Shown here: piece after piece, positions 1 through 27,311 of the stretch
Numbering within the stretch: position 1 is the first letter of the stretch
Layout: every line of letters starts with the position of its first letter
Assembly: GCA_038153405.1 (NCBI GenBank)
Contig: JAYOYH010000058.1
Span: 1 to 27,311, forward strand
Length of the DNA stretch: 27,311 nucleotides
Origin: Gemmatimonadota bacterium
GTDB taxonomy: Bacteria > Latescibacterota > UBA2968 > UBA8231
Direction of reading: 5' to 3'
Notes under the pieces: model-generated
The model's database searches: none
What the model saw: the letters and a program-made list of their open reading frames with translations, nothing else
What the model was told of the DNA's origin: nothing
Program-made: the position numbers and the translations under genes

Positions 1-188
1 GCGAGGACCTCTTTACTGCCGACGAAATCTTTACCGCGCACAGCGGCGTCAAGGTGCACCCGGTGGGCCGCTTTGAAGATCGCCAATTACCGGCCCCCGG
101 TCCGGTGACGGCGAAGCTATTGGAAATGGTCGAAAACACGCTGAGCTTTTCCGACGACCGCTTTAGGCACTTTTTTCAGTTTTTATAG
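1..188 (+). CDS. Aminotransferase class IV (branched-chain amino acid aminotransferase-like), C-terminal fragment truncated by the window edge
   Basis: The frame from base 3 reads EDLFTADEIFTAHSGVKVHPVGRFEDRQLPAPGPVTAKLLEMVENTLSF...FL* with TAG at 186-188. The ADExF...V.PV...GPVT pattern is typical of PLP fold-type IV C-termini. Confidence 0.8.
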   Translation, partial: EDLFTADEIFTAHSGVKVHPVGRFEDRQLPAPGPVTAKLLEMVENTLSFSDDRFRHFFQFL

Positions 189-203
189 TTGCCGCGTTGC
201 CGG

Positions 204-2918
204 CTACGGGCGCGTCCAGCGCAGGTGGTGCAGCAGCGTGGCGCCGGTGGAATGCTCCAGCGGATAGTCGCGCACTGTAATGGAGTGGCTGTCTATCGCC
301 TCCACGTCGTAGCCCGTTTCGCCGATGAGCAGCACGTCGCTGGGCGGCAGGTCCTCGGGCAGCGGCTGGGCCAGGTTCAGAGTGCGGTCGTCTATCGAAT
401 GGACCTCGAGCGCCGTGTGGCCGCGCGGCAGCTGCCAGCTGTAATCCCCAAACGAAAGCTCTCTTCCATCGAGCAGGTAGGCGGCTAGTGGCGCTCCGTC
501 CTGGTCGACGGAGAGAAAGGCAAAGCGACCGGCCAAGGCGACGGGACCGTAGCAACGCCTGCGGTCGTCGGGTGCCGAAAAGATGTAGTCTGTGCGCTCG
601 GCTAAGCGCACTTCCACGGCCAATGCATCGCCCGTCTCGCCGCTTTCCAACAGCCGCGCGTCGACAACGGGTGACGTTGCCTCTTTGTAGGGAACCATCA
701 GCGCGGCGAAGTGGCTGGTCAACGGTGCGTCATCGGCCGTGCGTTCGGCTAGCAGCTGCTGCACGGGTGCGGCATTCTGCTGGCTGCCGTGACAGGAGCG
801 CCAGCCCGGTGCGTCGGCCAGCAGCAGGCGTGCAAACGGACTGAGCAAGTGCCAGTCGAGCTGCGCGCCCTCGTGGGACCACGTCGCGCGCATCGGTCTG
901 TTGGCCTGCGCCGTGCGCGGATGCTCCACCCATTTCAACCATTCGGCCAGCGTCTCTTCTGCCCCTTGCAGCGGATTGAAATCGGCCCCGTTATGTACTA
1001 ACGCACCGTTGCAGTGGAACAGGTAGTGGTGGGTATGTCCGCCTATGACGCGAAAGAAATCCACCGCATAGCTGCTGCCGCTGGGTAGCCCTACCAATGC
1101 GCAGGTACGCTCGTATAGAGCGCACTGTGCGTAGGCCTGCGCCTGCGCGCGCACGATTTCCACGCCCGGCCCGCGACCCAACAGCGCGAGATTGGCGTCG
1201 CGCTCGGGATGATTTTGCTGTTGACCGTCGACGGCGACCAGATTGTGCGACAGCGTGCACTTGGTCCAGGCGCCGCGCGGATCGTCCCAGATATAGCCGC
1301 GATCGGCCGCCAGCTCGCGGCCGTGGGCCACGTAACTGATGCCGAGCGTATCGGTGTGGCGGTGACCGCCCTGAGCGGAGGCGTTGAAGTAGAGGGCCGT
1401 ATGGCCGTGTGGATCGCCGTTGCGCAGCACGCCGACCTGCCAAGCGGGAAAGTACTCAGTGCGGCGCGGCAGCAACGCGGCGCCGTCGACGCGCAGTTCC
1501 GGGTCGCGGTGCCAGAGCGCGTACTCATCGCCCGCCTCGGCCAGCGGCTTGCCCAGTGCCTGTTCCAGCAGGCCTGCGTAGCGGCTGCCGTAGTGGGCGC
1601 AGAGCACCTCGGCGTGAATGGGTTGCAGGCCGTCGCCATAGTGGGTGTCGCCGATCACGGGATATTTCAGATTGGGGTCGAGCATGCGCACCATGCTTTC
1701 GAGCGCCAGTCGATAGCGGTCAAAGTGCGCGTAGGGTGCAAAATGGTCCATGCGCGTCCCGCTTTGGGGACGGTAGTCGGGCGGATCGCTATAGCCGTCC
1801 AGCAGGTCGGGCAGCGCGCGCATGAGCGTTAGGTACATATCCGAATAGGACGGCGATTCGCTGCAGAAGCCGTCGGCGTGAAAGCCCTTTTCGAGCAGAC
1901 GTTGGAAGCCGTCGATGGCGCGGCGCACGCTGGCGGGGCGATCAAAGAGCCGACCGACCAGCGCGCTGAGCGCGCGGGCCGGCGGGCACTTGTTGTTGAT
2001 CTCGTTCCAACACTCCATATCGGCACTGCCGGCCAGAATCAGGTCGTCGACGATGCGCTGCTCTCTATCGGGCGTAAACACTTCCGCGCCGCGCAGCAGG
2101 TCGTAGGCGCGCGCCATGTCGAGCAGCAAGGAAGCGTCGCCGCCGCTGCAGCCAAAGCGCCCCGCGCCCCAAAAGCCGTTAAAGAGCACGGAGTGATCGC
2201 CCTCGCGGTGACGCCCTGTAAACGCGCTGATAATGGTTTCGTGCGCAAAGCGCCCGCCGCGCGGATGGGCGCCTAGGCTGCGCGCCACGTCGCCCGGCGG
2301 CGCGTCTGCATAGGTGCCGTCGTAGGAGTGGAAGAGCCAGTAGGGATAGCGCGCGGCGGCGATCTCCATAATCCATACGGCGCGTTCGGCGCAGGCGCTA
2401 TCGCCCGTCAGGGCGTAGAGTTGGGCCAGCGGTAGCACCTGGTCAAAGCACCAGCGGCCCTGCTTGGAGCGCAGCACGCCGCTAAAGCTGGTGTGCACGG
2501 GAAAGGTCACCCAGCGGTAGGCGTGCGTGCCCGTGCGGTCTTCGGGATGGGCGCGCTCGTCGTCGTTGAGATAGAAGGCGAAGGTTTGTCCCATGCGCGG
2601 CGCGGTAAGCGCGCCCGTTTCTGGGTAGGCTTCGTTGGGGTACTCCGTTTGGCAGTAGGTGCAGACCAGCCGCTCGGGATTGCGCACGTCCCACGCATAG
2701 AGGCCGGTCTCGCCCATTGACGAGAGGCGGCCGACGCAGGCCGGGCAGTTTTGCCCGTACTCGGGCCACGGCGTTAGCTCGGGCATCATGCGCTCGAAAA
2801 AGGCGCGGTCTTGCCCTAGGGCGTAGTCGACCTGCTGCCGCCAGCCGGCCACCAACCGTTGGGCCCAGGCGTGGCGGCGGTAGTTTTCGCGCGCGATGTG
2901 GACATTTTGTACGGGCAT
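204..2918 (-). CDS. Heparinase II/III-like polysaccharide or oligosaccharide lyase (904 aa), no signal peptide
   Basis: Helical N-terminal half with an E-S-x-x-Y motif (ESPSYS). C-terminal GHRHTDTLG...DRGY...HNLVAVDG matches the Hepar_II_III beta-sandwich signature. N-terminal CxxC...CxxC. Starts 18 bp after the amidohydrolase stop. Confidence 0.85.
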   Translation of the reverse strand: MPVQNVHIARENYRRHAWAQRLVAGWRQQVDYALGQDRAFFERMMPELTPWPEYGQNCPACVGRLSSMGETGLYAWDVRNPERLVCTYCQTEYPNEAYPETGALTAPRMGQTFAFYLNDDERAHPEDRTGTHAYRWVTFPVHTSFSGVLRSKQGRWCFDQVLPLAQLYALTGDSACAERAVWIMEIAAARYPYWLFHSYDGTYADAPPGDVARSLGAHPRGGRFAHETIISAFTGRHREGDHSVLFNGFWGAGRFGCSGGDASLLLDMARAYDLLRGAEVFTPDREQRIVDDLILAGSADMECWNEINNKCPPARALSALVGRLFDRPASVRRAIDGFQRLLEKGFHADGFCSESPSYSDMYLTLMRALPDLLDGYSDPPDYRPQSGTRMDHFAPYAHFDRYRLALESMVRMLDPNLKYPVIGDTHYGDGLQPIHAEVLCAHYGSRYAGLLEQALGKPLAEAGDEYALWHRDPELRVDGAALLPRRTEYFPAWQVGVLRNGDPHGHTALYFNASAQGGHRHTDTLGISYVAHGRELAADRGYIWDDPRGAWTKCTLSHNLVAVDGQQQNHPERDANLALLGRGPGVEIVRAQAQAYAQCALYERTCALVGLPSGSSYAVDFFRVIGGHTHHYLFHCNGALVHNGADFNPLQGAEETLAEWLKWVEHPRTAQANRPMRATWSHEGAQLDWHLLSPFARLLLADAPGWRSCHGSQQNAAPVQQLLAERTADDAPLTSHFAALMVPYKEATSPVVDARLLESGETGDALAVEVRLAERTDYIFSAPDDRRRCYGPVALAGRFAFLSVDQDGAPLAAYLLDGRELSFGDYSWQLPRGHTALEVHSIDDRTLNLAQPLPEDLPPSDVLLIGETGYDVEAIDSHSITVRDYPLEHSTGATLLHHLRWTRP

Positions 2919-2936
2919 GGAGTGCGTCTACCAGCG

Positions 2937-4163
2937 TTAGGCGCTCTCTGGCGGCATGATCAACCCTTCGGGGTTGCGCACGCCGTAGAGCGGACCCAGT
3001 TCGCGGTAGTCGACGCCGATGCGCCCGTTCCAGTCCCAGCGCACAGTGCCGCTTTGCAGCGTCAATTCGCAGGTGATGCGCTGCGTGCCGCGGAACAGCC
3101 CGCTGGCCACGTCCGTGTAGCCAAAGTCGCCTTCGAGGATCTTGAGGCCGGCGACATCGGCCACGGCACCAACGCTCAGGTGGCCGAGCTCCTCGTGGCC
3201 AATCTCGCGCGCTGGATTGATAGTGGACTCGCGGATGACTTCTTCCAATGGCATGCCCATGACGAGAAATTTCGACATGACGGTAACCATGTCCATCATG
3301 TCTTCGTTCATGTTTTTGGTGTGCAAGTCGGTAGAAATCGAGTCGGGGTAAAAGCCCTGCTCGATGGCCGGCACGGCGTTGCGCCAGTAGAACGAACCGC
3401 CGCCGTGGCCCACGTCGAACACGATACCGCGCTTGCGGGCTTCGTAGAGATAGGACAGCACGTTGCCGTCCCCGTCGAGCCAGGGCACGTCGCCGAGAAA
3501 CATATGCGTGCTGATATCGCCGGGTGCCATGCGCTGCGTCACCAGTTCGTAGTAGGGGCGTTCGCGCGGAAAGAGGCCGAAGTCGATCATGGCTGGCATG
3601 CCCGCCTGCTGGCCGGCTTGCAGCGCGCGTTCAGTTGAAACCCACTCGGTGCTTTTGAAATGGGCGGTCTTGGAACCGACGATAAAGTCGCTGTGCTCCT
3701 TCATCGTGGCCGCGGTGCGCTCGACGTCCATGTCAGAGACGTTCTGCTCCATATCGGTGTGCACCATGCCCATGCCGACGATGTTGAGGAAGGCGAACAT
3801 CCGCGTCTGAAAGCGCGTGAGCACGCGTTCGCGAAAGTCGGGAAAGATGCGCCAGCCGGCGCTGCCGGTATCGACCATGGTCGTCACGCCGCTGCGAAAG
3901 GAAAAGCCGTCGGGCAGAATGCTGTTGTCGCCGGCCCAGGCCCCCTTCCAGCCGGGTGTGGCATACATATGGGTGTGGATATCAACGAGGCCGGGCGTGA
4001 TATAGAGCCCGCTGACGTCGAGTACCTGCTGCGCCGACTCGGCGGGAATAGACGCGTCGACAGCAGCGATTGTGCCGTCTTTGATCGCCACGTCATGGGG
4101 TGCATCAACATTGTTTTTGGGGTCGATGAGGTGGCCGCCCTTGAGCAGCGTATCAAATTGCAT
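2937..4163 (-). CDS. Amidohydrolase/deacetylase family metallohydrolase (dihydroorotase-like subfamily)
   Basis: Motifs PGLVDIHTH (HxH), GVTTMVDTGSAG, GSKTAH (carboxylated Lys position), DVGHGGGSF and ISTDLH. Start moved to ATG at 4163, which has a GGGAG SD upstream. Confidence 0.9.
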   Translation of the reverse strand: MQFDTLLKGGHLIDPKNNVDAPHDVAIKDGTIAAVDASIPAESAQQVLDVSGLYITPGLVDIHTHMYATPGWKGAWAGDNSILPDGFSFRSGVTTMVDTGSAGWRIFPDFRERVLTRFQTRMFAFLNIVGMGMVHTDMEQNVSDMDVERTAATMKEHSDFIVGSKTAHFKSTEWVSTERALQAGQQAGMPAMIDFGLFPRERPYYELVTQRMAPGDISTHMFLGDVPWLDGDGNVLSYLYEARKRGIVFDVGHGGGSFYWRNAVPAIEQGFYPDSISTDLHTKNMNEDMMDMVTVMSKFLVMGMPLEEVIRESTINPAREIGHEELGHLSVGAVADVAGLKILEGDFGYTDVASGLFRGTQRITCELTLQSGTVRWDWNGRIGVDYRELGPLYGVRNPEGLIMPPESA

Positions 4164-4213
4164 GTCGGTCTCCCGTGCATCGTGAGTGGGCAAGTAGCGC
4201 GGTGTAGAGGGCG

Positions 4214-4242
4214 AATATCTCGCTAGCGCGTGGAGCCGTCAA
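4214..4242 (-). promoter_or_regulatory. Putative sigma70-type promoter for the amidohydrolase-lyase operon
   Basis: Minus strand TTGACG-N17-GATATT, about 50 nt upstream of the ATG at 4163. Confidence 0.55.
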
Positions 4243-4244
4243 CT

Positions 4245-4273
4245 TTCGCAGGGCTATCCACTCCGCTTATCTT
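4245..4273 (+). promoter_or_regulatory. Putative sigma70-type promoter for the dgoD-like/ilvD-like pair (back to back with the previous promoter)
   Basis: TTCGCA-N17-TATCTT upstream of the GGAG SD (4293-4296). Confidence 0.4.
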
Positions 4274-4305
4274 ATCGGCACACAACTCAATTGGAGAAAG
4301 CAAAC

Positions 4306-5442
4306 GTGAAGATTACGGCAGTAAAGACGCTGGCCTCGTGGGCCGGCCTGCGCAATTGGGTATTGGTAAAGGTTGAGACGGATACGGAGCTATACGGCTG
4401 GGGCGAGGCGACGTTGGAAGGCAAAGAAGAAGTCGTTATGGCGCAGATCGAAAAGATGGGTCGCGCGCTGATCGACCAAGATCCGCTGCGCGTCGAGCAC
4501 ATCTGGCAGCAGCTCTATCGGCACATGTTTTGGCGCGGTGGGCCGGTGCATAACTCGGCGCTGTCCGGACTCGACCAGGCGCTGTGGGACCTGCGCGGAC
4601 GGGCGTGGGGCGTGCCCGTCTATCAGCTGCTGGGCGGTAGAGTGCGCGACTACGTACGCCTCTATACGCATGTCGGTATTTACCAGCCCGAGCGCATGGT
4701 AGAAGATGCGCAGCGCGACGTCGAAGACGGTTTTACGGCGATGAAAACGGGGGCGTGGGCCGGCGATGGCCGCCTGCCCGAACGCGAGCGCGTCGCCGCC
4801 TTTGCCGAGCGCATCGGTACCTTGCGTAAGGCGGTGGGCGAGGGCGTGGATATTATGGTAGACGACCACGGGCGCGGCACGCCGTCGAGCGCGGTGCGGC
4901 TGATGCAGGCGCTGGCGCCGTTTGACCTGTTCTTCCTAGAAGAGTCCGTGCAGCCGGACGATCTCGAAGGGCTGGTGCGGCTGCGCGCGGCCAATCCGCC
5001 GATGGACTTGGCCGCCGGCGAGCGGCTCTATTCCAAGTGGGACTATCGGCCCATACTAGAACAGCGCCTGCTCGACGTGATTCAGCCCGACCTGTGCCAC
5101 GCCGGCGGCATCAGCGAGGTCAAAAAGATCGCCGCCCTGGCCGAGGCCTACTACGTGCAGATTGCGCCGCACAACCCGCAGGGGCCGCTGTCGACGGCGG
5201 CCGCTGCGCACTTGGGGATGGCTACCCCGAACTTTCTCATTCTCGAATACGTGCGTCAGGAGCCCTACCGCGATCGGGCGATGCGCGAGCACTGGCCCGT
5301 AGAAGGGGGGCGGCTGACGGTGCCGGACCGACCGGGCTTGGGCGTTGACTTGGACGAAGACGCCCTGCTCAGTAGCCCCATGCGCTCGGGCGGCGGTCGC
5401 GTCGATTCGTATGGAGCCGACGGACTCGTGCGCGACGTATAG
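4306..5442 (+). CDS. dgoD: Galactonate dehydratase-like enzyme (mandelate racemase subgroup, enolase superfamily)
   Basis: GWGEATLEG, FWRGGP, DxHGR (DDHGR), FLEE, AGERLYS, QPDLCHAGGI, APHNPQGP. GTG at 4306 with GGAG SD. Substrate not certain. Confidence 0.8.
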   Translation: MKITAVKTLASWAGLRNWVLVKVETDTELYGWGEATLEGKEEVVMAQIEKMGRALIDQDPLRVEHIWQQLYRHMFWRGGPVHNSALSGLDQALWDLRGRAWGVPVYQLLGGRVRDYVRLYTHVGIYQPERMVEDAQRDVEDGFTAMKTGAWAGDGRLPERERVAAFAERIGTLRKAVGEGVDIMVDDHGRGTPSSAVRLMQALAPFDLFFLEESVQPDDLEGLVRLRAANPPMDLAAGERLYSKWDYRPILEQRLLDVIQPDLCHAGGISEVKKIAALAEAYYVQIAPHNPQGPLSTAAAAHLGMATPNFLILEYVRQEPYRDRAMREHWPVEGGRLTVPDRPGLGVDLDEDALLSSPMRSGGGRVDSYGADGLVRDV

Positions 5443-5472
5443 AAACTCAAAAATTCTCCGAGAGGAAATACG

Positions 5473-7200
5473 ATGGCGGATAAAAAAGACGCGCTGCGCT
5501 CGACCAATTGGTTTGCCGATCCCATGCACACGGGCTTTGTCGCGCGCGGCTGGATGCGCAATCAGGGCCACCCCGAGCAGATGTTCGACGGTCGGCCGGT
5601 CATTGGCATTTGCAACACGTTTTCGGATTTGAACCCCTGCAACGCCAACCTGCGCATTCTCGCCGAGCAGGTAAAGCGCGGCGTCTATGAGGCGGGCGGC
5701 TTTCCGCTAGAGTTCCCCGTCACGTCGCTGGGTGAGACGCTGATGAAGCCGACGACGATGCTCTTTCGCAATTTGGCCAGTATGGACGTCGAGGAAAATC
5801 TGCGCGCCAATCCGCTCGACGGCGTGGTGCTGCTGACTGGCTGCGACAAGACCACGCCGGCGCTGCTGATGGGGGCGGCCAGCGTCGACCTGCCGACCAT
5901 CGTCGTCTCGTCGGGACCGATGCTCAACGGCAAGTACGAAAACCGCGACATTGGCTCGGGGACGGACGTCTACCGCTTTACTACCGAACTGCGCGCCGGC
6001 ACGATGAGCCAGACGGAGTATTTGGAGGCCGAAGGGGGTATGTCGCGCTCGGAGGGGCACTGCATGACGATGGGCACGGCCTCGACGATGGCCTGTATGG
6101 TGGAAGCGCTGGGCCTGATGCTGCCCGGTGGAGCGGCCATTCCCGGTCCCGATGCGCGGCGCAAGCGCCTGGGCCACCTGACGGGCAATCGCATTGTCGA
6201 GATGGTGCGCGAGGGCGTGAAGATGTCGGATATCCTAACGCGCGCGGCCATCGAGAATGCTATTAAGGTCAATGCAGCCATCGGCGGTTCGACCAACTTC
6301 GTAGTGCACCTGCTGGCCATTGCCGGGCGCATCGGTGTGCCGCTGAGCTTGGACGACTTTGATCGGCTGGGTAGCAATATGCCCCTACTGGCCAACCTGA
6401 TGCCGTCGGGCACCTATTTGATGGAAGACTTTTTCTACGCCGGGGGCCTGCCCGCCCTTATTGCCGAACTCGGAGACCAGCTGCACGGCGATGTGCTTAC
6501 GGTAAGCGGCAAGACGCTGGCCGAAAACAACGCTGGAGCGAAGTGCTACAACCGCGATGTGATTGCTTCGATGGACGCTCCTTTTAAAGAGGCCGCAGGC
6601 ATTGCCGTGCTGCGCGGCAATCTGTGTCCGGACGGGGCAATCATCAAGCCATCGGCCGCCTCGTCCGAGCTTATGCGGCATCGCGGTCGCGCCGTTGTAT
6701 TTGAAGATGTTGAAGACTATCGGCAGCGCATTGACGACCCCAACCTGGACGTCGATCCGTCCTGCGTGTTGGTGCTCAAGGGCATTGGACCACGCGGCTT
6801 CCCCGGTATGCCGGAGGCGGGCAAGTTCGGGCTGCCGAAGAAGATGCTCGAGCAGGGCGTGCGCGATATGGTGTGCATTTCCGATGGGCGCATGTCGGGC
6901 ACGGCCTTTGGCACGATCGTGCTGCACGTAGCGCCCGAAGCGGCGGTGGGCGGGCCGCTGGCACTGGTGCGCGAGGGCGATATGATCGAGTTGGACGTGG
7001 CCGCGCGCACGCTCCGTATGGATGTCGACGAGGAGGAGTTGGCGCGACGCCGGGCGGCATGGGTAGCACCCGAACCGTGCGCCGAGCGAGGCTATGCGCG
7101 CATCTACGTCGACCACGTGCTGCAGGCCGATCGCGGCGCCGACTTCGATATCCTAGTGGGCAAGTCGGGGCCTACGGAAGGACATCGCAGCTATCGCTAA
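5473..7200 (+). CDS. IlvD/EDD family Fe-S sugar-acid dehydratase (L-arabinonate/pentonate dehydratase-like)
   Basis: NPCN, GCDKTTP, HCMTMGTAS, IGGSTN, SDGRMSGT and LHVAPE motifs. The segments MLFRNLASMDVEE and C-terminal VLQADRGADFD fit the L-arabinonate dehydratase clade. GAGG SD. Confidence 0.9.
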   Translation: MADKKDALRSTNWFADPMHTGFVARGWMRNQGHPEQMFDGRPVIGICNTFSDLNPCNANLRILAEQVKRGVYEAGGFPLEFPVTSLGETLMKPTTMLFRNLASMDVEENLRANPLDGVVLLTGCDKTTPALLMGAASVDLPTIVVSSGPMLNGKYENRDIGSGTDVYRFTTELRAGTMSQTEYLEAEGGMSRSEGHCMTMGTASTMACMVEALGLMLPGGAAIPGPDARRKRLGHLTGNRIVEMVREGVKMSDILTRAAIENAIKVNAAIGGSTNFVVHLLAIAGRIGVPLSLDDFDRLGSNMPLLANLMPSGTYLMEDFFYAGGLPALIAELGDQLHGDVLTVSGKTLAENNAGAKCYNRDVIASMDAPFKEAAGIAVLRGNLCPDGAIIKPSAASSELMRHRGRAVVFEDVEDYRQRIDDPNLDVDPSCVLVLKGIGPRGFPGMPEAGKFGLPKKMLEQGVRDMVCISDGRMSGTAFGTIVLHVAPEAAVGGPLALVREGDMIELDVAARTLRMDVDEEELARRRAAWVAPEPCAERGYARIYVDHVLQADRGADFDILVGKSGPTEGHRSYR

Positions 7201-7252
7201 AGAAAGTGGACCGATTGCGACCGACTGCGCTTCAGGCCAAACAAGAACGGTT

Positions 7253-8134
7253 TTAGTGATCGCCGCTATACTGTTCGCCGGCCTGCACGTATAGATCCAG
7301 CCGGTTTTGCTCGGGCGGCAGCGGACAGGTCGCGTAGGGCGTGAAGGCGCAGGGCGGGCTGTAAGCCTTGTTGAAGTCGATCGTCGCGCGGCCGTCGGCA
7401 TGGTGGTCGACGATCAAAAAGCGGCCGCCGCCGTAGGTCTCTTGGCCGTTGCTCTTGTCGCCGAATACGACGAAAAACTGCGCGTCGCTCGCCTCGCCAA
7501 AAACGGCCAACCGGTACTCCTTGCCCTCGACAGAAAAAACGACATTGCCGGGCCACGGCGTCTGTGAAACGGTGCCGATGATCGACGGCACATTGATGCT
7601 GCGCGGCTCGGCAAAGGGCGCAAAGTGGCCTTCAATGCGCCAGGCCGGATCGGCGTCGAATGAAGGAATTCCCGCAAAATCCAGGCGCGTTGGACTCTGC
7701 GTGTCCTTTAGGCGCACGCCGTAGCGCCCGTCGCGTTCGATGGGGTAAAAGCGCAGCGAGCGGAAGCGCAGTGCGGGCGGATCGGCGTTTTGTAGATCGG
7801 TAAAGTCAAGCATTTGCACGGGCTGTTCGACGCCTGCCGTATCTAACCGCGTCACCCCGGACGCCGTTATAAGCGCGCTAACGCGATCGCCTTGCAATGT
7901 GAAAGATCCCATGTGCGACGGAGCGCCGTCGGGAAAAATAAGGTCGTTGCCCTCGGCCGAGCCAAAGGTGTTTTTCCCTTCGCGCAGCCAGTAGAGCCCA
8001 GTCAGGCTGAGAAAGCCTTCTTCGGCCGTGAGCGCCGCGAGGCGCTGCTGGCGCCAGTGCTCGATGCCGGCGGTATATTCGTCGGCCTGCCCCGTAGAAA
8101 AGCAGACCAGAGTCCAGAGGACGATAGCGAGCAT
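7253..8134 (-). CDS. DUF1684 domain protein, secreted
   Basis: N-terminal signal peptide. Conserved ETYGGGRFL and IDFNKAYSPPCAFTPYATCPLPP..N motifs. Confidence 0.9.
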   Translation of the reverse strand: MLAIVLWTLVCFSTGQADEYTAGIEHWRQQRLAALTAEEGFLSLTGLYWLREGKNTFGSAEGNDLIFPDGAPSHMGSFTLQGDRVSALITASGVTRLDTAGVEQPVQMLDFTDLQNADPPALRFRSLRFYPIERDGRYGVRLKDTQSPTRLDFAGIPSFDADPAWRIEGHFAPFAEPRSINVPSIIGTVSQTPWPGNVVFSVEGKEYRLAVFGEASDAQFFVVFGDKSNGQETYGGGRFLIVDHHADGRATIDFNKAYSPPCAFTPYATCPLPPEQNRLDLYVQAGEQYSGDH

Positions 8135-8224
8135 GAGAATTTCCCTTTACAAAAACTGTGTGATAGGCCAGAGAAAACGCCAAAGAAGGCTTAGGGCTGT
8201 TTTTTATACTCGATAGGTCTGCTG

Positions 8225-8253
8225 AACATAGGGCGAGAGGTCTCATGTGCCAA
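8225..8253 (-). promoter_or_regulatory. Putative sigma70-type promoter for the DUF1684 gene
   Basis: Minus strand TTGGCA-N17-TATGTT, about 90 nt upstream of the start codon. Confidence 0.5.
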
Positions 8254-8292
8254 AGGGCAAGTCGCCTATTTAATGGTCAGCACGTGTGGATA

Positions 8293-8309
8293 AAGTAAGG
8301 TCCTTACTT
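8293..8309. promoter_or_regulatory. Perfect 17-bp palindrome, candidate transcription-factor operator
   Basis: AAGTAAGG-T-CCTTACTT. The 1-nt spacer favours a DNA-binding site over an RNA hairpin. Lies in the divergent DUF1684/sulP intergenic region. Confidence 0.55.
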
Positions 8310-8949
8310 ATATTTAACATGGTCTCGATGGATATATGAGCAGGCGACGGGCTGCACATGGTCTAGAGTGCTGCGAATGAAGAAGTCGCCAAAGCGGTGC
8401 GCATGGCATGCTGCATCGGTTAGGATCCATGAGACGCGTTATAGCAGTGTGCATGCGGAATGTGACAATACCATCAGAAGGGATAAAATCCAAAGAGAGA
8501 CGACAACCGTTATTTGATTTTTGTGCTATAGCCAGTCCATTCTACCTGAACAAGTCGTTGAGCATTTTCCCCAAAGTGCGTGCGGATGGGTTCTTTTTAA
8601 TGCTGCCACCGCTTAGCGCTAATAAGTACTAGTCGCGTTTTCGTTCATATGAGAATACGATCCGTGCTGCCTGGCCCGGATCAAGTGCATCGGTGCATTT
8701 TTCGACTGAAATAGTTCGGATAAGGCACCAGCCGCCCTACAGCTAAGCAATACAAAATTCATTCGACATACCGTAGACCCTTTCGCACAGATAGCACCTT
8801 CTATGTGTCGGTCATGGCTTGTGCTATGCGTGCATCCGAACCGCACGTGCATGAGCGAACGGTAGCAAATAGTGTGTGTAGTCCGAGCTATATACGCTCC
8901 AAAGCAGAGTACATTTTCACTCCTATCGGAAGATTGAGGCCATTTTTGT

Positions 8950-10563
8950 ATGAGACGTCTTATTCATAATTTTACGCTCAACCCCAAAAATGATATTCTA
9001 TCAGGCATGACCGTTGCGTTAGCGCTCGTGCCGGAAGCGGTCGCCTTTTCCTTTGTTGCCGGTATTGATCCCTTAGTGGGGCTATACGGTGCGTTTATGA
9101 TGGGGTTCATTACGGCGCTTATCGGCGGTCGACCGGGTATGATTTCCGGTGCGACAGGTGCTATGGCGGTCGTGATGGTCCACCTGATTCAACAGGGCAA
9201 CCTATATGGACTGACATTGGATACCCCCATAGAAAATCTGGGCGTACAGTGGCTGTTTATTACCCTGCTCTTGGTGGGTATCCTTCAGGTAGCTGCCGGT
9301 GTTTTTCGGTTGGGGAAGTTCGTTAGGCTCGTACCTCATCCCGTCATGATGGGATTCGTTAATGGGTTGGCCATTGTCATATTTCTATCACAGCTGGAAC
9401 TTTTTAAAGAGCGAATCAATGGCAGTATGCAGTGGCTAGCTGTCGGCGAGCTATCCATCATGCTCGGACTCGTCGCCTTAACGATGGGCATTATGCACAT
9501 TCTTCCGAAACTGACAAAGAAAATCCCCGCGGCATTGACGGCCATTGTCATCGTCAGCGGCCTCGTCATACTCGCTGATATGGATGTGAAAACGGTGGGG
9601 TCGTTTATACGAGAAGGGGGTGGTGAAGGGCTCAAGGGATCTCTACCTAGTTTTCAAATTCAGATATTTAGTCTGTTCCACACCGTAGAAGGTCATTGGG
9701 GATTGATCGTTTCCACGGCATGCTTACTGGCTGCTGTGGGTCTAATAGAATCTTTGATGACGCTAAACTTAGTTGATGATATAACCGAAACGCGTGGCAG
9801 CGGTAACAAAGAGTGCATTGCCCAAGGAGTGGCAAATACTGTAAATGGATTGTTTGGCGGTATGGGCGGATGCGCCATGATTGGCCAATCCATAATTAAT
9901 GTCAATTCGGGCGGACGGGGTCGGTTATCTGGTATAGCGGCGGCTCTTGGCTTGTTGACGTTCGTCTTATTTGCAGCTGCATTAATTGAGAAAATACCGC
10001 TGGCGTCCCTTGTTGGGGTTATGTTCATGGTTGTAATCGGCACGTTTGCCTGGAGCAGCTTTAGGATTGTTAACAAAGTACCAACTTCTGATTACTTTGT
10101 GTTGTTTGTCGTGACGGCCGTTACCGTCTGGCAGGACCTAGCCGTTGCAGTTATTACCGGGGTCATTATATCGGCGTTGGTTTTTGCTTGGAAAAATGCA
10201 ACCATGATCCGTGCCCGTAAACGGATTAAAGAAGATGGAACAAAGGTCTACGAGATATGGGGACCGCTCTTTTTTGGAGCCGTCCAGACGTTTAATTCAA
10301 AATTTGATGTCAGGAGCGATCCCGACAAAGTTGAGATTGATTTTGTTGAATCAAAGGTGAGTGATCACTCGGGCATTGAGGCAATAATCAACCTAGTGTC
10401 CAAGTATAAACACGTAGGTAAATCGATTAAATTGAAACATCTGAGCCCCGAATGTAAGATGCTTTTGCTCAAGGCAAATGCAAGCTTACAGGCGAACATT
10501 GAAACCTCTATTGATGATCCCAGATATCACGTGGTAACCGATAGTATGGACCGTGAGGTATAA
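8950..10563 (+). CDS. sulP: SulP/SLC26 family inorganic anion transporter with C-terminal STAS domain
   Basis: DILSGMTVALALVPEAVAF, GRPGMISGATGA, GGMGGCAMIGQS and STAS GPLFFG...DHSG. Many hydrophobic segments. GC is lower than in the flanking genes. Confidence 0.95.
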   Translation: MRRLIHNFTLNPKNDILSGMTVALALVPEAVAFSFVAGIDPLVGLYGAFMMGFITALIGGRPGMISGATGAMAVVMVHLIQQGNLYGLTLDTPIENLGVQWLFITLLLVGILQVAAGVFRLGKFVRLVPHPVMMGFVNGLAIVIFLSQLELFKERINGSMQWLAVGELSIMLGLVALTMGIMHILPKLTKKIPAALTAIVIVSGLVILADMDVKTVGSFIREGGGEGLKGSLPSFQIQIFSLFHTVEGHWGLIVSTACLLAAVGLIESLMTLNLVDDITETRGSGNKECIAQGVANTVNGLFGGMGGCAMIGQSIINVNSGGRGRLSGIAAALGLLTFVLFAAALIEKIPLASLVGVMFMVVIGTFAWSSFRIVNKVPTSDYFVLFVVTAVTVWQDLAVAVITGVIISALVFAWKNATMIRARKRIKEDGTKVYEIWGPLFFGAVQTFNSKFDVRSDPDKVEIDFVESKVSDHSGIEAIINLVSKYKHVGKSIKLKHLSPECKMLLLKANASLQANIETSIDDPRYHVVTDSMDREV

Positions 10564-10715
10564 CAGAACTATTGGTTGTCTACTGGACTAGCTGCTCGTG
10601 CTAATTCGTGCTCAACGCAGCGCGCTTGTCCGTATAGTAGACCCGCTGTGTATAGTGGCGAAAGTATTTTTTCGGTTTTCATGTGAGTCCTATTTCGAAT
10701 GGAGAAACTATTTCA

Positions 10716-11864
10716 ATGCATAACTCAGAAGAGAAAAATACAGAATCGGTCGGAGAGGCGGGTCGAATTCAGGGCTTTGAGCAGGACGAAACCGATCGGC
10801 AAGCGGCCCTGCGCTGGGAGCCCGTTTCCGATCGCAAGATCCGCGTGGGTATTGCCGGATATGGCGTCTGTGGATTTGGCGCGGCGTTCCACTTTCAAGA
10901 CCATCCCAATGTGCGCGTTGACGCAGTGGCCGATATCCATCCCGACAAATGCGCAGAGCTCGCTCGGCTGTGTCGATGTGAGACGACCTACGCATCGTGC
11001 GAGGAGTTAATTGCCGACGATGCGCTTGAAGCGATCTTTATTGCGACCGACGCGCCGAGCCATGCCCGGTTGGCCATTGCTGCGCTCAATGCCGGCAAGC
11101 ACGTTGCCTCGGCCGTCCCGGCCGTCTTTGGCTCGTTGGAAGATGCCGATGCGCTCTTTGCCGCAGCGCAGCGCAGCGAGGGTAAGTATATGATGTTCGA
11201 AACGTCTTATTTCCATCGCGATCTCTACTGCATGCGCCAGATGTATCGGCAGGGCGACCTGGGCAAGGTGGTCTACTCCGAGGGCGAGTACTGGCACTAC
11301 TTTGGCACGCCGCTGTCCGCGCACGGGGGCTGGCGCACGGGACTGCCGCCGCAGTGGTATCCGACGCATTCGAATGCCTACTACATGGGCGTGACCGGCG
11401 GTAGCTTTACCGAAGTATCGTGCATGGGAATGCCGAGCGCGATTGAACACCTGCAGCCGCAGAACAATGTGTACAACAATCCATTTGGCACGGAGGTCGC
11501 GCTCTTTCGCACCAGCGAGGGGGGCATGTCGCGGATGGCGGTAAGCTGGGACACGCCGGGCGAGGGGGGAGAGCGCGGGCGCATTCGCACGGAGCGGGGA
11601 ACGTTTTATGGCGCGTTTAAAGGCATTGGCGAAGACCTATTGCCGGACATAACGCGCCCGCCCTTGCCGCCTGGCGTCGATGCGGGCGGCCATGGTGGTT
11701 CGCACGGCTACCTGATGAACGAGTTTGTCGAAGCAATTCTGCTAGATCGCACACCGCTTATTGACGTTGCGCAGTCGCTCAATATGACCGTCAGCGGTAT
11801 CGTCGCACACGAGTCAGCGCTAAAGGACGGCGAGCTACTGAAGATTCCACAGTACGTGCTCTGA
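10716..11864 (+). CDS. Gfo/Idh/MocA family NAD(P)-dependent oxidoreductase
   Basis: Rossmann motif KIRVGIAGYG, IATDAPSHA, GKHVASAVP, EGEYWH, YPTH and GHGGSH. ATG at 10716 with GGAG upstream; an alternative GTG is at 10683. Confidence 0.9.
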   Translation: MHNSEEKNTESVGEAGRIQGFEQDETDRQAALRWEPVSDRKIRVGIAGYGVCGFGAAFHFQDHPNVRVDAVADIHPDKCAELARLCRCETTYASCEELIADDALEAIFIATDAPSHARLAIAALNAGKHVASAVPAVFGSLEDADALFAAAQRSEGKYMMFETSYFHRDLYCMRQMYRQGDLGKVVYSEGEYWHYFGTPLSAHGGWRTGLPPQWYPTHSNAYYMGVTGGSFTEVSCMGMPSAIEHLQPQNNVYNNPFGTEVALFRTSEGGMSRMAVSWDTPGEGGERGRIRTERGTFYGAFKGIGEDLLPDITRPPLPPGVDAGGHGGSHGYLMNEFVEAILLDRTPLIDVAQSLNMTVSGIVAHESALKDGELLKIPQYVL

Positions 11865-11891
11865 GAGGGCACGGCCGTAGAGTGGGTTACC

Positions 11892-13685
11892 TTAGACGGC
11901 TTTTCGTCTGCGCGGAAACAGAAAACTCCCGAGGAGCCCGCTCAGGATATTGACGCAGAGGGCTGCTGGAGCGATCCATTGAAAGCTGATGGGATCCGGC
12001 ACGCTAAAGACGATTTGTCCGGTTGCCGGATCGGTTGAACGGGTGAGCTCGGCGCCGAACAGAGCCGGGTCGAGCCCCCACAAAGTGTGCAGCTCCGTTA
12101 GAATGGGACCGGAAAAAGCGATGGCAATGGCCGTTGTCGTTCCGCAGAGCGCCCCGATCCAAACGCCCGTTGGGCTGGCCTTGGGCACGAATAGCGCGAA
12201 GAAGAACAGGCAGAAAATAGGCGTCGTCAGCAAGTTGGATGTCTTGGTAGTCACGGCGGTGATATTCCCCGGCACGCCGCCCATCTGCGAACTGGCTAGG
12301 ACGACGATGGCGCCGATTGCAAGCGCCAAGATGCGGACCATCAGAACGTGCTGTCGCTCTGAAGTCGGCCCTATTCCAAAGCGATCGAGCACGTCGCGCG
12401 TAACGACGGCGGTGATCGAATTCACCCCCGAATCGATGCTCGACATCGCCGCGGCAAACATCGCCGAAACGACCAGTCCCGAAATCCCTGTTGGCAGATG
12501 GAACGCAATAAAGTGCGGGAAGATTTGGTCGGCGTTTTCCTTTAACGACAGCCCGTCGGGCAGGCGGTCGGGATGGGCCGTGAAGTAACCCAGCAGCGCG
12601 AAACCAACGAGCCCCAAGGTGAGTGCCACGACGACCGAAACGGCCAACTGGGTCGCCAGCGCTCTGCGCGCGGCCGGCGCATCTTCTGTGGCCATAAACC
12701 GCTGCACGGAGGTCTGATCGCCGCCCGAAGTACACACGTACCAGACCACGTAGTTTAGCAGCGTGCCGACTACGGTCACGCGCACGGACAGATCCCAGCT
12801 GAAAAAGGGCTGCGTATCCCAGGTGGGGTTCCACGCCGTCGGCACCCAGTCGAGGCTGCCCAATTCACTGGTGATGGTGCCCAGCACCAGCAGCGCACCG
12901 CCATACAGCAGTACGGTCTGCATAAGGTCGGTGATGATGACCGCGCGCAGTCCGCCTAGCGACGTGTAGATGACGGCGATGAAACCCGTAGCTAATGCAA
13001 TTATTGGGATCTGATCTTGGCCGACCCCGAGCATGATGGTGAGTGCCTTGGCTGTCAGGTAGATCAGCAGGGACATCCAGACTAGGCGCAGCAGGATGAA
13101 CATCGCCGCGCCGAGCAGGCGAATGCTGAGTCCCAGCCGATCTTCTAATAGTTCGTAGGCGCTGGTTACGCGTCGCCGCATATAGACGGGCAATAGCACG
13201 AAGCCGACGATAGCAAATACGGCGGGTAGTGCGAGCATGCTAACCATATTGACCGGGCCTTTGCCCAGCGCTTCACCCGGCATTGACATATATGAGATGG
13301 TGCTCAGCAGAGTGGCAAATAGAGAGACTCCGACCAGCAGCGGATTCATCGCACCGGAACCCACGAAGTACTCCTCGGCCGAGCGCTGACGGCGACTGTA
13401 CCACCAGCCCAGCGCCAGCGTTGCCGCGAGGTATAGTCCGATGATTGCCCAGTCGACCACGGCGAGACCGCCGGGTGCGCTGTCCCGTGCGACGGCCGGG
13501 TCGATGGCCAGCGCGCAGGTTGGCAACACCAACAGCCCGCCTACCCATGCGCGTTGTCCCGTGCGAGTAGAGCTAGGGCGCCGAGGTTGGGCGACTGCAC
13601 CGCAGCGGTGCGCCAGGCATTGGGTTCTCTTGTCCGCCGCGCTGCTACTCCAAGTGTGGGGCGAGACCGAAGCGGAGCGTTGCAT
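11892..13685 (-). CDS. Sodium:solute symporter (SSS) family transporter
   Basis: DWAIIGLY, EEYFVG, SLFATLLSTIS, SAYELLEDRLG, YTSLGGLRAVIITD, DQTSVQR and AAAMSSIDS. The start is uncertain because the first ~60 aa look unconserved. Confidence 0.9.
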   Translation of the reverse strand: MQRSASVSPHTWSSSAADKRTQCLAHRCGAVAQPRRPSSTRTGQRAWVGGLLVLPTCALAIDPAVARDSAPGGLAVVDWAIIGLYLAATLALGWWYSRRQRSAEEYFVGSGAMNPLLVGVSLFATLLSTISYMSMPGEALGKGPVNMVSMLALPAVFAIVGFVLLPVYMRRRVTSAYELLEDRLGLSIRLLGAAMFILLRLVWMSLLIYLTAKALTIMLGVGQDQIPIIALATGFIAVIYTSLGGLRAVIITDLMQTVLLYGGALLVLGTITSELGSLDWVPTAWNPTWDTQPFFSWDLSVRVTVVGTLLNYVVWYVCTSGGDQTSVQRFMATEDAPAARRALATQLAVSVVVALTLGLVGFALLGYFTAHPDRLPDGLSLKENADQIFPHFIAFHLPTGISGLVVSAMFAAAMSSIDSGVNSITAVVTRDVLDRFGIGPTSERQHVLMVRILALAIGAIVVLASSQMGGVPGNITAVTTKTSNLLTTPIFCLFFFALFVPKASPTGVWIGALCGTTTAIAIAFSGPILTELHTLWGLDPALFGAELTRSTDPATGQIVFSVPDPISFQWIAPAALCVNILSGLLGSFLFPRRRKAV

Positions 13686-13717
13686 TTTCTGCGCTTTCTT
13701 GATGGAAGCGGAGCGTT
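13669..13717. repeat. 13-bp direct repeat (two copies)
   Basis: GAAGCGGAGCGTT at 13669-13681 and 13705-13717, separated by 23 bp. Confidence 0.8.
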
Positions 13718-13837
13718 AGGTTATCCAACGTAACATGACGAAGCTAGCGCTGGCGTCCGACGTTCTATATTCACCCACAGCGGTGGGCACTGAAGGTGCC
13801 AGTCCTTGCGCCGCATTCTGAAGAGAGGAAGTAGACC

Positions 13838-14293
13838 GTGAAAATATGGGTCGATGCGGATGCCTGCCCCGTAGTAATTAAAGAAATTTTGTTTCGTGCC
13901 GCCGAACGCACCGGTGTTGCACTGACGCTGGTGGCCAACCAGTATCTGCGCGTGCCCACATCCGAACATATCTCGGTTCTGGTGGTGGGATCTGGATTGG
14001 ACGCGGCCGATGAAGAGATTGCAAAACAGGTAGAACGGGGAGATTTAGTGGTGACCAGCGATATACCGCTGGCAGCGGAAGTGATTGGCAAAGAGGGCCA
14101 TGCCCTCAGCCCGCGCGGTGAATTGTTCTCGACGGAAAATATCGGCGCCATCCTCAATATGCGGGATTTTATGCATACGCTGCGAGCCAGCGACGTCGAG
14201 ACGAGCGGCCCACCGCCGCTGAGTCAGAGCGACCGCAACGCGTTTGCCAACCATTTGAATCGCTTGCTAACCCAGTTTCAGCAGGGCACCTAG
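13838..14293 (+). CDS. yaiI: YaiI/YqxD family protein (UPF0178/DUF188)
   Basis: [35 protein letters not shown] and GPPP motifs. GAGG SD before the GTG. Confidence 0.95.
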
Positions 14294-15411
14294 AGCGAGC
14301 GAGCCTCACCTTCGGCGGCCAGATCGATTTCGGCCACAAAGATATCGGCGGGTCCGGACTTGAAGTACGACAGTTCGTGCGGGTAGTCCGGCGGCGGCGC
14401 TTCTCGCCGCAGAGCGGCCCATCGCTCAATGTGGTGCAGGCGCTGTTTTTCGGCTTCGATGACGCCGCTCAGATAGGCGTGCTGCGAGTAGTAGCTGACG
14501 ATCAGCCGATCCTCCTCTAACGACAGCAGCCCCGGGTAGGCTGCATCGCCGTCGCTCGGCAGCGCATAGATCGGCGTCACGCCGGTCTCGTCGAGTCGAA
14601 AAATACCGGTGTTGCCAGCGGGCCCATGCTGTGGAACCCAAGGGGCCGTGGGGTCGCGGCGACCGGCCACATAGACCTCAGCCCCCGACGCGCACAGGAC
14701 CGGACAGTGGATCAGGGTCTCGAGGTCGATACAGGACCACGTAGTGTAGGGAGGGCGTGCTATATAGAGCAGTGCGTGCTGGCTGGGTTCGCGCTTGGTC
14801 CGCGAGACGCACCACAGCTCGCCGTCGGGCCGGAAGATAATATCCGCTTCGTTAAAGCGCGGCGTGGTGCGGTGGTCCACCGCGCGGATATCCTGCAGCT
14901 GCTGGGAGCTTTTCTCCTCGTCATCGGCTATTCTGGATACGGCGTGCCAGTCGCGCCCATTCGGGCTGGACAGCAGTTCGCCCCCTTTTTCGGCGCAGTA
15001 GAAGGTCCCGTCGTGCACCCGCACGCGCCACAGCCAGTAGTTTCTATCGCCAACCTGCGCTGGCGCCGACCAGCGGTAGCCGTCGCTCGAAACGGAGACA
15101 TAGGTGTGGGCCACCTGCCGCACTTTTCCATCGATGGTTTCGTAGTGACTGTCGGCGCAAAATACAAAGAGCTCGTCGTCCGTGGCCGCTAGCTTGGTGT
15201 CTCTGGCGTCGTTGGGCGTTTTAAATACGGCGACTTCGTCCCAGCGCCTCAGGTCGGCCGATCGCATGAGGACGACGATGCCGTCTGGAGCCGAGTGGGC
15301 CGATGTGCGATCGTATACCAGCCAGAACGCGTCGTTCCAAAAGCAGATGTCGGAACACATATTGTGCCAGCCGTCTCGGACGACGGTGTGCTGGGATATA
15401 ATCTGAGCCAT
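14290..15411 (-). CDS. Asp-box/BNR (sialidase-like) beta-propeller protein, no signal peptide
   Basis: DARDTKL, SSDGYRW, YWLWR, SPNGRDW, NEA and [11 protein letters not shown]...SYYS. Start moved to ATG at 15411 (MAQIISQH), with a CAGGG SD-like sequence. Confidence 0.75.
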
Positions 15412-15721
15412 GGGAACACGCCCTGTTGAGGGTGAACGTAGATGCCGGTATGTGAACAGTTGCCCGCAGGGGTCTGCATACCAATGTATGCGAATTCGGG
15501 CGATCGAAAAAATGCTCGCTTCGCTCTTCTCGATGGGCATGCTTGCCAGGGTGAACTTTTCGGCCTACCGTAACGCACCAATTAAAACGATTGAGTTGTT
15601 TAATGTAGCGCGCTCGATCGAGGGGTATAGCGCCTTGCTCAACGCACTGCGCGCGTCCGGGGTTGAAGTCTATAGCCGCTGCGAAAGTAGCGTTTACTGT
15701 TAAACGGAAAGGGGCCAGACA

Positions 15722-17188
15722 ATGGCCAAGAAAGAACGTTCGCGGCAAAAGAATAAGAGCCCAAAGGTCGCGCGCGCTGCAGGCCGTGTTCCGGCAGATA
15801 TAATCGAGCTGGGGTCTCGGCGAGAATTGTTCGTCGATGACTATCTGATCGAGCGAATGGACGGCATCGAACTGCGCCTGCACGAGCCCGTGCCGCGCAA
15901 CGTAGCGATTGATCACGACGCGCCGTGGGAGGGCAATACCAGCGGCTACCACGCGATTTTTAAGGACGGCCGGCTGTTTCGCGCCTATTACCGCGGATCG
16001 CACTACGAGGCACACGGTGCCTACAAGCCGGTTGTGTGCTATGCCGAAAGCCGCGACGGCATCGAGTGGTACCGGCCAGAGCTGGGCTTGGTCAGCTTCA
16101 AAGGGTCGACGCGCAACAATATCGTTTGGGACGGCCCCGGCGCGCTCAACTTCACGCCGTTCCGCGACCGCAACCCAGCCTGTCGGGCGGGAGAGGAATA
16201 CAAGGCGCTGGGCAGTCCGCACGCCAGCAGCCGTGAAGAGCAGGCCCTGCTGGCCTTTAAGTCTTCCGACGGCATTCACTGGAGTCTGCTGTCGAACAAA
16301 CCGGTGATGGACCACACCACGGGCATCAACCTGTTTGACTCACAGAACGTGGCCTTTTACGATCCGCAGCGCGGCTGCTACGTCGAGTACCACCGCGATT
16401 CGATCTACCCGGACGGAGTGCGCTACCGCCAAATTATGACCTGCACCTCAAAGGACTTTCGTTGCTGGACGGAACAGCAGCTGCTCGACTACGGCGATGC
16501 GCCGCTCGAGCACCTCTATACCAACGCAGTGACGCCCTACTACCGCGCACCGCATATCTACATAGGTTTTCCCAAGCGCTTTGTGCCGGGTCGCCGCCGC
16601 TCCGGTCACCGGCCCCCCGGCGTGTCGGACACCGTGTTTATGACTAGCCGCGACGGGTTGCACTTCAAGCGCTGGGGCGAGGCCTTTGTGCGGCCCGGCC
16701 TGCAGCCGGAGCGCTGGGAGACGCGCAACAATATGACGGCTTGGGGTATGCTTGAGACGGCCAACTACCTGCCAACGGCGCCCAAGGAGCTATCGATCTT
16801 TGTCAGCGAGGGGTACTATGGCAGCGAAAACGTCCGGCTGCGGCGCTTCACGCTGCGCATGGATGGCTTTGTTTCGGCCAAGGCGCCATTGAGAGGAGGT
16901 AGACTGGTCACGCGGCCCTTCACCTTTGAAGGCGGTGCGCTGAGCCTCAATGTCAGCACCTCGGCGGCCGGATCGGTGCGCGTAGAAGTCCAAGAGGGCG
17001 ACGGCCGGACCATTGCGGGATATGCTCTGAGCGACTGCGACGAGATCTACGGCGACGACCTAGAGCGCATGGTCACTTGGAAGGGGCGCGCCGACGTCGA
17101 GCCGCTGGCCGGTCGTCCGGTGCGCTTGTGCTTTGCGCTGAGCGACGCCGACCTATACAGCCTGCAGTTTACGCCGCTACCCCGCTAA
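15722..17188 (+). CDS. Putative glycosidase-like beta-propeller protein (GH32/43/130-like architecture) with C-terminal beta-domain
   Basis: ELFVDDYLI, repeated S-x-D-G-x-x-W boxes (ESRDGIEW, SSDGIHW, TSKDFRCW, TSRDGLHF), FDSQN, LRMDGFVS and ADLYSLQF. AAGGGG SD. No hydrophobic signal peptide. Confidence 0.75.
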   Translation: MAKKERSRQKNKSPKVARAAGRVPADIIELGSRRELFVDDYLIERMDGIELRLHEPVPRNVAIDHDAPWEGNTSGYHAIFKDGRLFRAYYRGSHYEAHGAYKPVVCYAESRDGIEWYRPELGLVSFKGSTRNNIVWDGPGALNFTPFRDRNPACRAGEEYKALGSPHASSREEQALLAFKSSDGIHWSLLSNKPVMDHTTGINLFDSQNVAFYDPQRGCYVEYHRDSIYPDGVRYRQIMTCTSKDFRCWTEQQLLDYGDAPLEHLYTNAVTPYYRAPHIYIGFPKRFVPGRRRSGHRPPGVSDTVFMTSRDGLHFKRWGEAFVRPGLQPERWETRNNMTAWGMLETANYLPTAPKELSIFVSEGYYGSENVRLRRFTLRMDGFVSAKAPLRGGRLVTRPFTFEGGALSLNVSTSAAGSVRVEVQEGDGRTIAGYALSDCDEIYGDDLERMVTWKGRADVEPLAGRPVRLCFALSDADLYSLQFTPLPR

Positions 17189-19446
17189 AAAAACGCGTTG
17201 TGCAGCAGGCGCAGGCTGCGCCCGGGCTCGGGAGAGAGGTCTTTAATGCGGTTGAGGTGTTTTCGGTAGACCGCATCGGTGGCATTGTCTAGACTCAGCG
17301 AGAACGCGTGCAGGTGCCCGCGCCAGTAAAGTGTATACTGACCCGATAGATCCCAAACGGCATAGCCATCGGTCGGCGTCTCAAAGGGGCCAATGCGCCG
17401 CTGTGCGGTGGCCCAGCGCAGCGCTCCGGTCCACTCCAACGCTTCGCGCGGCTCGTACGTCAGGCCAACCCGTCCCTGCAGCGGCGGCAGGCGTGGAATG
17501 GCTTCGTCCCCTAAATCGGATAGCGTGCCCTGCACGTAGCCCAGCGTACCAGCCGTTTTCCAACGGGGCCTGATGTGCCAGGCGAAGGACGCCTCGATGC
17601 CGTGCATAAGTGCTTCGAGGCCAACGGTCTGATACAGGAACAGGTCGGCGCGTCGCCAGCTGCGCTGTCCGGTATTTTGGGGGAAGATGTATCCGTCGAT
17701 ATGGTTGCGGAACACGGCCATGCTGAGATGGTCTTTGTCGCGGCGGATCTCGGCAAAGACTTCTACGCCCAGTGCGCGCTCGCTGCCTAGACGGCCGTTG
17801 CCGACTTCGTAGGCGTAAGACGCCAAATGGGGTCCTTCCGAAAAGAGCTCTTCGACGCCTGGGGCGCGAAAGGTGCGCATGAGCGTAGCGCCCACGCTTA
17901 CCTGGCTGTGCGGTTGATACTGAACGGACAATCCGCCGGATGCGCCGGAAAAGCGGCGCGGTTCGATGCGGCCGACCCAGCGCGAGTCACGTTCCTCTTC
18001 CGGCGTAATGCGGCGCGTATCAACGCGCAGTGCGCCTTGTGCTTGCCAGGGTCCGCTTCGCCAATCGCCGTACGAGAAGACGGCGCCGGCATATTCTTGG
18101 GCATCGGGGGTAAAGTTTAGCCCTGCTGCCGCATAGTTGCGATACTCATACCAAATGCCCAGCGCTGCGCGCTGTCGAGCGCCCGAGCGTCCCCAGTGCA
18201 TTTGCGCGCTGCCGTTGTGCGTTAGCACGCCAAACTCCATACCCAGCGCGCGGCCGTCTTCGTATTCTGCGTGCTCGTAGCGGGAAAAGGCGTGGTGTAT
18301 ATCGAGCATTTCGATACCAATGCGATCTACCCCTCGCCACCGACTGCGCAGCTCGGCGTGCTGGCGCTCCATTTCGATGGCAACGCCGTTGGAATGGCCG
18401 CCGTCGGGATTGGGTGGAATGCCGTAGTGTGAGCGATAGAAGCCCAGCGCCCCCCCGGTGTGGCCCCACGCGCGTATAGCGCTCATGCCCAGCGCGGCAT
18501 TACCCGTTTTTATGTGGGTGTTGGACAGTAGCCCGCGCGGCGTCGAAACGTCTCCGGCCGTGCGCCAACTGCCGTCTGCGCGCAGGACGAGCGATCGACC
18601 CAGCGGCTGCACGTGCTCTAGGCCCAGCGACAGGCCGCGGCTGCCGCTTTCGCCCTGCCACGATGCGGCGCTCCCCGCGTGCGCTGGCCGCTCGCTGGGC
18701 ACGTAGCCGCGCCGTACGTTGATGACGCCGCCCAGTGCATTGGAACCGTAGACCATGGTCTCCGGTCCGCGCACGATTTCGATGTGCCGCGTCGTCATCG
18801 GATCGACGGCCACGGCGTGGTCGGATGAGGTTGCCGATAGGTCGCCCGTGCGCTCGCCGTCTTCCAGCACGAGCAATCGGTCGCCGCTCAGTCCGCGCAG
18901 CACCGGCCGAGCGGAGGCTGGTCCCATGGAGCGCTGGGCGATGCCCGGCTCGTAGTCGATGGTTTCGGCGATGGTCTGGCCGAGATGTTGCCGTAGCTTG
19001 CTACCGCTAAAGACGACGTCGGGCTCGCTCAGTGGCACTAGTGAGCGTTCGCGCTGACCGTCGATGCGCACCTCTTCTAGTAGCAGTTCTCGGTGACCTA
19101 TTTGCAGATCGACACGGGTGGTATCACCTGCTGTAATCTCCACGGCAAAGCGCGCGTCGTGGTAGCCGATGCGCAACGTTTGAACCACGCGGCGCCCTGC
19201 AGGTAGGCCAGTAAAGAAAAAGGCACCCTGCTCGTCGACCATCTGGACGCGGTCCGTGCCCTCCACGAGCACGGTGACCCACCCTACGGCTTCTTTGCTC
19301 TCGACATCAATAACGCGCCCGGCCAATGCACCGCTTTGCGCGCTGGCTGCAGCGGTGCACATGGCCCAAAGTACAAAGCCAATATGGCGCAGTGCTCGAG
19401 CGCAGCTGACCAGCGGAAGGCGCCGTGGTTTTCGCAGATGCGGCAT
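17185..19446 (-). CDS. TonB-dependent receptor, ZnuD-like metal-uptake subtype, with N-terminal carboxypeptidase-regulatory-like domain
   Basis: Signal peptide (...AAASAQ), GRVIDVESKE domain, plug motifs RPVLRGLSGDR, SSDHAV and IEIVRGP, FRAPGVEELFSEGPH, terminal Phe. Start is ATG 19446 or TTG 19455. Confidence 0.9.
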   Translation of the reverse strand: MPHLRKPRRLPLVSCARALRHIGFVLWAMCTAAASAQSGALAGRVIDVESKEAVGWVTVLVEGTDRVQMVDEQGAFFFTGLPAGRRVVQTLRIGYHDARFAVEITAGDTTRVDLQIGHRELLLEEVRIDGQRERSLVPLSEPDVVFSGSKLRQHLGQTIAETIDYEPGIAQRSMGPASARPVLRGLSGDRLLVLEDGERTGDLSATSSDHAVAVDPMTTRHIEIVRGPETMVYGSNALGGVINVRRGYVPSERPAHAGSAASWQGESGSRGLSLGLEHVQPLGRSLVLRADGSWRTAGDVSTPRGLLSNTHIKTGNAALGMSAIRAWGHTGGALGFYRSHYGIPPNPDGGHSNGVAIEMERQHAELRSRWRGVDRIGIEMLDIHHAFSRYEHAEYEDGRALGMEFGVLTHNGSAQMHWGRSGARQRAALGIWYEYRNYAAAGLNFTPDAQEYAGAVFSYGDWRSGPWQAQGALRVDTRRITPEEERDSRWVGRIEPRRFSGASGGLSVQYQPHSQVSVGATLMRTFRAPGVEELFSEGPHLASYAYEVGNGRLGSERALGVEVFAEIRRDKDHLSMAVFRNHIDGYIFPQNTGQRSWRRADLFLYQTVGLEALMHGIEASFAWHIRPRWKTAGTLGYVQGTLSDLGDEAIPRLPPLQGRVGLTYEPREALEWTGALRWATAQRRIGPFETPTDGYAVWDLSGQYTLYWRGHLHAFSLSLDNATDAVYRKHLNRIKDLSPEPGRSLRLLHNAFF

Positions 19447-19469
19447 GCTATACAACGCGGAGTACGATG

Positions 19470-19958
19470 CTACTCGTCTTCGTGGTCTTCGCCCGGACCG
19501 CTCTCCGTCACGCGCACGGCAAAGGGCAGCGCAACAAAGTCGGCGTGGCCGTTGTGATTGAGCTTAATGACTATTGTCGTCTCTCCTATGCCTTCTCCGA
19601 CAATGTGGAAGGACCACATTCCATCGTCTTCGTGCCATTCGATTTCGGCGATCGCTTTGTCTGCGACGTCCCAGCCGAGGGAATAGCCATCGTCGGTGGC
19701 GGGCGAAAAGAGCGCGCCCTCTTCGTTCAAAAAGCGAACGCTCAGCAGCGCCGTTTCTTTTTCCAATCCGACTTCTACTTCACCGCTGACGGCCCCCTGT
19801 TCGTAGCGGACCAGTTCCACGCCGCTGTTATACAGCACAAAGCCAAACGCTTCGGCGTGTTCGTCTGCGCGGTCTTCGTTTACGGGATTGTCGTCACTGC
19901 ATGCGGCGACGAAAAAGAGTGCGGTCAGTATATACAGGGTAGATTGTGCTTTAAACAC
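19470..19958 (-). CDS. His/acidic-rich lipoprotein, probable partner of the TonB receptor
   Basis: Lipobox VAA-C20 after a hydrophobic stretch. DEHAEA, HNGHADF and C-terminal EDHEDE. GGAG SD 9 nt before the GTG. Confidence 0.85.
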   Translation of the reverse strand: MFKAQSTLYILTALFFVAACSDDNPVNEDRADEHAEAFGFVLYNSGVELVRYEQGAVSGEVEVGLEKETALLSVRFLNEEGALFSPATDDGYSLGWDVADKAIAEIEWHEDDGMWSFHIVGEGIGETTIVIKLNHNGHADFVALPFAVRVTESGPGEDHEDE

Positions 19959-20097
19959 GTTTCATTTCTCCGTTGAGTGGTGCGCTCTAGCCTGTGTAAT
20001 AGCGCACGGCGCGAACGCACGGGGGTCTGTACAGGCGCGGTTCGATCCCGTCGCCGTATATCAGACTGCTGTGTGGTATAGAAAAACGGTGCCGCGT

Positions 20098-20179
20098 GCT
20101 ATCCCACCTGCGGAATAGCTATGCGGACAGGTGTGTCGGCCATGCTGACGATAGACCCCGGTGGGGGTGCTGCGTCAGC
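20098..20179 (-). promoter_or_regulatory. Structured intercistronic leader with alternative hairpins
   Basis: A GCTGACG/CGTCAGC stem (20144-20179) with an inner ACCCC/GGGGT overlaps the upstream stop codon. Two mutually exclusive hairpins lie at 20098-20119 and 20105-20133. Confidence 0.5.
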
Positions 20180-20490
20180 TATGCAAAACGTGGAGGTGCT
20201 CGATTGGAAAGGGAAAAGCCAGAGAATAGCAGAAATTGGGGTACGGACCATTGGGAAGAGACGAACGCACGGCGCACCGCAGGGGAAAGCGCAATGGCCG
20301 CTGTAATCGACAGCTGCACCAAGCTGCTTTCCAGCATGTGAAACGGGCAGCTTTCGGGCTCGACCGAGAGGTCGTGAAAGAGCTGATGTCCGAGCGGCAG
20401 GCCCAGGAAAAGGCTCAGCAATAGGGTGCCGAGCAGCAGGTTGGCAAGCCGCATGCGGCGCGTTGGGCGATTGGGTGTGCACAGATCCAT
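20179..20490 (-). CDS. DUF2946/CruR/CutF-like leader protein with C-terminal RAPP arrest motif
   Basis: MDLCTPNRPTRRMR, then a transmembrane segment (LANLLLGTLLLSLFLGLPLG), then HQLFH...CPFH...NRAPPRFA*. Directly upstream of the lipoprotein and TonB receptor. Alternative start at ATG 20454. Confidence 0.75.
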   Translation of the reverse strand: MDLCTPNRPTRRMRLANLLLGTLLLSLFLGLPLGHQLFHDLSVEPESCPFHMLESSLVQLSITAAIALSPAVRRAFVSSQWSVPQFLLFSGFSLSNRAPPRFA

Positions 20491-20619
20491 GCGGTTGAAT
20501 ATAATGCAGTAAAGGAAAAGCGATAGGCTCACTTTTTTTGTTCGTCACGCGCAGATACTATCGGTCAAAGACGGCAGCTCGACGCAGAAGACCAAAGTGG
20601 CTAATAGAGTAAATACAGA

Positions 20620-21432
20620 TCAGTCTGAGGGGGCATACTCGCCGCGCGCGTTCCAACCGGGATAGTGCGCCTCGAGGGCCGACAGCATTTCGCGCGTGTA
20701 GTAGGGATGGCCGGCTGGTGGAAAGCGAAATAGCTCGCGGTCGCGCGCGGTGAGTTCGGCGATAAAGCGGCGGAAGTGCTCATCGCGCGCGACGTGCGTG
20801 TAGTGGGCGACGCCCTCCCAGTAGTGGTCGGCGCGTCCGTAGGCAAACTTCCACACGTAGCGCTGGCCGTCCTCGCGCCGGTAGGGACTGGCCGCGTGCC
20901 AGGTGTAGTTGTGAAAGATAGCGACCGAGCCGGCCGGTGCGACAAAGGCCTCGGCACGGCGTTCATTGCACTCGTGCTGGTTGGCGACAAAGAGCGTGGG
21001 CGCTTGGTCCTCGGCGACGTCTTCCAGATAGAACCAGAAGTTGAGCTGGGCGTGGCGCCGCTCGGAAGTGGGCGGCAGCAGTGAGTTGTTGCCGTTGTCG
21101 AAGTGGAATTCCATGCCGCCGCGCCCCGGGTAGGTGCACATCAGCAGGCCGGGCCGGTAGTGGATGGATTGGGTGCCTAAAAAGCGCTGGGCGAAGGCGA
21201 TGGACTCGCGGTGGACGATGGCGCTGTTTAGGCAGGGTTCCGGATAGGGGAAGAAATAGTTGGTTAGGCGGTCTTTGGGCGGGTCGGTGCGCACATCGTC
21301 CCACGGCTTGAGCAGTCGGCGCGCGGCCACGGCCATTTCGGCCACCTGTTCGGGCGGCAGCAGGCGCTCTACGATGGCGTAGCCGCGCTGGCAGACCTGC
21401 TCAAAAACGGCGTCGTTGAGTTTTTTTTCCAT
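20620..21432 (-). CDS. Phytanoyl-CoA dioxygenase (PhyH) family Fe(II)/2-oxoglutarate dioxygenase
   Basis: GYAIVERLLP, HFD (HxD), YLEDV..DQAPT, PAGSV, distal WHAAS and Arg. Start moved to ATG at 21432 (MEKKLND). Confidence 0.9.
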   Translation of the reverse strand: MEKKLNDAVFEQVCQRGYAIVERLLPPEQVAEMAVAARRLLKPWDDVRTDPPKDRLTNYFFPYPEPCLNSAIVHRESIAFAQRFLGTQSIHYRPGLLMCTYPGRGGMEFHFDNGNNSLLPPTSERRHAQLNFWFYLEDVAEDQAPTLFVANQHECNERRAEAFVAPAGSVAIFHNYTWHAASPYRREDGQRYVWKFAYGRADHYWEGVAHYTHVARDEHFRRFIAELTARDRELFRFPPAGHPYYTREMLSALEAHYPGWNARGEYAPSD

Positions 21433-21443
21433 AGAGCTAAAAT
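21416..21443 (+). promoter_or_regulatory. Putative sigma70-type promoter for a plus-strand small RNA
   Basis: TTGAGT-N16-TAAAAT, overlapping the PhyH start codon on the opposite strand. Confidence 0.5.
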
Positions 21444-21448
21444 TTCTG

Positions 21449-21567
21449 GAACCCCGCCCATCGGTTAGGCGTTTCACTCTATGCGGGTCGAACCGGTCAC
21501 GACTCGCATCCCTCCCGACGGCGAGAGGCGCTTTTCGCAAGAAGCGCGCCTCTCGTCGTTTTTTTTT
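21449..21567 (+). ncRNA. Candidate small regulatory RNA (~120 nt), family unrecognised
   Basis: Upstream promoter, 10-bp hairpin at 21481-21509, single-stranded CCCTCCC at 21510-21516, and a terminator. The G-T pairs in both stems work only on the plus strand. Confidence 0.55.
21518..21567 (+). terminator. Rho-independent terminator (plus strand)
   Basis: 14-bp stem ACGGCGAGAGGCGC/GCGCCTCTCGTCGT (one G-U) ending in a 9-T run (21559-21567). Confidence 0.85.
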
Positions 21568-21606
21568 ATGCTAGCAGCGCAGCTACAGTCTCATAGGAAG
21601 GCGGTG

Positions 21607-21645
21607 TGACCGGCGATTGACCCGGTGGCAGAATCTCGCCGGTCA
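21607..21645. other. Inverted repeat downstream of the dehydratase stop (possible 3' stabilising or pause hairpin)
   Basis: Perfect 10-bp arms TGACCGGCGA/TCGCCGGTCA with a 19-nt loop. No U-tract on either strand. Confidence 0.6.
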
Positions 21646-21655
21646 ACGCAAAAGC

Positions 21656-22789
21656 CTACTGCCAGAGCGGTTCGCCGTCTTGTAGCATGCTCTGCAAGAA
21701 CGCTTCGTTGAGCTCTACGCCCAGTCCGGGCGCTTCCGTCATTGCGACGTGGCCGTCTTGGATGACGGGCTCGTCCGAGTTGATAACATCGTTCCAGGTC
21801 GGGTCGTTAAAGCGGTGGAATTCTAGGGCCAAGAAGTTGGGCACGCTGGCGCAGACGTGCGCATCGCCGACGGTGCTCAGTGCGCTGGAGTTGTTGTGCG
21901 GCGCAAAGGGAATGTAGTAGGTCTCAGCCATATTGGCGATTTTGCGGCATTCGCTTAGACCGCCGCACTTGGAGATATCGGGCATGATGATATCGACAGC
22001 CTGCTTTTCGATAATCTCGCGGAAGCCGTAGCGCAGGTAGGCGTTTTCGCCAGCGCAGATCGGGGTTTTGGTAGAGTGGGTGATGTGGGCCATAGCCTGG
22101 ATGTTTTCCGGCGGCACCGGCTCTTCCAGCCACATTAGGTTTAGGTCCTCTAGCGCGTGGGCCACTTTCATGCCGGCGGTGGCGTCGTAGCGGCCGTGCA
22201 GATCGATGGCCAGGTCCATATGCGGCCCGACGGCCTCGCGAATTTCGTGCGCCTGGTCGACCATGATTTCCAATTCGCCGGGCGTGACCGACCAGTTCCA
22301 GGCGTCGGCCTTGTGCGGGTTGCCGGCATCGTCGAGGTCGAACTTAATGGCGGTAAAGCCCTTTGAACGGGCCTCTTCAGCGCGCTCTTGGCAGTTGGTC
22401 ATGGCGCTGTCTACGTAGAGGCGCACGCGGTCGCGAAACTTGCCGCCCAGCAGCCTGTAGATCGGTACGCCCTGCGCTTTGCCGGCTAGGTCCCATAGGG
22501 CAATTTCGAGTCCGGTCAGTGCCGAGATGCCCAATCCGGCCATGCCGCCGCGGAAGATATAGCTGCGGCGGATGCCCTCGAAGCAGGCGTCGACATCGCG
22601 CGGGTCCTTGCCGATGAGCTGCTGGGCCATGGTCTGCGTAGAGCCGCGCCAGCCGCCGTCGACGTGACTGGCCTCGCCCGTGCCGTAAACCCCTTGGTCA
22701 GTGTAGATGCGCACGTAGTGGTAGAGGTAGCGCGGGCGGCCGTCGATGATCATCGGCACTTCAGCGGTTTTGACTTCGGTGATTTTCAT
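21656..22789 (-). CDS. Mandelate racemase/muconate lactonizing enzyme family acid-sugar dehydratase (KxD subtype)
   Basis: MKITEVK start with GAGG SD. GxGE, EIALWDLAGK, AIKFDLD, DLHGR, WLEEP, AGEN and APHN motifs. Confidence 0.92.
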   Translation of the reverse strand: MKITEVKTAEVPMIIDGRPRYLYHYVRIYTDQGVYGTGEASHVDGGWRGSTQTMAQQLIGKDPRDVDACFEGIRRSYIFRGGMAGLGISALTGLEIALWDLAGKAQGVPIYRLLGGKFRDRVRLYVDSAMTNCQERAEEARSKGFTAIKFDLDDAGNPHKADAWNWSVTPGELEIMVDQAHEIREAVGPHMDLAIDLHGRYDATAGMKVAHALEDLNLMWLEEPVPPENIQAMAHITHSTKTPICAGENAYLRYGFREIIEKQAVDIIMPDISKCGGLSECRKIANMAETYYIPFAPHNNSSALSTVGDAHVCASVPNFLALEFHRFNDPTWNDVINSDEPVIQDGHVAMTEAPGLGVELNEAFLQSMLQDGEPLWQ

Positions 22790-22854
22790 GGAGTATTCCT
22801 CTCTATAGGATGAATATGCTTTCCGCGTTCGGCTTGCTGCGCGGGCCCACGCGC

Positions 22855-23535
22855 TCAGTCGAGGTGCAGCTGCCCGATGGCGCGCGTGGCGGCGTCGCAG
22901 TACCAAAGCACGCCGTCGCGAATCGTCAGGCCGTGCACTTCGGTGGGAGCCTCGACGCGCACTACTTCCCAGATCATGCCGGTTTCCACGTCCATGCGCG
23001 AGACGGTGCCGGCCGACGTATCGGCCACCCACAGGGTGCCGTCGGCCGCCCAGGCCAGACCGTGTACGCGCAGTCCGGGCGCGCGGAAGGCGTGCACTTC
23101 GGTCCAGGATTGGGCGTCTACGACGTGCACCTGCTGCGAGGGCGGCACGGCGATGTAGAGCCTGCCGTCTTTCCACTCCAATCCGTGCGCGCCGGTGACG
23201 CGCGCCGTCTGCTGATCGGCCCAGGTGACCTTGCCGCTGCCCGGCGAATCGTACTTGGCGATGGTTTCGCCCGTCGCCGGATCGAGTTTGGCAATTTTTA
23301 GCTCAAAGGTGGAGGCAATCCAGATATAGCCCTCGTCGTCCATGGTGATACCGCTGGAGTGCTCGGTATCGGTCGGTGCCTCAAAGAGCGTGGCGCCCGT
23401 CTGCCAGTCGAGCTGGTAGAGCTTGAGGTCGACTTGGTCAATGTACCACAGACCGTCCGCGGCGGCGTGCAGGCCGTTGGGCTGCGGGCCGGGGCTTTTG
23501 AAGCGCTCTTCGACGCGGGCAATTTTAAAAGCCAT
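22855..23535 (-). CDS. Small beta-propeller protein (SMP-30/Vgb/NHL-like repeats)
   Basis: About five 40-45-aa repeats carrying PNGL, SSGI, AHGL, VHGL and VHGL, each followed by LW/LY strands. GGAG SD. No signal peptide. Confidence 0.8.
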   Translation of the reverse strand: MAFKIARVEERFKSPGPQPNGLHAAADGLWYIDQVDLKLYQLDWQTGATLFEAPTDTEHSSGITMDDEGYIWIASTFELKIAKLDPATGETIAKYDSPGSGKVTWADQQTARVTGAHGLEWKDGRLYIAVPPSQQVHVVDAQSWTEVHAFRAPGLRVHGLAWAADGTLWVADTSAGTVSRMDVETGMIWEVVRVEAPTEVHGLTIRDGVLWYCDAATRAIGQLHLD

Positions 23536-23581
23536 CGTAGTTCTCTCCTAGGCGCGCCGTGCCGCTGCGCCGATTAGGTGC

Positions 23582-24364
23582 TCAGGCCGTCTTGCCCAGC
23601 AAGTAATCCCAGTTCCTGCGGCGGATGGCCCGCTCTTTGTAGTGGTCGCTCTGCGAAACGCCCAGCGGGTTGGCGAAGGTGAGTATGTTGTTGGGGTCGG
23701 CAGACGAGGCGCGCGAATTCCAATCCGTCGCTTTGCTCTTGTTTTCCGGATCGTGGTTCCAACTCGGCTGTTCGTTGTCCTTGGTGCGGCGAAAGAGAAA
23801 TTTGATCATATGGCGCTTGCGATCGGAGCGGTTGGCCGCCGTGCCGTGCCACAGGTCGTAGTGGGTAAAGGCGACGGTGCCGGCCTTGACCACTAGGGGA
23901 ACTTGGCCGCGGATATTGGTGTAGTGCGCCATGCGGTCGGTCGGTGCGTTGCGGAACTGCGTGCCCGGCACGATAACGGTGGGCCCCATCTCGGGCGTGA
24001 TATCGGTCGGGTAGTAGAGGCCGAGAAAGCGATTGATGAGCGTATCGCGACTGTTGAGACCGTCCTGATGCCAGTTCATATGGGCTGAGTTGGGCAATTT
24101 GCAGTGCCAGTGGCGGTGCGACTGCACCTCGTAGTCGCGGCCGAGTAAGCTGATGAGTGCGCCCTTGACCTGCGGGTGATCCAGCACCTGCCAAAGCTCG
24201 GGGACGGACTCGGTAATGGCGTCGCCCGGATTGTGGTCGAGTGTATCGAGTTGAGCGGCAATCGATTCGTTGAGGCCGGCGGGCAGGTCGGGTTCGACGA
24301 GGTGGTAGCCATTGACGATAAACTGTGCCACTTGGCCGTCGCTGAGCAAAAATTGATCATCCAT
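23582..24364 (-). CDS. PhyH family Fe(II)/2-oxoglutarate dioxygenase
   Basis: FIVNGYH, WHQDG (HxD), YYPTD...MGPTVIVPGT, AGTV, LWHG..N..R. GGAG SD lies inside the upstream ORF. Confidence 0.92.
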   Translation of the reverse strand: MDDQFLLSDGQVAQFIVNGYHLVEPDLPAGLNESIAAQLDTLDHNPGDAITESVPELWQVLDHPQVKGALISLLGRDYEVQSHRHWHCKLPNSAHMNWHQDGLNSRDTLINRFLGLYYPTDITPEMGPTVIVPGTQFRNAPTDRMAHYTNIRGQVPLVVKAGTVAFTHYDLWHGTAANRSDRKRHMIKFLFRRTKDNEQPSWNHDPENKSKATDWNSRASSADPNNILTFANPLGVSQSDHYKERAIRRRNWDYLLGKTA

Positions 24365-24635
24365 TCACGATCTCCATTTTTTGCAAGATAAATTCGTATC
24401 CCACCACGTCCAATTCGCGGTCGTCAAAGGGTGCCTGCAGGTGGGGAAATTGCACGATCTGCCAGCCGTCGACCAGCGCATCGTGCACGGTTTTGTAGGG
24501 CCAGTCAAGAGCTTCGGCGCTTATTTCTACGCGAAAACCCGCGACGGGCTCGATCGGAGTCAGCCCAATGATGTCGGAGAAAACGCTGGGCGTGCGCGCG
24601 TGCAGGTAGAGCAGGCGCTGGCGCGGCTGGGGCAT
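24357..24635 (-). CDS. Small hypothetical protein (92 aa) translationally coupled to PhyH
   Basis: SD-like AAGAGAG and globular composition (RQRLLYL...PYKTVHDALVDGWQIVQFP...EFILQK). 8-nt overlap with the PhyH start. Confidence 0.75.
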   Translation of the reverse strand: MPQPRQRLLYLHARTPSVFSDIIGLTPIEPVAGFRVEISAEALDWPYKTVHDALVDGWQIVQFPHLQAPFDDRELDVVGYEFILQKMEIVNG

Positions 24636-24785
24636 GGCGTAGGCTCTCTTTCGCAGCGAGTGAAAAATCGAGCGCTAATATAGCGACGCGGCTGAGCGGC
24701 GACCAGTGGCCAGTGGGCGACCTTTTGTGCGCACCGGGATTGGCATTAGTTTATGCTGGCATTGGCACAAACAGGAGAAGAGTGT

Positions 24786-26021
24786 ATGAAAATAACCGCT
24801 ATCCAAGCCGTGAAGCTGCAGATGCCCTCGGCCGCGCCACCCTCGACTGCGCGCGCCGCATCTTCCGTTACTTCGCCGCAGTACGCCGTGGGCCATCCGC
24901 AGGCTGCCAGCAGCACGCCGCCGCGCCGCCCGGGCTGGGCCGAAGAGGCCGAAGTGGCCAATCCGATGTCGCGTTACCCGCACGTCAAGCGCCACCGCTC
25001 AATGTGGCTGCCCAAGGAGTGGGGCGCCGTCTGGTGCAAGGTGACGCTGGAGGACGGCACTTGGGGGCTGGGATCCACGGCGCACGGTAGACCGGTGGCC
25101 GCCGTTATCGAGGATCACCTGGCACCGCAGTTGGTCGGCCAAGATATCATGGCCGGCGAAAAGCTGGCCGATATGATGTTTCGCCTGACCAAACCCTACG
25201 GCACGGTGGGGCTGGCTTCCTACGCCATTAGCGCGGTGGATTTGGCTCTGTGGGATGCGCGCGGCAGGGCGCTGGACAAGCCGGTCTACGAGCTACTGGG
25301 CGGACCGCAAAAAGAAAAGCTGCTGTGCTACGCTACGGGCAACGACGTCGATTGGTATCTCGAGTTGGGCTTCAAGGCGTTCAAGCTGGCCTGTCCCTAC
25401 GGACCGGCCGATGGGCTGGATGGCCTGAAGAAAAACGAAGACTTCGTCGCAGCGGCGCGCGCGCAGATTGGCGATGCATGCGAGCTGATGCTCGACTGCT
25501 GGATGGCCTTTGACGTCGAGTACACCGTGCGCCTAGCCGAACGCCTGCGCCCCTACGGACTGAAGTGGATCGAGGAATGCCTGCTGTCGGAGGATTTCGA
25601 CGGCCATCGCGCGCTGCGCCAGCGCCTGCCCTGGCAGGGGTTGGCCACGGGTGAGCACTGGTATACGCACGTACCCTTTCAGTGGGCCTGTGCGCACCGA
25701 GTCGTCGATATTCTGCAGCCCGATATCCAGTGGGTCGGCGGCATGAGCACCTGCCTCAAGATCGCCGCCGCTGCCGATGCGGCAGGCCTAACGGTGCTGC
25801 CGCACGGCGGCGGCGGCACGGCCTTTGGCCAGCACTTCTCTTTGGCGATGGGCTGCGCACCGCTGGCCGAGTACTTTATCGGTTCGCCGCCCGGCGTGCC
25901 GCTGGAAGAGCTGCCGCGCATGCCGGGGGTGGCCATTGCGCGGGACGGCTGCGTGGTGCCCAGCGACGGGCCCGGCTTTGGCATGGAGGTGTCGGAAGAC
26001 TGGCTGGTGCCGTTTTTCTAG
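24786..26021 (+). CDS. rhmD: L-rhamnonate dehydratase-like enzyme (enolase superfamily)
   Basis: VANPMSRY, AISAVDLALWD, CYATG, FKLACPYGPADG, LMLDCWM, WIEE, TGEH, QPD and PHG. AGGAG SD before the ATG at 24786. Substrate not certain. Confidence 0.85.
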   Translation: MKITAIQAVKLQMPSAAPPSTARAASSVTSPQYAVGHPQAASSTPPRRPGWAEEAEVANPMSRYPHVKRHRSMWLPKEWGAVWCKVTLEDGTWGLGSTAHGRPVAAVIEDHLAPQLVGQDIMAGEKLADMMFRLTKPYGTVGLASYAISAVDLALWDARGRALDKPVYELLGGPQKEKLLCYATGNDVDWYLELGFKAFKLACPYGPADGLDGLKKNEDFVAAARAQIGDACELMLDCWMAFDVEYTVRLAERLRPYGLKWIEECLLSEDFDGHRALRQRLPWQGLATGEHWYTHVPFQWACAHRVVDILQPDIQWVGGMSTCLKIAAAADAAGLTVLPHGGGGTAFGQHFSLAMGCAPLAEYFIGSPPGVPLEELPRMPGVAIARDGCVVPSDGPGFGMEVSEDWLVPFF

Positions 26022-26041
26022 TGCATCGCCAGGTGGTTGGG

Positions 26042-26830
26042 TTAGCCTTGTAGCTCAGCGCGTAGCTGCGCGCCGTTGTCGTCCCACCACGTGTGCAAAA
26101 TAGTCACATCGGTGCCGATGCAGAAATGCCGTACGCCCATGTCGAGAAAGGGCTGCTGGCTGCCGTCCAAAAAGCGCAGCTCAGCACGTGGTTGTACGCC
26201 CGCTTCCAGCGCTTTCCTAAATACGTACTCCTGCGCTTGTAGCACTTCAGTTGCTGTTCGTTCGCCGGGTTTACCGATATTCATAGCATAGTCGGCTGCA
26301 CCCCACTGTATCATATCGACGCCGTCGACGGCGAGGATGTCTTCGAGCTGGTCAACGGCGCTCTGCTTTTCAATCATGACGACGACGACGATGTCGCGCA
26401 GGGCCTGCACATAGTCGGGGGTGCCACCATAGCCCATAAATGTAAATCGGCGCATGCCTACGCCGTAGGTGCCGCCCTCGTCGGGGTGATCGGCGCGCAC
26501 GCAGCGCACGCATTCGGCCGCATCTTCGGCCGAGCGCACATCGGCAAAGAGCACGCTGTGGAAACCCGATCCGACGGCGCGCTGAGCGACGTAGGCGCGG
26601 TGCTCGGCATCTACTTTGATCATCATCGACAGGTTGTATAGATCGCCGGCGCGGCCAAGGTTGTCGAGATCGTGTAAATCAAACGGCGCGTACTCGGCAA
26701 TAAATTCAACGTAGTCGTAGTGGCCCGTATGGCCGATGGCCTCAATAAGAGAAGGCCAGATGCTTTGAACGTGGGTGCCCAGAGTGGGTGCCCCCTGCTG
26801 CAGCTTCTGGCGCAGAATATTGGGTCGCAT
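26042..26830 (-). CDS. HpcH/HpaI class II pyruvate aldolase family protein (2-keto-3-deoxy sugar-acid aldolase-like)
   Basis: MRPNILRQKL..G..TLG, VMIEKQSAV..LEDIL, GVD...GAADY and GTD. GAGG SD. Start moved to ATG at 26830. Confidence 0.88.
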   Translation of the reverse strand: MRPNILRQKLQQGAPTLGTHVQSIWPSLIEAIGHTGHYDYVEFIAEYAPFDLHDLDNLGRAGDLYNLSMMIKVDAEHRAYVAQRAVGSGFHSVLFADVRSAEDAAECVRCVRADHPDEGGTYGVGMRRFTFMGYGGTPDYVQALRDIVVVVMIEKQSAVDQLEDILAVDGVDMIQWGAADYAMNIGKPGERTATEVLQAQEYVFRKALEAGVQPRAELRFLDGSQQPFLDMGVRHFCIGTDVTILHTWWDDNGAQLRAELQG

Positions 26831-26895
26831 GATGCTGAGTTCGCCTCTTTTTAGAGTGGGTTGCTTTGATGTAGGTCGTCCTAGGTGCCCATGCG

Positions 26896-27311
26896 CTACA
26901 CTTGCGTTTCCAAGCGGTCGGTAGCCGGCGCCGGCGCCGGCGACAGAGCGGATAGTTCGTCGCGCAGCGCATCGCCCATGTCGAAATCGGCCGCCGCCAG
27001 AGCGGGCACTAGCTGCTCGAGGTTGCGCCCGCCGATAATGGGTGCGGTGACGGCCGGGTGCGATTTGACCCAGGCCACGGCCAGCGTCACCGGATGCACG
27101 CCCTTGGCCGCGGCGCACTGGGTGAATTTCTCCGCGACCTCGTAGTAGACGTCGAGGCGGTAGCGCTTGGCGTAGTTTTCCTTTTCGAGAATGCGTCCGC
27201 TTTCAGGTCGCCTGTCGATGCCGTACTTGCCGCTGAGCAGCCCGCCGCCCACAGGGCTGTAGGGAATGACGCCGAGCTGCTCGGACTGCGCTAGGGGCAG
27301 GATTTCGACTT
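26896..27311 (-). CDS. Aldo/keto reductase, C-terminal fragment truncated by the window edge
   Basis: VEILPLAQSEQLGVIPYSPVGGGLLSGKY...LAVAWV..HPAVTAPIIGGRNLEQL. Confidence 0.92.
   Translation of the reverse strand, partial: VEILPLAQSEQLGVIPYSPVGGGLLSGKYGIDRRPESGRILEKENYAKRYRLDVYYEVAEKFTQCAAAKGVHPVTLAVAWVKSHPAVTAPIIGGRNLEQLVPALAAADFDMGDALRDELSALSPAPAPATDRLETQV

Follow-up and report, generated by a model that had tools for sequence, protein, structure and literature searches.

Does the short reading frame at the head of a TonB-receptor operon in Latescibacterota act as an arrest peptide, and if so, which metal does it read and how does it control the genes behind it? In the window, the whole stretch of 27,311 nucleotides that was analysed, all the features concerned lie on the minus strand: a leader ORF of 103 amino acids (20179-20490), predicted to form a helical hairpin in the order TM1, loop, TM2, linker and RAPP; a spacer of 220 nt (93-287 nt in relatives); a lipoprotein of 162 amino acids (19470-19958); and a ZnuD-type TonB-dependent receptor (17185-19455). 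An earlier, sequence-only reading had placed these elements, together with the HQLFH, CPFH and RAPP motifs, at positions that all hold, and its guess of a non-proteobacterial lineage agrees with a source naming a family homologue Ca. Latescibacteria. The leader is the first gene of its operon and is followed by a long intergenic region. A Shine-Dalgarno sequence (SD) is absent before it and present before 1 of 58 leaders; on the other hand, a -10-like hexamer, inferred here at 20498-20503, 7 nt before the leader ATG, stands 4-12 nt upstream of 24 of 58 leaders against 6 in each of two control windows, and the leader mRNA is likely leaderless. A scan of the spacer for promoters and terminators gave nothing convincing, and an Rfam search of 19400-20800 found no riboswitch.

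The 103-residue leader is real and under selection. Frames of at least 85 amino acids ending in R[AGS]PP number 33 of 23,768 in this genome, and among those 33 only the leader combines this ending with a hydrophobic segment at its N-terminus and a Cys placed 45-53 residues before the motif; as the sole frame with all three properties, it is not a chance ORF. A survey of homologous loci for an upstream ORF, as the first reading had proposed, revealed orthologous leaders before 23 of 25 lipoprotein-plus-receptor loci (these 25 being among 30 loci collected), and R[AGS]PP, two or three codons before the stop, in 65 of 67 relatives, the remaining two parsing as RPPP and RRGP. In the window RAPP (20191-20202) lies 45 residues after CPFH and three codons before TAG, and the Cys-to-arrest spacing, to which importance had been given beforehand, proves conserved at 42-46 residues in 65 of 67 relatives. 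A close relative (G006, L004) keeps the lipoprotein and receptor with the leader absent, and in L007 the leader is reduced to a remnant. A search of genome contigs with a single protein gave 1 locus, and a metagenome scan gave 14: with the pattern applied, a leader was recognised in 8 and not in 4, and the upstream sequence of the other 2 was too short. Pfam and NCBIfam searches found no family for leader or lipoprotein. The HMM comparison with DUF2946 proposed at the outset failed the PF11162 cut-off: the model gave no match to the leader at E<=1 and none at the locus in a genome search, and against 18 family members it gave 1 at E 0.16. An Atlas cluster with 17% DUF2946 at 0.93 was also seen, as a lead only.

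After an Arg-rich N-terminus comes the TM1/signal segment (residues 15-33, 20392-20448; KD 2.05), judged to be an export signal by its hydropathy (KD) and its AF2 helix (11-38). The single transmembrane or signal segment first described must be corrected to two hydrophobic segments, the second covering about residues 54-72 (20275-20331) within an AF2 helix at 49-81. This second helix is strong in relatives (KD at least 1.6 in 63 of 67 homologues) and weak in the window (only 1.33), as also in the leaders of a second phylum. HQLFH (20374-20388) contributes His35 and His39, predicted as metal ligands from their conservation, and CPFH (20338-20349) the invariant Cys48 and the variable His51. His35, His39 and Cys48 are invariant in 10 of 10 leaders aligned, and across 46 leader sequences with a mean identity of only 24% H35 and C48 are invariant and H39 reaches at least 90%; 4 leaders have Asp in place of His39. 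The fourth ligand position is Cys in 30 of 67 leaders, His in 13, Ser in 9, Tyr in 8, Arg in 4 and another residue in 3, a variation that rules out CxxH as the defining motif it had been taken for; the conserved set is HxxxH plus one Cys.

Arrest at RAPP could be transmitted to the downstream genes through the mRNA. The leader-tail arm (20186-20192), which would lie under the stalled ribosome, is predicted to form base pairs with the start region of the lipoprotein gene (19956-19971, comprising the SD at 19967-19971 and a start-region arm at 19956-19962). Such pairing reaches P<=0.05 in 45 of 58 loci and misses in 13, kin not being independent; the 58 are the 67 leaders minus 8 without a usable downstream start and 1 duplicate. 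Cognate tail:start pairs average -15.9 kcal/mol versus -9.5 kcal/mol for cross-genus pairs, and the pairing occurs in four lineage-specific registers. In the second phylum it is found in 19 of 29 loci and missed in 10, with downstream starts chosen by rule, several of which look wrong, and with L155 lacking a leader call. Moreover, in 26 of the 58 loci, with no genus contributing more than 3, stalling is predicted to ease opening of the start region by >1 kcal/mol in 16 and to shift it the opposite way in 3. In the window the tail:start helix has 7 bp and a pair probability of ~0.8 in the ensemble; taken alone, the tail duplex falls short of significance (P=0.13), the predicted switch amounts to only 1.1 kcal/mol, and for the SD alone it runs the opposite way (3.9 free versus 4.6 stalled). 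These models are consistent with a stem of the SecM/CutF type that would hide the downstream SD and start, with one arm under the stalled ribosome, in a weak form here. The possibility of a frameshifted lipoprotein start (an ATG in a different frame lies shortly before the GTG) was considered and rejected: the arrangement is common to genus relatives and coincides with the start-helix arm. The comparative evidence supports the cis-acting, CruR/CutF-like RAPP leader originally put forward.

The same metal-relieved arrest might instead act mainly by Rho-dependent termination, as in CruR, leaving the start-region helix a secondary role, which we consider unlikely. In its favour, Rho is present in this genome above its cut-off, and a YC-rich stretch with C>G (20160-20266; C 29-30 versus G 11), a candidate rut site, runs just before and over RAPP; in cruR the rut site lies within such a C>G bubble (PMC9426467). 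Before RAPP the mean skew is 0.40, exceeding 0.3 in 83% of 58 loci, but Pro/Ser codons account for part of it. A hairpin starting at the leader stop codon (20144-20179) might serve as a pause site; it is conserved in 15 loci picked by hand, with two-sided changes at 8 of its 9 pairs and 87% of cells paired. The weak start-region helix of this window would fit as well. However, Rho alone leaves the lineage-specific tail:start complementarity unexplained.

Which metal is read can be approached through the cargo. The gene next to the leader is the lipoprotein in 55 of 67 cases, the receptor in 7 and other or unknown in 5, and duplicated leader-plus-lipoprotein modules occur. The receptor has ZnuD as its best PDB and NCBIfam match (PDB 4RDR), scoring E 1e-48 versus 6e-21 for a copper receptor model, and far below the cut-off of NF038289 (166.6 bits versus 950). 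Its D212, H213, E397 and H543 align with ZnuD D99, H100, E340 and H499 with a constant offset of 14, and these four zinc ligands are kept in 18, 19, 18 and 19 of 19 receptors. The lipoprotein has an Ig-like (Big_2-type) fold with an acidic His tail; its best structural match, an S-layer Ig domain (Z 10.3, rmsd 2.4, 92 aligned), indicates a generic Ig-like fold only. Described at first as His-rich, it is only modestly so here (6 of 162 residues), but H34, H135 and H138 are indeed invariant in 16 homologues, within an invariant set H34/E36/H135/H138/D140. The leader's neighbours are zinc-limitation genes: in 20 extended loci COG0523 is found in 4, ABC+FtsX+DUF3299 in 3, and Fur and ZnuA in 1, and one leader directly heads an ABC/FtsX/DUF3299 operon. 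Altogether, the conserved ligands and these neighbours sustain the zinc-type cargo of the sequence-only reading.

His2-Cys sites are not zinc-specific, and the leader might therefore sense Co, Ni or Cu, or several soft metals. Genes for cobalt and corrinoids (CbiM, CobO, CobQ, FecCD), MerC and cation efflux near some loci point this way, as does the CruR-like CxxC of 30 of 67 leaders. Against it stand the ZnuD Asp/His/Glu/His site and score of the receptor and the lack of PCuAC, SCO, YcnI and CopC in a scan of 83 neighbour proteins out of 419 called ORFs, so that another metal seems improbable. Still less credit can be given to a leader that monitors membrane insertion or export in the style of SecM and MifM, with structural His and Cys: two hydrophobic segments, a robust arrest motif and a variable second Cys/His position would suit it, but H35 and C48 stay invariant in those 46 divergent sequences and a metal importer, not sec/yidC, makes up the cargo. 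That the switch is decaying in this genome or only tunes coupling, with largely constitutive expression, is the least probable of all, since the invariant residues, spacing, hairpin and 7-bp helix are intact, although among genus relatives this leader has the weakest TM2 and its tail helix is weak, and although G006 has lost the leader.

The lineage appears mostly to lack regulators of the Fur family. A Fur-family search of this 93% complete genome gave no match, and of 50 family genomes that carry the leader, 33 showed no Fur/Zur either, 13 of these 33 being single-contig. No shared palindrome was seen before the leaders; one before the genome's troA-like gene was set aside, its 20-bp core being confined to that site and absent upstream of every leader.

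The reading that we prefer, at slightly better than even odds (about 0.55), is that the leader is a cis-acting, membrane-inserted ribosome-arrest peptide which keeps the lipoprotein and ZnuD-type importer on while zinc is scarce. The ribosome would stall with Pro99 in the P site, after the CruR precedent, and its footprint would cover the last codons and the stop, otherwise paired with the lipoprotein SD/start 120-290 nt downstream; by occupying the tail arm, it would thereby free lipoprotein initiation. About 30 residues would fill the tunnel, with TM2 in the translocon and the His2-Cys site at the periplasmic face; the dispensable signal segment of CruR (PMC9426467) argues against a periplasmic metal site being required. 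Zinc binding would close the helical hairpin, promote TM2 insertion and pull the chain free, whereupon the ribosome would finish, the long-range helix would close and Rho may terminate at the exposed C-rich stretch. Stalling would thus mean ON and zinc would relieve it, and zinc control of the importer would fall mainly to the leader where no Fur/Zur was found. The stricter proposal, that a two-helix hairpin with His2-Cys reads periplasmic zinc, that release closes the helix and that the leader replaces Zur as the sole control of outer-membrane uptake, is tentative, the odds leaning somewhat against it.

If true, this would explain how zinc uptake is regulated in the Fur-poor Latescibacterota. 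Roy et al. pointed out that no riboswitch had been described for Cu or Zn and expected more metal-sensing uORFs; our literature search turned up no report of an arrest peptide shown to sense zinc. The clade offers a compact test case, with three named ligands, a fixed spacing and an mRNA helix with compensatory variants, in genomes where no Zur was detected to confound the reading, and its natural series of CxxC, CxxH and Cxx-other suits the study of metal selectivity.

The leader class itself is already known and widespread, and published source data already list RAPP uORFs that precede TonB and zinc-regulated receptors, one family member among them. The first described system compared is CruR (Bp2923) of Bordetella pertussis (DUF2946/PF11162; PMC9426467), for which RAPP arrest and its P-site position have been demonstrated (PMC12992588). 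As in CruR, the leader is the operon's first gene before a TonB receptor, with an export signal, a long intergenic region, a RAPP that follows the Cys motif by 45 residues and stands three residues from the end, a C>G bubble near the end and a predicted stall that means ON for the importer. Unlike CruR, it has one conserved Cys plus HxxxH instead of CxxC (CPFH here; CxxC in 30 of 67 relatives), a second TM helix, a predicted long-range start-region helix and a ZnuD-type cargo with a lipoprotein, among zinc-limitation and not copper neighbours. CutF of Rhodobacter capsulatus, which is sensitive to EF-P, responds to metal by stalling at PPP and switches on a detoxifier (bioRxiv 10.1101/2025.02.05.636593); in both cases an exported nascent chain is the proposed periplasmic metal sensor and the stalled ribosome would free a shielded SD, but the motif here is RAPP, and the prediction is that metal ends the stall and shuts an importer off. 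Arrest peptides such as SecM, MifM, VemP and ApdP, which monitor protein export and precede sec/yidC (PMC10987492), share a RAPP-like arrest at the third residue and a stalled ribosome that breaks an SD-sequestering stem, but they lack the conserved metal ligands.

RAPP/RGPP uORFs upstream of TonB receptors form a class called universal in Gram-negatives (PMC12992588, Fig. 4, source data), in which 9 source-data rows precede 'zinc-regulated TonB-dependent' receptors and row 8370 matches the L029 leader from its seventh-last N-terminal residue onward; the main text of that work has 0 occurrences of zinc, and the ligands of this clade and the mRNA switch are also absent from it. As regards the cargo, ZnuD of Neisseria meningitidis is Zur-controlled, whereas this genome gave no Fur-family match, and the receptor differs from it by an extra N-terminal carboxypeptidase-like domain and by a short loop after YGIP that lacks the His clusters of ZnuD, but it aligns with all four of the high-affinity zinc ligands of that receptor (PMC4557270; PDB 4RDR).

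The minus-strand layout proposed by the sequence-only reading held when its coordinates were re-checked. Read from the sequence, a leader ORF of 103 aa (20179-20490) is followed, after a spacer of 220 nt, by a lipoprotein gene (19470-19958) and a TonB receptor gene (17185-19455). In the leader, the C48-P-F-H51 motif is separated by 45 residues from R97-A-P-P, with the stop three codons further on. An R[AGS]PP ending occurs in 33 of the 23,768 genome frames of at least 85 aa, among which only this single-copy leader also has a Cys upstream and a hydrophobic segment near its N-terminus. Its second hydrophobic segment (TM2) is weak (KD 1.33), and the AF2 model depicts a two-helix hairpin where H35 and H39 end helix 1 and C48 begins helix 2 (pLDDT 82, pTM 0.48). 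Genes flanking the module are catabolic and unrelated. Elsewhere in the window, a low-GC stretch (8001-11000; 0.48-0.50 vs ~0.62) includes a SulP/STAS permease gene (8950-10563), and 204-2918 (minus strand) encodes a 904-aa protein whose C-terminus weakly matches heparinase II/III-like proteins.

A receptor search over 41 genomes gave 30 loci, 25 of them with lipoprotein and receptor together, and 23 of those 25 preceded by a leader. The leader profile matched 51 of the phylum's 168 genomes and 49 of 75 family genomes other than the window's own; for one family homologue a source gives the name Ca. Latescibacteria. CxxC leaders of family f2 escape this narrow profile and were located by position. 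The pooled loci comprise 67 distinct leaders, ending in RAPP (30), RGPP (20), RSPP (15) or other motifs (2), with a Cys-to-arrest spacing of 42-46 in 65 and a second hydrophobic segment (KD>=1.6) in 63, whose end lies a median of 27 residues before the Arg. The next gene encodes the lipoprotein in 55 cases, the receptor in 7 and other or unknown products in 5. P32, H35, H39, C48, P49, L53, R97, P99 and P100 are common to ten family leaders, and H35, C48 and the PP pair are kept in 46 wider homologues. CxxH, previously regarded as the defining motif, did not survive this comparison: the fourth position is C in 30 leaders, H in 13, S in 9, Y in 8, R in 4 and other in 3, which makes CxxH a single state within a series. 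In the phylum of an Ignavibacterium record, 39 of 121 genomes encode the lipoprotein, and a His-rich RxPP leader stands at 29 of the 30 loci retrieved, mostly without a strong second helix.

Several loci depart from this arrangement. Tandem modules, every copy with its own leader, occur in genus g14 (L074-L082, L097) and family f2 (L021/L041, L049), either as leader and lipoprotein repeated ~1.1 kb apart or as leader-lipoprotein-receptor twice. At four loci of genus g18 (L083, L086, L088, L090) the leader lies directly 5' of a receptor gene that opens with codons similar to those of the lipoprotein start, and the start helix is kept. A second leader of RSPP/CAVC type stands upstream at L059, and at L098 the family leader precedes a gene for a 380-aa protein without Pfam match. 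The two leader-deficient loci are L004, where an AT-rich stretch (280-930) replaces the lost leader between the same flanks in a genome of the same genus (G006) with no Fur match, and L007 (genome G009), whose degenerate remnant (516-776) ends in RGPP, misses its own stop and adjoins genes for Fur, COG0523, WD40 and ZnuA. The latter may mark a transition from leader-based to Zur control.

The cargo points to zinc. The best receptor matches are ZnuD in both NCBIfam (E 1e-48, below the cut-off) and PDB (E 7e-35), and D212, H213, E397 and H543 align with Asp99, His100, Glu340 and His499 of the buried ZnuD zinc site (PMC4557270), being kept in 18, 19, 18 and 19 of 19 receptors, respectively. Pfam and NCBIfam searches assigned no family to the lipoprotein, predicted to adopt an Ig-like fold; its H34, H135, H138 and D140 are kept in 16 of 16 homologues, and it may serve in metal capture. 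Twenty extended loci contain COG0523 in four cases, an ABC/FtsX/DUF3299 set in three and Fur with ZnuA in one; at L040 the leader directly heads the ABC/FtsX/DUF3299 operon, which presumably resembles Vibrio zrgBCD. Zur-regulon genes include COG0523, znuABC and zrgABC(DE) (PMC6103462). No copper chaperone was detected among the 83 neighbour ORFs scanned out of 419. CbiM, CobO, CobQ, FecCD and MerC also lie near the loci, which counts against a purely zinc reading; zinc is still the likely metal.

Neither a Pfam search nor a custom six-frame HMM found a Fur-family match in the window's genome (93% complete). In its family, f1, 53 of 76 genomes have no such match, which is unusual given control positives in 13 of 14 genomes. 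Among leader-bearing family genomes, 33 of 50 lack a Fur match (13 single-contig), and in 10 of the remaining 17 no more than 30 kb separates a Fur gene from a leader. On another contig of the window's genome (C17:45100-50300), translations indicate a DtxR-like gene and, divergent from it, a troABCD-like operon, two permeases of which carry C-terminal extensions; the 30-bp palindrome between them was not found upstream of the leader. An SD precedes 1 of 58 leaders, and a -10-like hexamer lies 4-12 nt 5' of 24 (control windows, 6 and 6), which suggests that the transcripts are leaderless.

RAPP arrest, with its third residue in the P site, is EF-P-resistant, and CruR arrests in vitro (PMC12992588); SecM-type stalling frees the SD (PMC10987492), CruR stalls without metal and its release triggers Rho (PMC9426467), and CutF is described as a sensor of periplasmic Cu (bioRxiv 2025.02.05.636593). 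Anatomy, conservation, cargo ligands and predicted RNA pairing are directly supported here, and the leader very probably arrests in cis. The stalled leader ribosome would represent the ON state. Considering the capacity of the ribosome tunnel, the C48-P99 stretch of 51 residues would fit the tunnel plus one membrane span, placing the His2-Cys ligands at the periplasmic face, where zinc binding would aid TM2 insertion and release the stall. We give this whole chain a probability of roughly 0.55.

At the RNA level, a leader arm of 21 nt starting at the predicted P-site codon was tested against the downstream start region. The predicted pairing reached shuffle P<=0.05 in 45 of 58 loci and beat 95% of other leader windows in 35 of 58, with mean energies of -15.9 kcal/mol for cognate vs -9.5 for cross-genus partners. 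In f2 it covers the SD, in g14 the segment between SD and AUG, in genera g18, g16, g11 and g3 the AUG with the first codons, and in g1 the GUG; mainly because the partner sequence changes by lineage, we take it as probably selected. It also appears in 19 of 29 loci of the second phylum. Of 26 loci, computed footprint blocking eased start-region opening by >1 kcal/mol in 16 and hindered it in 3. In the window, 20186-20192 is predicted to pair with 19956-19962 (p ~0.8); the footprint gain is just 1.1 kcal/mol (two relatives from the genus reach 7.7 and 3.5), the tail duplex alone gives P=0.13, and the SD-only opening measure goes opposite to the model. For a hairpin that begins at the stop codon, 8 of 9 pairs have changes on both sides across 15 hand-picked loci, with relatedness not removed. 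A translational output is fairly probable. A C>G stretch immediately 5' of RAPP is conserved among leaders, as in CruR, so Rho, present in the window's genome, may be a second regulatory layer or even the main one.

Membership of DUF2946 was not borne out, since HMM searches give no match over the cut-off at the leader and CxxC is absent; the leader would nevertheless work like CruR. A Caulobacter Zur study includes DUF2946 genes in its list of changed genes (PMC4176598), and in the arrest-peptide literature we found no paper demonstrating zinc sensing by such a peptide. RAPP uORFs upstream of TonB receptors, reported across Gram-negatives, are an already known class, whose source data include at least nine rows upstream of 'zinc-regulated' receptors and at least one member of this leader family (PMC12992588). 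To this class the locus contributes the single-Cys two-helix leader form, the long-range helix that shifts by lineage and the Fur-poor background.

Follow-up and report, generated by a model that had tools for sequence, protein, structure and literature searches.

A candidate small RNA family behind a predicted sigmaE-type promoter in Ca. Latescibacterota, with outer-membrane barrel genes among its predicted targets

The window analyzed here, a 27,311-nt stretch of DNA from a Ca. Latescibacterota genome (the source genome, G000; 93% complete), contains an intergenic region bounded by two minus-strand genes: a divergent PhyH-family dioxygenase gene (20620..21432; PF05721) and a convergent gene of the mandelate racemase/muconate lactonizing enzyme family (MR_MLE; 21656..22789; PF13378/PF02746). 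The first-pass annotation proposed that the plus strand between them encodes an unannotated small RNA (sRNA) of ~120 nt with its own promoter and terminator, acting as a trans-acting translational regulator and/or as a cis-antisense RNA to the PhyH leader. This raises the question of whether the plus strand carries a genuine RNA gene and, if so, what would transcribe it and which mRNAs it would control.

Structure, conservation and genomic context of the RNA element

Covariance models (R1 and R2), homologues, covariation and fold z-scores delimit a predicted small RNA of ~87 nt at positions 21481..21567 of the plus strand. Its first part is a 10-bp stem-loop with one G-U pair (stem 1; 21481..21509, plus strand), the loop of which (21491-21499; NNCCGGUCN) contains the word CCGGUC at 21493-21498. 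It is followed by a CCCUCCC linker (21510..21516, plus strand), which is unpaired in the fold and is the predicted seed against GGGAGGG ribosome-binding sites (RBSs), and by an intrinsic-terminator-like hairpin with a T9 tail (21517..21567, plus strand), comprising 15 bp, a 1x1 internal loop, 4 bp and a GCAA tetraloop, with T9 at 21559-21567. The first-pass annotation had correctly positioned the 10-bp stem with its G-U pair, the unpaired CCCTCCC and the T9 run, as well as two boxes, TTGAGT and TAAAAT, discussed below; it had also recognized the last hairpin, slightly undercounting its length as a 14-bp stem. This hairpin was absent from the output of a simple terminator scan, presumably because of its internal loop.

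Folding of the region from 21416 to 21575 gave a z-score of -4.05 on the plus strand, with 0/200 shuffles equally good, versus -1.90 and 11/200 on the minus strand, and the 87-nt core alone (21481-21567) reached -5.48 (0/200). The plus-strand fold was the better of the two in 44 of the 47 aligned homologues. At the gathering threshold, Rfam release 15 returned no match in the window or at five homologue loci, the best similarities being terminator-like and far under threshold (E 0.3-2.7). Several other readings of the region were rejected: ARAGORN found no tRNA or tmRNA fragment on the contig, a minus-strand T-arm-like word was unpaired and variable, and a minus-strand small ORF after GGGAGGG has 11 codons, is frameshifted in one relative (G020) and lacks a conserved ATG. 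Separately, the stretch that separates the RNA from the MR_MLE gene contains an extra inverted repeat (21606-21650); it is single-copy in the source genome and missing in five aligned relatives.

A BLAST-type search found full-length homologues in 5/40 relatives, and the covariance model R1, built from these five sequences and that of the source genome, matched 62/76 genomes of the family at E<=0.5. Model R2 matched 64/76 at E<=0.001. The alignment comprised 47 matches (46 chosen loci), from which near-duplicates of genus g14, weak matches and one false positive (L088) were excluded. In this model-fitted alignment, 96.1% of cells were paired and 28/29 base pairs changed on both sides (9/10 in stem 1 and 19/19 in the terminator-like hairpin); 0/500 shuffles scored as high, and slid partners gave 38-44%. 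In a MAFFT seed alignment, which is not model-fitted, 6/29 pairs were compensatory. The linker is intact in 42/47 homologues, bearing out the proposal of an exposed anti-Shine-Dalgarno (anti-SD) motif, and the loop word CCGGTC is present in 39/47. We are highly confident that the two-hairpin element is a real RNA gene.

Outside the family, R1 gave one weak match among 87 genomes and R2 one in 40; these matches were terminator-like or partial, lacked the full anatomy and were rejected. A GTDB pattern scan yielded 49 loci, of which 35 showed the structure by eye (25 titled Latescibacterota or Latescibacteria, 6 Gemmatimonad-type and 1 Planctomycetota); the other 14 lacked it, had no R2 score at E<0.3 and were discarded. 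None of the 49 viral pattern matches scored. Among the genomes searched, the RNA is confined to one family of Ca. Latescibacterota. It was not detectable in G068 (94% complete, 2 contigs), in which the ancestral site described below is empty and a pattern match was rejected as a copy because it falls within a coding gene. Two shortened copies, one in G003 and one in G007, retain CCCUCCC and the terminator together with the promoter boxes. G003 has two shortened copies in all (L159, at G003:C90:11661-11722, and L097), both with CCCUCCC, the terminator and a remodelled first hairpin. At another locus (L085), two near-identical variant copies lie 1.9 kb apart (G061:C33:50394-50500 and 52255-52361), with a longer loop, a CCCUUCC linker and a -35 box in one copy only.

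The surroundings of the RNA gene differ among homologues. In 35/47 it is flanked, in antisense orientation, by a TPR-PPIase gene on one side and by thiT or thrC on the other; 4/47 copies follow a Gfo/Idh/MocA gene that shares their strand, and 3/47 are elsewhere. The MR_MLE gene adjoins the RNA in 5/47, all from genus g1, and also adjoins the diverged copies of G003 and G007. In genus g1 (G000, G002, G003 and G007) the ancestral site, between the PPIase gene and thiT, is empty; the RNA gene therefore appears to have moved together with its promoter. With at least three genomic contexts and neighbours on both the same and the opposite strand, the RNA gene is an independent unit; this agrees with an RNA that stands alone and acts in trans, but not with one tied in cis to PhyH. 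In one relative (G005, L021), the PhyH sequence beside the RNA is a 5' remnant only, near a gene labelled by eye as PAS-type histidine-kinase-like.

In most of the loci listed, the terminator-like hairpin lies within ~40 nt of the end of the convergent gene and could end that transcript. A terminator only, possibly that of the convergent gene, would nevertheless leave stem 1, the conserved loop and linker, and the fixed-distance promoter unexplained. Covariation, the promoter and the contexts argue against a gene remnant, and an element that is present once in the source genome, one to three times in relatives and that was relocated as a unit is unlike REP/MITE-like dispersed repeats. We consider it very improbable that the element is a terminator only, a remnant or a repeat.

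In eight RNA-library runs with small word shares, contigs of relatives spanned the element in seven (all but X6). All seven contigs run upstream through the promoter at a depth of 2.7-6.7, a pattern expected of DNA or of read-through from the opposite strand.

A predicted ECF-type promoter and its candidate sigma factor

Upstream of stem 1, a six-way alignment revealed two invariant boxes flanking a variable spacer, GGAAC-N17-CGTT. The -35 box of this predicted ECF (sigmaE-type) promoter, GGAACC (21448..21453, plus strand), is conserved outside the covariance model, and the -10 box, CGTT (21470..21473, plus strand), lies 17 nt past GGAAC and 7 nt ahead of stem 1. What had been read as a weak first stem (CGCC/GGCG) is really the variable spacer between these nearly invariant boxes. 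A perfect match to all 10 positions of GGAACC-N16/17-CGTY was present in 36/47 homologues versus 5/5000 control windows, and in 30/41 homologues outside the set where the motif was first spotted, and a score of 9-10/10 was reached by 42/47 homologues versus 17/5000 windows; promoter and homologue counts of this kind overstate significance, as the relatives are not independent. In all 42 homologues with a 9-10/10 promoter, CGTY stands 6 or 7 nt from the first paired base. The rows of mapped GGAAC..CGTT promoters of S. meliloti used for comparison, in which start-site marks are not visible, end ~5-9 nt past CGTT (PMC6180224, Table 1). This gap and this spacing would place the RNA 5' end at 21479-21482 and give a length of ~87 nt, in place of the ~120 nt first proposed, the former first stem being part of the promoter upstream. 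Assignment of the promoter to the ECF/sigmaE type is, in our judgement, quite probable.

The first-pass annotation had assigned a sigma70 promoter, TTGAGT-N16-TAAAAT, to the RNA. These boxes (21416..21443, plus strand; TTGAGT at 21416-21421 and TAAAAT at 21438-21443) do exist in the source genome and overlap the PhyH start, as would suit a sigma70-driven, ~120-nt cis-antisense RNA controlling the PhyH leader. Their match to consensus is 9/12, the region holds three such sites versus 1.0 +/- 1.0 in shuffles, and the -35 box falls within PhyH codons; they are retained at the homologous place in 1/47 homologues. The predicted RNA starts at a distance of 49 nt from the PhyH start codon, outside that CDS; PhyH is its neighbour in only 2/47 homologues, and cis-antisense control was therefore rejected. 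We judge the boxes incidental and give a sigma70-driven antisense RNA scarcely any credence. The earlier proposal of a plus-strand sRNA that has a promoter and a terminator of its own was supported, with a different promoter from the one that it had named.

In the source genome alone, the motif is little enriched genome-wide: GGAAC-N17-CGTT occurs 22 times versus 15-33 times at other spacers, and intergenic PWM matches number 13 and 14 at spacers 16 and 17 versus 9-13 elsewhere. Intergenic occurrences precede bamA, degP, porX, a group-2-like sigma gene and the genes for a SIMPL protein and a YbgF-like TPR protein. Among orthologues, G(G/A)AAC-N16/17-(C/A/G)GTC was found upstream of 18/18 degP genes examined (18 of 20 matches; two at contig ends were dropped), with a PWM score of at least 10 in 15 of them, and a score of at least 12 was found upstream of 10/24 bamA genes (24 of 25 matches; one partial was dropped). 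By comparison, 4/126 controls scored at least 12 and 6/126 at least 10, and the corresponding figures for a sample of own genes were 12/587 and 26/587. The motif common to the RNA, degP and bamA points to a sigmaE-like regulon. The top PWM match, at C6:110269, sits within a terminator-like hairpin and was rejected as a promoter. Several bamA leaders (L210-L233) also carry, past the ECF promoter and ahead of the start codon, a conserved hairpin resembling GAGCCGC...GCGGCTC, possibly an attenuator or a processing site.

An rpoE-like ECF gene of the source genome (C32:24813-25421) is conserved in 22/24 family genomes. In six sister-family genomes, the rpoE-like gene has GGAAC-N16/17-(G/T)GTYYAA upstream (6/6), and in G025 the next ORF, which has no Pfam match, looks anti-sigma-like by eye and precedes a trypsin-like protease gene. 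The RpoE-like protein of G040 finds the orthologue of C32:24813-25421 as its best match in 5/5 genomes of family f1, at 51-55% versus 30-36% for other ECFs. We infer that an RpoE-like factor of the C32 type probably reads the RNA promoter. Family f1 shows no autoregulation of its rpoE orthologue (best PWM score 10.5), so that this assignment rests on orthology; autoregulation of the ECF gene of the source genome was rejected as not conserved.

A sigma54-type motif, GGYAY-N5-TTGC, lies within 250 nt upstream of 22/22 f1 rpoE orthologues (L181-L202; L179), a count that leaves out a second match in G023, versus 0/6 in sister families and 0/28 on the reverse strand. No anti-sigma-like gene lies directly downstream of rpoE in the four f1 loci inspected, and an RpoN-box protein is encoded in the source genome at C32:10744-12165. 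These data suggest a rewired sigma54-to-sigmaE cascade in family f1. The sigma genes of the source genome (L052-L065) comprise 14 Sigma70_r2 matches, namely, about nine ~280-aa group-2-like paralogues, one FliA-like and four ECF; the group-2-like genes C31:22626-23456 and C6:11223-12119 have GGAAC-type boxes upstream.

Predicted targets of the linker and the barrel family

We propose that envelope stress would lead the RpoE-like ECF sigma factor to transcribe the ~87-nt RNA, the single-stranded CCCUCCC of which would pair in trans with GGGAGGG RBSs and repress, rather than activate, translation. Notable among its targets would be an expanded family of barrels, ~880 aa in length and predicted to lie in the outer membrane. 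The RNA would form a repressor arm: the sigma factor would raise BamA and DegP, and the RNA would lower barrel synthesis.

Our own simple gene calls gave 3985 genes in the source genome, of which 3932 leaders were examined. GGGAGGG stands just upstream of 32/3932 genes, three of which belong to one ~880-aa secreted protein family. This family, which has no Pfam match, numbers 22 full paralogues and one partial in the source genome and 14-38 copies in each near-complete relative searched (L269, L270 and L271; C10:30345-33098 is an example); its members have Asp-rich loops, and an N-terminal query found no match in five non-family genomes. Structure prediction from a 93-sequence alignment gave long antiparallel strands at a pLDDT of 79.9 (29 for the single-sequence fold). 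All Foldseek matches listed were outer-membrane barrels or complexes with one (among them MtrB, SlpA-type, FimD, OmpG and LptD), with low TM-scores of at most 0.28 by query length. The family is predicted from these models to consist of outer-membrane beta-barrels.

In relatives, GGGAGGG was found at the RBS of 10/87 barrel genes versus 1/375 other genes (p 3.4e-7), a comparison to be read in light of the barrel-target idea having formed after 3/32 seed matches were seen and of the related genomes not being independent. Without six loci that share a clade with the discovery genes, the count was still 7/81 (p 3e-5); among non-barrel genes encoding a hydrophobic N-terminus, it was 0/102. The sites fell on about seven separate branches of the barrel tree (a quick tree with a midpoint root). 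GGGAGGG was the top-enriched 7-mer in an unbiased scan of barrel-gene RBSs, and AGGAGG was not enriched (5/87 barrel versus 17/375 other genes; p 0.58). The GGGAGGG duplex with the linker is predicted at -14.4 kcal/mol versus -11.7 kcal/mol with the ribosome, and GGGAGGG suits the linker better because the 16S tail ends CACCUCCUUU. The stand-alone contexts and the enrichment of the linker complement at RBSs support the first-pass idea of a trans-acting translational regulator as probable. For the full model, with barrel mRNAs as the main targets, we lean modestly in favour.

The same ECF-driven, trans-acting sRNA might instead have other mRNAs as its main targets, probably through the CCGGUC loop together with the linker, and the GGGAGGG of barrel genes would then be an inherited RBS quirk. 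In the source genome, 29/32 of the listed seed-bearing genes lie outside the barrel family, the 7-mer is found at 4/22 barrel paralogues (by eye), and a ranking by seed energy alone puts the barrels at places 23, 24 and 26 among 3929, behind mostly cytoplasmic or inner-membrane genes. Sites also persist in two genomes without the RNA: GGGAGGG stands at 7/35 close barrel genes in G068 versus 9/25 in the RNA-bearing G060 (p 0.24), and at 3/5 barrel genes examined, of 36 matches, in G075. Because 28/31 genomes of genus g14 bear the RNA, however, its loss from G068 and G075 may be recent and the sites inherited. Conversely, G015 bears the RNA and yet has only a distant barrel subfamily, with sites at 0/16 genes examined, of 38 matches; among all distant members examined, the count was 0/36.

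Conservation of the loop nearly equals that of the linker (39 versus 42 of 47), which would fit other targets, and its complement does not figure among the enriched k-mers of barrel leaders (GACCGG at -5..+20 occurs in 6/87 barrel versus 7/375 other genes). No partner that would explain the CCGGUC loop was found. A two-site clamp, pairing the SD and AUGACCGG, was seen in one barrel subfamily with no clear enrichment and was set aside. The sole two-site candidate tested, a lipoprotein gene (C14:100013-102082), was also rejected, its site being missing in 22/22 orthologues. Duplex ranking without accessibility was uninformative as a target finder. The top rank of the exact linker complement in the unbiased scan, at RBSs in which AGGAGG is not enriched, argues for the barrels, and we regard other main targets as possible though unlikely.

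An ECF-driven RNA could also have a protein or a second RNA as its main partner, serving as a decoy, a sponge or a palindromic CCGG-loop dimer, with no mRNA repression. The loop ACCGGU can self-pair (-9.7 kcal/mol), and the loop variants UUGGUC and CUGGUU keep wobble self-pairing. Hfq (PF17209), moreover, was found neither in the source genome (0/1; 93% complete) nor in five relatives (0/5), with controls positive in 5/14. However, the conserved UC past CCGG is unneeded for a palindrome, CCAGUC variants break it, and the linker complement is enriched at RBSs. We think such a role improbable.

Comparison with known regulatory RNAs

RpoE of E. coli governs the chaperones and proteases of the envelope and, through MicA, RybB and MicL, represses outer-membrane proteins (OMPs) (PMC8103513, in excerpt), and VrrA plays the same role in Vibrio cholerae with Hfq not strictly needed (PMC2628432, in excerpt). 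Like these RNAs, the one described here is a stand-alone sRNA behind a predicted sigmaE-type promoter, and it would repress OMP mRNAs as a repressor arm; its promoter motif is common to degP and bamA, as is expected of the sigmaE-dependent, OMP-repressing class. Unlike them, it has no Rfam match, comes from another phylum and, among the genomes searched, occurs in a Latescibacterota family only. The class acts on porins, whereas the predicted targets here are a lineage-specific barrel family. RybB and MicA carry their seed at the 5' end, and both depend on the Hfq chaperone. In contrast, the predicted seed here is an internal C-rich anti-SD linker, and Hfq was not found in the six genomes searched for it. 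The RNA is likely an Hfq-independent functional analogue of MicA, RybB and VrrA that belongs to a new family.

The sigmaT/EcfG-dependent GsrN of Caulobacter likewise has an AAC/CGTT-type ECF promoter and a C-rich element. In the excerpted text of two papers, this element, a C tract in the 5' loop, pairs with G-rich leaders; GsrN activates katG, and its BLAST homologues are reported from Caulobacteraceae only, usually near ecfG-nepR-phyR (PMC5869019, PMC8103513). Here, by contrast, the linker, not a 5' loop, carries the C tract, the promoter motif marks degP and bamA, and the neighbours are TPR-PPIase, ThiT, ThrC, MR_MLE or Gfo/Idh/MocA genes, never ecfG-nepR-phyR.

The exposed single-stranded UCCC and the predicted blocking of the SD resemble those of the UCCC-motif sRNAs LhrC, RsaE, RNAIII, SprD and FsrA and of 6C. 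As excerpted, LhrC of Listeria is envelope-stress-induced and Hfq-independent and has a CU-rich single strand between two hairpins that is predicted to block the SD (PMC4132741), and the C-rich loops of 6C of Mycobacterium are reported to bind without chaperones (PMC6486639). Those RNAs are, however, Gram-positive and have several redundant C-rich sites, compared with one here, and none shows Rfam similarity to the present RNA. LhrC is driven by a two-component system, whereas a predicted ECF sigma factor would drive the RNA described here. Thus, its wiring is like that of MicA, RybB and VrrA and its seed like that of LhrC and RsaE, and it is a member of none of those families.

A broader evolutionary reading is that the circuit evolved apart from that of Proteobacteria, with a non-autoregulated RpoE, driven from a sigma54-type promoter and lacking an adjacent anti-sigma gene, acting through an Hfq-independent anti-SD RNA. 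The barrels would have adopted the non-canonical GGGAGGG as a shared address, allowing one RNA to throttle many paralogues. We offer this as a tentative and rather unlikely scenario. If the proposed model is true, a design in which sigmaE raises the assembly machinery and an sRNA lowers the barrels arose anew, from unrelated parts and apparently without Hfq. In the literature searched, we found no report of a Latescibacterota small RNA, barrel or sigma factor, and supplements of ncRNA-motif surveys could list the RNA; as far as that literature goes, this would be the first sRNA family to be defined, along with its promoter and regulon, in this Latescibacterota family. It would also provide a testable regulatory handle on a Pfam-less barrel family, and the promoter, the sigma factor, the RNA and the leaders of its targets are all short pieces that could be tested in a laboratory host.

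Two further observations concern other loci of the source genome. Within the window, a row formed by a TonB-dependent receptor gene, a His-rich lipoprotein-like gene and a short His/Cys ORF (20179-20532) spans 17185-20532 and resembles, by eye, a metal-uptake module. At C73:17962 (plus strand), a strong match to the ECF motif is followed by a hairpin with no called gene, which is possibly a second sRNA.
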